From assembly GCA_963796455.1 (NCBI GenBank), contig CAWCLO010000005.1, positions 1 to 64,000 on the forward strand: a DNA stretch of 64,000 nt. Reading direction: 5' to 3'. This stretch comes from Candidatus Sulfomarinibacteraceae bacterium. GTDB lineage: Bacteria > Acidobacteriota > Thermoanaerobaculia > Thermoanaerobaculales > Sulfomarinibacteraceae. How positions within the stretch are numbered: the stretch's first letter is position 1; the number at the start of each line of letters is the position of its first letter. Under the pieces are notes generated by a model. The model was not told the DNA's origin. It worked only from the letters and a program-made list of their open reading frames with translations, and made no database searches. This document shows, piece by piece, positions 1 through 64,000 of the stretch. Made by a program: the position numbers and the translations under genes.

Positions 1-699
1 CGTTCTCACGATAGAACTGCACGGCCTTTTCGCCTGTGCCCACGATGTCGGCGTTCGCCCGAATGAATGAGAAGTTGGCGTAGGTCGGCGACCGCACGAC
101 GAAGTAGCCATCGGGCACATCGCCTTCATAGTCCGGCGGAAGCAGCAGGTACTTGCCGCCCTTGCCCTGATCCTGGCCGGTCGGGCCGATGTCGGCAAGG
201 AAGAGGAAGTTGTGGTCGTCCAGCGGCCCCATGATGCCGGGTGGCACCTCGAAGACCGTGGGGCCGTCCTTCTTCAGGTCGAACACGATGAAGGCGTAGA
301 GACTCTCGGTGTTGCCGGTCAGGACAGGGCGCTCGAGTCCAGGCGGTCCGCGGTGACGTTGATCTGCGAGCTGTCGCGCATGCCGAGGTCTCGAACCCAT
401 CCCTTCATCAGTCCATGCGCCGAGAGCGCCGGGTACATGTCGAGGTAGAGCTGGGTCGCGCGCTGCAGGTCGAGCTCGTCGTAGACCTTGCGCACGGTAC
501 TGTCGGTCGGGTAGCCGCCAGGGAACTCCAGGGTCCCGAAGCGGGTGTGCATGGTCTCGGGTGCCGGCCTGAAATCGCCCGGGGTGTACTTTTCCTCGGC
601 ACCGGCGGTTTCGAAGATGCTCTGCGCCTCGGCCGGGCCTCCGAGACCCGTCGCCAGTAATCCGATCAGAATGAATGTGGACAGTGATTCTGCTTTCAT
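1..699 (-). pseudogene. DUF1254/DUF1214-type exported protein; frameshifted near 325 and running off the window edge
   Basis: ATG at 699 with an AAGGAG RBS and a signal peptide (MKAESLSTFILIGLLATGLGG). TRFGTLEF..G.PT...V.KVYDELDLQRA is typical of the family. The ORF stops at 319 (LDSSALS*), but a shifted frame continues LTGNTESLYAFIVFDLKKDGPTVFEVPPG..D.G.TG.D.GKGGKYLLLPPDY. Confidence 0.75.
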
Positions 700-1022
700 T
701 GTCTGCTCCTTTTCCTTGCGGCCCGCGGGCCGTCGTTCAAAGATCTGTTGCCAGGTGTTCGTGCTTCCTTCTCGACCTGCTCGACCCGCAGGATCGGCAG
801 GTGCAGGCTGTAGAGCGTTTCGAGGATGCCGTTGAGCTCGGCCTGGTCGCGGACGGGCCCGACCAGGGCAGTGTGCGGCGAGCGCCCCTCGCGCTGGGTG
901 GAGGTGATGGCGAGACCGGCGAGGCGGTCGCTCCACTCCTGGCCCACATCACCCTTGACAACGATGCGATAGGTTGCGGGCCCACCGAACTCGATTTCTA
1001 TGTTTTCATTTGACAGGTTCAT
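696..1022 (-). CDS. Small conserved ACT-like hypothetical protein of the kind often found next to MalT-like LuxR regulators
   Basis: Pattern YRIVVKG...WSDRLAGL.I....T.LVGPVRDQAELNGILETLYSLHLPILRV. GGAGG RBS before ATG 1022, and an ATGA overlap with the DUF1254 gene. Confidence 0.7.
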   Translation of the reverse strand: MNLSNENIEIEFGGPATYRIVVKGDVGQEWSDRLAGLAITSTQREGRSPHTALVGPVRDQAELNGILETLYSLHLPILRVEQVEKEARTPGNRSLNDGPRAARKRSRQ

Positions 1023-1115
1023 CTGCGAGCCTCCGTCGATAAACAGATCCGTCAACCATCACAATTCTGCGATTCGACCTGATGACACTCATATTGTCGG
1101 TGCCCGATCCGCATC

Positions 1116-1148
1116 GCGAATCCCCTGAAACAAGGGGGAAATAGGGGA
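1116..1148. promoter_or_regulatory. Putative regulator-binding motif GCGAATCCCCT...AGGGGGAAAT-AGGGG, copy 1
   Basis: A near-identical motif lies at 7914-7958. Both sit upstream of minus-strand transcription units near a MalT-like regulator. Confidence 0.5.
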
Positions 1149-1154
1149 GAGCGA

Positions 1155-1234
1155 GGAATTCGGAATTCTTAATTAGGAATTTCATCGCACCATCGCACCA
1201 TCGCAATTCGCAATTCGCAATTCGCAATTCGGAA
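1155..1234. repeat. Short tandem repeats (GGAATTC/GCAATTC heptamers, CATCGCAC)
   Basis: Direct reading: ggaattcggaattc...catcgcaccatcgcaccatcgcaattcgcaattcgcaattcgcaattc. Confidence 0.85.
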
Positions 1235-1334
1235 TGCCACGCGACCGCCCCGCCCGGGTCCATGTCACAGGATTTATCGCATACGGCCCTTGATTCAATG
1301 TGACGGGGAGCGATGCTCTCGGAGCATCCTGCAT

Positions 1335-2018
1335 CACAGCTGTCCAAAACAGATCGTGACCTGAAATTGCCCGATTGAAAACACGAGGTTTGGGGGTTGA
1401 AAATTGGGATTTCCGGTTCGTGGTTGCCCCGCGCTGTCCTCACTTTCATTTGCCGTTTCCGGAGGAAGAAAGAGAGATCCACCCGGCACTGACTCCGCAC
1501 GAACGCGAATGTCGCCTCCCGATGTCATCCTGAGCGGAGCGCATTTTGCGCGTAGTCGAAGGACCCGTTCGACTCGCGCTGCTCGCTCAGGGCAGGTTCT
1601 GCGTTCTGAGATCGTTCCGTTCCATCTCATAGATCCTTCGACTACGCCCCTGCGGGGGCTCCGCTCAGGATGACATCTTGACAAAATGCAGCCAACCCCA
1701 AAAATCTCCGCTGCTACATGTCACCGGGAGAGCGAGGGCCCACACAGGAGGTTTTTCCCGCCATCGAAGGGCTGCTGAAGATTACGATCCCGAAGGTGAA
1801 AAGGAGAATGATCGCTGTCGCTGATGACTGAACGCTGCCGCTGACACCTGTTGGCTGACGCTGTCCGCCGCTCCCCGTCGCTGTCCCTGATCGCTGCGCG
1901 ATACTTCCGACCTGGGCCGAGTGATCCAGCTAGTAGGACACAACTCTGAAGGTGGGCCAAGGCCCACCCTCAGGACTGTTTCTGAACGCCATTCGAGACT
2001 TTGTCTTGGACAAGAGTG
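1335..2018. mobile_element. Putative non-autonomous MITE-like element with imperfect terminal inverted repeats
   Basis: Left end CACAGCTGTCCAAAACAGA, right end TTTGTCTTGGACAAGAGTG. Flanked by AT on both sides within a GCATCCT heptamer tract. No credible ORF. Related ends at ~21310, ~26950 and 63916. Confidence 0.5.
1521..1677. repeat. GTCATCCTGAGC-type palindromic repeat element
   Basis: Perfect 20-bp inverted repeat GATGTCATCCTGAGCGGAGC / GCTCCGCTCAGGATGACATC, with an inner AGTCGAAGGA / TCCTTCGACT pair. Three more copies at 62.9-63.8 kb. Confidence 0.85.
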
Positions 2019-2171
2019 ATCCTGCATCCTGAATCCTTCCCCCTCGATTCCTCCTTGTTTCGAGGGATTCGAGATTTGTCGGCTGGATGCACACTGAGGG
2101 TGGGCTCCTTTGCCGGCGAGAGATTGCGCCATCAAGGGGCGCCAGATACAGTCGGTCTCGGAGGAGTTCTG

Positions 2172-3233
2172 ATGGCGTTTTCAGTTTGGCAGAGGAAGAG
2201 AGCCCGGCGAATCGCCCGGGGGGTGGCGATTCTGGCGCTCGCCATGTTCCTCGCACCGCCGGCGACCGCCGAGGACACCGATGTGGTCGTATTCGACACC
2301 GGAGAACGTGTTGTCGGTGAGGTCAAGAACTTTGTTCAGGGCAAGCTGAAGTTCGATACCGACCAGGCCGATAATATCTACATCGACTGGGATTACGTGT
2401 ACTTCCTCACGTCTTCGGCCTTTTTCGAGGTGTATGACGAGAATGGAGTCGTCTACTACGGCACTCTCGGAACCACTGACGAAAAGCGGCAGCTGGTGGT
2501 CGCCGACGAAAATGGCTCGGTCGTACTCGACATGGATCGCGTCGTCGAATTCACGCAGATCGAGAAGAGCTTTATTGAACGTCTCGACGGCCACGTCGAT
2601 CTCGGTCTCAGCTACACCTCAGCAGACTCGAGCCTCCAGTATTCGTTGGACGCGGCGGCGGCCTATCGTCAAAAGAAGTACGCTGCGTCTGTCGAATTGA
2701 CCTCCATCCAAACGCGCCGCGACAACACAGAGGACATTCTCCGCGACAACCTCAGGTTCGAATACACCAGGTACCACAAGAAGAGGTATTTCGGCACCGG
2801 GGCGCTGGTCTTCAGTCGCAACACCGAGCTCGGCATCGACTTCCGGACCGAGCTCGGCTACGCCTTTGGTCGTTATGCCCTCGTTTCGAACAGACAACTG
2901 CTTTCCGGGAGGGTGGGATTCTCGCTCACATTCGAAGACGAAACCGGGGCCGAATCCGGGACGACGGAGGCCTGGGGTCTGGTCGGAGTGAAGTACCACT
3001 ACTTTCTGTACCACTATCCCGAGACCAATATCGTGGTGGATATCTCGGTACAGCCCAGTATCACCGACTGGGCGAGAACAAGAGTGAACCTCGACGTCTC
3101 CTTGCGGCGGGAGGTGATCGAGGACTTCACCCTCAGCCTCTCGGTCTATGACAATTACGACTCCGAGCCCAATGAGGCCGCCCGGGCCAAACACGATCTC
3201 GCTGTTGTGTTCTCGATCGGGTGGACGTTTTAG
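2172..3233 (+). CDS. DUF481-family outer-membrane beta-barrel protein
   Basis: GGAG RBS, ATG 2172, signal peptide. N-terminal DVVVFDTGERVVGEVK motif, amphipathic beta-strands, C-terminal IGWTF. Confidence 0.75.
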   Translation: MAFSVWQRKRARRIARGVAILALAMFLAPPATAEDTDVVVFDTGERVVGEVKNFVQGKLKFDTDQADNIYIDWDYVYFLTSSAFFEVYDENGVVYYGTLGTTDEKRQLVVADENGSVVLDMDRVVEFTQIEKSFIERLDGHVDLGLSYTSADSSLQYSLDAAAAYRQKKYAASVELTSIQTRRDNTEDILRDNLRFEYTRYHKKRYFGTGALVFSRNTELGIDFRTELGYAFGRYALVSNRQLLSGRVGFSLTFEDETGAESGTTEAWGLVGVKYHYFLYHYPETNIVVDISVQPSITDWARTRVNLDVSLRREVIEDFTLSLSVYDNYDSEPNEAARAKHDLAVVFSIGWTF

Positions 3234-3254
3234 CGGGCATCCTTCGATGCCCGC

Positions 3255-3306
3255 AGAATTCGGAGTTCGGAATTCGGAGTTCGGAATTCGGAGTTCGGAA
3301 TTCGGA
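3255..3306. repeat. Heptamer microsatellite (GGAATTC/GGAGTTC)n
   Basis: Direct reading; lies between convergent genes. Confidence 0.9.
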
Positions 3307-3346
3307 TTGCCGCCCACCGACGACGCATCGGGGATCGAAGGCCGTT

Positions 3347-3415
3347 GTGGTGCAGGCGTCTCGCCTGCACGATTCCACCGGCATCGAAGAAGTGCGGGTG
3401 AGAGCCCCGCACCAC
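3347..3415. repeat. REP-like inverted pair (GTGG + TGCAGGCG-TCT-CGCCTGCA hairpin)
   Basis: gtggtgcaggcgtctcgcctgcac ... gtgcgggtgagagccccgcaccac. Same family at 26789-26839 and inside the composite elements. Confidence 0.75.
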
Positions 3416-3431
3416 AACATCGCCGCAGACG

Positions 3432-5942
3432 TCAGTCGTCGCTCTCGGGAAGATTGGCCGATGGTTTTTCTTTGCGGTCAGTGACCCTCGGGCCTTTGGC
3501 TGATTCTTCTGCTGTCGTCTTGACGTGCACATCACGTTGCGGGTAGGGGATCTTGATTCCGGCCTCTTTCAAAGCGCGACTTATGGCAAAGCGCAGTTCG
3601 CTCTCGATGCGCAAGGCGTTTCCGGCCTTCGCCCAGGCGCGGAGCTCGAAATCGAGCGAGCTGTCGCCGAAGCCTCGGAACAGAACCTCCGCATTGGGTC
3701 GATCGAGGACCTCGGAGTGGGTGTTGGCGGTATCGATCAGGAGCGTTGCCACCGTGTCCGGATCGGTCTCGTAGTCGACTCCGACCGGGATCTCGATCCG
3801 CCTCTGGTCGCGTTTCAAATTCCAGTTGAGGACATCCGATGAAACGAGGTGCGCGTTTGGAACCACGAGTTCGGGCCCCCGCCAGGTTCGAATCAGCGTG
3901 GCCCGCAAGCCGATCTTTTCGACCACGCCACTGGTTGCGCCAACCTCGATGGTGTCTCCGATTCGTATCGGCCGCTCGAAGAGCAGAATCAGCCCCGATA
4001 CGAAGTTGTTGACGACGTTTTGCAGCCCAAAACCGATGCCGACGCCGAGGCCGCCCGCCACCAGGGCAGTCTTGCCGAGGTCGAAACCGATGGCAGCAAA
4101 TGCGACCACCACCCCGACCAGGATGACGATGTAGCGGCTGAGCCGGGAGATGGTTTGCGGCACCCCGAGGGGAAGAGTGAAATGTTTGAGGACGATCACC
4201 TCGAGGACGAAGTCCACGAGCGCTGCGATTTTCACCGACAGCCAGATGATGAAGACGAACGCCAGAACCTGGCCGAGGCTGAGCGAAAAATCGCCGATCG
4301 AGGCGGTCGCCTGCAGCAACGAGATGATTTTCGCCATCAAAGGCTCGTAGAGCATGAATGCCTTGAGGGTGAAAGTAATCCACAAGATGGTGGTGACCAG
4401 CGCAATGACCCAGAAGGAGGCGCTACGGACCGTGTCCGAGTGATCCGGAGCGATGCCCAGGCGGCGTGCGGCAGGCGACAGGAGGGCGACCCGCACCATC
4501 GATCGCGACAACTCGGCCACCACTATCACGACGATTGCCGTAAAAATGGCTTCGATGTTCCCTGTGATCAGCAAACTGCCAAGACGAACATTGCCCATGA
4601 CGTCTGCAAAAAGACCGAATGCAAAAAGGAAAATCCCGAGCCGCACGGCGCGCGTCACCCAACGGAGCCATTTCTCCGAAAGATCTCCAGGATCAGTTTT
4701 CAGAAACCGAAGGAACCACAGGCTCAAACCGATGCCGGCCAATGCCAACGCGATCAGCCAGAGGCGTTGGCTGATCGAAGCGACCGGTGACAACTGGGCC
4801 AGGCGAAGAAGTAGAAAGAGTGGAATCAAAAGGTACGGCAGGGGCCGAAGGCTTTTCGAGAGGAGGCCGAATAACAACAAGGTGAGGGTCAGGATCAGCA
4901 AAAGGTTGACGAGGTCAAACCACGCCGCCGGCGCCTGCATATCGGCGAGGTTGATCAGAACCAGGGTGACGACGGCTGCCGCGGTCATGGGTCGATCGAG
5001 GGTTGCGACGGTCGTCGCCAGCGATTTATCCTGTTGCACCCACAACGCCGCCTTGCGCCGCATCAAAATCAATGTCACCGCCAAGCCCGCCCAGAGCAGG
5101 GCCCAGGTGAAGAGGAGGGGCCCGCGTTCGCTCAGGTAGCCGCGCACTTCGCGATACTGTCGCTGTCCGATTTCTTTGATCTGACTGATCAATGCCGTTT
5201 CTTTGCCACTCCCGGCGCCAAAGGCTCTCCACAGCGGTGGGCTGTCCGCGGCAAAGATTCCGACCGAGCGTTTGGCGATCTCGGCCCGTTGCCGTGCCAG
5301 GAGATCGTTGAGGGTGCTCTGTTCTTGCGCGACGTCGGCCTGCAGCGCCAGGACTGAATCTCGTGCGGAGCGCACGTCGTCTTCCCCGCCACGAACGATT
5401 TCGATGGCGTCAGAGATTTGTTGTGTCAACGCCGCCGGCAACTCATCTGTTCGTTCCTGATCGCGGGTGAGTTCCCAGAGCTGCCGTTCGGTCTGCAATC
5501 TTTTGAGTGTCGACTCCAAGGCTGCCGATCGTATTGACAGGTCACGCATCCACCGGTCGAGGCGTTCGCTGGAACGCACCGAGGCCTTTTCGAGTTCCTT
5601 GATCTGCGACACCTGACCCTGGTCGGACAAAAGCTCGTCAGTATTTTTCCCGATCTCGACGATTCGTTCCTTCTCCTGGGGGAAGGTCTGGTTGATCTGG
5701 GTCAGGCGGTCGTCGGGCTTGCCCGCCTCCTGTGCGCCTCGAACCTGATCGCGCACGGATCCGGCGCGGGTGGCGATTTCGCTTGCAGGGATCGGGGTCG
5801 GCGCGGGCGATGGGGTCGGTGCAGGTGTTGCGGCCGGATCGGTGACCTGCGCAGCGGCCGGGTGGATCGCACTACAGGCCAGGAACATGAGGGCGGAGGC
5901 CGATATCGCCAGGCGGCGCAAACTGGATCTGCTAGTTCCCAT
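3432..5942 (-). CDS. Large MscS-family mechanosensitive channel (MscK/KefA-like)
   Basis: Signal peptide, periplasmic coiled coil, many TM helices. GLGVGIGFGLQNVVNNFVSGLILLFERPIRIGD, FGDSSLDFEL and IPYPQRDVH motifs. Confidence 0.9.
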   Translation of the reverse strand: MGTSRSSLRRLAISASALMFLACSAIHPAAAQVTDPAATPAPTPSPAPTPIPASEIATRAGSVRDQVRGAQEAGKPDDRLTQINQTFPQEKERIVEIGKNTDELLSDQGQVSQIKELEKASVRSSERLDRWMRDLSIRSAALESTLKRLQTERQLWELTRDQERTDELPAALTQQISDAIEIVRGGEDDVRSARDSVLALQADVAQEQSTLNDLLARQRAEIAKRSVGIFAADSPPLWRAFGAGSGKETALISQIKEIGQRQYREVRGYLSERGPLLFTWALLWAGLAVTLILMRRKAALWVQQDKSLATTVATLDRPMTAAAVVTLVLINLADMQAPAAWFDLVNLLLILTLTLLLFGLLSKSLRPLPYLLIPLFLLLRLAQLSPVASISQRLWLIALALAGIGLSLWFLRFLKTDPGDLSEKWLRWVTRAVRLGIFLFAFGLFADVMGNVRLGSLLITGNIEAIFTAIVVIVVAELSRSMVRVALLSPAARRLGIAPDHSDTVRSASFWVIALVTTILWITFTLKAFMLYEPLMAKIISLLQATASIGDFSLSLGQVLAFVFIIWLSVKIAALVDFVLEVIVLKHFTLPLGVPQTISRLSRYIVILVGVVVAFAAIGFDLGKTALVAGGLGVGIGFGLQNVVNNFVSGLILLFERPIRIGDTIEVGATSGVVEKIGLRATLIRTWRGPELVVPNAHLVSSDVLNWNLKRDQRRIEIPVGVDYETDPDTVATLLIDTANTHSEVLDRPNAEVLFRGFGDSSLDFELRAWAKAGNALRIESELRFAISRALKEAGIKIPYPQRDVHVKTTAEESAKGPRVTDRKEKPSANLPESDD

Positions 5943-6107
5943 TCGGTGATACCCCCGTCGACGACAATACATCAGCAAAGGTATCGCTGTAGATCTTCCA
6001 CATGGCGAAGAGTATCGCCACCGAAACCCGTTGCGCCGTTCGGTGGGCCTGCTCGTTTGAAGTCATCTTTGGACATCCCTTCTGGTCGTGTCGTCACAAC
6101 AGCCGGA

Positions 6108-6866
6108 TCATCGACTCTTCACCAGATCGACAATCCGGAAAGAGGACTTGAGTCGAAGTTCGATGAACTGGTCGGTCGGTCGAAGGTTCTCGTTGATGGT
6201 GCTGCGCAACTGCTGTCTCGCATAGCGCAGTTCGAGCGTCCATTGCTTGTTGAAGACGTAACCGATCCCCGCGGAGTAGCGGGCTTGTTGGGCATAGAGT
6301 TCCTGGACCTCGGAACCGAGCGGAAAATAGAACTCGGCCTTCAGCGGAACGTAAAACGCTCGTGCTTCGACGGTGTATTTGTTGATTGGAATCTTGAATG
6401 AGAGCCGATATCGAAGGCGGACGGCGAAATCCCAGCTGTCCAGACTCTGAAATCGCTCCTCGAGCCTGAACCGGTGTTGCAGCACATATCGGCGCACCAG
6501 ACCAGGACTGTCCGGCCAGTCGAGGGTGACTGCCTGCCAGAGACGCGCTTCGAATTTGTCCGGAACCTCGGGCAGATACGTGTAATAGAGCCCCAACCCT
6601 CCCTCGAGCCGAATCCTCTTCTTGAGATCGAAGGACACCCCGCCCGTGGTTTTGAGTTGGTTCTCAGCTCCAAAGAGGCGATCGGCATCATAGAGTTCCT
6701 CGTAAATGAGGGTGCCGAAACCTCGGAGTCGTTCTTTCACTTTCCTCTGGTACTCGTAGCCGAGCGACTGCTGGAGGTTGCTCCCATTCTGCTCCTGTGC
6801 ATATGCCGGAGCAGCCGCCGTGATGAGGGCCGCGAGACAGCAAAGAAACGGACGCATGGCCCGCAT
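6108..6866 (-). CDS. DUF2490-like outer-membrane beta-barrel
   Basis: Signal peptide. E.RLWQ, QHRFRLEERF, RLRYRL and R...GIGY patterns. Start uncertain (6866 or 6857). Confidence 0.7.
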   Translation of the reverse strand: MRAMRPFLCCLAALITAAAPAYAQEQNGSNLQQSLGYEYQRKVKERLRGFGTLIYEELYDADRLFGAENQLKTTGGVSFDLKKRIRLEGGLGLYYTYLPEVPDKFEARLWQAVTLDWPDSPGLVRRYVLQHRFRLEERFQSLDSWDFAVRLRYRLSFKIPINKYTVEARAFYVPLKAEFYFPLGSEVQELYAQQARYSAGIGYVFNKQWTLELRYARQQLRSTINENLRPTDQFIELRLKSSFRIVDLVKSR

Positions 6867-6877
6867 CCTACACCGTT

Positions 6878-7849
6878 CTACTGCAGCGAAATGCTGGGGA
6901 TCGGGAACGAGGCGGCGAGGAAGAAAGAGGTTCCCTCGAGTTGGCTGCGGATCCCGGTCTCCCACAGGAAGCGGGCGTTGATGAAGCAGATGATCTTCTT
7001 TTTGGTTGCGATCGGGATCGTCACCTCCGGCCCGACGCCGAAGCCGCGGTGTTTACCGAAAAATTCGTCGAAGACATCCTGGAGATCACGGCCGGGATCG
7101 TCGCCGGTGACCTTCCACTGCGCGTAGTAGGCGACGCCTACGTTGATGGCCCCTCCCATGAAAGATTTACCAAGACCGCCCTGGAGGGTGAGGATGTCGC
7201 CGACCTTGATATCCGTGCCCTGCTTTTTGGTGTGGGTCTCGTAGAAGGCGGTGGTAGCAAGGTTCCAACTCTTGGCTTCATCGAGGTAGATAGTGGTCCC
7301 GCCGGAGATTTCGAAGCTCCACATGCCCATTCCGAGGTTGTCGTCGGCGCCGGCTTCGTAGCTGCCGATGGGAGCGTAGATACCGAGCCCGGCGGTGAAG
7401 TCGGCCCGCTTCGTGTTCCAACCGAGCGTGATTGGTTGGATATAGAGGTCGGTCAAACCGGTGTCGACCTTCTCATTGAGGTAGAGAATGGGGGCCTGAA
7501 ACCTGTTGTCGGTGAAGGCTGGAACCACCGTGAGACCGTAGGTGCCGCCGAAAATCTTGTGCTCGGTCACGTATGTCAGGACGATTGCGTACGCATTGAC
7601 ATCGAGGGAACCACGTTCATCGGGGTCGATCGCAACTGAATTCCCATTGCGGTCACGCAGGGTTTCGCCATCGTAGCGAATGTACATTCCAGCAAGATTC
7701 CAGCCGAGCGAGGCCTGGGTGCCAGACATCAGTCCAGAATCACCCGGGTAGTTGTGACCCAGGAACTGCGCAGAGGCCTGGCTCGGGACCAGGGCAACGA
7801 CCATCAAACAACCGATCGAAAAAGCGACGTGCCACGTCCGTATCCTCAT
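6878..7849 (-). CDS. SphA/phenol meta-degradation-like outer-membrane transporter (MetA-pathway family)
   Basis: Signal peptide. GLTDLYIQPITLGW, GIYAPIGSY....DNLGMG.W and GVAYYAQWKVTGD motifs. Confidence 0.8.
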   Translation of the reverse strand: MRIRTWHVAFSIGCLMVVALVPSQASAQFLGHNYPGDSGLMSGTQASLGWNLAGMYIRYDGETLRDRNGNSVAIDPDERGSLDVNAYAIVLTYVTEHKIFGGTYGLTVVPAFTDNRFQAPILYLNEKVDTGLTDLYIQPITLGWNTKRADFTAGLGIYAPIGSYEAGADDNLGMGMWSFEISGGTTIYLDEAKSWNLATTAFYETHTKKQGTDIKVGDILTLQGGLGKSFMGGAINVGVAYYAQWKVTGDDPGRDLQDVFDEFFGKHRGFGVGPEVTIPIATKKKIICFINARFLWETGIRSQLEGTSFFLAASFPIPSISLQ

Positions 7850-7913
7850 TGCGATCCCCCATGTTCTGAATTGGCTTTTTTCACACCTTCAGTGTGAAGC
7901 CCGTCGCCGATCG

Positions 7914-7958
7914 GCGAATCCCCTTGTATGTGTGGGGATCGAGGGGGAAATGAGGGGG
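7914..7958. promoter_or_regulatory. Putative regulator-binding motif, copy 2
   Basis: GCGAATCCCCT-tgtatgtgt-GGGGAT...AGGGGGAAATGAGGGGG, matching 1116-1148. Confidence 0.5.
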
Positions 7959-7970
7959 TAGGACAATTGT

Positions 7971-8123
7971 GAGTTCGGAGTTCGGAGTTCGGAGTTCGGA
8001 ATTCGGAATTCGGAATTCGGAATTACATCGCACCATCGCAATTAGGAATTAGGAATTGCATCGCACCATCGCGACGTCACATTTCGGATTTCGGATTTCG
8101 GATTTCGAATTTGCCATCGCACC
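7971..8123. repeat. Heptamer microsatellites (GGAGTTC, GGAATTC, GGATTTC) with CATCGCAC
   Basis: Direct reading. Confidence 0.9.
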
Positions 8124-8155
8124 AAAGCGCGAGTTTTGAGTCTCCGCCCTGGCTT

Positions 8156-10957
8156 TTATGCCGGTTTCAGGATTCCCATTTCGAGCGCCCGGTTCACCGC
8201 CTGGCGGCGGCTGTTGACATCGAGCTTCGAGTAGATGTGTTTGAGGTGGTAGTTGACCGTGTGGGTCGAGATGCACAGTCTGGCGGCGATCTCTTTGTTG
8301 TAGAGCCGCTGGTGCAGCAATTCGAGGATGTCGAGCTCGCGGTCGGTGAGAGCATCCATCGGAGAGAGACCGGTTGCGGTTGGTGTTTCTGTCCGTTTGG
8401 CGGCCGGCGATTCAACGGGCGGCCCCGATGATGTCTGAGTTGGCGCTGCCGCATCCGCGGGTTCGAATGCAGCCAGCACCCGGCGGACGAAGTCTTCGTC
8501 CTCGGCTTTCGATTTCAGGCGCTCGAGCATCCCGGCCATGACCGGGCCGGCCTCGACAAACGGACGGACCCAGCCGCCTGGCCGTGCCAGTGACAGCGCG
8601 TTTTCGAGCTGCGACGAAGCCTCCTCGCTACGCCCCTGCTTCTCGAGGACAACAGCCTTCAGGACCGCAACTTCGATTGTATGGCAATCGAATCGCCACG
8701 TGATGCTACGTTCTCGGATGGTCTCCAACAACTTCGATGCACTTTCGAGGCTCCGTTCCGAACCGAGGGCCGTCAGGACCCTCGCTTTGGTGATCGACGG
8801 AACCTCCAACCACATGAAGAGATCGGGAAGCTCCGGCGGCTCACGAACCGTTTTTGCCCAAGCTACCGCCGCCTCTGGATCTCCCTGGAGCACGCTGAGC
8901 CGGGCACGGCACGAGGTGGCGACCTCGAGGAGATCAGGCGCACCGGTCTCGACGGTCCAGGTCATCAGTGACTCCGCCGTCTTGTCGGCGTTCGGCGTAT
9001 CTTCCGAGAGTTGGTAGGCGATGGCGAGCCCAGTCAGTCCGTCGACGACCGCCTTAGGTTCCAACTCGTACCTGTGCCGATCCATCTCGATGAAAGCGTC
9101 GATCGCCTCGTTCAGATCTTGGGTTTGGAAGTGGGCATGGGCATGAAAGTACTGAGCCCAGGCGATGGTGTTACTCATCCCGGCCCGTTGAGCGTGGGTA
9201 GTGATCTGATCGGTGCAGAGTTGTGCGGCGGCCAGATCACCGGCTGTGAAATGGACGAAGGTCAGCGCAGCCAGAACCTGGCTGATGAGCGCAGCCTCGT
9301 TTGAATCTGCAGTCCGAATCCGGTTTTCGAGAGCTTGAATCGCCATCTCGCCTTCGCCGTTGATGCGGCGCGCCAGGCCAAGCATGATCTCGACATTGCC
9401 CTCGACAATGCCACCGACGCCACCGAGCGCCGACAAGGCCCTTTCCAACAACATCCTCGATTTTTCTGTCTCACCGGTCCAGTACGCAAACTGCCCAATG
9501 AAGAAATCCAACTCGCCACGAAGGGACGCCGAGCCGACTGTTTCGTCGTCAAGCAGCGCCCGAGCCTGTTCGGCCAAGGCCATCATCTTTTCCAGCTCCC
9601 AGCGCCAGTACGCGATAAAAGCCTGCATCAGAAGTAATCCGGCATTGCTCTGCCGAGTCTCCACCGGTAGCTGGCAAAGCAGCTTCTCGGTGAAGTACCA
9701 CTGGTCCGAATTCAGGAGCTCATAGCGCTGTCGCAAGACGATATCGGCCGCCCGGTCCGTTTGCCCGGCAACCAGCGCATGCGCGACGGATTCCTCGAGG
9801 TAACCACGACCCTCGAGCCATTCACTCGCCCGGAGATGCAGGGTCACGATTTCGGATGACTCAAGGCGTTGTTCGAGCTGTTTGATCAGGATCTCCTGGA
9901 AGAGGTGATGGAAGCGGAACCACTCCCCCTGAACATCGAGAGGAATCGTAAACAGGTTGCTGCGTTGCAGCAGGTCGACGAATTCCCTGCCGCTGAGGCA
10001 CATATTTTCGGAGGTAGAATCCAGTGAGCAGACCGCCTCGAAGAGCTGCGGACAGAAGCGGTCAAGGATCGATATTTTCAGCAGGCACTCGCGAACCAGG
10101 GGTGGTTGGCCCGAGAGGACCTCGTGAATCAGATACTCCTGCGTATGCGGGAGTCCGCCGTGCAGGCTCTCGAGAAAAGCGGCCGGGTCTTCGGTATGAC
10201 GAAGAGCGAGGCACACGAGTTGCAGACCGGCCGCCCACCCCTCGATCTGGCGATCCAGATTGACGATGCTCGTGGCCCCAGCAGGAATGTCGACAACCGT
10301 AGCCAACAACTCGGCGGTCTCCGTTTTCGTGAACCGAAGGTCTTCGAGGCGGATCTCGGTCACCAGGTTCTTGCCCCGCAAGGACGACATCGGCAGAGGC
10401 GGGTCCCGTCGGGTCGCCATCACGATGTTCAGTGAACGCGGCGGGTGATCCAGAACAAAGGACATCAGGTCGTGGACTGCCGATGACCTCTCGATCCGGT
10501 GGTAATCGTCCAGGACAAGCACGAAATCTTCGTCGATTGCGTCAAGCTCGTTGAGCAGACTGGCACCAAGCACAGGAAGTGGTGCGGGGTTTGGCGACAT
10601 GATCATGGATTCGGTGTGCACGCAGGTGTCTGGGAAGCATGTCTGGATCGCGACCAGGACGTATTCCAGGAAATCGGTGACGTCGTTTTCGGCGGCGTCC
10701 AGCGACAGCCATGCACACGGCCGATCCAGCGTCTCGGCCCAGAGGCTGACCATCGTGCTCTTTCCGTATCCGGCCGGCGCCGAGACCACGGTCAGCGGCA
10801 TTTGCAGCCCGAAATCCAGGCGCTCATGGAGCCTCTCTCGGCGCACGAGCTGATCGGTCACCGGGGGCCGGTGGAGCTTTGTACGGATGACAGGCAGGCC
10901 CTGCCCTCCGGTGTTGCGCCGCGCCTCTCCTCCTGGGCGATCACTTTTCGGTGCCAT
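8156..10957 (-). CDS. MalT-like large ATP-binding LuxR (LAL) transcriptional regulator
   Basis: IRTKLHRPP, Walker [39 protein letters not shown], a TPR-like region and a C-terminal LuxR HTH ([31 protein letters not shown]). Start set at ATG 10957. Confidence 0.92.
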
Positions 10958-11035
10958 TGGCGGGTAATTGTACCCCCGATCGATGACTGAGAACCAATAC
11001 CGTTTGGAAATCCGGTTCCGAGTTATGCTCATCTG

Positions 11036-12442
11036 GTGAACCGGGTACTGATTCTCCATCGAGATCGGCGCTCCCTGCGCAACCTGGAGAAACTTCTGCT
11101 CGATCGGGCCGACTACCGCGTATCCCTCGCGGAATCGATCGGCGACGCAGTGGAGCAGATGGTTCGTGACCGACCGAATCTCGTGCTGCTCTGTCTCCCG
11201 CTCGCGAAGTTGTCCGGCAGCGATGCGGTTGCCGCAGTTCGCGCCGCCGAACCGAAGATGCCGGTTGTGGTCCTGTCGTCTGAAGGTGGAACCGGCGAGA
11301 CGATCCAGGTGATCAAGGCGGGCGCTTTCGACTACCTCCTCGAGCCCGTATCCGACGACGACCTTCTCGACACCATTGCCCAGGGAATCGAGACGGGTCG
11401 TCTGATGCTGTCGCCGGTGGCGATCAGCCAGGCACGTGGTGAGACGGCGGGTGAAGCGATCATCGGACGCTCGAAACCGATGCAGGAGATTTCCAAGGCG
11501 ATCGGCCGGATCGCTCCCACCAACACCACTGTTCTGATCCGAGGCGCTTCGGGTACCGGCAAAGAGCTTGTTGCGCGTGCGATCTACCAGCACTCGGCGC
11601 GCGTCGATGGGCCGTTTGTGGTCGTCAACTGCGTCGCGATTCCGGAAACCCTGCTCGAAAGCGAATTTTTCGGCTTCGAGCGGGGCTCGTTTACAGGTGC
11701 CGAAAAACGGCGGATCGGCAAGGTCGAACAGGCTGACGGGGGAACGCTGTTCCTCGATGAAATCGGTGATGTTCCGCTCCCCATCCAGGCAAAACTTCTT
11801 CGCCTCCTGGAGGACCGTTCGATCGAGCGTATCGGGGGTCGGGAGCCGATCCCGGTCGATGTGCGTATTCTCGCGGCCACCAATCGCGATCTCGAAGCGG
11901 CCATCGCGAGCGAACGTTTCCGAAACGATCTTTTCTACCGACTCAGTGTGGTGCCCATCCACATTCCGGCTCTCGTCGATCGGCTCGATGACGTTCCACT
12001 CCTGTGCGACTATTTTCTCGAGCGCTTTGCCCGCGAACTCGGTGTCCGGAACCCCGGTTTGGCCGCGGAGGCGTATCCCCTGCTCTGTGCCCACGACTGG
12101 CCCGGAAATGTCCGCGAACTGGCCAATCTGATGGAACAGTGTCTGATCTTCAGCCGCGGACAAGAGGTCGGCCCGGGATCGATCGAGCGCCTGCTGGTGG
12201 GTTCGCAGGAGCAATCGGTCGATCTGTTCCAGGCGACCGACCAGGAAATGCGCAAGAGCCTCCGGCGAGCTCTGGCGGACAACCCGACAAACCTGCTCGA
12301 AACGGTCACTGATCGCGTGAGCCGCCAGACCATTGCCGAGGTTCTACGCCACACCGACGGCAACCGTTCGCGAGCCGCTCGCTTGCTTGGAGTGTCACGA
12401 CCGACGCTTCTCGCCAAAATGCGCAAACATGGGCTTCAGTGA
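11036..12442 (+). CDS. Sigma-54 enhancer-binding protein (NtrC-like) with an atypical receiver
   Basis: [30 protein letters not shown] and a Fis-type HTH. The receiver has VLLCLP where the phospho-Asp is expected. Confidence 0.92.
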
Positions 12443-12450
12443 TCTGAAAC

Positions 12451-12490
12451 TGATAAATTTTCTGACACCAATGTAAATTAATCTGACACC
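12451..12490 (+). promoter_or_regulatory. Tandem enhancer (UAS) sites for a sigma-54 activator
   Basis: TGATAAATTTTCTGACACC and TGTAAATTAATCTGACACC, 21 bp apart, about 100-135 bp upstream of a -24/-12 element. Confidence 0.65.
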
Positions 12491-12585
12491 CGTAGACGCG
12501 ATGATCCCCTGAGAGATCACTGCGGAAAACCCACGAATGTTGGTCTTATCCGTCCATCTCTTGTTGAGATTTCGCTCTGCAGACC

Positions 12586-12601
12586 TGGCACGTACTTTGC
12601 T
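12586..12601 (+). promoter_or_regulatory. Sigma-54 (-24/-12) promoter
   Basis: TGGCACGTACTTTGCT matches TGGCAC-N5-TTGC (GG-N10-GC); it ends 36 bp before ATG 12638. Confidence 0.85.
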
Positions 12602-12637
12602 GATTGTTCTGGTGTCGATTGGAGGTACGAGTTTCTC

Positions 12638-14371
12638 ATGACATCTACCGACGATTCCGACCGCCGAAGCGCTCCGCGGATTCGAGTCCGGACTGCGGTG
12701 GCTGGTTTGGCGCTTGTTGTCCTGGCGCCCCTCGTCATCACCGGCGCGATCAATCTCCAGCAATTCCAGCAGGTGTACCGCAGCAAGGTCGAAAACGAAC
12801 TCATGGCAATCATCGAACGCCACAGTTTGATCGTCGACTCGTTCATCGATGACCGCCTCAGTGATGTCCGGGTCATTGCTCGCGAGCACCCTGTCGAGAG
12901 GCTCAGTCAGCCGCAGTTCCTGCGCCGGGTGCTCAACCTCATGCGCGAGGAGTATCACGGCGCCTTTGTCGATCTCGGTCTGGTCAACGGAGACGGTGTC
13001 CAAATTGCCTACGCCGGCCCATTCAATCTCCAGATGGCGGACTACTCGTCGGCCCCCTGGTTCCAGCAGGCCGTCGCCAACGAGAGCCACGTCAGCGATG
13101 TTTTTGCCGGTCTGCGGGGCACTCCCCACTTCATCGTCGCGACCCAGCGGACGATCGGGGGAGAGCTCTATATCGTCAAGGCAACGATCGATTTCGAGGC
13201 CTTCAACGCCCTGGTCGAAAACATCCGGATCGGTCATACCGGTTTTGCGTTCATCATCAACCGGAGTGGCCAGTTTCAAACCAACCCTCGTTTCGAGGTT
13301 GGGCTCAATCGCTCTCCCTATGTGGGTCTTCTGAACGGAGAGATCCGATCCGACCGGATATTCGTCATTGACGGTGAGGATCAACTCGAAAGGCCATCGA
13401 TCTTCACCATCGCCCCACTCAACCAGCGCCAGTGGTTCCTGTGTTATCAGCAAGAGACCTCGGATGCGTTCGAGGAGCTTCGAAACCTGCAGGCCTTTGC
13501 GATTGCCGTTCTGGTCATCGTCTCGGTCATTGCGCTGATCACGGGATATCTGATCTCGCGGCGCCTTGCCCAACGCCTGGCCGAGGCCCACCATGACCGG
13601 ACGGTCATGACCCACCAGGTCATCGAGACGGGGCGCCTCGCGTCGATTGGTGAACTCGCCGCCGGAATCGCTCACGAGATCAACAACCCGGTGGCGATCA
13701 TGGTCCAGGAGGCCGGTTGGATCGATGATCTCCTGGCCGAAGGCGAGCCGATCTCGGGTGCGAATCTGGAGGAGATCGAACGCGCTGTCGGTCAGATCCG
13801 GACCCAGGGCGACCGCTGTAAAGAAATCACGTACAAGCTTTTGAGCTTTGCCCGAAAAACCGATCCAACGGTTCGCGAGGTCGAGCTCAATGATCTCGTT
13901 GACGAAGTTACCGGGCTGACCTCGCAGAAAACCCGTTATGCGAATGTCCGCATCGTGACGGAACTGAGTCCGGATCTGCCCCCTATCCAGGCCGCACCTT
14001 CCGAGCTGCAGCAGGTTCTGCTCAATCTGGTGAACAACGCGATCGACGCCATCGAAAGACCGGGAGGAACGGTCACAGTCAGTACCCGGGCCTCGGGCGA
14101 CGATGTGGTTCTCGAAGTGAGCGATACCGGGAAGGGAATACCCGAAGCAAATCTCGCCCGGATCTTCGATCCGTTTTTCACCACCAAACCGGTTGGTCAG
14201 GGCACCGGTCTCGGGCTTTCGATTTGTTACGGAATCATCGAAAAGATGGGCGGCACGATCACCGTTGAGAGCGAAATTGAAAAGGGCACCACATTCAGTG
14301 TGGTTTTCCCGAGAAACGCCGCGACGAGCGACCCGGCGGCTGGATCACAGGTCGAGGGAGAAGAATCATGA
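12638..14371 (+). CDS. Membrane sensor histidine kinase (Cache-like periplasmic domain, NtrB/AtoS type)
   Basis: Two TM helices. H-box AAGIAHEINNP, N-box LNLVNNAIDA, DTGKG, FDPFFTTK and GTGLGL. Confidence 0.93.
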   Translation: MTSTDDSDRRSAPRIRVRTAVAGLALVVLAPLVITGAINLQQFQQVYRSKVENELMAIIERHSLIVDSFIDDRLSDVRVIAREHPVERLSQPQFLRRVLNLMREEYHGAFVDLGLVNGDGVQIAYAGPFNLQMADYSSAPWFQQAVANESHVSDVFAGLRGTPHFIVATQRTIGGELYIVKATIDFEAFNALVENIRIGHTGFAFIINRSGQFQTNPRFEVGLNRSPYVGLLNGEIRSDRIFVIDGEDQLERPSIFTIAPLNQRQWFLCYQQETSDAFEELRNLQAFAIAVLVIVSVIALITGYLISRRLAQRLAEAHHDRTVMTHQVIETGRLASIGELAAGIAHEINNPVAIMVQEAGWIDDLLAEGEPISGANLEEIERAVGQIRTQGDRCKEITYKLLSFARKTDPTVREVELNDLVDEVTGLTSQKTRYANVRIVTELSPDLPPIQAAPSELQQVLLNLVNNAIDAIERPGGTVTVSTRASGDDVVLEVSDTGKGIPEANLARIFDPFFTTKPVGQGTGLGLSICYGIIEKMGGTITVESEIEKGTTFSVVFPRNAATSDPAAGSQVEGEES

Positions 14372-14808
14372 TCGAAGCATCTGTACTGGTTGTTGATGAC
14401 GAAGCCGCATACGTCGAGACCCTCGTGAAACGCCTCGCAAAAAGGAACCTTCGGGTGGATTTTGCCCACAGCGGTCACGACGCATTGGAAAAACTCGGGG
14501 GTGGTGGGCCAACTTCAACCGACGTCATCATTCTGGACGTCAAGATGCCCGGGATGGATGGTCTCGAGGCACTTGCGCGAATCAAGGAAAAGCACCCCCT
14601 GATCGAAGTCATCATGCTCACCGGCCACGCCACGGTGGAGTCCGCGATCGAGGGCATGAAACAGGGCGCCTTCGACTATTTGATGAAGCCCTGCGATATC
14701 GAGATTCTGATCGAGAAGATCAACAAAGCGGCGGCAAAAAAGAGGGAGCATGAAACGAGAATTCTCGAGGCTCGAGCGGCCCTGATCGGGCTTCGAAGGG
14801 GAGACTGA
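14368..14808 (+). CDS. Stand-alone response regulator (receiver)
   Basis: VVDDE, LDVKMPGMDG, LTGH, YLMKP. Confidence 0.92.
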   Translation: MIEASVLVVDDEAAYVETLVKRLAKRNLRVDFAHSGHDALEKLGGGGPTSTDVIILDVKMPGMDGLEALARIKEKHPLIEVIMLTGHATVESAIEGMKQGAFDYLMKPCDIEILIEKINKAAAKKREHETRILEARAALIGLRRGD

Positions 14809-14818
14809 GAGAGGCGCC

Positions 14819-15205
14819 ATGGTTGATTCGTCACAGATCGTCAGATTGCTCCTGGTGGACGACGAGGTGGGCTACCTCGAGGTGCTCTCCAAGCGGCTCA
14901 CCCACCGTGGCTTCAAGGTCACGACCGCGAGGAGCGGCGAAGAAGCGATCCGGGCGCTGCGCAATTGGGACTTCGATCTGGCGGTGGTGGATTTGAAGAT
15001 GGAGGACATGGATGGCATCGAGGTGCTCAAGGTCCTCAAAAGGATGGACCCCGCGCTGCACGTGATCATCTTGACCGGACACGGCTCGGAGCGCGCTGCG
15101 AGAGACGGTATTGCGCAGGGAGCTTTCGATTATCTGATCAAACCTATCGGTCTCGACCCACTGATTGCGAGGATACGTGCCGCGATGAGCTCGGAGTCGT
15201 CTTGA
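14819..15205 (+). CDS. Stand-alone response regulator (receiver)
   Basis: LVDDE, VDLKM, LTGH, YLIKP. Confidence 0.92.
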   Translation: MVDSSQIVRLLLVDDEVGYLEVLSKRLTHRGFKVTTARSGEEAIRALRNWDFDLAVVDLKMEDMDGIEVLKVLKRMDPALHVIILTGHGSERAARDGIAQGAFDYLIKPIGLDPLIARIRAAMSSESS

Positions 15206-15287
15206 TCCGATGGTGGAGACATTCAATGATTTATGACCGGCCGGATCCGGATTCGCTGTTTGACTTGATTTTATTTGGGGGGAAATC

Positions 15288-16601
15288 GTGAGTTTTTTCA
15301 AATTGTTGGGAGAATTTATGACCGCGGGGGCGCGCGCTCACGCTCAATGGGAGCTGAATATTTCGAACAGGATCATGGGTGATCCGAGGCGGCTTGTGAT
15401 CCTTGTCCTTCTGGTGATTCCGATCTTTGTTTTCGGGCCGTGGGCGGCCGCCCAGGTTATGGACCAGGCGGCTGCTGCCGGTGAGACCCTGCCCGATATT
15501 CTGGGCGGGAAAAAGGCGTACAGCCCCGCTTATTATTCGACGGGGATCTTTATCGCCTCGATTCTCATCGGGCTGTGTGCGGGGCTGATCACCGGTTGCA
15601 TCGGTGCCGGTGGCGGTTTCATCATCGCTCCCGCGCTGATGTCGGCTGGAATCAAGGGCATCCTGGCGGTTGGAACGGATCTGTTTCACATTTTCGCGAA
15701 GGCCATCATGGGCAGCGTCATCCACCGCAAACTCGGAAATGTCTCGATGCCGCTCGCATTCACATTTCTGATCGGGGCCATCGGTGGCGCAACCCTCGGA
15801 GGGGTGATCAACCGGGTTCTCTACGAGATCAATCCCGTGTTGTCGGATGCATTCATCACGACGATCTACTCCATCATGCTCGGCGGTCTCGGCGCCTACG
15901 CCATGATGGATTATCTGAAGGCACGAAAGAGCGCTTCTCCCGGCGGCGACGCCCACGGCGGAAGGTCTGAAGGGGCCGAGCTCGGAAATCTGCCAAAGAA
16001 ACTCCAGGCGATCAACGCGCCGCCGATGATCACCTTTGATCAGAATCTGGTGCCCGGCGGCCGCCGCATCTCGGCGTGGTTCCTGATCGCCAGCGGTTTT
16101 CTCGTAGGTTTTGCCGCGGCCATCATGGGTGTGGGCGGCGGCTTCCTGACCTTCCCGATTTTTGTCTACACCCTCGGCGTGTCCTCCATGACCACCGTGG
16201 GCACCGATATCTTCCAGATCGTCTTTACCGCCGGCTATGCAGCCATCAGCCAGTACGCCATCTACGGCTTCATCTTCTATACCCTGGCGATGGGGATGCT
16301 CATCGGCTCGCTCTTCGGCGTCCAGGTGGGCGCCATGGTGACCAAGGTCGTCGAGGGCATCACGATTCGCGGCTTCTACGCCATGGCGGTCCTTGCCGGT
16401 TTCATCAATCGCATCTTCGCCCTTCCCGGCAAGCTCTCGGACCTCGAGGTGATTTCACTTTCGCCCGGCGTCGTCAGCGTCCTCGACGGCATCGGGATCT
16501 GGGCATTTTTCCTGGTGATCGGAGGATTCGCGGTGTGGGTTCTCTACACCTTTTTCAGTAACCTCGGAAGACTCCGTGGGGCGGCGGAGGTGTCATCATG
16601 A
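15288..16601 (+). CDS. Sulfite exporter TauE/SafE (TSUP) family permease
   Basis: Duplicated GxGGGF motifs (GCIGAGGGF, MGVGGGF), AVGTDL/TVGTDI, about 10 TM helices. Confidence 0.88.
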   Translation: MSFFKLLGEFMTAGARAHAQWELNISNRIMGDPRRLVILVLLVIPIFVFGPWAAAQVMDQAAAAGETLPDILGGKKAYSPAYYSTGIFIASILIGLCAGLITGCIGAGGGFIIAPALMSAGIKGILAVGTDLFHIFAKAIMGSVIHRKLGNVSMPLAFTFLIGAIGGATLGGVINRVLYEINPVLSDAFITTIYSIMLGGLGAYAMMDYLKARKSASPGGDAHGGRSEGAELGNLPKKLQAINAPPMITFDQNLVPGGRRISAWFLIASGFLVGFAAAIMGVGGGFLTFPIFVYTLGVSSMTTVGTDIFQIVFTAGYAAISQYAIYGFIFYTLAMGMLIGSLFGVQVGAMVTKVVEGITIRGFYAMAVLAGFINRIFALPGKLSDLEVISLSPGVVSVLDGIGIWAFFLVIGGFAVWVLYTFFSNLGRLRGAAEVSS

Positions 16602-17290
16602 GCACGTTCAAAAAGAAAGAATTCGGCATTGGTGTGTTCCTGCTGGCGACCTTCACCGCGGTGATGATCGGTATCTTCCTGCCGCTCATCGACGGCGAGA
16701 ACGCTCTCAACTATCTCGACAACCTCTACAACTCCATCTCCAAGGGCTCGGCCTATTACATCCCAAAGGTCGAGCACATGGTGGAGGATCACGGTACCGA
16801 AAATGTCACCCTGAACCTCAAGATGGCTGATTCCGCCACCGCACAGGTCGCCGAACAGCTGTTTTCCAAAACCGGCGCAACCACGGCGGTTGAGAACAAC
16901 AACCTGATGGTCAACGGCGATCTTCAGGTAATTTTTTCAGCCTGCCTCGACGATTCCGATTCGGCGTACCACAATCGAGGCGAAGATCTCATGGCCCGAT
17001 ACGGCATGGAGGCCCGGTCTGCTCTCCACACCTGGTGGTTATCCCTCGCGGCGATGGAAAAGGATCTCAACCGACAGAAGCTCTTTGCCGCGGCCCAACT
17101 GACCCATACCGTGCAGGCGAAAACAGTCGAGTGTGCTTACAACTATTATGGGATCGAGGCACAGGCAATCAAGGACCGGTGGGGCACGGTGCTTTTCTCG
17201 CTGCTGTTCTATGTGCTCTATACCATCTGGTACGGATACGGGATCATGTACGTCTTCGAGGGCCTTGGTTTCGAGTTGGCTGCGCATTAA
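16598..17290 (+). CDS. Membrane protein (2 TM) accompanying the TauE permease
   Basis: ATGA overlap with the TauE gene; hydrophobic N- and C-terminal segments around a soluble domain. Confidence 0.75.
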   Translation: MSTFKKKEFGIGVFLLATFTAVMIGIFLPLIDGENALNYLDNLYNSISKGSAYYIPKVEHMVEDHGTENVTLNLKMADSATAQVAEQLFSKTGATTAVENNNLMVNGDLQVIFSACLDDSDSAYHNRGEDLMARYGMEARSALHTWWLSLAAMEKDLNRQKLFAAAQLTHTVQAKTVECAYNYYGIEAQAIKDRWGTVLFSLLFYVLYTIWYGYGIMYVFEGLGFELAAH

Positions 17291-17376
17291 GCTCGTAGCG
17301 TTCGCGTTAGGATGGGCCTCGAGACCTGAGGCATTAATGGTGCGCACTGAGCGCACCGAGAGGGGAGGGTCCTGCA

Positions 17377-17805
17377 ATGGCCATTTCGGTTCTGCTGGTG
17401 GATGATGAAGAGACCTTCGTCCAGACGCTGGCGAAACGGCTGACCCTGCGCCGTTTCAACGTCTATACCGCGACCCGGGCCGAGCGGGCATTCGAGACCC
17501 TCAGCAACAATCCGGTGGATGTCGTGGTGCTCGATGTCAGAATGCCCGATCTCGATGGCATCGAAGCCACCAGGACGATCAAGAACTCTCACCCCCTGGT
17601 GGAGGTCATCCTCCTGACCGGGCACGCCAGCATGGAGGCCTCACTGGAGGGGATGAAGATGGGCGCTTTCGACTATCTCCTCAAACCGCTCAACATCGAC
17701 GAACTGGTGTACAAGATCGAGGACGCGCACCGCAAAAAAGAGCTCCAGGAAGAAAAGATTCGCCACCTGCGCGATCGGGCTGACGAGTCCGGCGGCGAGG
17801 AGTGA
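17377..17805 (+). CDS. Stand-alone response regulator (receiver)
   Basis: LVDDE, LDVRMP, LTGH, YLLKP; similar to 14368-14808. Confidence 0.92.
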   Translation: MAISVLLVDDEETFVQTLAKRLTLRRFNVYTATRAERAFETLSNNPVDVVVLDVRMPDLDGIEATRTIKNSHPLVEVILLTGHASMEASLEGMKMGAFDYLLKPLNIDELVYKIEDAHRKKELQEEKIRHLRDRADESGGEE

Positions 17806-17830
17806 TCCGGTCCTGTAGGTGGTGGTGAGA

Positions 17831-20426
17831 ATGGGTGGGCCCAGATGGCTGCAACGGCTGTTCGCACTCTTTGGTGGAGCCGCCGCGGAAGCACCGGACC
17901 CCGAGTCTGCGCGTGGGGTCTTTCAAACCCGGTACCACGCGCTGCGCCTGCTGCTGGCAGCAAACACGAAGGCGCTCGAAGGGATGGCCGCCATGGAGCG
18001 TGCCGCTGTGGGCGGGTCTTCGGTCACCATGTCCTTCGTGCGATCCCACTGCACTGCCGTCGGGGTCAGTGTCTATCAGATGGTTCGCCACCTCGACACC
18101 CTGGCACCCGAAAAATACAACCTGCTCTTCGAACGCCTCGGCGACATCCAGGCCTCGATAGACATCGAACTCGGCACCCGTCCTCAACCCTCTGATGCAT
18201 TTCTGGTACTCCCGCTAGCCGAGGTGGATCAGGGTGACACCGACGCCGCCGGTCCAAAAATGGCGAATCTCGGCGAGGTCGCAAATGTCGTTGGCGTTCC
18301 GGTGCCCAGCGGTTTCGTCATCACGACCGAGTCCTACGACCGCCTCATCGCGGCCAATGATCTTCAACCGGAGATCGATCGGCTCTTACAGATTCACGAT
18401 GCCGACGGCCCGGAAGGGCTCTTTGCCCTCAGCTCCGAGCTTCAGAACCTGGTTCTGTCCGCCACGGTGCCCGACGATATCGCGGCAGCCATCGACGCTG
18501 CGGTCGCGGTGATCTCGGATCCAGCGGCGGGGACCACCTTCGCCCTCCGATCGAGCGCACTTGGTGAGGATTCGGCAGAGGCATCCTTTGCCGGACAATA
18601 CGAGTCGTTGCTCAATGTGCGCAGCGCGCATGTGGTGAGCAGCTATCTGGAGGTGGTGGCCAGTAAATACACACCCCAGGCGATGCACTATCGATTGCAG
18701 CGCGGCCTCCGCGACGGCGATGTGAGCATGAGCGTCGGTTGTCTGGAAATGATCGACGCCCGTTCCGGGGGTGTCGTTTACACCGGAAACCCCGGTGATC
18801 GGGATGACCACAACATCTTCATCAGTTCGGCCTGGGGTCTGCCGAAGGCGATCGTCGACGGCAGGTTCGCCAGCGATCTCGTGACGGTCGAGCGGACCGG
18901 TTCGCCGCGCATTCTGAAGCGGGAGATCGGTGACAAAAAGACACGGTTCGTGCTTCACAGGAGGGAGGGTGTTCAGCGGGACGATGTACCGACGGAGCTG
19001 CAGAAACCAGCCCTCGTTGAGCGACGAGGAGGCCTTGCAGCTTGCGGAGGTCGCTCTCCGCCTGGAGAAGCACTTCGAGTCACCGGTCGATGTCGAGTGG
19101 GCGATCGACAAGGGGGGGCAGCTGATGATCTTGCAGTGCCGCCCTCTTGCCCAGTCTCGTACGATCGAGCGCCAACCTCTGCCCGAAGGCACACCTCCGC
19201 CGATGGTGGAGGGAGGGGTCAACGCGAGCCCCGGGGCGGCCGCAGGAATCGTCCACAGGGTCAGCCGGGACAGTGACGCGCTGACCTGCCCTGAGGGAGC
19301 GGTCCTGGTTCTCCAACAGCCTCTGCCCCGGTGGGCCGCCCTTCTCGGCCGCGCGGCCGCGGTCGTTGCGGAGGAGGGCGGAATAGCCGGCCATCTGGCG
19401 ACCGTGGCCCGCGAGCTCGGCGTGCCGACCATTCTGGGGGCCGGAGATCTGGAAACGTTGGTGGACGGTCTGGAGATCACCGTTGATGCGACCGGCAGCG
19501 CCGTCTACCCGGGTCGGATCGAACCGCTTCTCGTTGCTCGAGAGGAGCCACCGGAGCTCCGGCCCGAGACCCCTGTCCTGAAGACCCTTCGCGATGTGCT
19601 TCGGCACATCGTCCCCCTCAACCTCCTCGATCCGGATGGCATCGATTTCACGCCCTCCGCCTGTCGCACGCTGCACGACATCACGCGTTTCTGCCACGAA
19701 CAGGCGGTGCGCGAGATCTTCGCCTTTGGCAGCGACACCCCTTTTCCGCAGTACGCCAGCAAGCAACTCCATCACAACGTGCCCATGCAATGGTGGATCC
19801 TCGATCTCGGTGGCGCATTCAACAAGGAGGTCACCGGGAAATACGTTCACCTTGAGGACATCAAGAACGGGCCGATGCTCGCTCTGTGGGATGGGATGGT
19901 CGCGGTGCCGTGGGATGGTCCACCGGCGATCAGCGGTCGCGGCCTGGCGTCGGTGCTTTTCGAAGCCACGGCCAATCCGGCCCTGTCGTCTCCATTCAAC
20001 AAGCCCTACTCTAACCGGAACTACTTCATCATCTCCGAGCACTTCATGAATCTCCAGTCGCGTTTCGGTTTTCACTTCACGAACGTCGAGGCCCTCGCCG
20101 GACCACGCCCGGAAGAAAACTATCTGAGCTTCTCCTTCAAGGGCGGTGCCGCCGATCTCGAACGGAAGGCCGCCCGGGCTCGATTCATCGGTGCTCTCCT
20201 CGAGGATCATGACTTCGAGGTCAAGGTCACCAACGATGTGGTGACCGCCCGGCGCACAGGTCTCGAGAGAGACCGTATCGAGCAGACCCTGAGGATCGTC
20301 GGCTATCTCCTGATGCACACGAGGCAACTCGACATGGTGATGGGCCATCCGGAAGCAGTGGAACATTACGGCTCGAAAATGCGCGCCGATATCCAGAGCC
20401 TGCAAGCCGACGAGTCGAACACGTAA
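17831..20426 (+). pseudogene. PEP-synthase-like (ATP-grasp + swivelling phospho-His) protein, split by a frameshift near 19005
   Basis: G.KMANLGE, VPSGFVIT, LRSSALGED..ASFAGQYES in one frame; DVEWAID, LQCRPL and GGIAGHLATVARELGVP in another. Removing one A from CAGAAACCAG joins the frames. Confidence 0.8.
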
Positions 20427-20462
20427 TCTTCAGAATAATGGTGATCGACGATCCTCGGACGA

Positions 20463-21020
20463 TCAGTTGCCGAGCAACCCGCGTTTGAGCGAGTTGGTCG
20501 GTGGTTTTTCGCCGAGCCCGATCCGCAGGAGCGCCGTCTGAAAATCGTCGCCGTCGATGACGCCGAGCTCTTCGCCGTTGAGGGTGACGGTGGTTCCCGC
20601 TCCGGGGATCATGGTGCATTCGACCACATCACCCGCCTTCAAATCGTCGAAAAAATCGATGTAGATCATGACGCGATCCTCGAGGATCTCGTAGCTGTCT
20701 GGAGAGTTGGTCCTGAAACCCTTGATCCAGGCGGCCTCCATTCTTTCCTCGGTGGCCCTGTCGGTCAGATAGTGCATGACGAAGCGTTTCGGACCTGATG
20801 CGCTCAATGCCTCGTCCGCGTCGTGGGTCTTCTGCTCGAGATAAAGCCCTGCCACGTAGACCTTGATTCCCAGTTTTCGGCGCAGTCCCATGCCGTTGAG
20901 ATGGAGCGTCGTATCGGCGACGACGATTTGGTCGACCATGGTCACGTCCGCCAATGTTTTTGGCCACACTTCCGGCGTGATCACCAACACCGTCACCAAG
21001 GCGATAACCAGTTTCCCCAT
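20463..21020 (-). CDS. Chalcone-isomerase-like exported protein
   Basis: Signal peptide; LHLNGMGLRRKLGIKVYVAGLYL; C-terminal LGEKPP...LKRGLLG. Confidence 0.85.
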   Translation of the reverse strand: MGKLVIALVTVLVITPEVWPKTLADVTMVDQIVVADTTLHLNGMGLRRKLGIKVYVAGLYLEQKTHDADEALSASGPKRFVMHYLTDRATEERMEAAWIKGFRTNSPDSYEILEDRVMIYIDFFDDLKAGDVVECTMIPGAGTTVTLNGEELGVIDGDDFQTALLRIGLGEKPPTNSLKRGLLGN

Positions 21021-21177
21021 CCAGCACCCTCCAGCACGATTGGCCTGAGCGCATTCTAGCGCGGCGCTTCCCGTTCGCACCCTGCGAGACACCACGTGAA
21101 TTACGGGAGGGTTTTGGCAGATCCGGTGCGCAGTAGCCCCATACCCGTGTCCGCGTCCGCGTCCGTGCCGGGATTAC

Positions 21178-21353
21178 AGCGGCAGCGACAGTATTCAGGG
21201 GCGGCGACAGGGAGCAGCGATCAGTTTTCAGCTCTCAGCGCGTCGTGCCATCCATACTGGAAAATCTGTCGCTGATGACAGCCGCTGATGACTGAACGCT
21301 TTCCGAGACTCTGTCTTGGACAAGAGAGATCCAGCATCCAGCAACCAGCAACC
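21178..21353. repeat. CAGCGAC/GCTGATG repeat block with a solo MITE-like right end and CCAGCA(T/A) heptamers
   Basis: Shares gctgatgactgaac and cgagactctgtcttggaca with 1820-2018 and 26650-26978. Confidence 0.65.
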
Positions 21354-21362
21354 AGTCCCTCC

Positions 21363-23060
21363 TTAGCCCGCCTTCTCCTCGAAGACGTGCACATCTCTCT
21401 GCGGGAAGGGGATCGAGATGCCCTCCTTGTCGAATCGCATCTTGACCTCGCGGGTGATGTCCCAGTAGATATCCCAATAGTCATCCGTCTTTGCCCATGG
21501 CCGGACGACGAAGTCGACCGACGATTCGCCAAGGTTGTGGAGTTTCACCACGGGCGCCGGATCCTCGAGAACACCGTCGTGTTCAGTGAGGATTTCTTCG
21601 AGCACCCGCTCAGCGTGGGGAATGTCGTCGGAGTAGGCGATTCCGAAGACCATGTCGACCCGCCGGATCTTCTGGGCGGTCACGTTTTTGATGACGTCTC
21701 CCCAGATCTTGTTGTTCGGAATGACGAGGGTCTGATGATCCACGGTCAGGATCGTAGTGGCGACGAGGCTCATGTTCCGCACCTTGCCGAAGGCGCCCGC
21801 GACATCGACCATGTCGCCGACATCGTAGGGACGATAGAGCAGGATCATGACCCCCGACGCAAAGTTCGCCAGGGTGTCCTGGAGAGCAAAACCTACGATG
21901 AATCCGACGACACCGAGACCGGCCAGCACTGGGGCGATCTCCACCCCAAATTGCGAGAGCGCCACCAGAATGCCCAGAATCATCACCACCGTACCGGTGA
22001 TTGATTGTGCGGTTCGTTCGAGGAGTTGGTTGCCTTCGAGATTCGATGAGCGGATCGCCTTGAGGACGATCTTGCGGGCGATTTTGGACAGGATTCTGAA
22101 CAAAAGGAGGATCAGGAAAAAGAGAACCACCTTGAAGAAAATGCGCGGCGCATTGCCGGTAAACCACTCGATCGCCTTGCCGGTCCAGGTGCTCAGGAGT
22201 CCGCCGAGAACATCGCGGCTCAGGAGCCCGGTCGTGATCTCTCCGGTCACCTCGAAGAGCAGTTGGCGGTACTCGGCGGTTTCCAGTCCGAGCTTGTCCA
22301 TCATGCCGGCGGTCCAGTCGAGGCGTTTGACGTAGAGCTCGAGGCGCTGACGGGTCGACTCGTTTTCCACCTTGAGGTCGGCGTTTTCGGGGTCCGCCTT
22401 GATCCTTCGTGCGATGTTGTCGAGCTCGTTTCGCGCCAATTCGATGCGTCCGATCAGGAGCTCCGCTCGCTCGAGGAGTTCCTCTTCGAGGAATACCTTT
22501 TCGTTTGTCGCATCGAGACCGAAGCTTTCCATTTCATCAGTCTTCTCGAGCAACTGCTGCAAACTCTGGTCGAGCCGGTTGTTGTCGTCGACGATCCGGT
22601 CCTCGATTTCAGCCAATTCTTCCGGTGTGGCCTCGTCTCGCTGGTTTCTCAGGTCGGCCAGTTCGGTATTCAGGGTGTCGATTCGCTCGTGGAAGTACTC
22701 TCCCACGCGCTGCAGCATTTCTTCGACCTGTTGGCGGTCCCTGGCCGCATCCTGCCCGTCCTCTTCACGGGCAATGACGTTCGTGCTGAGGACAGTCAGA
22801 TCTCTGATGAGACTCTCGATCACGCCCGAGGCGCGCTCTTCGAGTGCTTCCCGGTCGCCACCGGAGGCGGCGTCGATCTCCAGTCGGAGCCGGTTGAGTT
22901 CCTCTTTCCCCTCGTCTATGGATTGAAAGAGCTCCCGCGATTGCGTCAGGAGTTTGTTGTCGGAAGCTTCTTCGGTGGCCTGAGCATCGACCGGAACGCT
23001 GGTCATGGTGAGCATCATGAGTGCGAACACGATCGGGAGGGTCTTCAGTTTTAAATGCAT
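21363..23060 (-). CDS. MscS-family mechanosensitive channel with a periplasmic coiled coil
   Basis: GFIVGFALQDTLANFASG, YRPYDVGD, LGESSVDF, IPFPQRDVH. Confidence 0.92.
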   Translation of the reverse strand: MHLKLKTLPIVFALMMLTMTSVPVDAQATEEASDNKLLTQSRELFQSIDEGKEELNRLRLEIDAASGGDREALEERASGVIESLIRDLTVLSTNVIAREEDGQDAARDRQQVEEMLQRVGEYFHERIDTLNTELADLRNQRDEATPEELAEIEDRIVDDNNRLDQSLQQLLEKTDEMESFGLDATNEKVFLEEELLERAELLIGRIELARNELDNIARRIKADPENADLKVENESTRQRLELYVKRLDWTAGMMDKLGLETAEYRQLLFEVTGEITTGLLSRDVLGGLLSTWTGKAIEWFTGNAPRIFFKVVLFFLILLLFRILSKIARKIVLKAIRSSNLEGNQLLERTAQSITGTVVMILGILVALSQFGVEIAPVLAGLGVVGFIVGFALQDTLANFASGVMILLYRPYDVGDMVDVAGAFGKVRNMSLVATTILTVDHQTLVIPNNKIWGDVIKNVTAQKIRRVDMVFGIAYSDDIPHAERVLEEILTEHDGVLEDPAPVVKLHNLGESSVDFVVRPWAKTDDYWDIYWDITREVKMRFDKEGISIPFPQRDVHVFEEKAG

Positions 23061-23283
23061 CTATTCTCCAAAAAAAACGAATCTAGGGGTAGGGCCTGTG
23101 CCGGCTTTCGTCGAGGCTGCCGGGTCCCTGTCAATATGTAGACCAATCCGGAGCCTCGAGAATTCCTGGCAATGACTGATTGCCCCGAAGTACTCGAGGT
23201 CGGAGTCCTTCGTTTATACTCCGCAGATCTTCGTCGAGGGAATGAACTGCGGCGCGACGCGATTAGGAGATGAGACCGCCCGT

Positions 23284-24399
23284 ATGAGAGGTTTAGAGGT
23301 GCATTTCAGACAGTGTTTTCGAGCGACGGTCGTTGTCACGTTTTGTGTACTTTCGGTGTTGACTGCCCCTGTGTTCGCGGCGGACGAGAAGGAAGCATGG
23401 CAGCCACCGCCGCCCACGCCCGACAAATGGGACTGGGTGCAGATGACAAACGGTGAGTGGCTCAAGGGCGAGATCATCGCCATGTATGACGACGTCCTGG
23501 AGTTCGACAGCGACGAATTCGACCTCCAAAAACTCGACCTCGAGGATATTCAGATCATCCGGTCGGGCCAACCGGTCCAGGTGGCGTTCATTGATGACTA
23601 CATCATCACGGGCCTGATGCTGGTGGAGGGTCAGACGGTAACGGTTTTCGGCGAGGAAGAATATCAGTCGACCCGCGGGCAGGTGCTTTCGCTCACCGCC
23701 GGCGTGCCGAAGGAGCGCAACTTCTGGCGCGGGAAAATCGGTGCCGGTCTCAACGTTCGTACCGGAAACACCGAGCAGACCGAGTTCAACGCCAACGCGA
23801 GTTTCATGCGGCGGACGCCGATCAATCGGGTCAGCTTCGACTACCTCGGAAACTTTTCGGAAAATCAAAGCGTCACCCTGGCCGACAATCAGCGAGCCAA
23901 CGCAGGGTGGAATCGGTTTCTGAGCCGGAAATTTTATATTTCTCCGGTTTATGGGGAGTTCTTCCGCGATCCCTTCCAGAACATCGCCCGCCGCTGGACC
24001 ATTGGTACGGGCGCCGGTTATCAGATCATCGATAGCTCGAAGATCGGCTGGAGCGTGGATGCCGGCATCGCCTACCAGCGAACAAATTTTGATGATGTCA
24101 CAGAGGGCGAATCGACGGCCGCCGATACGCCGGCTTTTCTGGGCGGGACCAAATACAACAACGAAATCACGAAGTGGATGGACTACTTTTTCGAATACAG
24201 TTTCCAGATCGTCAACCAGGAATCGGGCACCTATATTCACCACCTGCAGACCGGGTTTGAATTCGATATCTTCTCGGATTTCGACTTCGACGTGTCGGTG
24301 GTATGGGACAGGACGCAAGATCCGCGTGAGGATTCCGACGGGACCGTCCCCAAGCAGAACGATCTGCGGACGATCTTTGGCGTGAGCTACACCTTCTGA
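23284..24399 (+). CDS. DUF481-family outer-membrane beta-barrel
   Basis: Signal peptide, DWVQMTNGEWLKGEI, RDPFQNI, C-terminal VSYTF. Start uncertain. Confidence 0.78.
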   Translation: MRGLEVHFRQCFRATVVVTFCVLSVLTAPVFAADEKEAWQPPPPTPDKWDWVQMTNGEWLKGEIIAMYDDVLEFDSDEFDLQKLDLEDIQIIRSGQPVQVAFIDDYIITGLMLVEGQTVTVFGEEEYQSTRGQVLSLTAGVPKERNFWRGKIGAGLNVRTGNTEQTEFNANASFMRRTPINRVSFDYLGNFSENQSVTLADNQRANAGWNRFLSRKFYISPVYGEFFRDPFQNIARRWTIGTGAGYQIIDSSKIGWSVDAGIAYQRTNFDDVTEGESTAADTPAFLGGTKYNNEITKWMDYFFEYSFQIVNQESGTYIHHLQTGFEFDIFSDFDFDVSVVWDRTQDPREDSDGTVPKQNDLRTIFGVSYTF

Positions 24400-24422
24400 A
24401 TTGCGACGGAAGAGTCAACCGA

Positions 24423-25115
24423 GTGGATATCAACCCCGGGTCCGAGCAGCGAAATCAGCGCACCAGGTGGCTTCGGATCGTCGAGATCGGAGCCCTGTTG
24501 GCGGGGACCGCCTTGCTTGGCTACTACACGGTGGTGCGAGTGCAGGGGTCGTTGGCGAGCAGTGCGGCGATTGAGGCATTCGAGCGATCCATCGCTTCTA
24601 ACGCAGCCGAACCGGAGCCCGCCTCAGGTTTGCCCTCCCAGCTCCCGGTGGACACCACTTTGTGGTCGGAGGGCAGGATCGAGGAATACGAAAGGGATGC
24701 CGGTGCCGATCTCGGCCTCCCCCTCGCGATCCTCCGCATCCCGAGCGTCAGCATCGAGGTCCCGGTTTTCGAAGGGACCGATGAAGCCACTCTCAATCGA
24801 GGCGCCGGTCGCATCGAGGGCACGGCCTTTCCGGGAACCGACGGGAATGTGGGACTCGCCAGCCATCGCGACGGGTTCTTCCGTCCGCTCGAGGGCATTT
24901 CCCTCGGTGATGCGGTCGTCATCCAAGATATTGAAGAAACCACGGAGTACATCGTGGACGATCTTCGGATCGTCGAACCGACCGACGTCTGGGTGCTCGA
25001 TGCGACCGAGAATCCAACGGTCACCCTGGTGACCTGCTATCCATTCTATTTCGTGGGAAGCGCGCCACAGCGCTTCATCGTGCGCGCGGTGCTCTCCGAA
25101 AGGGTCGATAAGTGA
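24423..25115 (+). CDS. Class D-like sortase
   Basis: N-terminal TM; catalytic His (ASHRD), Cys (TLVTCYPF) and Arg (QRFIVRA). Confidence 0.92.
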   Translation: MDINPGSEQRNQRTRWLRIVEIGALLAGTALLGYYTVVRVQGSLASSAAIEAFERSIASNAAEPEPASGLPSQLPVDTTLWSEGRIEEYERDAGADLGLPLAILRIPSVSIEVPVFEGTDEATLNRGAGRIEGTAFPGTDGNVGLASHRDGFFRPLEGISLGDAVVIQDIEETTEYIVDDLRIVEPTDVWVLDATENPTVTLVTCYPFYFVGSAPQRFIVRAVLSERVDK

Positions 25116-25188
25116 GGGGCCGCGGATGCGGATGAATTGGTTCGTGTGAAAAATTGACTACAATGCTCAAACAACCAGGAGGTGTCAG

Positions 25189-25764
25189 ATGAAGAAGAAT
25201 GCGGTGATTATGGTTCTGTGTGTTCTGTGCGTGGTGTTTACGGTGTCGGGTGCCGTTGCCGACGATGAGAAGAGCTCGACTGAGCTCAAGCACGATTCCC
25301 AACGAGCCAAGATCAACGAGGTTGCCAAGGAAACCCTCGACAAGCTCTTTGCCGAAAACCCCAAGGCCAAGGCCCTGTATGACGAGGCAATCGGTTGGGC
25401 GGTATTCGACAACACCAAGGTCGCCTTCGGTCTCTCAGGCGGTGGTGGCAAGGGTGTGGCCGAGTCGAAGAGCGGCAAGAAGGCCTATATGAAGATGGGA
25501 ACCGGGGGCGTTGGTCTCGGGATCGGTGTCAACAAGTATCAGATCGTCTTTCTGTTTCAGGACGAGGTGACGCTCAAGAACTTCATCGAAAAGGGATGGC
25601 AGGCGGATGCCGGCGCGACGGCATCGGCGGGAAAAGAGTCGGCCGATGCCAAAACCAATTTCGTCAACGGTCTGGCGATCTATCAGCTCACAGAAAAGGG
25701 CCTGATGCTGAACGCCGACATCGCCGGCACCAAGTACTGGCTCGACGAAAAACTGAACGAATAG
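25189..25764 (+). CDS. YSC84/SYLF-related exported protein
   Basis: Signal peptide; GGGGKGV, GGVGLGIG..YQIVFLF and GLMLNADIAGTKYW. Confidence 0.8.
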   Translation: MKKNAVIMVLCVLCVVFTVSGAVADDEKSSTELKHDSQRAKINEVAKETLDKLFAENPKAKALYDEAIGWAVFDNTKVAFGLSGGGGKGVAESKSGKKAYMKMGTGGVGLGIGVNKYQIVFLFQDEVTLKNFIEKGWQADAGATASAGKESADAKTNFVNGLAIYQLTEKGLMLNADIAGTKYWLDEKLNE

Positions 25765-25883
25765 AACCCGATCCGACTGGCGCTCGGCGTCGGATCGACG
25801 AGGTTGTCCACGACGACAGTCGGGGGACACTTGTACAGACCCGGCAGACGGAAACGGATGCGACCAATCGAGGAGGAGAGAAG

Positions 25884-26570
25884 ATGTCAGTTCGGCAGAA
25901 AATCGTGTGTGTTGTTGTGGTGGGGATCGTGGCCGCGGCCGGTCTGGTTTCCGCCCAGATGACGGAGACCCTGGAAATCAAACGGGGGACCGTTGTGTCC
26001 GTTTGGGACAATGACCTGGTTGTCAAAATGATGGATGGCGCCACCCGTCACGTCGAGGTTCCCGAAGGCTTCACCTTCATGGTCAATGGTGAGGAGCTTC
26101 CGGTGAGCGCGCTCAAACCGGGCATGAATCTGACCGCCATTGTCGTGACGGCGACGGCGCCGGTCGAGGTGCAGACAACCGAGGTCAAGAAGGGACAGGT
26201 CCTGTCGGTTGCGGGCAGGACCGTGGTCATCCGGTCTGAAGAAGGCACCAAAAAATACACGGTTCCCGGCGATTTCCCGTTCTGGGTCGATGGTCAGAAG
26301 AAGACTGTCTACGACCTCAGGAAAGGCAATTATGTGACTGCCGAAATCGTCCACACCAGCGTGGAGATGGTCACTGAAACGGAAGCCGTGGTCGCCGCCA
26401 GCGAACCCGCCAAACCGGCAGCTCCGGCGGCCCCCGCCGCACCCAGGGCGGCTGCGAAGACCGAGATGAGAGTGCTTCCAAAGACCGGCAGCTCGCTGCC
26501 GATCTTTGCCCTCGCGGGCGGACTGTTGTTGTTGATTGGGATCGGAATCGGGATCATCCGCCGTTTCTAG
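25884..26570 (+). CDS. LPXTG-anchored surface protein (likely sortase substrate)
   Basis: GGAGG RBS, signal peptide, two similar beta-rich repeats, Ala/Pro linker, then LPKTG + hydrophobic helix + RRF. Confidence 0.88.
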   Translation: MSVRQKIVCVVVVGIVAAAGLVSAQMTETLEIKRGTVVSVWDNDLVVKMMDGATRHVEVPEGFTFMVNGEELPVSALKPGMNLTAIVVTATAPVEVQTTEVKKGQVLSVAGRTVVIRSEEGTKKYTVPGDFPFWVDGQKKTVYDLRKGNYVTAEIVHTSVEMVTETEAVVAASEPAKPAAPAAPAAPRAAAKTEMRVLPKTGSSLPIFALAGGLLLLIGIGIGIIRRF

Positions 26571-26605
26571 GCTCAATTTCTGCCTCCGGTCTTTGACCGG
26601 AGCCC

Positions 26606-26636
26606 GGGCCACCGCGGATGCGGTGGCTCTTTTTTT
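26606..26636 (+). terminator. Rho-independent terminator
   Basis: GGGCCACCGC-GGAT-GCGGTGGCTC followed by T7. Confidence 0.85.
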
Positions 26637-26652
26637 GTCCCTGGCCGAATCG

Positions 26653-26980
26653 CAGCGACGGCGACAGTGTCCAGCGGCAGCGACAGCGGCAGGGAACAGC
26701 GACAGGGAACAGCGATCAGTGTGCAGCGGTCAGGAGTCCAGGCGATTGATAGCCACCTCCGGGTCGTTCATTGGAAGGAACAGCCGTTGTGGTGTAGGCG
26801 TCTCGCCTGCACACCGTGCGGCCGAGACGGCCGCACCACAAAGGCCGGAGCCCCGAAGAAATGAGTGCTGTTCACTGTCCCGGCCGCTGATCGCTGACGC
26901 TGATGACTGAACACTGTCGCTGTCCCTGAAATCTGTCCGAGACGCTGGTTTGGACAATAGTGATTCGGCATCCAGCATCT
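26653..26980. repeat. Repeat block: inverted CAGCGACAGGGA arms around a GTGG-REP pair, with a solo MITE-like end
   Basis: cagcgacaggga...tgtcgctgtccctg arms; REP pair at 26789-26839; ttggacaatagtgAT followed by GCATCCA repeats. Confidence 0.7.
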
Positions 26981-26990
26981 TCGGTGGAGC

Positions 26991-28034
26991 TCAGAACTGA
27001 TCGATCACCGTGATCCCGACCGCGGAGAATTCGCCCATTTCCTGAAGTGCCATCGGTGCCTGTTCGAGCGGGATGGTGTTGCCGATCAATTGCTGCGGCC
27101 GCAGTTGACCCGATGAAATCAAGTCCAGCATCTCCTCGTAGCGATGAGCTTGCATGCCGTGGCTGCCGAGAATCTCGAGCTCCCAGCCGATGACCCGTTC
27201 CATCGGCAATGGCGGGCGGTGGTCGTCGCCGGCAAGCAACCCGACCTGGACGTGCCGGCCGCGTTTGCGGAGGCTGAGGACCGAGTTGGCCGCGGTGGTT
27301 TTGCTGCCGAGGGCATCGATCGAGAGGTGCGCTCCGCGATCGGTGAGTTCGTGGATCCGGGCGGCCACGTCGTCGGTTTCGCGGCCGTTGATCGTGGCGA
27401 CAGCCCCGATCCTTTCGGCGATGGTCAGGGCTTCTGGGTTGATATCCACCGCGATGACCCGGGCCCCCAAGCTCGAGGCGATCATCACAGCCGAAAGACC
27501 GACCCCGCCGCAGCCGTGCACGGCAACCCATTCTCCCGGTGCGACGCGGCCTTGGGCGACCACAGCCCGGTAGGAGGTGGCAAAGCGGCACCCGAGACTT
27601 GCGGCCGTCACGAAATCGAGGTCGTCGGGCAGCGCCACCAGGTTGGTGTCGGCGTGATCGATGGCCACGAATTCGGCAAAAGATCCCCAATGGGTGAAAC
27701 CCGGCTGGGTCTGGTGATCACAGATCTGGTGGTTTCCACTCGCGCATTCCGGGCAGGTCCCACAGCCGCACACAAAGGGCACGGTGACCCGGTCGCCAAT
27801 TTTCCATGTGCTGACCTCGCTGCCGGTCTCGGCGACTGTCCCGGCCAACTCGTGGCCGGGCACATGGGGAAAGCTCCGAATGTCGGGGTCGTGACCCATC
27901 CATCCGTGCCAGTCACTGCGGCAGATGCCGCTCGCCTCGACCTTGATCACCGCTCCATGGGCCTTCGGAGCCGGATTCTCGACCTCGTTGATCTGAATCG
28001 GTCCGGCAAACGCTTCAAAAAATGCCGCTCTCAT
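26991..28034 (-). CDS. Zinc-dependent alcohol dehydrogenase (MDR family)
   Basis: [27 protein letters not shown]. Confidence 0.93.
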
Positions 28035-28119
28035 GGCTTCTCCTCGGCTATGCTCGTCTGCGAACATTGTTGCACCGATGCTCGAGCATGTAGAGTATCG
28101 GTTTCAGGGACGGTTATTG

Positions 28120-29127
28120 ATGGCTGAGACCCCACATATCGACATCTTGTACGAGGGCGTGGCGGCATGGAACGAATGGCGCCGGAAAAACCCCGCCGTG
28201 CGGCCGGAGCTTGCGGGTGAAGACCTCAGCGAGATGGATCTCACCGGGGTCAATCTCGGTGAAGCCGATCTCACCGAGGCGGAGCTCTTCCAGACGGAGC
28301 TCTGCGATGCCAACCTCAAAATGGCCGATCTGAGCAGGGCTGACCTCGCCGGAGCGGATCTCAGTCGCGCTGCGCTGTACAAAGCGCAACTCGCCGAGGC
28401 CTGTCTGATCGAGGCAGACCTCACCGGGGCCAGCCTGGGTGCCGCCGATCTACGCGGCGCAGATCTTCGTGGAACAAAACTGCTTGGAGTGGATTTCGAC
28501 GAGGCCGATCTGTCGGGTGCGAACCTGGTGGAGGCCGATTTGACCGGATCCAATCTGACCCACGCCGATATCACCGGTGCGGATTTGCGCAAGGCAAACC
28601 TCGCCGCGACCAATCTGACCGGAATGAAGGACGGCAGTTTTGCCGACAAAAAGGGCCGCTATTACGCTATTCGGGGTCTCGATTCGTGCTTTGGTGACCC
28701 ACTGTTTGTCCGTGATGCGAAAGACCAGGATTATCTCGATACCCTGGCCATCGCCATCGACGAGACGGAGTCGCCTGGTTGGAGACGCTGGAAGTCCTTC
28801 TGGTTTCGCGCCTGGAGTCTGATCGACTACGGACGAAGCCTGGGAAGACTGGCGCTCGGGGCCTTTCTGGTGACGATGTTCTTCGGTTTCATATTTCACC
28901 TCGATAGTATTTTCGGGCTGAACTTCTTCGAATTCCCGACCTCGGCGAACAGCCCCTTGACTCCCTATTATTTCTCGATTGTCACCTTTACCCGGCTCGG
29001 TTCGGGCGGTATCACCCCGCTTCACTGGGTCGGGGAAATCGTGCTGATCGGCGAACGAATTCTCGGTTATGTGACTCTTGGTCTGTTGCTTTCCATCTTG
29101 GCCAACAAAGTGGCGAGGAGAGGTTGA
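28120..29127 (+). CDS. Pentapeptide-repeat protein fused to a 2-TM ion-channel-like domain
   Basis: GVAAWNEWR followed by many A(D/N)Lxx repeats; IDYGRS; pore-like segment YYFSIVTFTRLGSGGITP. Confidence 0.88.
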   Translation: MAETPHIDILYEGVAAWNEWRRKNPAVRPELAGEDLSEMDLTGVNLGEADLTEAELFQTELCDANLKMADLSRADLAGADLSRAALYKAQLAEACLIEADLTGASLGAADLRGADLRGTKLLGVDFDEADLSGANLVEADLTGSNLTHADITGADLRKANLAATNLTGMKDGSFADKKGRYYAIRGLDSCFGDPLFVRDAKDQDYLDTLAIAIDETESPGWRRWKSFWFRAWSLIDYGRSLGRLALGAFLVTMFFGFIFHLDSIFGLNFFEFPTSANSPLTPYYFSIVTFTRLGSGGITPLHWVGEIVLIGERILGYVTLGLLLSILANKVARRG

Positions 29128-29139
29128 GGAGAGGGCGCA

Positions 29140-32100
29140 GTGCTGAAGAACACACCCATTCGAACCAAGTTGTTCTTGGCAGTACTCGGCTGTCGCGATC
29201 CCGGTCCTGATGTTGATGGCGGGGATGGCCTACTGGGGAGGGAAAAGCGCGGCAGTCAGGACGACCTTCGAACACCTGACTTCGGTCAGGGCGAGCAAGG
29301 CGCACGCGATCGAAGAATACTTCGAGCAGATCCGCAAGCAGGCGCGGACGCTGGCCAGGGATCGGATGATCATCGACACGATGGTCGATTTCGACGAGGC
29401 ACACCAGGACCTCCAGGGGGTCGAGTTCGAGTCCGTCACAGTGGGAATCGCTTGAAACCTACTACAGGGAAGTTTTTGGACCGCGGTTGGATGCCGGTGT
29501 CGATTCCCGGATCGATCCGGACGCGTACCTGCCGTCGAACGAGGCCGGCGCATTTCTCCAGTACCATTACATCGTCGCCAACCCGAATGCGGAGCGGGAA
29601 AAGGCGCTCCTCGATGACGCCGGGGACGAGAGTGAATACACCGCGGTCCACCGATCGATTCATCCGATTCTCCGTGACTATGCGCGCGAGTTCGGGTTCC
29701 GCGACCTCTTTTTGATCAGTGGAAGTGGAACCGTCGTTTACACGGTCTCGAAGGAGGTCGACCTCGGTGCCAACCTGATCGACGGCCCGCTCCGGGACTC
29801 CAACCTGGGGACCGTGTTCCAAATGGCCCAGCGCGATTCGCTGAACGGATCGGTCGCGTTTGTCGATTTTGCCCCCTATGAACCGTCGTTCGGCGAACCG
29901 TCCTCTTTTATGGCGGCGCCGATTCTCGATGGAGCATGGTTGCTCGGCGTTCTGGTTTTCCAGATGTCGGTCGGTGAGATCGACGGGGTGATGACAAACA
30001 AACAGAATTGGCACATCGAGGGGCTGGGCGAAACCGGGGAGACCTTTCTCGTCGGGCCCGACTATCTGATGCGTTCGAACTCGCGTTTTGTCCTCGAGGA
30101 CCCTGAGGGCTATGCCGCTGCCGCTGCGGCAGCCGGTGCATCGGATCTCGATGTCCGGCGAATCCGTGATTTTGGAACGACAATCTTGATTCAGGAGGTC
30201 CGGACGAGTGCAGTCGAGGACGCCTTGGCTGGCGATGCCGACACCACGATCTCGACCGACTATCTCGGAGTCGAGGTTCTCTCTTCACATGCGCCGCTGG
30301 ATATCGAAGGTGTCGAGTGGGCAATCGTCTCGGAGATCGATTCGGATGAGGCCTTTTCCCAGATCCGGACCTTCACCCGGAACCTGGTGCTGTTGATGGC
30401 CTCGATGCTTGCCGTTCTGCTGGTGGTCGCCTGGATGCTCTCGCGCTTTGTGGTGGCCCCGATCGTAGGTCTCGAGAGCGCGGCGAAAAGATTTGCTGAT
30501 GGCGAGATGGATGTCGAGGTCCCGACTTCTTCGAACGACGAGTTGGGTCGACTGGCTCTGACCTTCAACAGGATGGTTTCGGCCATCAGGCAAAAGACCT
30601 CGGACCTCAAAAAGACGGCGGAAGAACTCGAGGGCATCAGCAGCGTCATCCTCCGCTGGGACGACCAGGGCAGGATTACGTTCATCAATGACTACGGCCT
30701 CGATCTGTTTGGATTCAGCGCCGATGAACTGATCGGAAAGACCCTTGTGGGCTCCATCGTTCCCGCCTCCGTCGAGGTCGAGCAGAGCATCAGGCGGATG
30801 GTCGACGAGATCGTTCGCGACCCCGCCAAGTACGAGATCGACGAGACTGAAAACCAGCGCAAAAATGGTGACTGGGTCTGGATGGCGTGGCGGAATACCC
30901 CGATCCTGAACGAAGACGGCAGCTTGAACGAAATTCTCACGATCGGTATCGACATCAGCGAAAGGCGGCGGATCGAGCGCCAAGTCGCCGAGCAGAAGCT
31001 GATGCTCGAAAACACCCTCGAGTCACTGACCCATCCCTTTTACGTGATCGACGCGGAGGACTATTCCATCAAGATCGCCAACTCGGCGGCGCGCTCCCTT
31101 GGGCAGGCAGGGGCATCAACCTGCCACGCTCTCACCCACGGGAGCCCGACGCCGTGCAACACCAAAAAGCATATTTGCCCGATGGTCGAGGTCAAAAAGA
31201 CAAAAAAACCGGTGATCGTGGAACACATCCACAACGATGCCGACGGCAATCCGAGATTCGTGGAGGTCAACGGCTACCCCATCTTTGATGAGGATGGCGA
31301 AGTCGTGCAGATGATCGAGTATTCCATCGATATCACGGAGCGTAAGGAAGCCGAAGAGAAGCTGAAGCAGAGCGAAAAGTTGATTCGCTCGATGGTCGAG
31401 AACATGCCGGGTGTGGTCTACAGGTGTCTGCCGAACGATCCTTGGACGATGCTCTTTCTCAGCGACGAAATCAAAAACCTCTCCGGCTACCCGGCTGCTG
31501 ATTTTCTCGGCGACGAGCCAAAGAGAGCTTTCGGCATGATCATGCACGAGGCTGATCGTGAAACCGTTGCTGAAAACACAAAAAAAGCCCTTGAAGCCCA
31601 CCTCCCCTATAGCCACGAGTACCGCGTGATCGATCGAGATGGTGCCATCCACTGGGTCTACGCCAAGGGCCAGGGGATATTCGACGATGCCGGCGAAGCA
31701 ATGTATCTGGATGGCGCGATCTTCGACGTCTCCGAAAAAAAAGAGATGGAACTGCAACTCCAGGAGGCCAAGGAAATCGCCGAAAGCGCCAACCGCGCCA
31801 AGAGCACCTTCCTCGCCAACATGAGCCACGAGTTGCGGACACCCATGAACGCCATCATCGGCTATTCGGAGATGCTGGCCGAGGACGCCGAAGACGAAGG
31901 TCACGACGAAATGGTCCCGGATCTCGAAAAGATCAATGCCGCCGGCAAACATCTCCTGGCCCTGATCAACGACATCCTCGATCTGTCGAAGATCGAGGCG
32001 GGACGGATGGATCTCTATCTCGAGCGCATCGATCTCAAAAAGATGTTGGATGAAGCGGCGGCCACCGTCCAACCGCTGATCAGCAAGAACAAGAACCGAT

Positions 32101-33320
32101 TGCAGACGGATTTCGCCGATGATCTGGGAACGGTGCGTGCCGATTTGACCAAGCTCCGCCAATCGCTCTTCAATCTCCTGTCGAACGCGGCCAAATTCAC
32201 CGATGGCGGCACGATCACCCTTTCAGCAGCAAGACAAATGAGGGGTGAGGTCGAGTGGCTTCTGCTCGGCGTCACGGACACCGGGATCGGTATTCCCCAA
32301 GACAAGCTCGACACGGTATTCGAGGAGTTCTCCCAGGCCGACGACTCCACGACCCGTGACTATGGCGGGACCGGTCTCGGTCTGCCGATCAGCAGGCGTT
32401 TCTGCCAGATGATGGGAGGCGATATCACGGTCGCGAGCGAGACCGGCCGGGGAACGACATTCACCATCGAGCTTCCGGCCCAGGTCGATGCCCTCGAGGT
32501 TGCTCGAGCCGTATCCGAGATCGAAGAAGAGGCTGTACCGACCGGCCCGAGCGCCGGTGGAGATACGGTCCTGATTGTTGACGACGATCCGAACTCCCGG
32601 GACCTGTTGCAGCGGACCCTTCAGTCTGAAGGGTACACGGTTGCTACCGCATCAACGGGTGAGGAAGGTATCGAGCTGGCGCGGAGGCTGAAGCCTTCGC
32701 TGATGACTCTCGATGTTTTGATGCCCAGCATGGACGGCTGGTCGGTCCTGCAGGCGGTGAAGGCCGATCCCGAACTCGAGCACATTCCGGTGATGATGAT
32801 TTCGATCGCCGGCGACAAAGAAATGGGATACACCCTCGGGGCTGTCGAATGTCTCACCAAACCCGTTGATCGGGACAGGCTGAGGCAGCTTGCCGCGCAG
32901 TACGCCCGGCCGAGCGGTGGTGGGCACGCGTTGATCGTTGACGATGACGAGGGGATTCGCTCGCTTTTTCGACGCGCCCTGACGGATGATGGCTGGACGG
33001 TGGACGAGGCTGAAGATGGTGCCGTGGCCCTCGACAGGGTGAACGCTCGCCGGCCTCAATTGATCCTCCTCGATTTGATGATGCCGGTGATGGACGGCTT
33101 CGAGTTCGTGATGCACTATCGCAAGCTGGATGGATGTCTGGCGACCCCGATCATCGTCGTGACGTCCAAGGACCTCTCCGCGGGCGAGCGCGAACAGCTT
33201 CTCGGAGGCGTGGAGCGGATCGTTGAGAAAGGTGCACTCACGAAGAACCAACTTCTGGATCAGGTTCGGGAGCTGGTTTCTGAGCGGTCGAGGCCTTCCG
33301 GGAGCCCGGAAAGCGTATGA
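29140..33320 (+). pseudogene. Hybrid sensor kinase (Cache-HAMP-3xPAS-HisKA-HATPase-2xREC) with two frameshifts near 29190 and 29432
   Basis: FLANMSHELRTP, NLLSNAAKFT, GGTGLGL and two receivers lie in the 29487-33320 frame. The N-terminal TM/periplasmic part is spread over three frames (MLKNTPIRTKLFLAVL / VAIPVLMLMAG...VEF / PSQWESLETYYREVF). Confidence 0.82.
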
Positions 33321-33343
33321 TTACGAAGAGTGAGGTGAACTGA

Positions 33344-33703
33344 ATGGCGAGGATTCTGCTCGTAGAGGACAACGAAATGAACCGCGACATGCTGTCGCGT
33401 CGATTGAAGAAACGGGGACACGATGTCTCGATAGCGGTCGATGGACGCGAGGGCGTCGATATGGCAACGGCCGATCATCCCGAAATCATCCTTCTCGATA
33501 TGAGTCTGCCGGTGATGGATGGGTGGGAGGCGTCTCGGTTGCTCAAAGCGGATGCCGGAACAAAGGGCATCCCAATCATCGCCCTCACAGCCCATGCGAT
33601 GTCGGGCGATCGTGAGAAATGTCTCGAGGCTGGTGCTGACGACTACGACACCAAACCCGTGGATTTCAAACGGCTGCTGGGTAAGATCGAAGCGCTGCTC
33701 TAG
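33344..33703 (+). CDS. Single-domain response regulator (DivK-like)
   Basis: LVEDNEMNRDML, LDMSLP, ALTAHAM, DTKP. Confidence 0.93.
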   Translation: MARILLVEDNEMNRDMLSRRLKKRGHDVSIAVDGREGVDMATADHPEIILLDMSLPVMDGWEASRLLKADAGTKGIPIIALTAHAMSGDREKCLEAGADDYDTKPVDFKRLLGKIEALL

Positions 33704-33723
33704 GCCGGTCGCGAACCGAACAC

Positions 33724-34692
33724 ACCACAGAGACACAGAGATCGAGCAGAGGGCGGCAGCGTCAGAGGAATGCCCGCTGATCACGCAGATGGCGCAGATC
33801 CATCGCTATCGCTATCGCTATCGCTATCGACGGGAGACGGGACCGGATATCCCACAGATTACCCAGATCACCCAGATAGCGGACGTCGCAACCACCAAGA
33901 CACAAAGACACGAAGGAGTCACACCAAGAAAACCACAGAGGCACGGAGACACAGAGAGATCACAGAGGAGAAGTGCAGCCGAGACGGCTGCACCACCATG
34001 GTGGTGCACGCGTCTCGCGTGCACATTGATGAACCGCAAAGAACGCAAAGAGCTGAATGGCGAGCTTGTGAGGTGTTGCCATCAGTGTCGGCAGATCGAC
34101 AGACGATCTCCAATCGCCTGTCACCGGTGAGAAGCGGGGTGACCCCGATCGCCGGCGCTCGGAGTCACCCCGCTCCCCACCGGCCGGCACGCCTCCGGCA
34201 TGCCGGATCTGCCTTGCATCGGAGACCCCCCTTTCTTGATTGAAGGACAGGGAAGGGAGGAGGCGATGCCTGCGCGGTCGCGCAGGCAGCTGGGTCAGGA
34301 AACCGCGACGAAAGCTGGTTTTCGGGGCGGTTTCCTGACCCAGCTGTACCTGGCCGCCCTTGGCGGCCAGAATCTCGCCGGGCGGAGGATTCTTCCGGGA
34401 CGTCCTCTGCGTCTCTGCGCCTTTGCGTCTTTGCGTTAAGAACCCGAGAGGCGGACGTGGATTGTTTGCGGCGGTGGCTGATGTCTCTGCAATTGATCCG
34501 TCATCTGCGTCTATCCGCGTGATCTGCGGGCAAATCGTGCGGCCGTGCGATGGCTTCTGTGTTTTTCTGTGTGTTCTGTGGGCCTTCGCGCTGTTTTATT
34601 CTGTCTTCTTTGTGATGCCTTCGTGTCTTTGTGCCTTCGTGTTTGCGACGTGATGGCCCGGCCGTTCAGGTTCGGCTCTGTGCCTCTGTGGT
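33724..34692. repeat. Composite ~1 kb palindromic repeat element, copy 1
   Basis: Purine-rich ~9-bp-periodic modules on the left and their reverse complements on the right, a REP pair, and a conserved core with a perfect 20-bp stem at 34287-34346. Confidence 0.88.
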
Positions 34693-34721
34693 CTACCCGC
34701 TGACTGGTCGAAAAGGGTGGC

Positions 34722-35537
34722 TCAATGACCGCCGGAGAACTGCAACTTCCAGGTGGCGACATTTTCGCGGACATAATCCGCGCAACGGACGGAATCTCTG
34801 AATGCGCGTTCCTGGCCGGCGCGGAGCTGGCTGACCGAGATCGCATCGACACAGATCAGTTCGCCGGAGACGTCATAAAAACTCAGATCGAAATTGGCGA
34901 CCTGGTAGGCGCTTCCTGAACGGTTGACCACCACTCCCATCACATCAACCCATGTGCCATCGGCGCGTGAGTGTTTGACCTGACCTTTGAGCTCGAATTC
35001 GGGAGGGGTGCCCACCGGTTCGTTTGCTTGCGCGAGAACGGCTGTTGTCGCGACGGCCTCGGATGCCGCTGATTCAATGCTCTCCACGGGGACATCGGGT
35101 TCTTCGGCCGCCAAATCGGGCGCTGATTCGATGGCTTCGGCGACCGCCGCGGCCTTGGCTTCCTCGGCCTTCTGACAGTCATCCTCACTGCTGATCGCGA
35201 GGGCGGCATAGCCCTTTTTGATGACCTGCGCGTAGGCCGAAATTCCGTTGCCCGACCACTGGAGCTTTTTTTCGTCGCCCGCGCCGCGGACATTCGTATA
35301 GCCCGCCATCAGATCATCGATCTCGTCGAGGATGTCTTTGCCGTCGGTTTTCAAGAGCAGCAGCAGACCACCGTGGCGGCCGATCTCCGCACTTTCGAGG
35401 GAAAGCGGTGAATCGACCGGGAGTATTACCGAGGTGTCAACGGAGCCTTTACAGAGTGTGGCACCGAGAAACTCCGCTGCTACGCTTGGGATTGCCGCAA
35501 AGAGAACGATCATGATCGTGATGAAAAACGGACGCAT
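34722..35537 (-). CDS. Exported hypothetical protein with a C-terminal FxLYD-like domain
   Basis: Signal peptide; V.GVVVN.S...FDLSFYD.SG.LI...L.AGQ.R.F. Confidence 0.6.
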   Translation of the reverse strand: MRPFFITIMIVLFAAIPSVAAEFLGATLCKGSVDTSVILPVDSPLSLESAEIGRHGGLLLLLKTDGKDILDEIDDLMAGYTNVRGAGDEKKLQWSGNGISAYAQVIKKGYAALAISSEDDCQKAEEAKAAAVAEAIESAPDLAAEEPDVPVESIESAASEAVATTAVLAQANEPVGTPPEFELKGQVKHSRADGTWVDVMGVVVNRSGSAYQVANFDLSFYDVSGELICVDAISVSQLRAGQERAFRDSVRCADYVRENVATWKLQFSGGH

Positions 35538-35658
35538 GGTGGCTCCTCCGACGGGTACGCGATGATTGTAGCCGGAACCCAGTCAGATTTTCCGAGCGAC
35601 CGGACTTGTCGTCTCGAATTTTGGGGCTTCCCTGTTCTTGAGGTAGGATTCGTGCACC

Positions 35659-36408
35659 ATGACGGCCAAACCAAGCTTGTTCCAGTTGTATCGAAAGCAG
35701 CCGTACCGCAATATCTTCTTTGCACTCCTGGTGCTCATCCTGATTGATGCCCTGGCGCCGAACGAATATGCGCGCGGTCGTTTTGCGGACCTCATGGTCG
35801 CGGGGGTGTTGCTGGCGGCGCTGGTCGAAACCGTCTGGTCCAGACACAATGCCGTGTGGGCCTTGGTTTGGGGTGTGCCGGCCATCCTGGCTCGAGTCAT
35901 CGCTGCCTTCCGGCCGGACACGACGGCGCAGAACACGACGGTTCTGGTTCTCACTGTGGTGTATTTCCTTTTCTTGATCTGGAATCTACTTCACGATCTC
36001 AACCAGGGCGGCCGTTCGACCAGCGAACGGGTTTTTGGAGCCCTGTGCGCATATGTTTTTGTCGGTATTCTTTTTGCGTTGATCTATGCCCACCTGGAGT
36101 ATCGAGAGCCCGGCTCGTTCACGATCTCCAACCAACGGCTCGCCGACGAGGCAGCGGGTGAGTCGTCGCAGATCCCTCTTTTCAACTATTTCAGTTTCGT
36201 GACGATCACCACTCTCGGTTATGGGGATATCACGCCGGTTTCTGAGCACGCACGGACACTGGCTTGGTTAGAGGCTCTTTTCGGCCAGCTCTATCTTGCG
36301 GTGATGGTGGCGGCATTCGTGGCTCTTCACGTGTCCGAGGGATCGCGGCGGAAAGATCCGGCTGACCCGGACAGAGGACCTCCTTTGAACCGAGAACCCG
36401 GTCAATAA
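35659..36408 (+). CDS. Potassium channel family protein (Ion_trans_2)
   Basis: YFSFVTITTLGYGDITP selectivity filter; EALFGQLYLAV. Confidence 0.9.
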   Translation: MTAKPSLFQLYRKQPYRNIFFALLVLILIDALAPNEYARGRFADLMVAGVLLAALVETVWSRHNAVWALVWGVPAILARVIAAFRPDTTAQNTTVLVLTVVYFLFLIWNLLHDLNQGGRSTSERVFGALCAYVFVGILFALIYAHLEYREPGSFTISNQRLADEAAGESSQIPLFNYFSFVTITTLGYGDITPVSEHARTLAWLEALFGQLYLAVMVAAFVALHVSEGSRRKDPADPDRGPPLNREPGQ

Positions 36409-36422
36409 GAGGGCACGACCAC

Positions 36423-38189
36423 ATGCAGTTGGCATCAATCGACTGGATCGTTATCGCCGTGTGCCTGGGATCGGCATTTGCCCCGGCGCTTTTTCTCGCT
36501 CGCCGGGCCGGCAGCGGCACGGCCGAGTTTTTTGCATCGGGAAGATCGGCACCATGGTGGCTGATCGGCACCTCGATGGTGGCCACGACCTTTTCAACCG
36601 ACACTCCGAATCTGGTCACCGATTTTGTCCGTACCGGGGGCGTTTCGCAGAACTGGGCGTGGTGGGCCTTCCTCCTGACCGGGATGATGACGGTCTTTTT
36701 CTACGCCCGAATGTGGCGGCGGTCGGGTGTGCTCACCGATCTCGAGTTCTACGAACTCCGCTACTCCGGTCGCTCGGCGGCCTTTGTTCGTGGCTTCCGG
36801 GCGGTCTATCTCGGTCTCTTCTTCAACTGCGCCATCATGGCTGCTGTGACCCTGGCCGCGGTCAAGGTTGCGAACGTGATGCTCGGGTGGAGCCGGCTTC
36901 AGACCGTGATCATCTGCGGCGTGATCTGTGTGGTTTTTTCAGCCATCGCCGGGCTCTGGGGGGTGATGGCGTCGGATCTCGTCCAGTTCGTCATCGCCAT
37001 GGTTGGTGTGTTGGCTGCTGCATATGTGGCCCTGTCCCAACCCGAGGTCGGCGGGTTGTCCGGGATGGTGGCGAAGATCGATCCCGAAACCCTGCGGCTG
37101 TTGCCCGATTTTTCGAACTGGAGCCTGACCTTCTCCGTTCTGATCATCCCACTCACGATCCAGTGGTGGTCGGTGTGGTATCCCGGGTCGGAACCCGGAG
37201 GCGGGTCCTATATCGCGCAACGTATGCTGGCAGCAAAGGACGAGAAGAACGCGATGGCCGCGACCCTGTGGTTCAATATCGCCCACTATGCCCTGCGGCC
37301 GTGGCCGTGGATCATCGTCGCCCTGTGTTCGATGCTTGTCTTCCCGACCCTCGGTGATATCAAGACCGCACTGCCCCATGTTTCCGACGAGTTGATCGGT
37401 AACGATCTCGCGTATCCGGCCATGTTGACCCTGCTGCCGGCGGGTCTGCTGGGTTTGCTGGTGGCCTCACTGCTTTCGGCCTACGTCTCGACCATGTCCA
37501 CGCACCTGAATTGGGGCTGCTCCTATCTGGTGCATGATCTTTATCGCCGCTTTCTCAACCCCGAGGCATCGGAGAGGCACCTCGTATGGCTGTCGCGGGT
37601 GATCACCGTCTTCCTGATGGTGCTCTCCGGCGCGACCGTCTTTCTGCTCTCAACGGCCGGGGAGGCTTTCCACCTCCTGTTGTCCATCGGCGCCGGCACC
37701 GGGTTGATCTATCTCCTGCGGTGGTTTTGGTGGCGCATCAACGCATGGTCTGAAATCGCCGCCATGGCTGCGTCTTTCACCATCGCGCTGTCCCTCTTTT
37801 TTGCCCGGAAGGCGGGGCTCGAATTGTCATCTCACGCGGCCCTCGTGTGGTCGGTGGCGCTGACAACCGTGGTGTGGGTCGTGGTGACCTTCGCGACCAA
37901 ACCCACGGAAACCGAGACCCTGCGGCGATTCTACCGGAGAGTCCGCCCCGCCGGACGTGGTTGGGCAAAGGTCGTGGAACCCGAGGACCAGATCGGGCCG
38001 CGGGACAGTCTTTCTCTGGCTCTCGCCGGCTGGGTGCTCGGCTGCACTTTTGTCTACGCAAGCCTTTTCGGAACCGGGGCACTGCTTTACGGGCAGATGG
38101 CGCAGGGCATCGTCTGTTGGGTGGTCGCGGTCGCTTCGGGTCTCGGCTTGGCGTGGGTGGTCCCGAAAGTGTGGCAGGACGGCAGCTGA
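36423..38189 (+). CDS. Sodium:solute symporter (SSS) family protein
   Basis: FFASGRSAPWW..GTSMVATTF, YIAQRMLAAK, AYVST.STHLNWG; more than 12 TM helices. Confidence 0.92.
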   Translation: MQLASIDWIVIAVCLGSAFAPALFLARRAGSGTAEFFASGRSAPWWLIGTSMVATTFSTDTPNLVTDFVRTGGVSQNWAWWAFLLTGMMTVFFYARMWRRSGVLTDLEFYELRYSGRSAAFVRGFRAVYLGLFFNCAIMAAVTLAAVKVANVMLGWSRLQTVIICGVICVVFSAIAGLWGVMASDLVQFVIAMVGVLAAAYVALSQPEVGGLSGMVAKIDPETLRLLPDFSNWSLTFSVLIIPLTIQWWSVWYPGSEPGGGSYIAQRMLAAKDEKNAMAATLWFNIAHYALRPWPWIIVALCSMLVFPTLGDIKTALPHVSDELIGNDLAYPAMLTLLPAGLLGLLVASLLSAYVSTMSTHLNWGCSYLVHDLYRRFLNPEASERHLVWLSRVITVFLMVLSGATVFLLSTAGEAFHLLLSIGAGTGLIYLLRWFWWRINAWSEIAAMAASFTIALSLFFARKAGLELSSHAALVWSVALTTVVWVVVTFATKPTETETLRRFYRRVRPAGRGWAKVVEPEDQIGPRDSLSLALAGWVLGCTFVYASLFGTGALLYGQMAQGIVCWVVAVASGLGLAWVVPKVWQDGS

Positions 38190-38352
38190 GAAAAGATCGA
38201 CGAGGGCACGGATCGTGGTCTCTGAGCCTTGACTCGATATATGATGAAGTGGTGAGTCTTCGCGTCGAATTGAGTGGGAACCGCGATCCGAGCCTGGTCT
38301 TTGATCACAAAAGACCGGGTGATTCGTGGTCGGACATCGAAAGGACCGCTTG

Positions 38353-39210
38353 ATGCAGCTGAAAAACCCTGATGCTGATGTCTTCGTGCCCGACGGCTCG
38401 TCAGTGGCGGAGGCTCTCACGAAAACGACGCACATGGCTGTGGGTGCGCACCAGGACGATATCGAATTCATGGCACTCCACGGGATCCTCGAGTGTTTCA
38501 ACCGGACCGATCGCTGGTTTACCGGTATCACGGTGACGGATGGGTCCGATGGTGTCAAAAGCGGCACCTACGCGCAGTACTCGGACGACGAGATGCGAAA
38601 GATCCGGATCGGTGAGCAGCGGAAGGCGGCCCTGGTCGGCAACTACGCCTGCCAGATCCAGCTTGGATTCCCGAGTGCGGTTGTCAGGGACCCGTCGAAG
38701 GACGAAGTGGTGGTCTATCTCAAAGCGATCTTCGAGGGCGCGAGACCGGATATCGTCTATCTCCACAATCCCGCCGACCGACACGACACCCATGTGGCCT
38801 GTTGCCTTCGTGCGATCAAAGCTCTGCGCCAGGTGCCCGAGAGCATTCGCCCGCAAAAGGTCTATGGCTGCGAAGTGTGGCAGGGTCTCGATTGGATGCT
38901 CGACGAGGACAAGGAAATTCTACCGGTCGACGGCCACGACAGCGTTGCCGACGCTCTGGCCGGGGTTTTTGACTCTCAAATATCGGGTGGCAAGCGCTAT
39001 GACCTGGCGGTTCGTGGACGCCGTCATTCCAATGCGACCTTTCTCGCATCGAGAGAACCCGATACCCATCGATCGCTGACCCTCGCGGTGGATCTGACGC
39101 CGCTGATCGCAGACCCCACACTCAACGTCGGTGATCACATGCTGGCCAAGCTCCGCCGGACGAAGGACGACATCACCGACCGCATTATTCGGATGAGCGG
39201 TCCGCTCTGA
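38353..39210 (+). CDS. PIG-L/LmbE-family deacetylase
   Basis: GAHQDD, VTDG, RxxEQ, HNPADRHDTH, FDSQI. Confidence 0.88.
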   Translation: MQLKNPDADVFVPDGSSVAEALTKTTHMAVGAHQDDIEFMALHGILECFNRTDRWFTGITVTDGSDGVKSGTYAQYSDDEMRKIRIGEQRKAALVGNYACQIQLGFPSAVVRDPSKDEVVVYLKAIFEGARPDIVYLHNPADRHDTHVACCLRAIKALRQVPESIRPQKVYGCEVWQGLDWMLDEDKEILPVDGHDSVADALAGVFDSQISGGKRYDLAVRGRRHSNATFLASREPDTHRSLTLAVDLTPLIADPTLNVGDHMLAKLRRTKDDITDRIIRMSGPL

Positions 39211-39231
39211 GACCGGCATAGGGGACAGATT

Positions 39232-40665
39232 CTACTGCCTGGAGAGCCAGCGCTGGAAGAATGCGCTGGCGATGGCGTAGCGGTTTTCGCCATCCGCCCG
39301 AATGAGACCGAGATTGGTCAGGGTTGCTGCAGATTCGGCGATCACCTGGTCGGACTCGCCGAGTCGTTTCTGAATCGCGGCCAGCTTCGCATCGGGTTTC
39401 TCGGCCAGAAAGCGAAGCAATTCTCGATCCGTTGCGCCCAGCAGTTCGAAATCCACCGCAAAGAAAAATCCGACGGCACGATCGGCCGCCAGCCCTTCGA
39501 TCGCCGGCTCCAACTCTCCGTGATCAAGATACCGGCGACACAGAAGTTGAATCACGTAGGGGTGGTTGCCGCACACCCGACGGATCGTTTCGATCCGGTC
39601 GTCCGAAAATGTCGGTCGGGCATTCTCCGCCAACTGGTTTTGTCGGATGACCGCCTCGGCCTCGTCGTCGCTCATGGGACCGATATACAGCGGCGGCGTG
39701 AATCCATCGAGAAACGGCGAGGTGTCTTCGCCCGGCGTGGCGAGCTCCCAGAGACGGCCGCTGGCCGCCAATACCGATCGGATTCCTTCGCGCGACTGGA
39801 GGGCGCGGCGGAGTTTGCGGAGGAGGGAAGGGTCTTTCTGATTCAGATTCAGGAGCTCTTCGACCTCGTCACACAAGAGCAGCAGACGAAGTTTGCGTGA
39901 CAGGAGTTGTCGTCGAAGTCGACCCAGCGACTCGAAACAATCATCGGCACGGACATCATCAAGCCGAACACCGGCATCCGAGAGGCGTTCCTCGGCGTCG
40001 AGCAGCGCCTCGGTAAAATCGAGATGGAGGTCCTCGGGGGTATCGGCACCCTGGAGGTCCCAGAATACCGGGACAAACCCCAGGTCCGGCGTCGTCGAAG
40101 CGATGAACTCCAGTTGTTTGAGAACCGAGGTCTTGCCGATGCGCCTCGTGCCGAGGAGCCAGATCCAGTTCCGATTGCCGCGCAGGACCTCTTCGATCAA
40201 GGCGGAGCGCCCATAGAAGTTTTCACCGCGCACCCATTGGCCGACGACGAATGGAATGCTCGGGCCCGTGGTCCGGTGAGGCTCCGGTGGAGGGATTGAC
40301 GTCGTCTGCTTTGTGCCGGGGCTTGCGCTGACCTCGGCGATTAAACGATAGCCGCGTTTCGAGATCGTCTCGATAAAGCGAGGCTGCCGGACATCGTCGC
40401 CAAAAGCCCGTCGCAGACCGGCGATCGACCGGGTGATGACCGATTCCGTGATGAAGACTTCGGGCCAGACCGCGTCGGTGATTTCTATTTTCGAAACCAC
40501 TGAGCCCGCGTGCTCGGACAGAAAGACCAACACATCCATCAATTTCGGCTCGAGTTGCACGATCGTGTCGTCGAGGGTGAGCCGGTTGAGGCTGGGTTCG
40601 ACGAGCCAGTCCCCGATTCTGAAATCGACGGCGCCAGCCTGGTTGTTTCTGTTCGAGCTATCCAT
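39232..40665 (-). CDS. CadC/OmpR-type winged-helix DNA-binding domain fused to a STAND-like P-loop ATPase (subtype A)
   Basis: FRIGDWLVEP..LEPKLMDVL..VW...ITRSIAGLRRAFGDD...FIETISKRGYRL; Walker A GTRRIGKTS; Walker B LLLCDEVE; GNHPY. Confidence 0.88.
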   Translation of the reverse strand: MDSSNRNNQAGAVDFRIGDWLVEPSLNRLTLDDTIVQLEPKLMDVLVFLSEHAGSVVSKIEITDAVWPEVFITESVITRSIAGLRRAFGDDVRQPRFIETISKRGYRLIAEVSASPGTKQTTSIPPPEPHRTTGPSIPFVVGQWVRGENFYGRSALIEEVLRGNRNWIWLLGTRRIGKTSVLKQLEFIASTTPDLGFVPVFWDLQGADTPEDLHLDFTEALLDAEERLSDAGVRLDDVRADDCFESLGRLRRQLLSRKLRLLLLCDEVEELLNLNQKDPSLLRKLRRALQSREGIRSVLAASGRLWELATPGEDTSPFLDGFTPPLYIGPMSDDEAEAVIRQNQLAENARPTFSDDRIETIRRVCGNHPYVIQLLCRRYLDHGELEPAIEGLAADRAVGFFFAVDFELLGATDRELLRFLAEKPDAKLAAIQKRLGESDQVIAESAATLTNLGLIRADGENRYAIASAFFQRWLSRQ

Positions 40666-41356
40666 CGAAAGGCATTCTATCGCGCGACGGTCGGAGCGAG
40701 GTCATATCGATCTCTTCGAAGAAGTTGTACCAGGGGCTCCCTTCCTGTTCCCACCGTTTGTCGATTTCGACCGCTGAAGCCACCATCACGAGATTCTCCG
40801 CCATGCTCATCATGAAGAGGCTCCGCACCTTCTGGTTGATTCGAGGGTCGAAGCCGTTGAGGGTGTCGATCTCGTTGACGAGCAGAGTCAGTCGAGCACG
40901 TTTCGGGCTGCGTGCGGCGAGCGCTTGAATGACGCGGCGAAAGTCCCGGGCGAGATCGCGGTGGTCGTAGTCCTTGCCGGGCCGTCGTGTGTCGGCCGGG
41001 GGTTCGGAACTGGGGATCGGCCCGAGTTGCGCCAGGACGGCGCGGCCGACCGTGGCGAAGAGCTGTTCCTCGGGCACGTCGTGAAGATCGATGTAAACGG
41101 GGTAGTAGTTGTGGACAGTGTCGTCATATGTTTTGAGGCGGTCTCTGAGATCGAGCAGCAGCGCGCATTTTCCAGTCCGTTTTTCGCCCCGGAGCAGCAG
41201 GCTGTTGTTGCTGATCGTACTGAGTATTCGGCTGAGCAAGCGCTCTCGGGTCGCGCCGTCGAGATGATCGTCTGTTCGACCGTCCACCGGGCCATCGCGG
41301 AGCCTGTGGTCCTGTTTGCACCAAAGATGGCGCCAGATCGAACGAAGAGACTGCAT
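40658..41356 (-). CDS. Short degenerate P-loop ATPase (subtype B), probable pseudo-ATPase
   Basis: NNSLLLRGEKRTGKCA, PVYIDL, LLVNEID, RINQKVRSLFM, EGSPWYNFFEEI; paralog of the C-terminus of 46384-48840. 8-bp overlap with the next gene. Start uncertain. Confidence 0.75.
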   Translation of the reverse strand: MQSLRSIWRHLWCKQDHRLRDGPVDGRTDDHLDGATRERLLSRILSTISNNSLLLRGEKRTGKCALLLDLRDRLKTYDDTVHNYYPVYIDLHDVPEEQLFATVGRAVLAQLGPIPSSEPPADTRRPGKDYDHRDLARDFRRVIQALAARSPKRARLTLLVNEIDTLNGFDPRINQKVRSLFMMSMAENLVMVASAVEIDKRWEQEGSPWYNFFEEIDMTSLRPSRDRMPFDG

Positions 41357-41423
41357 CAGTAGTTCCTTTGAGGGGTCGTGGCGACCTCCCACTCCAAGCT
41401 ATGCCGATGCTGGATTGAGTACT

Positions 41424-41469
41424 TGAGGTTGATATGAGGCTCCGGTGAGGGTTTTCCTCGTGCTAAAGT
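41424..41469 (+). promoter_or_regulatory. Promoter with three TGAGG boxes (11-bp period) and an extended -10
   Basis: TGAGG at 41424, 41435 and 41446; TGcTAAAGT at 41461-41469. Confidence 0.72.
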
Positions 41470-41512
41470 CGCCGATGACCTCCCCGCCCGAAATGGGGGA
41501 TCGGAATTGGCA

Positions 41513-42859
41513 ATGAGGGCTCTTCGTCTTCTTCTTGTGGTGCTCGCCGTGGCCGGCATTCTGACCTCGACTTCAGATGCCCAGCAAACCCCTGCGACCT
41601 TCGAATTCAGTTTCTCGAACCCCGGTGCCCGGAGCCTCGGTCTCGGAGGGGCCTTTGCCGCCCTCGCCGACGACGCCACGGCAGCTTTTGCCAACCCGGC
41701 GGGGTTGGTGCAGTTGGTTTCTCCCGAAATTTCGGCTGAACTTCGCCACTGGAGCTATTCGACACCCTATATCGAAGGTGGTCGTTACGAGGGTGAACCA
41801 ACTGGGATCGGTCTTGACACAACCGACTCTTTGCGGACCGCCGTTTCAAAAGAAGATCTCACCGGTCTGTCTTTCTTGTCATTTGTTTATCCGATGGGGA
41901 AGTGGTCTTTTGCGGTGTACCGCCACGAGCTGGCCAACTTCCGCGCCACCACCGCGACCGAGGGTCTGTTTCCTGGCGAGGACCTGCCCCGGGCGATCGA
42001 TCGAAGATGGTCGACCGATCTCGATATCGTCAGTTTCGGGGCAGCCGGCGCCTACCGGATCAGCGACCGGCTCAGCCTCGGCCTTGGTGTCGTGTATTTC
42101 GGCGGCCGTCTCGATGCTCCATTCGAGTGGTCTCTGCCGGACGATATTCAAACGTTCGAAGGCTTTTTTGGTCCGACCTCCTATCTTCCAGAGCAGCAGC
42201 TTGCCAATGGAGAGATGGCGATCGATGATTCTGATTGGGGATTGAACGTGGGTCTGCTCTGGAGCTTCGCTGAGGGGTGGAGCCTCGGGTCCTTTTACCG
42301 TCAGGCGCCGGAGTTCAGTCTGACCTACACCATCCGTGCGGGTCCGTCAGCACCCTTGTTGAACCCGGACTACACGGATGGCGGAACCATCGTGAAGATT
42401 CGTACGCCGATGCAATTCCCGGATGTCTATGGTGCGGGCCTCTCGTATCGCTCGGCCGACGGAAAGCTCGCCGTCGGATTCGAGTGGGACCGGGTGGAGT
42501 ACTCGTCGATCTTTGGCAGCTTCGATCCTGTCGCGATCGAAACGGTCGATGACGACCTCGACCTCGAGGTGGTGCTGGCCGCAGATGATGGGAACGAGTT
42601 TCGCCTGGGTGCCGAGTACGCCTTCCTCGATCTGCAGCCGGTTGTGGCCGTGAGGGCTGGTTTGTGGATTGACCCCGATCACCGTTTCCACAGCATCAGC
42701 GATGAACCCGAGCACCGCGCCTTGTTTCCGCCCGGGGAGGACGAACTCCACATAGCGCTGGGCCTCGGTCTCGCATTCTCTTCCTTCCAGATCGATCTCG
42801 CAGCCGATTTCTCCGATCTCGTCGACACCGTTTCGCTGTCGGCGATCTACAGTTTTTGA
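41513..42859 (+). CDS. FadL/OmpP1/TodX-like outer-membrane beta-barrel, paralog 1
   Basis: Signal peptide; GARSLGLGGAFAALADDATAAFANPAGL hatch motif; C-terminal AIYSF. Confidence 0.85.
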   Translation: MRALRLLLVVLAVAGILTSTSDAQQTPATFEFSFSNPGARSLGLGGAFAALADDATAAFANPAGLVQLVSPEISAELRHWSYSTPYIEGGRYEGEPTGIGLDTTDSLRTAVSKEDLTGLSFLSFVYPMGKWSFAVYRHELANFRATTATEGLFPGEDLPRAIDRRWSTDLDIVSFGAAGAYRISDRLSLGLGVVYFGGRLDAPFEWSLPDDIQTFEGFFGPTSYLPEQQLANGEMAIDDSDWGLNVGLLWSFAEGWSLGSFYRQAPEFSLTYTIRAGPSAPLLNPDYTDGGTIVKIRTPMQFPDVYGAGLSYRSADGKLAVGFEWDRVEYSSIFGSFDPVAIETVDDDLDLEVVLAADDGNEFRLGAEYAFLDLQPVVAVRAGLWIDPDHRFHSISDEPEHRALFPPGEDELHIALGLGLAFSSFQIDLAADFSDLVDTVSLSAIYSF

Positions 42860-42862
42860 CGG

Positions 42863-42991
42863 TCAAAGCACGGCCACGATCATCAGTACGATCAGCAGAA
42901 TCAATGCGGTGATGACTGTGATCGGCACGTCGGAAGGCCGCGGTTCGCCCGTGCTCGAATATCGTGAGGTGGCTTGTCGTCGGGATCCCAT
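42863..42991 (-). CDS. 42-aa single-TM micro-protein (not in the ORF track)
   Basis: GAGGAG RBS; MGSRRQATSRYSSTGEPRPSDVPITVITALILLIVLMIVAVL*. Confidence 0.55.
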   Translation of the reverse strand: MGSRRQATSRYSSTGEPRPSDVPITVITALILLIVLMIVAVL

Positions 42992-43054
42992 GACCCTGCT
43001 CCTCTCCCTCAGCTCTTCATTTCTCGAATATGGGTCTTCTCGATAGCCGTCGCT

Positions 43055-43111
43055 TGATGGATTTCTGAGGTCAGCGTGAGGGTCTGGTGAGGCTCTGCCC
43101 CGTGTTAGGAT
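43055..43111 (+). promoter_or_regulatory. Promoter with TGAGG boxes (11-bp period) and an extended -10
   Basis: TGATG at 43055; TGAGG at 43066, 43077 and 43088; TGtTAGGAT at 43103-43111. Spacing identical to 41424-41469. Confidence 0.72.
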
Positions 43112-43164
43112 CGGGCCCGAACCAGGGTCATTTATTGATGGTCGAGGAACTGTGGAGGAGCAGT

Positions 43165-44478
43165 TTGAGCTTCAAACACCGAATCCCGGCGATGATGGCT
43201 GTTTCGTGCCTGATTGCTGCCTTCACCGCCGCGCAGGAAGCACCGCCGGCGCTCGAGTTCAACTTCTCGAACCCGGGTGCCCGGAGCCTGGGGCTCGGTG
43301 GTGCATTTGCAGCCCTCGCCGATGACGCGACCGCCGCCTTTGCCAACCCCTCCGGCCTGGTCCAGTTGGCACTGCCGGAGATCTCGCTCGAACTGAGATC
43401 TCGCCGCTATCAGATTCCCTATACCACCGGAGGGCGGGTCGAGGGCCCCCCATCCGGTCAGGGCATCGATACCGTGGACGGCCTCCGAACCGGGGTCTCG
43501 AACGAAACCGTGTCCGGCCTGTCTTTTCTGTCTTTCGTCTACCCGGGCGAGCGGTGGTCGCTCGCCGTCTATCGCCACCAGCTTGCCGAGTACGCCATTC
43601 GGACCGAAATCGACGGTCTCTTCGGCGATGTGCCGGAAGGGGGCACCCGGCGCTATGACGACCAGCAACTGGTCACCCAGCTCGACATTGTCGGGACCGG
43701 CCTGTCGGGTGCTTTCAGAGTCAGCGACAACCTGAGCCTCGGGGTGGGTCTGAGCTATTTTACGGGTGATGTTCGGAATCAGGCGCATGTCTATCTGATC
43801 GACAGCTTCCCGGAGACATTTTGGCAGTCGAACTCGTTTTTTCCCGACCGCTTGTACACCATGAGCGACTTTGTCATCAAGGATTCGGATTGGGGTATCA
43901 ACCTCGGTTTTCTGTGGAAGATCGCCGACAGCTGGCGTCTCGGTGGTGTGTTTCGCGAGGGCCCGCGTTTCGACTACGAGTTGCAGATTCTGGCCGGTCC
44001 GGCATCCCCGCTTCCGGAGGGCAGCGTCATCGATTCACTGAACGGTCGATCCCTGGCCTTCCCGGATGTCTTGGGCCTGGGTGTCGCCTATCGATCGCCG
44101 GACGGCCGGTGGACGGTCGGCTTCGAGTGGGACCGGGTTGAATATTCGGTCATCAAAGAAACGCTCGACTCGCCATTGGCGGACACCTCGCTCGTGGCGC
44201 TCGAAGATGGTGATGAACTGCACCTCGGGGTCGAGTACGCCTTTCTGAAAACTTCTCCGCTGATCGCGGTTCGCGGCGGTCTTTGGCGGGATCCCGATCA
44301 TCGTTTTCGCTACACGGGATCGGACCCGTTTCAACAAGCGCTCTTTCCGGCGGGACAGGACGAACTGCACCTCGCACTGGGTGTCGGCATCGCCTTCAGT
44401 CGATTTCAGATCGATCTCGGAATCGATCTTTCGGAAGAGATCGACACCCTTGCGCTGTCGGCCATTTACAGCTTCTGA
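43165..44478 (+). CDS. FadL/OmpP1/TodX-like outer-membrane beta-barrel, paralog 2
   Basis: Same hatch motif (NPSGL), shares DSDWG.N.G.LW and GFEWDRVEYS with paralog 1, ends AIYSF. TTG start after GGAGG (ATG 43138 also possible). Confidence 0.85.
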   Translation: MSFKHRIPAMMAVSCLIAAFTAAQEAPPALEFNFSNPGARSLGLGGAFAALADDATAAFANPSGLVQLALPEISLELRSRRYQIPYTTGGRVEGPPSGQGIDTVDGLRTGVSNETVSGLSFLSFVYPGERWSLAVYRHQLAEYAIRTEIDGLFGDVPEGGTRRYDDQQLVTQLDIVGTGLSGAFRVSDNLSLGVGLSYFTGDVRNQAHVYLIDSFPETFWQSNSFFPDRLYTMSDFVIKDSDWGINLGFLWKIADSWRLGGVFREGPRFDYELQILAGPASPLPEGSVIDSLNGRSLAFPDVLGLGVAYRSPDGRWTVGFEWDRVEYSVIKETLDSPLADTSLVALEDGDELHLGVEYAFLKTSPLIAVRGGLWRDPDHRFRYTGSDPFQQALFPAGQDELHLALGVGIAFSRFQIDLGIDLSEEIDTLALSAIYSF

Positions 44479-46382
44479 TCGCGGGAATTCTCCGCAATGC
44501 GGTCGAGCGCTTGTTCGAGGTCGACGGCGCTGGCAATCCGATCCGCGGGATCTTTGGCAAGGCAGCGCAGGATCAGGGCCGCAAGCTCTCCCGGGATCTC
44601 CTCGGTCAGCGCCACCAGATCCGGCAGCGGGGCGTTGCGTTGCATCGCCAGGACCTCGGGGATGGAGTCGGCCTCGAAGGGGCGCCTGCCGGTCGCCATC
44701 TCGAAGATGACCAGACCCAGGGCATAAAGATCCGAACGTTCATCGAGCGGGTCGAGGGAAACCTGCTCCGGTGAGGCGTAGTGGGGGGTGCCGACAAAGA
44801 GCCCGTGTTGAGTGAGGCCGTGTTCGCCGATCAGTCTGGCGAGCCCGAAGTCGGCCAGAAAGGGTTCGCCTTTGGCGTCGAGAAGGATATTCGAAGGTTT
44901 GATGTCGCGATGGAGCACATTGCGCCGATGAGCCGAGGCCAGTGCCGAACACAGCTTGGCCGCGATCGAGATGACATCCGGCGCCGGCAAGGGCGCACTC
45001 TCGGAAATCAGATCGGCCAGGGTGCCACCTTCGATCCACTGCATTGTGAGATAGGTCCCGGCATCCGATGACCCCAGGTGGTAGACGCGGAGAATGTTGG
45101 GGTGGGCGATATCCCGCGACAACAGAATTTCCTGGCGGACGCGATCGAGAGCCTCCCGGTTGGCCACGTACTCGGGTCTGAGAAGCTTCAGGGCGACCCA
45201 CGAATCGAGCAGCGTGTCGCGAGCCTTGTAGACGCTGCCGGTGGCCCCAACGCCGATCTCTTCCGAAAGCGTGTAGCGTTGATCCACCATCCGAACCGAG
45301 ATGGTCGTGTCGCAGTCGCTCGCCTCGGGTGCGGGTGGCACTGGCGGTGGAGCGTATTCTTCGAGCCAGCGCCGAAGAAAAAACCCCGAGACGCAAAAAC
45401 TGCGCTGTTCATCGCGGCTGATCTGACCCAGGTTTTCGAGCCGTTGCAGAGCGTCCTCGCGGTCGACGGTGGAGACCCTGAGTGCCTCGTGAATTGACTG
45501 ATCGGAGGCCGATCCCTGTTCCGCAATCAGCCGGAGCACGGTTTGCTCGGTCGATGACAACAGCTCGAAATCCACCGAGAGGAAATAGCTGATCATTCGG
45601 TCACCGGAGACCTGTCGAACGGCTTCTTCAAGATCTCCGAGTTCGAGAAAGCGCTTGCAGACCAGTTGAATCAAGTAGGGGTGGTTGTCGCACCGGCTGC
45701 GGATTTCCTCGGCTTCGTCGACACCGATTCCTGCCCAGGCATCCTGAGTCAGGTGGTGCTGACGGATAAGCGATAGCGCTTCACGATCGGTGAGACCGGC
45801 GATGTAGAGAGGGGGGCTGAAACCGTGCAAGAAAGGCGATGTGTCGCCTCGTTGTTCCGCCAACGCGCAGAGCCGGACCGATGAGGTGAGTACCGATCGA
45901 AGTCCGTCGTGCGACTGCATCGCGCGGCGCAGTTTGCGCAGCAGAGCCGGGTTCTGACGATGGAGATTGAGGAGCTCCTCCACCTCATCGCAGAGCAGCA
46001 ACAATGAACGCCCCAGGCCCCGGACCTTGCGGCGAAGCAAACCCATGGATGCAAAGAGGTCGTCGCCCTCGATTTCTGAGATTTCGATTCCCATGCTCTG
46101 AAGACGGTCTTCGGCATCGAGCAATGCGTCTGAAAAGGTGAGGTCGAGCTCGGCCGAGTCTTCCGCTCCCTGGAAGTCCCAGAAGATTGGAACAAAGCCG
46201 CTGTCCTCGGAATCGGTCAGGTGCTCGAGTTGCTTGAGGAGCGAGGTCTTGCCGATCCGGCGGGTGCCGAGCACCCACAAGGAATTGCGGGGCCCATTCA
46301 GGATCTCGTCGATCAGCGCTGCCCGTCCATAGAAGCGTTGGCCACGGACCCACTGTCCAACGACGAAGGGATTCACCTGCAT
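44466..46382 (-). CDS. STAND-like P-loop ATPase (subtype A) fused to a C-terminal Hanks-type Ser/Thr kinase
   Basis: NPFVVGQWVRG..FYGR, GTRRIGKTS, LLCDEVEE; kinase motifs GVGATGSVY, VALK, HRDIKPSN, DFG, GTPHYASPE. Confidence 0.9.
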   Translation of the reverse strand: MQVNPFVVGQWVRGQRFYGRAALIDEILNGPRNSLWVLGTRRIGKTSLLKQLEHLTDSEDSGFVPIFWDFQGAEDSAELDLTFSDALLDAEDRLQSMGIEISEIEGDDLFASMGLLRRKVRGLGRSLLLLCDEVEELLNLHRQNPALLRKLRRAMQSHDGLRSVLTSSVRLCALAEQRGDTSPFLHGFSPPLYIAGLTDREALSLIRQHHLTQDAWAGIGVDEAEEIRSRCDNHPYLIQLVCKRFLELGDLEEAVRQVSGDRMISYFLSVDFELLSSTEQTVLRLIAEQGSASDQSIHEALRVSTVDREDALQRLENLGQISRDEQRSFCVSGFFLRRWLEEYAPPPVPPAPEASDCDTTISVRMVDQRYTLSEEIGVGATGSVYKARDTLLDSWVALKLLRPEYVANREALDRVRQEILLSRDIAHPNILRVYHLGSSDAGTYLTMQWIEGGTLADLISESAPLPAPDVISIAAKLCSALASAHRRNVLHRDIKPSNILLDAKGEPFLADFGLARLIGEHGLTQHGLFVGTPHYASPEQVSLDPLDERSDLYALGLVIFEMATGRRPFEADSIPEVLAMQRNAPLPDLVALTEEIPGELAALILRCLAKDPADRIASAVDLEQALDRIAENSRDQKL

Positions 46383-46383
46383 T

Positions 46384-48840
46384 TTACGGATTCTGATCGC
46401 GTTCGACGGCCTCGACATCGGAGACGGTGATGGTACGGCGGCCCTCTTCGTGGAGGCGGTTGACGAGGCTGATACACAGCCTCTGAACACGGTAGGGTTT
46501 GTTGTCGGTGAGCTCGACGATTCGATCCGCGACGCCCTCTTCGATCTTGAAGACGCCGAGGATCGGTCGGGTGATCAAGGCCTCCGTATCCTCCGGGCCG
46601 ATTGAGGTGATCTCGATCTCCTCGAAGAAGTTGTACCAGGGGCTGCCCTCTTTGTCCCACTGCTTCCGGATCTCGACCCCCGATACGACAGCCACCAGGT
46701 TTTCGGCGAAGCTCTTCATGAAGAGGCTTCGAAGCCGTTGGTTGATCCTCGGGTCATAGGCGTTCAGTTCATCGACTTCGTCGATGAGCAGTACGATCTT
46801 GACGTGTTTTGATGTTTGCTTTTTGAGCTGCTGCATGACCCGACGAAGATCTCGAACCAATTCGCGATAACCGTAGGCTGAGCCATCCTTGAGATCGGCC
46901 GGCGGTTTGACTTCGCCAAGCAGGGGGGCCAGTTCGTGAAACACATCCTCTGCGAGAGTTGCAAAAAAATGATCCTCGGGCGTGCCCTGAAGATCGATAT
47001 AGACGGGGAAGAACTCGTACTGCGGGTCCTCGAGTTGCTGCAACCTCTTTCTCAAGTGATGCTGCAGTGAAGTTTTGCCGATTCGGCGCTCTCCGTAGAG
47101 GAGCAGGCTGTTGTTGTGAACGGTCTGTAGAATCCTCTCGACGAGCTGTTCGCGGCCAAAAAACATCTGGTTGTCGAGCACCGGAGCCCCGGCGATATAG
47201 GGGTTGAAACGTCTCTTCAAGAGCCGGCGGCGTCGCGTCGCGCGCCGGGCCCAGACAATGGCCAGGACCGCGATCGGGGTGACGGCGACGAAAAGCTGGA
47301 ACCAGCCCGAACGATAGAAGGGAGCCGCGTATAAAACCGTGTACTCGGCGCTCGACGACAGACCTGCGCTGTCGGTTGCGAGCAGCTGATAGGTCGTCGG
47401 CCCGTCTTCGAGCTCGTCCGCGATGGAAAACTCGGTGATATAGATCTCGCCGACCGGCTGGCTCGAACTCGTGCCCTCGATCTCTTCGCCGGTCGACTTC
47501 TGGAAGCGCACCTCGACCGGCGAGTTGTCGATCACGACGCCGCTCAGGAAGAACCCGGGACGCGAAACCATCTGGACCCGCGAGCCGTCCTCACCGTCGA
47601 CCCTCGAATCGGCAAACCTGACGGCCGGTGGGATGTTCTCGACCGTCCGTGAACCGAGGAGGCGGCGGCTGATTGCTCCGTAAGACTGGCGAATCTGCTC
47701 GAGCGCCGCGGCGTTGCCCGGGTCGAGGGCGAGGGCGCGGTTGGCGCCCGATATGGCCCCTTCGAAGCGACCGTTCGTGAAATCTCTTTGCGCCTGGTCC
47801 AGCACGTCGGCGAGCGATGTCCGAGCCAGCGACGCCCGCTGATCGTTGAGTGCGCGTTGCTGCAGGGCCAGGGCCTCGCGGTTTTCGGGGTCGGCCGCGA
47901 GCACCGGTTGCAGGCGATCGAGGGCCTCCTCGTATTGTCCTGCCCGTTGCAACTCGCCGGCCTGGGCAAGGCCGCGGGCAACGGCTTCCCTCTGTGCTTC
48001 GGCGTCCTGGTCGGCCTGGATCTCCGCCAGCAATCCGGCCCTCGCCCGTGCCAGAAGTTGCCCGGATTCGTCGCTCGGCCGGAGCGATTGTGCCTGCTGG
48101 AATACGCTTGCGGCCTCGCTGAAATCTCCTTCTTGGAGGTGCTTCCGACCGGTTGCAACCAAGGCCTCTGCTCGGATTCGATCGGATTCGGTCTGTTCTC
48201 TCCGAACGACCTCCGTCCTCAAGTCTTCCATTTTGGAGACGGCTTCGGCATTTTCCGGATCCACCGCGAGACCGGCCCCGAGGGCCTCCATGGCAGCTTT
48301 GAGGCGGCCCTGTCTTTCGAGGATCTCGGCCTCGCGGAGGCTCGAGCGGACAATCTCCGTTATTCGTTCGCCTTCGGCCGCAGCCGCGCCTTCGCGGGCT
48401 TCGATCGCCAGTCTCCGATAGCGCTCGAGGTCGGCCATGGCCTCTTCAGAGGCCTGGACCGCACCCAGTTGTTCCTCGGTCTGGAATGCCTGCAGGGCGG
48501 CGTCGAGCTGACCGAGGTTGTAATAGGCGATGCCGAGCTTGAGGTATGGAAAATAGGCGACGACCTTCATTCCATAGGACCGAACCCGAGCTCCGGAATC
48601 ACCCTTGCGCTCCAAAGCTTGTTGCAACTCGCTGACTGCCACGGTCCACTCGCCGCGTTTGAGAGCGGTTTCGGCACGCGCGTAGTGTTCGTACCAATAG
48701 TCGGCCCAGGCAGGCGGGACGGCGGCCGTCAGCACACAGGCGAGGAGAATGCAGACGATGCCCGGTCGGACCGAAATGGAGGATCGCCAGATCGGATCTG
48801 CGCTGGCGGCCCGGCGGCGATGATGAGCTGTGGTCTTCAA
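46384..48840 (-). CDS. Exported TPR + Ig-like domain, single TM, cytoplasmic STAND-like ATPase (subtype B)
   Basis: TTG start after GGAG; signal peptide ending PAWA; TPR helices (ALALDPGNAAA); beta-rich domain; TM WFQLFVAVTPIAVLAIVW + RRATRRRR; FNPYIAGAPV..FFGRE, GERRIGKTS, LLIDEVD. Confidence 0.85.
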   Translation of the reverse strand: MKTTAHHRRRAASADPIWRSSISVRPGIVCILLACVLTAAVPPAWADYWYEHYARAETALKRGEWTVAVSELQQALERKGDSGARVRSYGMKVVAYFPYLKLGIAYYNLGQLDAALQAFQTEEQLGAVQASEEAMADLERYRRLAIEAREGAAAAEGERITEIVRSSLREAEILERQGRLKAAMEALGAGLAVDPENAEAVSKMEDLRTEVVRREQTESDRIRAEALVATGRKHLQEGDFSEAASVFQQAQSLRPSDESGQLLARARAGLLAEIQADQDAEAQREAVARGLAQAGELQRAGQYEEALDRLQPVLAADPENREALALQQRALNDQRASLARTSLADVLDQAQRDFTNGRFEGAISGANRALALDPGNAAALEQIRQSYGAISRRLLGSRTVENIPPAVRFADSRVDGEDGSRVQMVSRPGFFLSGVVIDNSPVEVRFQKSTGEEIEGTSSSQPVGEIYITEFSIADELEDGPTTYQLLATDSAGLSSSAEYTVLYAAPFYRSGWFQLFVAVTPIAVLAIVWARRATRRRRLLKRRFNPYIAGAPVLDNQMFFGREQLVERILQTVHNNSLLLYGERRIGKTSLQHHLRKRLQQLEDPQYEFFPVYIDLQGTPEDHFFATLAEDVFHELAPLLGEVKPPADLKDGSAYGYRELVRDLRRVMQQLKKQTSKHVKIVLLIDEVDELNAYDPRINQRLRSLFMKSFAENLVAVVSGVEIRKQWDKEGSPWYNFFEEIEITSIGPEDTEALITRPILGVFKIEEGVADRIVELTDNKPYRVQRLCISLVNRLHEEGRRTITVSDVEAVERDQNP

Positions 48841-48913
48841 CGGTGCTCCACGCCGAGTGTAACCCGGGACCGGGCCGAGGAAGCGGGCTTGTGAGTCGAG
48901 TAGGATGGTCTCC

Positions 48914-49627
48914 ATGACGAGTGAGAAGAGAATTCTGGACATCGACGGGGTGGAACTCGAACTGCGGTTGGTCCGGAAACGAGTCAAAAACGTCAATGCG
49001 CGGCTCTGCGGCGGCACGCTTTCGGTGAGTGCCCCATTCAGGATGTCGCGTCGCGAGCTCGACGAAACCATTGTTGATCTTGCCAGGTCTCTTCTGAGGC
49101 GGACGCGGGCCCTGCAGGTCAATGCCGACGGAAGGGCGGAAAAAGTCGCCCGCAAGATCGCGGCCCGGTTTGAATCACCACCAGCGGTCAACGAGGTGCT
49201 TTTTGTCACCAATCAGCGATCGCGTTGGGGAAGCTACAGTCCGCAGAAGGGTGTCGTTCGACTCAATGCCGCCCTCAAGCTCATGCCGCCGTGGGTGCTC
49301 GAGGCGGTTGTCGCACACGAGTTGGCGCACGCGTTTCACCTCGACCATTCCCCCGAGTTCTGGGAGCTGACGCGCTCCGTTTGCCGCCACACCGATCGGG
49401 CACGTGCATTTTTGGAAGGTGTGACCTGGCTCGCCTCATCCTGGGAGACCTTGCCGCCGGTCGAGAGGTCGCAGCTGGTAGGGGAGGAGCCGGTCCGTCC
49501 CGAAAGTGGCGATCTCCGGCGAAAGGGGGAAGGGGAGAAAGGGGGAAAGGGAGAGCCGTCACGAGTCCGTGGAAACAAAAATGAACAGCCCCCGGTTTTC
49601 TCTGCTCCCCGATTGCCCTTCGATTGA
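48914..49627 (+). CDS. YgjP/DUF45 (M48-like) zinc metallohydrolase
   Basis: RKRVKN.N.R, RWGSYS, VVAHELAH...HSPEFW. Confidence 0.85.
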   Translation: MTSEKRILDIDGVELELRLVRKRVKNVNARLCGGTLSVSAPFRMSRRELDETIVDLARSLLRRTRALQVNADGRAEKVARKIAARFESPPAVNEVLFVTNQRSRWGSYSPQKGVVRLNAALKLMPPWVLEAVVAHELAHAFHLDHSPEFWELTRSVCRHTDRARAFLEGVTWLASSWETLPPVERSQLVGEEPVRPESGDLRRKGEGEKGGKGEPSRVRGNKNEQPPVFSAPRLPFD

Positions 49628-49629
49628 AC

Positions 49630-50758
49630 CCAGGTGACCCAGACCGAGGGACGTCGCAAACACGAAGACACAAAGACACAAAGCAGCCACACCAAGAAAA
49701 CCACAGAGGCACGGAGACACAGAGAGAGAGAGAACGCCCGCAGATCACGCAGATAGACGCAGATTGATCATCGCTATCGCTATCGCTATCGCTATCGACG
49801 GGAGACGAATCGGATATGCCCACAGATCACCCAGATGGCCCAGATCGATGGACGTCGCAACCACGAAGACACAAAGACACGAAGAACATCACAAAGCCGG
49901 GCCATCGGTTTTGCCCACAGAGCACACAGAAAAACACAGAAGCCATCGCAAAGGCATGACCGGAGTGCAGCCGGGACGGCTGCACCACAATTGTGGTGCA
50001 CGCGTCTCGCGTGCACATGGTTGAACCGCAAAGAACGCAAAGAACGCAAAGAACGCAAAGTCGCAGAGACGCCAAGGCCTGGTTGGCGAGCTTTTGCGAC
50101 GTAGCCATCAGTGTCGGCAGATCGACCGACGATCTCCGATCGTCAGTCGCCGGTGAGAAGCGGGGCGCCTCCGATCACCAGTGCTCGGAGCCACCCCGCT
50201 CCCCACCGGCCGGCACGCCTACGGCATGCCGGATCTGCCTTGCATCGGTGACATCCTCACTTGATTGAAGAAAAGGAGAGGCAGGAGGCGAGCCCTGCGC
50301 GGTCGCGCAGGCAGCTGGGTCAGGAAACCGCGACGAAAGCTGGTTTTCGGGGCGGTTTCCTGGCCCAGCTGTACCTGGCCGCCATTGGCGGCCGGGACCT
50401 CGCCGGACTGGGGGTTCTTTCGGGAAGTCCTCTGCGTCTCCGCGCCTCTGCGACTCTGCGTTTAAAAACCGAGAGGCCGCCGCTGCTCGTTTGCAGAGGT
50501 GGTCGATGTCCATTCAATCAATCTGTCCATTGCGACTCTGCGTTCAATACACTCTTGGCAATATCGTCCAGCAGTTCGGCTGCCGTTGCGTCTCCGCGCC
50601 TTTGCGCCTTTGCGTTGAAAAACCCCGACGCTGACGCCGTTCGATTGCGGAGATGGCTGATGCCTCTGCAATCAGGCTGTCATCTGCGTCTATCTGCGTG
50701 ATCTGCGGGCATATTGCGCTGCTTCGCGACGTCTTTGTGTCTTCGTGTTTGCGACGTC
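49630..50758. repeat. Composite palindromic repeat element, copy 2
   Basis: Same modules and core as 33724-34692; core stem at 50312-50371. Confidence 0.88.
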
Positions 50759-50849
50759 GATGGGATTCGGCGTCAAGTAGAAGATCGAGCTTGCCACGGC
50801 CTAGCCAGAGGCGAAGCCGAGTGTCTCTGTACTTCGTCCCGGCTGGGAG

Positions 50850-52310
50850 TCAACCGGCGTCGATCTCCGGCAGCTTGTTCATCCCGGCTTCGCGAGCCGC
50901 GGCCGACATCACGTCGAGCAGGTCTCCCCTGACATCGTCACCGAGACGGCTCGGGGTGAAGTCGGCGATCAAACGGTCGACTTCAGATGCGACCCGTTGA
51001 TCAAAATCCGGTGAGCCTTCCTCCAACCAGCGCGCCCGGCTGGTCCGGTCGATGGTGGGGCCGGGGAAGGAGATCTCCTGCCGCAGGTGGCGCCGGGTGT
51101 GGTCGGCGATCAGTAGATGTTTTTCGGCCAACAGTTCTTCGAAGAGTGGTCGCGAGGGGAAGTCTTCCCGCGGCTCGATGCCGGCTCCCAGACGACGGGT
51201 CATGCCACAGATCTCGTTGTCCAACACCAGCTTTTCGAGACTCTGGCAACTCTCGAAGTCGAGCATGCCGGGACCGGAGACGTTGTCGATGCCGCTGAGT
51301 ACCGCCATCACCGCTCCCATGGAGGTCTCGAGACCTGCCTGGGCGTCGAGGGCCTTGGAATCCGAAAGCGCGATATAGCCCTGGGTCGGAAGCTCGAGGT
51401 GGCGTCCGATTTCGGCCGCGGCGCAGGTCAGCATGGTGGTTTCCATGGCACCCATGGGAGTGGTCTCATAGCGAAGGTCGAAAATCGCCGGTGAACCACC
51501 AAAAAGGATCGGTGTGCCGGGTTGAACAAGCTGGGAGATGACGATGCCGGAAAGAACCTCGGCGGTGTGTTGCACCAGCGTTCCAACGAGGGTGACCGGC
51601 GCCATGAAACCGGTCAGCGGCACTGGGATGATTTCAACCGGAATTCGGAGTCTGGCGCAGTCCATCAGATTGACCGAACCCTCCTGCGTCCAACGCAGGG
51701 GCGAGGTCGGGCAACAGGTCAAGATCGCGAGGGGACGGTCGGCAAGCTTTTGTTGGGAAGCGCGAACGGCCAGCAGCAGATCCCTGATAACGGAAAAGCC
51801 CTCTTCGGTGAAGGCCCCGGTAACGACCGGCTTTTCGCAGTGGAGCAGATTGAGGTAGAGACGATAGCTGTCGGAGATTGCCTCCGGGACATCCGAGGAC
51901 ACGAGCGCGGTGCTCTGCGCGTTCATGTTTTCCAGACCACTGACGACCTTTGCGAGACGGACCAGATCATCGGTCACGGCAGATCGGATTTCGCCGCTTG
52001 TGCGGTCGAGGATATTGATCGCCGCCGAACCCGGTGTGAAGTGGGTCGTGGTGCCGTCAAAGCGGTGGGTCTCGTTGTCGAAGACGTCATAGAGAGAGAA
52101 TGAACGGGGAGTGCTTGCCAGGGCCGATTCAACCATATCGGCCGGGATCAAGACCCGGCCGTCGTCCCGGACCGCGGCCCCGGAATCGGTCAGCAGCTCT
52201 TGGGTCCCGGGGTCTCCGATATCGATGCCGACCTCATCGAGGATCGTCTTCGCCTCTTGCACGATGCGTACCCGGAGGTCGTCTTCAAGCATCCGAAAAG
52301 TAGGTTTCAC
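50850..52310 (-). CDS. Non-pyrrolysine MttB-superfamily (trimethylamine/quaternary amine) methyltransferase
   Basis: ILDEVGI, SPLR, PVTLVGTLVQHTAEVLSG...Q...PGTP, DSKALDAQAGLE, GMLD.....SLEKLVLDNEI. GTG start after GGAGG. Confidence 0.88.
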   Translation of the reverse strand: MKPTFRMLEDDLRVRIVQEAKTILDEVGIDIGDPGTQELLTDSGAAVRDDGRVLIPADMVESALASTPRSFSLYDVFDNETHRFDGTTTHFTPGSAAINILDRTSGEIRSAVTDDLVRLAKVVSGLENMNAQSTALVSSDVPEAISDSYRLYLNLLHCEKPVVTGAFTEEGFSVIRDLLLAVRASQQKLADRPLAILTCCPTSPLRWTQEGSVNLMDCARLRIPVEIIPVPLTGFMAPVTLVGTLVQHTAEVLSGIVISQLVQPGTPILFGGSPAIFDLRYETTPMGAMETTMLTCAAAEIGRHLELPTQGYIALSDSKALDAQAGLETSMGAVMAVLSGIDNVSGPGMLDFESCQSLEKLVLDNEICGMTRRLGAGIEPREDFPSRPLFEELLAEKHLLIADHTRRHLRQEISFPGPTIDRTSRARWLEEGSPDFDQRVASEVDRLIADFTPSRLGDDVRGDLLDVMSAAAREAGMNKLPEIDAG

Positions 52311-52342
52311 CGGAACCTCCTCATTTCTCGACGGAGTCGATT

Positions 52343-53275
52343 TCAACGAGCTTCGACGCACTCTCGTACGGTGACCGCTGCGGCAAGGGCGGCCGCACCT
52401 GTTCGGCCGTCGACATAGGCGGTTTTCTCGCCGCGGCAGGCGCCGATAAAGGCTTCGAGCTCGGCTTTGAGAGGCTCGTCCTTTTCGACTTCCACCACCC
52501 TTGGTGCGATGGTCGCGCCTTCGGATCCCTTGATGAGCTGAACCGAGGCAACACTTTGCTCCGCATAGTCGATGGAGAAATACGAGTCCTGGGCGAAGAG
52601 ACGAAGCTTTCGGATCCGTTCTGCAGAGACCCGGCTCGCGGTGAGGTTGGCCACCAGACCGCTTGGAAACTCAACCCAGGCGTGGCAGAGATCGACCTTG
52701 TCCGTGAGTACCGGCACACCCACCGCGCGAATCTCGGAGGGTTCCTCTCCAGCCACCGCGAGGGTGATCTGTAGATCGTGGATCATGAGATCGAGAATGA
52801 CGTCGACATCGATCGAGCGTGCGGTAAAGGGCGACAAACGCTGGCTCTCGAGATAACGCACGTCCTCTGCCAGACCGAGAGCCGCCTGAACCGCGGGGTT
52901 GTGGTATTCCACATGCCCGACGGCCAGGATCCGATCCGCCTCATCGGCCAGCGTGATCAACTCTGTGGCTTGCTCGACAGTTGTCGTGATCGGTTTTTCC
53001 ACCATGACGTTGCAACCCGCCTGCAGCATCTGAACCGCAACGTCGCGGTGTGCCACCGTCGGGGTGGCGATCACCACGGCATCAGCGGCTGATGCGGCTT
53101 CCATCGACGAGAGGGCCGGCACCTTATGTTCGCCGGTGATTTCGGCGAGACGCGCTGGATCGGTGTCGTAGGCGCCGAGAAAATCGACTCCCTCCATGGC
53201 GGCGAGAATTCGAACATGGTGGCGGCCGAGGTGCCCGCATCCGACGACAGCAGCGGAGATATTCGTGTTTGTCAT
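52343..53275 (-). CDS. Gfo/Idh/MocA-family oxidoreductase
   Basis: VVGCGHLG, VEKPI, VGHVE.HNP, DLMIHD, TASRVS. Confidence 0.92.
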   Translation of the reverse strand: MTNTNISAAVVGCGHLGRHHVRILAAMEGVDFLGAYDTDPARLAEITGEHKVPALSSMEAASAADAVVIATPTVAHRDVAVQMLQAGCNVMVEKPITTTVEQATELITLADEADRILAVGHVEYHNPAVQAALGLAEDVRYLESQRLSPFTARSIDVDVILDLMIHDLQITLAVAGEEPSEIRAVGVPVLTDKVDLCHAWVEFPSGLVANLTASRVSAERIRKLRLFAQDSYFSIDYAEQSVASVQLIKGSEGATIAPRVVEVEKDEPLKAELEAFIGACRGEKTAYVDGRTGAAALAAAVTVRECVEAR

Positions 53276-53358
53276 GAAGCGCAGGATAATACCGCGGCGT
53301 CGGGAGTACAATTCTCGCACGGTCCGGAATCAGGGAAACCGTGGAAAGGCAGCGCCAA

Positions 53359-54438
53359 ATGTTCGATGTGAAAAAACTTCTGATCGATGTCTTCGACCCG
53401 CAACCGGGTGAAGTTGTGACCTTTGCAGTCGACCTTCCGCACGGCGAAATTTCCGATCATGAAAGTTGGTCGGCTCGAAGGGCAATGGCCGAACGATGGC
53501 GTGCGGCGATGGCCGAAATCGGTGCCGAAAGAGAATTCAGCGTGCAGCCGATGCTTTCCTTTGAAGCCACCGGCGGCAACAACGCAGATCTTCCATCGAG
53601 GGCCCGCCGTGACGGCGAAGAGATCGATCTTCTCGAGGCACTCGAAGCATCGACGCTGGTGGTGGCGATGACCCAGTTTTCAGCCACGGCGCCGCTTGCC
53701 AATCTGGCTGAAGAAAACGATGATTTCCGTGCCGCGTCGATGCCGGGTGTCGAGGAGCGCATGGAGGGCACCGCGCTCGCTGCTGATTACTCGGTGGTGG
53801 CGGCCCACTGCAAGGCGATCTTCGACGCGATGCAGGGCGCGGAATTGTGCGACGTTCGTTTCTCGACCGGACACCGCTGCTTCTTCGATCTCCGCCACCG
53901 CACGCCGGAGATGGATGACGGGTTTCTGCCGCGCGGCAAGGACGGCGACCGCATCATCAACCTGCCCTCGGGAGAGACCTTCATCGTGCCCTATGAGGGT
54001 GAGTTCGAGGCGGTTCCGTCGTGGACCGCGGGCACCATCCCGGTGATGGAGGAGTCGGAGCTCGTGCTCTTTCACGTGGTTGCAAACTCGGTGGTGGTGA
54101 TTGAAGGTGAAGGCCCGGTGGCGGACAGATATGCTGCCCTTTTCGACGCCGATCCGGCGCGGGCCAACATCGCCGAGGTCGCATTCGGGGTCAACGACCA
54201 CGCCGAAGTCACGGGAATCGTCCTCGAGGACGAGAAGGCGGGATTCCATTGGGCCTTCGGACGTTCCGACCATCTCGGCGGCGTGGTGGGTGTGGAGGAC
54301 TTCGACGAGCCTGAGAACGTGATCCACCAGGACATCGTCTATGCGAAGGGCAACCCGATCCAGGCGGAACGCGTCGTGCTCATCCACCCGGACGGCCGGC
54401 AGGTGGTTGTCATCGACGAGGCGGAATATAAAATCTAG
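53359..54438 (+). CDS. M29-like (thermophilic metalloprotease/aminopeptidase) family protein
   Basis: NLPSGETF, NIAEVAFGVN, LEDEKAG.HWAFG, HQD. Confidence 0.7.
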   Translation: MFDVKKLLIDVFDPQPGEVVTFAVDLPHGEISDHESWSARRAMAERWRAAMAEIGAEREFSVQPMLSFEATGGNNADLPSRARRDGEEIDLLEALEASTLVVAMTQFSATAPLANLAEENDDFRAASMPGVEERMEGTALAADYSVVAAHCKAIFDAMQGAELCDVRFSTGHRCFFDLRHRTPEMDDGFLPRGKDGDRIINLPSGETFIVPYEGEFEAVPSWTAGTIPVMEESELVLFHVVANSVVVIEGEGPVADRYAALFDADPARANIAEVAFGVNDHAEVTGIVLEDEKAGFHWAFGRSDHLGGVVGVEDFDEPENVIHQDIVYAKGNPIQAERVVLIHPDGRQVVVIDEAEYKI

Positions 54439-54493
54439 AGTTCGGAGTTCGGAGTTCGGAGTTCGGAGTTCGGAGTTCGGATTTTGGATTTTG
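54438..54493. repeat. Heptamer microsatellite (GGAGTTC)n/GGATTTT
   Basis: Direct reading. Confidence 0.9.
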
Positions 54494-54551
54494 GGGGCGA
54501 CTGTGTCGGGCAGTGAGCGGTTGCGGTATTCTGTGCGTTCGGTGAGGAGGA

Positions 54552-55097
54552 ATGATGACTGAAGAAATCACCCTGAGTGAAGCGATTGATCAGCGTGGGC
54601 CATATGCGGTCTGGGAACTGATGAGTGACGAAGACAAAAAGACCGCGGCGATCGCCTTCTGGCAGGGGGCGGATCGTGAGAGTCGAGCCGCGCTCGAGAT
54701 GGCGCTCGCCCAGGATCTCAAGTTTCGCCCGCAGTCGGTGCGCCAGCTGTCGGCCGAGAGGGTTTCCGGGCGTCTGGTCAGGATGGCCGACACGCTGCCC
54801 GATACCGTTCTGTTTCAGTACCTCTTCCATCTCCACATGGATGAACGGCGGCCGCTGATGGTCGAGTTCCTCGATGCAGTGGGTCTGCCGCACGACGACG
54901 GCGCCCTCGATCTGCCGGACGATTTTGATGGGCCCGATGCCGACAAGGTAACAGCATCCGCCCGCGATCTGGCTGCGTCCAAGGGAACCGAAGCGCTGGT
55001 CTATCTCGGGACGCTCTTGGTCGCCGACGGAGAGTTCTGGGAAGGCCTGGAGCCGGTGTTGGCTGAGTATGGGAGCGACGGCAAAGCGATCGCATAG
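54552..55097 (+). CDS. Hypothetical protein
   Basis: GAGGAGG RBS; coherent 181-aa ORF (KFRPQSV, HL...R.LM..FLDA.G.PHDDG). Confidence 0.75.
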   Translation: MMTEEITLSEAIDQRGPYAVWELMSDEDKKTAAIAFWQGADRESRAALEMALAQDLKFRPQSVRQLSAERVSGRLVRMADTLPDTVLFQYLFHLHMDERRPLMVEFLDAVGLPHDDGALDLPDDFDGPDADKVTASARDLAASKGTEALVYLGTLLVADGEFWEGLEPVLAEYGSDGKAIA

Positions 55098-55098
55098 T

Positions 55099-55205
55099 GT
55101 TGAGTTTTAAGTTTTAAGTTTTGAGTTTCCGCCCAATATCCCGGAAAACTCGAGCGGACGAGAAAAGGCGCCAACTCAAAACTCATAATTCAAAACTCAA
55201 ACCTC
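55099..55205. repeat. Inverted heptamer tracts (GTTTTAA/GTTTTGA ... TCAAAAC) between convergent genes
   Basis: ttgagttttaagttttaagttttgagtt vs aactcaaaactcataattcaaaactcaa. Confidence 0.8.
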
Positions 55206-55614
55206 ATTCGCGGTAGGTCGCCGAGTTTCTTTCGGTCTCGTGGACGGTGATCGACTTCAGTTCGACGCCATCCGGGAGTTCGGGTGCAACTCGCTTGAAG
55301 AAAACACGGGCGAGGTTCTCTGCCGATGGGATGACGTTTGCGAGCCACTCCACTTCGATGTTCAGGTGGCGGTGGTCGACATGATCGAGGACTGTGCGAT
55401 CGATGACCTTTTTGAGGTCTTTCATGTCGATGAGATAACCGGAATCCGGGTCGACCTCGCCGCTGACTGTAGCTTCGATCACATAGTTATGGCCGTGACC
55501 GTGGGGGTTGTTGCATTTGCCGAAGACGCGGCGGTTCCACTCATCCGATTGGTCGGGGTTGTGGAGACGATGCGCCGCCTCGAAATAGACTTTGACCGTG
55601 ACTGAAATTGCCAT
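55204..55614 (-). CDS. queD: 6-carboxytetrahydropterin synthase / PTPS family
   Basis: FEAAHRL, FGKCNNPHGHGHNY, DHRHLN, PSAEN, ETERN. Confidence 0.85.
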   Translation of the reverse strand: MAISVTVKVYFEAAHRLHNPDQSDEWNRRVFGKCNNPHGHGHNYVIEATVSGEVDPDSGYLIDMKDLKKVIDRTVLDHVDHRHLNIEVEWLANVIPSAENLARVFFKRVAPELPDGVELKSITVHETERNSATYRE

Positions 55615-55682
55615 TGTTCTCCCTTCAGCTTAGCGCATGAAGGCGCCGGGATATTCCGACTTGACCCGTCGCCGACACGATT

Positions 55683-56690
55683 GCCCACAGATTACCCAGA
55701 TAACCCAGATAGCCGACGTCGCAACCACCAAGACACCAAGACACGAAGGTGCCACACCAAGAAAACCAGGGAGGCACGGAGACACAGGGAGAGAGAATGC
55801 CCGCAGATCACGCAGATAGACGCAGATCCATCGCGCTCGCTTTCGTCGCAAACACGAAGACACAAAGACACGAAGGCGTCACACCAAGAAAACCACGGAG
55901 GCACGGAGACACAGAGAGAGAACGCCCACAGATCACGCAGATGGAAGCAGATCCATCGCAAACGGTCTCGTTGCAACCACGATGGCCCACAGAACACACA
56001 GAAAAGCACAGAAGCCATCGCAAAGGCACGACCGGAGTGCAGCCGGGACGGCTGCACCACCATGGTGGTGCACGCGTCTCGCGTGCACATGGTTGAACCG
56101 CGAAGAACGCAAAGAACGCAAAGTACGCAAAGACCTGAATGGCGAGCTTGTGCGGTGTTGCCATCAGTGTCGGCAGATCGACAGACGATCTCCGATCGCC
56201 CGTCGCCGGTGAGAAGCGGGGCGCCTCCGATCGCCAGCGCTCGGAGTCACCCCGCTTCCCACCGTCCGGCACGCCTCCGGCATGCCGGATCTGCCTTGCA
56301 TCGAAGACCCCCATTCTTGATTGAAGGAAAGGGGAGGGGATAGGCGAGACCTGCGCGGTCGCGCAGGCCGCTGGGTCAGGAAATCGAGACGAAAGCTGGT
56401 TTTTGGAGCGGTTTCCTGACCCAGCGGTACCTGGCCGCCCTTGGCGGCCAGGATCTCGCCGGTACTGGGGATGTTGCCGGGAAGTCCTCTGCGTCTTTTT
56501 TTTTCCGCGACTCTGCGTCTCTGCGTTCAATACACTTTTGGAAATATGGATCCAGCAGTTCGGTGGCCTTTGCGTTGATGAACCCGGACGCTGAAGCCGT
56601 TCGACTGCTGAGATGGCAGATGCGTTCGCAAGCAGGCTGTCATCTGCGTCCATCTGCGTGATCTGCGGGCATATTGCGCGGCTTCGCGAT
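55683..56690. repeat. Composite palindromic repeat element, copy 3
   Basis: Same modules and core; core stem at 56368-56427. Confidence 0.88.
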
Positions 56691-56711
56691 GTATTCGAAT
56701 TTGCGCGCTGT

Positions 56712-57497
56712 TCAGCCCTCGTCCTCGAGCCGCCGGTAGAGTCCGGGTCGGCGGTCGTTCAGAAAGGTGAATCGTTCGCGGGCAGAGCGCACCACCTCGG
56801 GGTCGACTTCGCCGAGGACGACACCGGCTTCGTCGGCCATGGTTTCAACGACGGCCCCCCACGGGTCGAGCAGGGTCGTGTCACCGCGGTGGGGATGACC
56901 CTGGGCCTCGCCGACCCGGTTCACGCCGAGCACCCATGCCTGGTCGTCGATGGCGCGCGCCGCGAGGAGTGTTCGCCAGGCGTGGGCCCGGCGCTCGGGC
57001 CAGTTGGCAACCACCACGAAGAGATCCGTCGACTCCGCAGTGACACGGAAGAGTTCGGGGAATCTGAGGTCGTAGCAGATGAGCGGCGTGATCCGCACCC
57101 CCTCCACCTCGATGGTCGCCATCCGCTCTCCGGCCTCGAAATGTTCGGGTTCCCCGGCCAGGGTGAATGGGTGGATCTTGCGGTAGTGAAGGAGTTCATC
57201 TCCCTTTGGGGACAAGACCACGCAGGCATTGGCCGGCCGTTCTTCTCCCGGTTCTGCGAGACCGGCAACGACCCATACGGAATGCCGGGCGGCAAGATCG
57301 CGGAGGAAGGCGCGGATCACCGGCGAGTGGGCCGCCATCGCCTGCGAACGCATCGAAAAACCGGTGGCGAACATCTCCGGCAGCGCCAGCAGGCGAGCCC
57401 CCCCTGCGGCGGCTTCTGCGGCCAGCGGCTCGACGCGGCGGAAGTTTTCTGCCGGGTCCTCCCACGCGATGTCGAACTGGAGGCCGGCGACGATCAT
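56712..57497 (-). CDS. Carbon-nitrogen hydrolase (nitrilase/omega-amidase family)
   Basis: Catalytic triad LPEMF, YRKIH, ICYDLRFPE; ARAI; DPWG. Confidence 0.92.
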   Translation of the reverse strand: MIVAGLQFDIAWEDPAENFRRVEPLAAEAAAGGARLLALPEMFATGFSMRSQAMAAHSPVIRAFLRDLAARHSVWVVAGLAEPGEERPANACVVLSPKGDELLHYRKIHPFTLAGEPEHFEAGERMATIEVEGVRITPLICYDLRFPELFRVTAESTDLFVVVANWPERRAHAWRTLLAARAIDDQAWVLGVNRVGEAQGHPHRGDTTLLDPWGAVVETMADEAGVVLGEVDPEVVRSARERFTFLNDRRPGLYRRLEDEG

Positions 57498-58363
57498 GGG
57501 CCGGTGACGATGGGTACCGGGACCCGACACTCATCGAGGCGGCCGGCGAGGAGGATGTTGAATATCAACTCCTGTCCGTCATCCCATCCATCCCTCCACG
57601 ATCTCGATTCGTCCTTGGGCGCATTGTGATCGTAGCCCGAGAAGGAGGCCGTCAACAGGGACGAACAATCGGTGGGATAAAAGGAACTCATTTTCTCAGC
57701 GCCCGCCGCAAACCCGGCCAGGTAGTCGGCGTCGTCATCCAGGTCCTCGGCGATGTCGGTAGCCTTGGCGAGAGCCTTTGAGATGCCCGCCTGGACGGAG
57801 GCGTTGGTCTGCTCGGCCTTCCAGGCGGCGTAGAGTTCGAGCGTATGTTCGTAGTCGTCGGGCAGCTCCTCGAGCTCGCGTCCGTTCCAGTCATCTGATT
57901 CCCAGGCTGCTTCGAGGGAAGAAAAGAGCGTGATCCGCTGCTTGATCTGGGCCAGGATCGCCTCCATATCGCCGCTCTTCACCTGGTCCCTGGGGACGGG
58001 GAAGATCATCTGCACCTTGCAGACCCGGTCGTCGTAGAGTTCGAATGGGCCGTCCGTCCGTCTGGTCCGGATCCCGGTATTCAGGGTCAGCAACAGATCG
58101 ACCCGCTGCCGTTTGACCTTGACGTTGTCGATCTTGACGATTTCACCGGCATTGAATCGATTCGGGGCCTTGCTGGCAACCCCTCCGGCAGAGACCGTGT
58201 TGTCGTTGTAGGACCCGCTGCAACTCGAATAAAGCTCCGTCTCGACGACGCCCCAGGCTCCCTTGAGTTCGCGGTTGAGGCGGTCACCGAGTTCGGATGC
58301 GACGAGCGTCGATGAGAGCGTGAGAGTGAAAAGGCTCAAAAACAACAGCTGGCGAGCGTGCAT
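57494..58363 (-). CDS. Exported hypothetical protein
   Basis: GGAGG RBS, signal peptide, ATGA overlap with the downstream hydrolase. Confidence 0.72.
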   Translation of the reverse strand: MHARQLLFLSLFTLTLSSTLVASELGDRLNRELKGAWGVVETELYSSCSGSYNDNTVSAGGVASKAPNRFNAGEIVKIDNVKVKRQRVDLLLTLNTGIRTRRTDGPFELYDDRVCKVQMIFPVPRDQVKSGDMEAILAQIKQRITLFSSLEAAWESDDWNGRELEELPDDYEHTLELYAAWKAEQTNASVQAGISKALAKATDIAEDLDDDADYLAGFAAGAEKMSSFYPTDCSSLLTASFSGYDHNAPKDESRSWRDGWDDGQELIFNILLAGRLDECRVPVPIVTGP

Positions 58364-58434
58364 ATCGGACCTCCGCTGGTTTCATCGAGGCTACCACGCA
58401 CCCCGATCGGGTTCTGCCATAATGCTGGCGTCTC

Positions 58435-59289
58435 ATGAATGGTGAAGAACCTCAAACCAACGATTGGGCGGCTCAACCTTCTCAGCCCCGACGCCGGCGG
58501 CCGCGGGCGCCGGCGGTGAAGGTCATCATCGGTTTGAACATCGCGGTCTTTCTCGCGTGGCAGGCGGCCGTATTGTCGCCGGCCCTCGAGTTGTTCATGT
58601 TCGAAAACTTCCTGGTCAGCAGCACCCACCTTGCCCACGGTCACGTGTGGACGCTCGTGACCGCCGCCTTTTCCCACAACGAAATCTGGCATCTCGCGAT
58701 CAACATGTTTGTTTTATGGAGTTTCGGGGTTGTGTTGGAACATCTGTGGGGGACCCGAACCTTCGTCACTTTCTATCTCACCGCGGCGGTGGTGGCGTCG
58801 CTCTGCCACTGCGCCGTCTCTTCGTTCTTGATGGGCAGCCCCGACATACCGGCCCTCGGTGCATCGGGTGCGGTCAGTGGCTTGTTGCTTGCCTATGCGT
58901 TTCATTTTCCCCGCTCCAAGATCCTCCTCTTCGGCATCGTGCCGGTGCCGGCGCTGGTCGGTGTTCTCGGTTTTGTCGGCATCGATCTGTGGGGGCTCTT
59001 CGCACAGACCCGCGGGGGTGGTTTGCCGATCGGTCATGGGGCGCATCTCGGAGGGGCTCTTGCAGGCGCGCTGATGTTTTTCTTCTATCTGCGCGAAAGA
59101 TATCGGATTCCAGCGCCCGCCCCGGCCACCACCGTGCGCGCCCTCGACCCTGATGAGGCACGCGAATTTGAACGGATTCGTTACAAGGTCGAGAGTCTGG
59201 GGCCGCAGTCATTGAACCCCAAGGAGCAGGCATTTCTCGATCAATTGCGGGCACGGGTGATGGGGGATCCCGGTCCTCCACAGGTGTGA
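58435..59289 (+). CDS. Rhomboid intramembrane serine protease
   Basis: WTLVT..FSH...HLAINM, GASG, AHLGG. Confidence 0.92.
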   Translation: MNGEEPQTNDWAAQPSQPRRRRPRAPAVKVIIGLNIAVFLAWQAAVLSPALELFMFENFLVSSTHLAHGHVWTLVTAAFSHNEIWHLAINMFVLWSFGVVLEHLWGTRTFVTFYLTAAVVASLCHCAVSSFLMGSPDIPALGASGAVSGLLLAYAFHFPRSKILLFGIVPVPALVGVLGFVGIDLWGLFAQTRGGGLPIGHGAHLGGALAGALMFFFYLRERYRIPAPAPATTVRALDPDEAREFERIRYKVESLGPQSLNPKEQAFLDQLRARVMGDPGPPQV

Positions 59290-59350
59290 GATTCCGGTTT
59301 GCTGAGTGATTGTCAGAATGGTTCATGTCGCGAGCTTCGGGAGGTATTGA

Positions 59351-60778
59351 ATGGGTGGTGACGCGCGAAAGATCCGTATGCAGACCTTCGAGTCCTTCAG
59401 CGAAGTCTTTGCCAGCGCCCCGATACGGCTGATGAGCCGCACGGTCAGCGCCATGCGCGCCCTCGGCTACGAAGACCTGGCGTCGGCCATCGGCGATCTC
59501 GATTGGCGGACGGTGCCCGAGGATGATCCCGAAGACCCGAACCTCCACCACGATTGGCAAAGCCTGCTCGATGCGGCCTTTGCACACGTGGACGGCTGGC
59601 TGCCCGAGCTGAGCCCACACCCGTATGGTTACAACCTGGACTCGATTGGTTTTCCGGCGGTCACCCGTGCGTGGAGCGGTCTCTGGTCGACACAACTCGG
59701 TATCGATTTCAAAAACGAAACCCATTCGCCGGCCGAGATCATCGTGTTTCACGGCGGCAACCAGGCCCTCCAGGCTTCGCTTCTGGCCGTGGCGGAGGCG
59801 CGCCGAAATCGGGTCTGCAATGCCAGTCCCTCAACCGTTCTTGTGCCGATCCCGACCTTCTCCTGCCCGATGGACCAGATGGCCTTGCAGGGGATGAACG
59901 TGGTGCTCCTCCCGCCCGGCCGGGCGGACATGGATCCAAGCCCCGAGGATCTCGATCAGGTGCCCGAGGACGTGGACATCGACGGCGTCTATCTCATGCC
60001 GATCAACAATCCCACCGGTCGGACCCTGCCGCCGGATCAGATGCGGGCCTTTGTCGATGCGGTGCTCGATCGCTGGCCGCACGCCGGTGTGATTCTCGAC
60101 TCGGTCTATGTGCGGCTCCATCCCCGCTATCGGGATCTTCTCTCCTGGTATGAGGAGGATCCCCGCTACGCGGATGCGGTGCTGTTCATCGATTCCCTGT
60201 CCAAGACCCACGGCGTCACGGGGCTTCGCGCCGGCGCCATCCTGACTCGCTCCGACAGACTCAGAAACGGCATTGTCCGCTACGCACAGAACATCATGGC
60301 CGGGCCGTCCAACGCGATGCAGGCGGTGATGATGTCCCTGTTGGCGCCATTCGCCCTCGGCGACGACGAAGTCGCCAGCCATCGCATCCAACTCAGCGTG
60401 AGGATCGGGAAACATCTGCAGCGCCGTCGCCGTTTGTTGACCGCTGCGGCCTTCGAACGATACGGCGAGCTCTTTGACGACGATCAACCCCTCCTTCCGG
60501 ATCCGAATGGCTTCGATTGGGAAGGCTCCATGTACGCCGATCCCCAGTTGTCGCCGCGCTGCCGCGAAATCGCCGCCGACAACGACATCTCGCCGACGGT
60601 CGCCTTCTATCTCGAGACCGGGATCGGTGGTGTGCCCCTTGACGGATTCTGCCGCAACCCGAATCTCGAACGGCACGGGTTGGTGGTGAATGCCGGCTCA
60701 GAGCGACTCGCGGCTTTTCAAAAGGAAGCCAGCAAGTATGTGCGGCTGTCCTTTGGGATGACCCCACCACCACGGTGA
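59351..60778 (+). CDS. PLP-dependent aminotransferase class I/II-like protein
   Basis: GGNQAL, NNPTG, DSVY, SLSKTHG..GLRAG, VRLSF. Confidence 0.85.
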   Translation: MGGDARKIRMQTFESFSEVFASAPIRLMSRTVSAMRALGYEDLASAIGDLDWRTVPEDDPEDPNLHHDWQSLLDAAFAHVDGWLPELSPHPYGYNLDSIGFPAVTRAWSGLWSTQLGIDFKNETHSPAEIIVFHGGNQALQASLLAVAEARRNRVCNASPSTVLVPIPTFSCPMDQMALQGMNVVLLPPGRADMDPSPEDLDQVPEDVDIDGVYLMPINNPTGRTLPPDQMRAFVDAVLDRWPHAGVILDSVYVRLHPRYRDLLSWYEEDPRYADAVLFIDSLSKTHGVTGLRAGAILTRSDRLRNGIVRYAQNIMAGPSNAMQAVMMSLLAPFALGDDEVASHRIQLSVRIGKHLQRRRRLLTAAAFERYGELFDDDQPLLPDPNGFDWEGSMYADPQLSPRCREIAADNDISPTVAFYLETGIGGVPLDGFCRNPNLERHGLVVNAGSERLAAFQKEASKYVRLSFGMTPPPR

Positions 60779-60988
60779 GTTTTCGGGCGATAGGCTATGG
60801 GCTTCAGGCTGTGGCATTTGAGGGGTGAATCGGTCGCGATCGATTGCGGTCGGGTGACTCCTTCAGGTTGGAGGTTGCGTTTCGTTCGAAATGGCCGTGA
60901 CGGACGAAATGCTTGCAGCCCACGCCAGGCCTTTTCGGGGACCGGCAGCAAGAGAACCCGTAGCCGAGCTTCCCTGAACCCCTGATCC

Positions 60989-62623
60989 CTATCCGTCAGC
61001 GTCCGCTGGGGTTGGAGCAATCGCCGAGACCGCCAATGCCGCAAATCCTGCCAGGAAAAACGCCGGGACCAGTTCGTAGAAGTTGGACAAACCCCACTGC
61101 TGGACGAGCCACCAACTCGCGACGGTGATCAAACAAGCCGCTGCGACCGCGGTGAAATCACCCCGAGAGAATGCGCGGGTCACCCGACCGAGGACGAAGA
61201 TGGCCGCCGCGAGCAGGAGCGTGATCCACCAGGCCCGGGCGAAACCGTCGGGGTTTGACGCGATGTCGCGACCGAGCTTCCAGACGACGGTGACCCCGAT
61301 GCCGGTGAGCATGGCTGCGAGGGCTCCGTGGCGATTGACCGATCGTTTGGTCAAGGCCAGCAGAACCAGCGGTGCAAAGGCCGCACCGAGGCCTGACCAG
61401 GCAAAGAGCACGAACCAGAAGACCAGACGAACCTCCGAGAGCGCGACCAGGATGCCGATCAACCCGACGATGGCCACCGTCCAACGCCCGAGGGTCAGGC
61501 TGCGACGATCGTCCCGTGCCTGGCCGAAGGTCTCTTCCACAAGATCGTAAGAAACCGCCGACGCCGCCACCAGAAGTTGCGAAGAAACGGTGGAGAGAAT
61601 TGCCGAAATCACTGCGGCCAGCAACAACCCGGCGAGCACCGGGTGAACGAGTTTCAGGGCGATCGCCATCAATGCCTGTTCGCCGTCTGCAAGATCGGGA
61701 ATCATCACCCGGCCGACGAGACCGACGACTCCCGCGCCGTAGAAAACCGCCACTCCCCAGAGCATGGCGATCACCTGGAGACGTTGGATTTCGCGATCGT
61801 CGCGCGCCGCCATATAGCGGGTGATGACGTGGGGCATCCCGGGGTAACCGAGACCGATCCCGAGGTTGCCGATGACAAATCCGAACAATACCGGTCCGAT
61901 GCGATCGCCTCCGGCGGACAGGAGGTGTGGGCTGATCGATCCCAGGCCCTGGATGAGGGCATCGAGCCCACCGAGACGAGCGATGGCATAAACCGGGAGC
62001 GCGATCAGAGCGCCGGCGACCAACAGACCCTGAAAAAGATCGGTCCACGCGACGGCGCGAAATCCTCCGAGCGAGGTGACCAGGATGATGACTGCAGCGC
62101 CGATCACGACGCCCAGGATGTATCCCCCGCGCCCCTCGAGGCCGAATGACGAGGAGAAGGCCTTGCCCGCGGCGGTCATCTGCGCCGCAACGTATCCCAT
62201 CATGCACAATAGGACGATCGAGGTGGCGGTCACCCGGAGGACGTTGCGGGGGTCGCCCCACCGACGGGTGATGATGTCGGTCATTGTGATCGAGCCCTGG
62301 GCCTCGGACAGGGGCCGCAGCCGAGGCGCGACGATATAGACGTTGACCATATAACCGAGCAGACAACCGGGTGCGTACCACAGACCGGAGATCCCGTGAG
62401 TAAAGGTCATCCCGACCGCGCCGAGGGTGACCCAGCCGGATTCGGAGCTTGCGGTGGACGACACCCCGGCCGCCCAGGCGCCGAGCGATCGGCCGGCCAG
62501 ATGAAAGTCCTCGCCGCCGTGGGTACGTCGCGCCGCTCGCCAACCGATAAAGATCAGAATCCCGAGATACGCGAACATCACGACGGCGACGGTGGTGAGG
62601 GTGGAGCCCTCGAGCGGCGTCAC
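60989..62623 (-). CDS. Sodium/proline symporter (PutP-like SSS)
   Basis: DFHLAGRSLG, ASSESGW, GLGYPGMPHVITRYMA, SAILSTVSSQLL, YELVPAF. GTG start after AAGGAG. Confidence 0.88.
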   Translation of the reverse strand: MTPLEGSTLTTVAVVMFAYLGILIFIGWRAARRTHGGEDFHLAGRSLGAWAAGVSSTASSESGWVTLGAVGMTFTHGISGLWYAPGCLLGYMVNVYIVAPRLRPLSEAQGSITMTDIITRRWGDPRNVLRVTATSIVLLCMMGYVAAQMTAAGKAFSSSFGLEGRGGYILGVVIGAAVIILVTSLGGFRAVAWTDLFQGLLVAGALIALPVYAIARLGGLDALIQGLGSISPHLLSAGGDRIGPVLFGFVIGNLGIGLGYPGMPHVITRYMAARDDREIQRLQVIAMLWGVAVFYGAGVVGLVGRVMIPDLADGEQALMAIALKLVHPVLAGLLLAAVISAILSTVSSQLLVAASAVSYDLVEETFGQARDDRRSLTLGRWTVAIVGLIGILVALSEVRLVFWFVLFAWSGLGAAFAPLVLLALTKRSVNRHGALAAMLTGIGVTVVWKLGRDIASNPDGFARAWWITLLLAAAIFVLGRVTRAFSRGDFTAVAAACLITVASWWLVQQWGLSNFYELVPAFFLAGFAALAVSAIAPTPADADG

Positions 62624-62742
62624 TGCTTGCGCTCCTTGGAGCGGGAATCCAGGAGGCTCTCGCCGACCACAAAGATCGTCAGAACCAGAGGGAACACCCA
62701 ACTCAGCAGATGGGCGCCGAGGGTCAGCGAGTAGTTCTCCAT
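62620..62742 (-). CDS. 40-aa single-TM protein coupled to the symporter (not in the ORF track)
   Basis: AAGGAGG RBS; MENYSLTLGAHLLSWVFPLVLTIFVVGESLLDSRSKERKQ*; GTGA overlap with the symporter start. Confidence 0.7.
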   Translation of the reverse strand: MENYSLTLGAHLLSWVFPLVLTIFVVGESLLDSRSKERKQ

Positions 62743-62777
62743 CACGGCCTCCTTGCCCGTGAAGTGTAACGCGGAAG

Positions 62778-63872
62778 AGGAGCAGAGGAGCAGAGGGGCA
62801 GAGGGGCAGAGGGCACCCGCCCCTCATCACGTAAAGAGCTTCCTGTACGGTTCTCCCTTTCCCCTTTCCCCCTTTCTCCCTTCTCCCTTTCCCCTTTCTC
62901 CCTTTCGGGAACGGGATCGGAACTGTCGTTCAAGATGTCATCCTGAGCGAAGCGCCTTCGGCGCGAAGTCGAAGGATCTGCGGTCACGGGTCTTTCCCTT
63001 GTGCGTCATAGATCCTTCGACTGCGCCCCTGTGGGGCTGCGCTCAGGATGACATCGGGAGGCGACATGCCCGTGCAGGAGGAATCAGCGCCGGGTGGTTC
63101 TCCCTTTCCCCCTTTCCCCCTTTCCCCCGTTCTCCCTTTCAGGATCGGTATCCACCGCAGCCGTTCGATAGCGATAGCGATTCCGATAGCGATAGCGAGG
63201 ATGTCGAGCGATCCTCTGCTCCTCCGCCCCCGTGCCCCTCTGCCATGTGGACGCTTGTTCTCGCTTTCGGGATCGGGATCGAAACTGTCGTTCAAGATGT
63301 CATCCTGAGCGAAGCGCCTATGGCGCGAAGTCGAAGGATCTGCGGTCTGAGGCGGAGCCGTTCTATCTCATAGATCCTTCGACTGCGCCCCTGTGGGGCT
63401 GCGCTCAGGATGACATCGGGAGGCGACATACCCGTGCAGGAGGAATCAGCGCCGGGTGGTTCTCCCTTTCCCCCTTTCCCCCTTTCTCCCTTTCAGGAGC
63501 GGTATCCACCGCAGCCGTTCGATAGCGATAGCGATTCCGATAGCGATAGCGAGGATGTCGAGCGATCCTCTGCTCCTCCGCCCCCGTGCCCCTCTGCCAT
63601 GTGGACGCTTGTTCTCGCTTTCGGGATCGGGATCGAAACTGTCGTTCAAGATGTCATCCTGAGCGAAGCGCCTATGGCGCGAAGTCGAAGGATCTGCGGT
63701 CTGAGGCGGAGCCGTTCTATCTCATAGATCCTTCGACTGCGCCCCTGTGGGGCTGCGCTCAGAATGACATCGGGAGGCGACATACCCGTGCAGGAGGAAT
63801 CAGCGCCGGGTGGTTCTCCCTTTCTCCCTTTCAGGAGCGGTATCCACCGCAGCCGTTCGATACCGATAGCGA
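62778..63872. repeat. Tandem array of three ~355-360 bp units, each with a GTCATCCTGAGC palindrome, octamer purine/pyrimidine tracts and GATAGC hexamers
   Basis: CAAGATGTCATCCTGAGC recurs at 62931, 63293 and 63647 (periods 362 and 354 bp). Confidence 0.9.
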
Positions 63873-63915
63873 GCGCCTCCTCCGCCAACCTGGTTCGGGA
63901 TCGAGCATCGAGCAT

Positions 63916-64000
63916 CACTGCTGTCCAAAACAAATCGGCATGTGAGGTTGCGCACCAGGAAGCACGAGATTTGCGGGTCGGTTTTTGGAAATTTCCGTTC
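63916..64000. mobile_element. Left end of another MITE-like element (runs off the window)
   Basis: AT|CACTGCTGTCCAAAACAAATCG...CACGAG.TTTG, similar to 1335-1420; preceded by GCATCGA heptamers. Confidence 0.5.

Follow-up and report, generated by a model that had tools for sequence, protein, structure and literature searches.

In this study, we found that the window, the whole 64,000-nucleotide stretch analysed here, carries a locus that probably encodes a trans-envelope relay, in which two paralogous STAND/Cdc6-like ATPases, A and B, substitute for a His kinase and receiver. The locus represents a conserved module of Acidobacteriota and marine Gammaproteobacteria, which consists of an exported TPR-Ig-TM-ATPase B protein, an ATPase A with an output domain, and a FadL-family barrel. 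The first-pass annotation had proposed a relay without a His kinase that corresponds to no named system. The conserved core indeed contains no His kinase, no match was found in Pfam, NCBIfam, PADLOC or the literature searched, and the paired-ATPase relay is apparently undescribed.

All six annotated genes were confirmed in place, as were the two gene junctions and the ATPase motifs. On the minus strand, the receptor gene (TPR-Ig-TM-B, 46384-48840; start uncertain, TTG at 48840 or later) is separated by a 1-bp gap (46383) from the A-kinase gene (44466-46382), in which ATPase A (NBD, lid and winged-helix domain) is joined to a Hanks-type Ser/Thr kinase that is intact, with VALK, HRD and DFG all in its sequence. 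The second minus-strand pair, overlapping by 8 bp (40658-40665), comprises the lone B copy, B2 (40658-41356), and wHTH-A (39232-40665), a predicted operator-binding regulator that joins a winged helix of the CadC/OmpR type to ATPase A. Two FadL-family barrel genes lie between the pairs on the plus strand (barrel 1, 41513-42859; barrel 2, about 43192-44478); they are paralogous, as annotated, with 51% identity. The A domains of wHTH-A (A1) and A-kinase (A5) share 51% identity, B of the receptor (B6) and B2 share 52%, and A and B about 30%; no further copies of either subtype occur in the 5.0-Mb genome. Pfam models above cut-off were Trans_reg_C, Pkinase, Toluene_X (FadL) and TPR, and on the ATPases nSTAND1, ATPase_2 and AAA_22 scored near or below cut-off.

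The topology proposed for the receptor was supported by its homologs. A signal peptide is followed by an N-terminal TPR with a beta-hairpin, three more TPR hairpins with long connecting helices, an Ig-like domain, one TM helix, a basic stretch, and cytoplasmic ATPase B. The ectodomain was predicted with pLDDT 89 and pTM 0.45; among complete homologs, the N-terminus is hydrophobic in 66/66 and a TM helix (KD>1.6) is present in 54/66. An N-terminal hhGR motif and intact Walker A and B motifs, the latter reading hhhCDE or hhhIDE, were found in A1, A5 and B6, and not in B2. Across the alignments the Walker motifs are intact in 51/51 (Walker A) and 48/51 sequences for B and in 42/43 and 43/43 for A. 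After the lid, A continues into a winged helix (HTH matches, residues 274-326), whereas B stops. The best PDB match for A was 2FNA (E 0.0036); nSTAND1 (PF20703) scored 27.8, 19.3 and 36.3 bits against a cut-off of 27.1, covering fewer than 230 of its 379 positions.

The lone B copy had been listed among four genes with P-loop ATPase domains, but it is not a full ATPase: B2 is a truncated pseudo-ATPase paralog that lacks the N-terminal NPY..FGR, reads NE where Walker B has DE, and stops short of the lid. Thus, of the claim that the order B then A occurs twice, both junctions are real, but the second pair consists of a pseudo-ATPase and a regulator. B2 is nevertheless conserved under purifying selection (median dN/dS 0.22, 55 pairs), with a retention of 0.80 on the helix-3/helix-4 face, 0.04 in the lid and 0.13 in the N-linker. 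With its basic amphipathic N-terminal helix, it may be a non-catalytic copy of B at the membrane surface that tunes the threshold as a decoy or adaptor.

Linkage of B, A and barrel, the neighbourhood pattern that the annotation called for, is kept across phyla and not scattered. Of 71 genome loci, 33 are flanked by at least 8 kb on either side; in these mutually related loci, the ectodomain is present in 33/33, B in 32/33 and a barrel in 30/33, three loci lacking the barrel. Sixty-seven B-A junctions are co-directional with the B stop at most 21 nt from the first aligned residue of A, and in one natural fusion protein (P0056) propeller, TM, B and A form a single chain. The outputs vary: 136 complete A ORFs carry a kinase (57), a wHTH with a TM tail (34), a wHTH (23), an ECF sigma factor (6), kinase plus ECF (6), a TM tail (3) or no detected output (7), and a quick tree indicates repeated exchange of output domains across the A family. 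The cascade from kinase to transcription factor that had been envisaged is not obligatory; the kinase is dispensable, because many kinase-free loci carry the receptor, wHTH-A and the barrel.

Direct repeats, missed in the first-pass annotation, were found upstream of each barrel gene. Operator 1 (41422-41450, plus strand) contains three TGAGG repeats with an 11-bp period (41424, 41435, 41446), and operator 2 (43053-43092, plus strand) four TGA(T/G)G repeats with the same period (43055, 43066, 43077, 43088); both are predicted sites. With a PWM trained on sites of 24 relatives, the window excluded, operator 2 (56.6 bits) and operator 1 (44.9 bits) ranked first and second genome-wide; the next site scored 16.6 and the best column-shuffled score was 13.7. 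Operator 1 is flanked by an extended -10-like element toward barrel 1 (41461-41469) and a minus-strand -10-like element toward B2 and wHTH-A (41396-41401), and the wHTH-A operon is predicted to be autoregulated through it. Operator 2 is similarly placed between an extended -10-like element toward barrel 2 (43103-43111) and a minus-strand one toward a small ORF (43027-43032). The site was found in 9/10 congeners with the canonical system versus 1/14 others; five system-less congeners have close CadC-like wHTH paralogs, yet lack it. It is also present in 16/26 wHTH-A+DUF5666 loci (Gammaproteobacteria where named) and absent from kinase-only (0/28) and ECF-type loci (0/10; 0/38 together). Each of the 11 extra sites precedes an OmpW-like (8) or TBDR-like (3) gene, always in the same orientation. 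The exact repeat pattern, which was drawn up by eye from the two high-scoring locus groups, is missing from 9/10 loci classed as "wHTH-A other", 10/26 DUF5666 loci and 3/18 hydrolase-type loci.

These sites are tandem direct repeats beside putative target promoters, the arrangement of OmpR/PhoB-type operators, and the repeated site beside the barrel genes suggests that the relay switches those genes. The annotated transcriptional control of the barrels was upheld in part: the operator tracks with wHTH-A, but the promoter geometry constant at all sites is that of the genes (OmpW, hydrolase, TBDR) that diverge from the FadL barrels. For the gammaproteobacterial barrel genes, no operator above 14 bits was detected within their own 420 nt upstream (0/46).

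Both barrels belong to the FadL/OMPP1/TodX family. The model of barrel 1 has 14 strands and a three-helix N-terminal hatch (pLDDT 91.8, pTM 0.88); barrel 2 has a signal peptide, a C-terminal Phe and a Toluene_X match of 48.9 bits (cut-off 29.7). The barrels may serve as input as well as output, because the receptor's tip TPR accompanies barrels without any ATPase: in ATPase-free regions, this TPR has a barrel nearby in 14/38 cases and a kinase in 28/38, and there are two direct TPR-TM-kinase fusions.

From these data, a mechanism can be proposed. Its sequence shows the receptor to be an inner-membrane protein, with a long TPR rod on the periplasmic side and ATPase B on the cytoplasmic one. B may be clustered or switched by a ligand or a state of the envelope, which the tip TPR would most likely sense at the FadL-family barrel or through it; active B may then nucleate oligomers of A, much as sensor NLRs do with helper NLRs. 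We infer that A and B form hetero-oligomers; the NLR analogy is loose, since B lacks the STAND-defining winged helix and both A and B lack an Arg at the usual finger position. Oligomerised wHTH-A very probably binds the 11-bp repeats, three or four of which are arranged head to tail, and would activate the promoter divergent from the barrel, driving an OmpW-like barrel, exported hydrolase, TonB-dependent receptor or DUF5666 lipoprotein. Here it would also activate its own operon and cover the barrel promoter, where either sign is possible. A-kinase may be an optional second output, replaced in other lineages by an ECF sigma factor on A. In sediments, the relay most likely serves to induce the uptake and degradation of hydrophobic organic compounds, the ligand being a guess from family membership. 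More tentatively, and with rather less confidence than in the relay itself, the locus might represent a new signalling class, with the FadL-family barrel as outer-membrane receptor, the TPR rod as periplasmic relay, a sensor/helper STAND-like pair replacing phosphotransfer as a universal plug able to drive a winged-helix activator, ECF sigma factor or kinase, and the pseudo-ATPase as built-in modulator.

Alternatively, wHTH-A could act by itself as a one-component STAND regulator of the MalT/AfsR kind and respond to a cue from the cytoplasm, with the receptor and A-kinase separate and the linkage reflecting shared function and not contact. The wHTH-A gene lies kilobases from the receptor gene here and divergent from it in Gammaproteobacteria, and an underpowered covariation analysis gave no signal. 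We nonetheless consider this unlikely: A itself lacks a sensor domain, B stands beside or near A at nearly all loci whichever the output, B and A are fused in P0056, loci without a kinase keep receptor and wHTH-A together, wHTH-A has gained a TM tail in 34 ORFs, and B2, coupled to wHTH-A, keeps its helix-3/helix-4 face while losing lid and N-linker. It is also improbable that B works as an ExeA-like membrane motor or assembly factor, gating the barrel or aiding cargo export or anchoring, with the A outputs merely reporting its state. B does consist of NBD and lid without a winged helix and matches AAA_22, cargo genes encode exported proteins, and the barrel N-terminus weakly matches PorV/PorQ and BamG models; these scores are far under the NCBIfam cut-offs (PorV_fam 35/90 bits, BamG 25.7/250), the same TPR and barrel are wired directly to kinases without an ATPase, and the transcriptional outputs are constant while cargo varies by lineage.

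An anti-phage or conflict system, with the receptor detecting attack on the envelope and A mounting a response, seems very unlikely. STAND NTPases are generally known to be often immune, distant A relatives carry TIR, SIR2, CHAT and EAD7 domains, the system is patchy within the genus (11/24 congeners), and a two-gene active/inactive STAND operon has been predicted as a conflict system in the accessible text of PMC8195603. Against this, no toxic effector was identified among the output domains of the 136 A ORFs (seven with none detected), PADLOC matches were limited to a generic kinase domain and weak scores, the sensor ectodomain is conserved and not hypervariable, neighbouring genes are metabolic, the predicted regulon comprises uptake-type barrels, and 0/41 candidate relatives on viral contigs were confirmed.

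The relay with paired ATPases differs from the known systems it resembles. The six genes encode no His kinase or receiver domain, and His kinases flank few loci (clusters 23 and 24, 4 loci each). FecA-FecR-FecI uses a TonB-dependent receptor barrel, a periplasm-spanning transducer and anti-sigma factor, an ECF sigma output and feedback on barrel genes. The proposed relay is alike in barrel, transducer, transcriptional output including ECF sigma, and barrel-gene feedback, but has a 14-strand FadL-type barrel and an ATPase pair; no signalling-domain TonB-dependent receptor or FecR was found among recurrent locus genes, and TBDRs appear solely as predicted targets. MalT and AfsR/AfsK likewise combine a STAND ATPase with a DNA-binding domain, or a Ser/Thr kinase with a regulator, but they contain sensor repeats themselves and work without a partner ATPase. 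The Npun2340/2341 family was reportedly defined by Leipe in 2004, and adjacent gene pairs are said to have been noted then. With this MNS-clade STAND family (PF01637 ATPase_2; PDB 2FNA) and nSTAND1, the ATPases share the N-terminal FxGR, GxRRxGKT P-loop, hhhhDE and an SP motif after the sensor strand, and A also the C-terminal winged helix; their scores are near or below cut-offs, B lacks the winged helix, and the receptor topology and transcriptional outputs do not appear in the accessible descriptions of those ATPases. Avs and bacterial NACHT proteins carry an N-terminal toxic effector, central STAND and C-terminal repeat sensor in one protein, with D[GAS]hDE for NACHT; this architecture was not found here, nor was an Avs profile among the matches listed. 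We know of no experimental precedent in bacteria for a membrane-spanning STAND receptor passing its signal to a second STAND.

The nSTAND2 operon (Kaur et al. 2021, PMC8195603), as far as its accessible text describes it, has two STAND genes, one inactive, predicted to hetero-oligomerise; its Arg fingers are conserved, the inactive copy bears GT4/HEPN effectors, and neither a receptor nor a barrel belongs to it. In the present module, both A and B are intact, the outputs are regulatory, and no inactive STAND fused to a GT4 or HEPN effector was found in the genes or loci surveyed. ToxR/TcpP/CadC regulators, in the portions available of PMC7496328, share the DNA-binding family, direct-repeat operators and barrel targets (here predicted), ToxR inversely regulating ompU/ompT. 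ToxR and CadC combine their own TM and periplasmic sensor, whereas here sensor and DNA-binding domain reside in separate proteins, each with an ATPase; wHTH-A has no TM, and the CadC model covers residues 15-115 only. Kinase-associated ECF groups also place a Ser/Thr kinase beside an ECF factor but need no partner ATPase; the word "ATPase" is absent from the main text of PMC7826278.

A FadL-type barrel as signalling input would, if true, also be new. Since the operator provides a direct read-out, the system could be reconstituted together with a reporter in a laboratory host, making the ligand, A:B contact and barrel role testable, and with its exchangeable outputs it is also a candidate relay for synthetic biology. 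Uncultured Acidobacteriota and Woeseiaceae of sediment and soil commonly carry the module. Also missed previously was a 42-aa single-TM ORF with its own RBS (42863-42991, minus strand), for which a Pfam search gave no match. In relatives, which carry an OmpW barrel and hydrolase that are both lost here, it follows the gene for this 861-aa exported serine hydrolase; the ORF is present in 12/13 relatives, and in the 13th it can be read in a different frame.

All six genes of the locus at 39232-48840, which the first-pass annotation had proposed as a trans-envelope signalling system, were recovered with the motifs, 1-bp gap and 8-bp overlap described there. Two subtypes of STAND-like P-loop ATPase, A and B, are encoded on the reverse strand: wHTH-A (39232-40665), a lone B termed B2 (40658-41356), A-kinase (44466-46382) and a receptor in which B follows an exported TPR/Ig ectodomain and a TM helix (46384-48840). 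Barrel 1 (41513-42859) and barrel 2 (43192-44478) lie between them on the forward strand. The A domains share 51% identity and the B domains 52%, versus about 30% between A and B, and the 5.0-Mb genome holds no copies beyond two A and two B. Pfam and a PDB sequence search placed both barrels in the FadL family, as had been proposed, and modelling agreed, giving 14 strands and a hatch at the N-terminus. In the modelled ectodomain, a tip (N-terminal) TPR carrying a beta-hairpin is accompanied by three further TPR hairpins, with helices of 35-45 residues between them, and by an Ig-like domain; it could span the periplasm, a reach that is a tentative estimate at the model's pTM of 0.45. A YgjP-like metallopeptidase gene (48905-49627, forward strand) sits immediately upstream of the receptor and converges with an extension of an ORF; it keeps this position in nine loci of close relatives, which is probably plain synteny.

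The anticipated co-occurrence of A, B and FadL-like barrels proved to be conserved. A scan with A recovered 71 genome loci, and metagenome relatives were taken as the best 80 of 246 matches; none was confirmed in the viral contigs scanned. In the 33 of the 71 genome loci that were flanked by 8 kb or more on each side, the ectodomain was present in 33, B in 32 and a barrel in 30; these loci are mutually related and the counts are not independent. Named hosts included Thermoanaerobaculia, Polarisedimenticolia, Vicinamibacteria, Woeseiaceae, other Gammaproteobacteria and one Hyphomicrobium record. In 67 co-directional B-A junctions, the B stop lies at most 21 nt from the first aligned residue of A, and protein P0056 is a single chain that runs from a propeller/Y_Y_Y ectodomain through a TM segment to B and A.

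The output domains of A are interchangeable. The 136 complete A ORFs carried a kinase (57), wHTH with a TM tail (34), wHTH (23), ECF sigma (6), kinase plus ECF (6) or a TM tail (3), with no output domain detected in 7; a rapid tree built from 67 A domains, with four B outgroups, requires 10 changes of output label where 6 is the minimum. The kinase, previously put forward as a system component, is dispensable, since L071, L077, L213-L215 and the Gammaproteobacterial loci keep receptor, wHTH-A and barrel without it. L213, L214 and L215 represent a second subtype with receptor, short FadL-like barrel, OmpW and wHTH-A.

The tandem direct repeats expected of an OmpR/CadC winged helix were identified as putative operators upstream of both barrels (operator 1, 41422-41450; operator 2, 43053-43092), where TGA(T/G)G repeats at an 11-bp period gave three overlapping matches against an expectation of 0.03. 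A weight matrix built from 24 relatives' sites, with the window left out, ranked these sites first and second genome-wide (56.6 and 44.9 bits; next 16.6), and the best score among five column-shuffled matrices was 13.7 bits. When 97 loci of 6 kb or longer were screened, the exact pattern occurred in 15/18 hydrolase-type and 16/26 wHTH-A+DUF5666 loci, counts that are partly circular because the pattern was drawn by eye from these two groups. It was found in 1/10 other wHTH-A and 1/5 unclassified loci, and in 0/28 kinase-only and 0/10 ECF-type loci. The second-subtype loci L213-L215 show no exact match. In a less circular comparison among congeners, operator sites occur in 9/10 genomes with a canonical receptor versus 1/14 others, and the long barrel in 9/10 versus 0/14. 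Five system-less congeners encode CadC-like paralogs closely related to the wHTH, with identities of up to 61%, yet showed no operator site. Five Gammaproteobacterial genomes, picked for having a site at the locus, had exactly one match apiece; of five kinase/ECF-type genomes with a single A each, four had no match and one had an unrelated tandem repeat. The geometry resembles that of ToxR and OmpR-family direct-repeat operators as outlined in parts of PMC7496328.

Outside the locus, system-carrying genomes have 11 sites: eight lie upstream of OmpW-like genes (five recognised by HMM, the rest by eye) and three upstream of TonB-dependent-receptor-like genes (one recognised by Pfam). A short FadL-like barrel follows six of the eight OmpW-like genes. 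All 11 sites point the same way, and a -10-like hexamer comes some 20 nt past the last repeat; thus, the constant target would be whichever gene diverges from the long barrel, namely OmpW-B2-wHTH-A, a hydrolase with a small protein, or a DUF5666 lipoprotein with the receptor. Barrels of the genus have their own extended -10 promoter, which overlaps the repeats from the opposite side, and no site was found for the Gammaproteobacterial barrels themselves (0/46). The OmpW gene and 861-aa hydrolase of relatives have been lost from the window's genome, so that operator 1 now precedes B2-wHTH-A, and operator 2 a 42-aa membrane ORF (42863-42991, reverse strand) conserved in relatives. A third strong site in this genome (C6:152631), scoring 30.1 bits on the repeats alone, has a frameshifted TonB-dependent-receptor-like gene on one side and the gene for a 2455-aa surface protein on the other, and is likely a regulon member. 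In the Gammaproteobacterial-type loci L117, L126, L149, L158 and L162, the barrels are preceded by another conserved motif (GGGAA...TATTG.GGTC-like), which may mark a further regulator or promoter type.

B2 had been read as a lone subtype-B ATPase; its relationship to B stands (52% identity), but it is not a full ATPase, as the Walker-B DE is gone in 11/11 orthologs (9 DG, 1 DH, 1 NE) and the lid is missing in 10/11. Its median dN/dS was 0.22 (55 pairs), compared with 0.10 for the receptor B and 0.17 for A. Across 13 sequences, its helix-3/sensor/helix-4 region retained a mean of 0.80 of B-invariant columns, the N-linker 0.13 and the lid 0.04; most orthologs have a basic, amphipathic N-terminus. 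We infer that B2 may be a modulator without catalytic activity, and that its retained surface is the one likely to contact A.

We consider it fairly probable that the locus encodes a relay: B of the receptor would nucleate A oligomers, through which wHTH, ECF or kinase outputs would be switched on, inducing uptake genes of the outer membrane whose substrates are probably hydrophobic. The architecture, the gene linkage, the intact catalytic motifs and the operator with its distribution are seen directly in the sequences; the ligand, the barrel as input, contact between A and B, the sign of control and the part played by B2 are inferred. Counted against the relay are the lack of a STAND winged helix in B, the lack of Arg at the usual finger position, and the missing barrels at three well-flanked loci. 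As an alternative, an independent one-component regulator seems rather unlikely.

A membrane motor is less probable still. A role in immunity is the least probable of these readings for this locus. Distant A relatives (P0053, P0092, P0112, P0114, P0051, P0020) are fused to SIR2, TIR, CHAT, EAD7, PP2C phosphatase and wHTH+FHA, and the first four fusions suggest that the wider B-A plug may have conflict roles elsewhere. PADLOC matches at the locus were weak or limited to a generic kinase domain.

The system is real and conserved, and apparently undescribed in the literature searched, consistent with the initial view that it is not a named system. MalT, AfsR, FecARI, ExeA and sensor/helper NLRs are comparison systems, PDB 2FNA is an archaeal ATPase, and Leipe's 2004 work may have noted paired genes already. 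No NCBIfam model matched the locus proteins at cut-off, and literature searches found nothing on the module. It is not described in the accessible parts of PMC8195603, which cover nSTAND1, nSTAND2 and Npun2340/2341, or in those of PMC10907252, PMC7826278, PMC7496328 and bioRxiv 2022.07.19.500537. It is regarded as a new form of STAND signalling, and its operator can be tested.

A phylum-wide sample of 251 genomes yielded the tip TPR in 50. Forty tip-TPR regions from the upper part of the match list were examined, and the ATPase pair was present in two. The other 38 had a family barrel nearby in 14 cases, well above background given that the barrel profile matches only 4 ORFs in the window genome's 5 Mb, and a Ser/Thr kinase in 28, a weaker figure because tip-TPR genomes are kinase-rich. 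Several of these regions are operons of the form kinase-barrel-TPR, and in two the TPR is fused to a kinase. TPR and barrel thus stay associated even when the transducer in the cytoplasm differs, as would be expected of a barrel-TPR sensing unit. The ATPase-less operons of kinase, FadL-like barrel and exported tip TPR, with TPR-TM-kinase fusions (L250, L257, L271, L283, L285), form a wider module in Acidobacteriota that is seemingly unstudied.

Repeats were also observed elsewhere in the window. An intergenic element of roughly 0.8-1.1 kb occurs three times (33770-34560, 49609-50740, 55674-56700), once directly flanking the locus; its copies are 66-95% alike in blocks, have short repeats inside, and are possibly a non-autonomous mobile element. 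Intergenic 7-nt microsatellite arrays occur at 1128-1236, 3242-3337, 7957-8126 and 54424-54505. Three tandem units of about 355-360 bp at 62896-63848 are 85-99% alike and share short REP-like motifs with 1521-1657.
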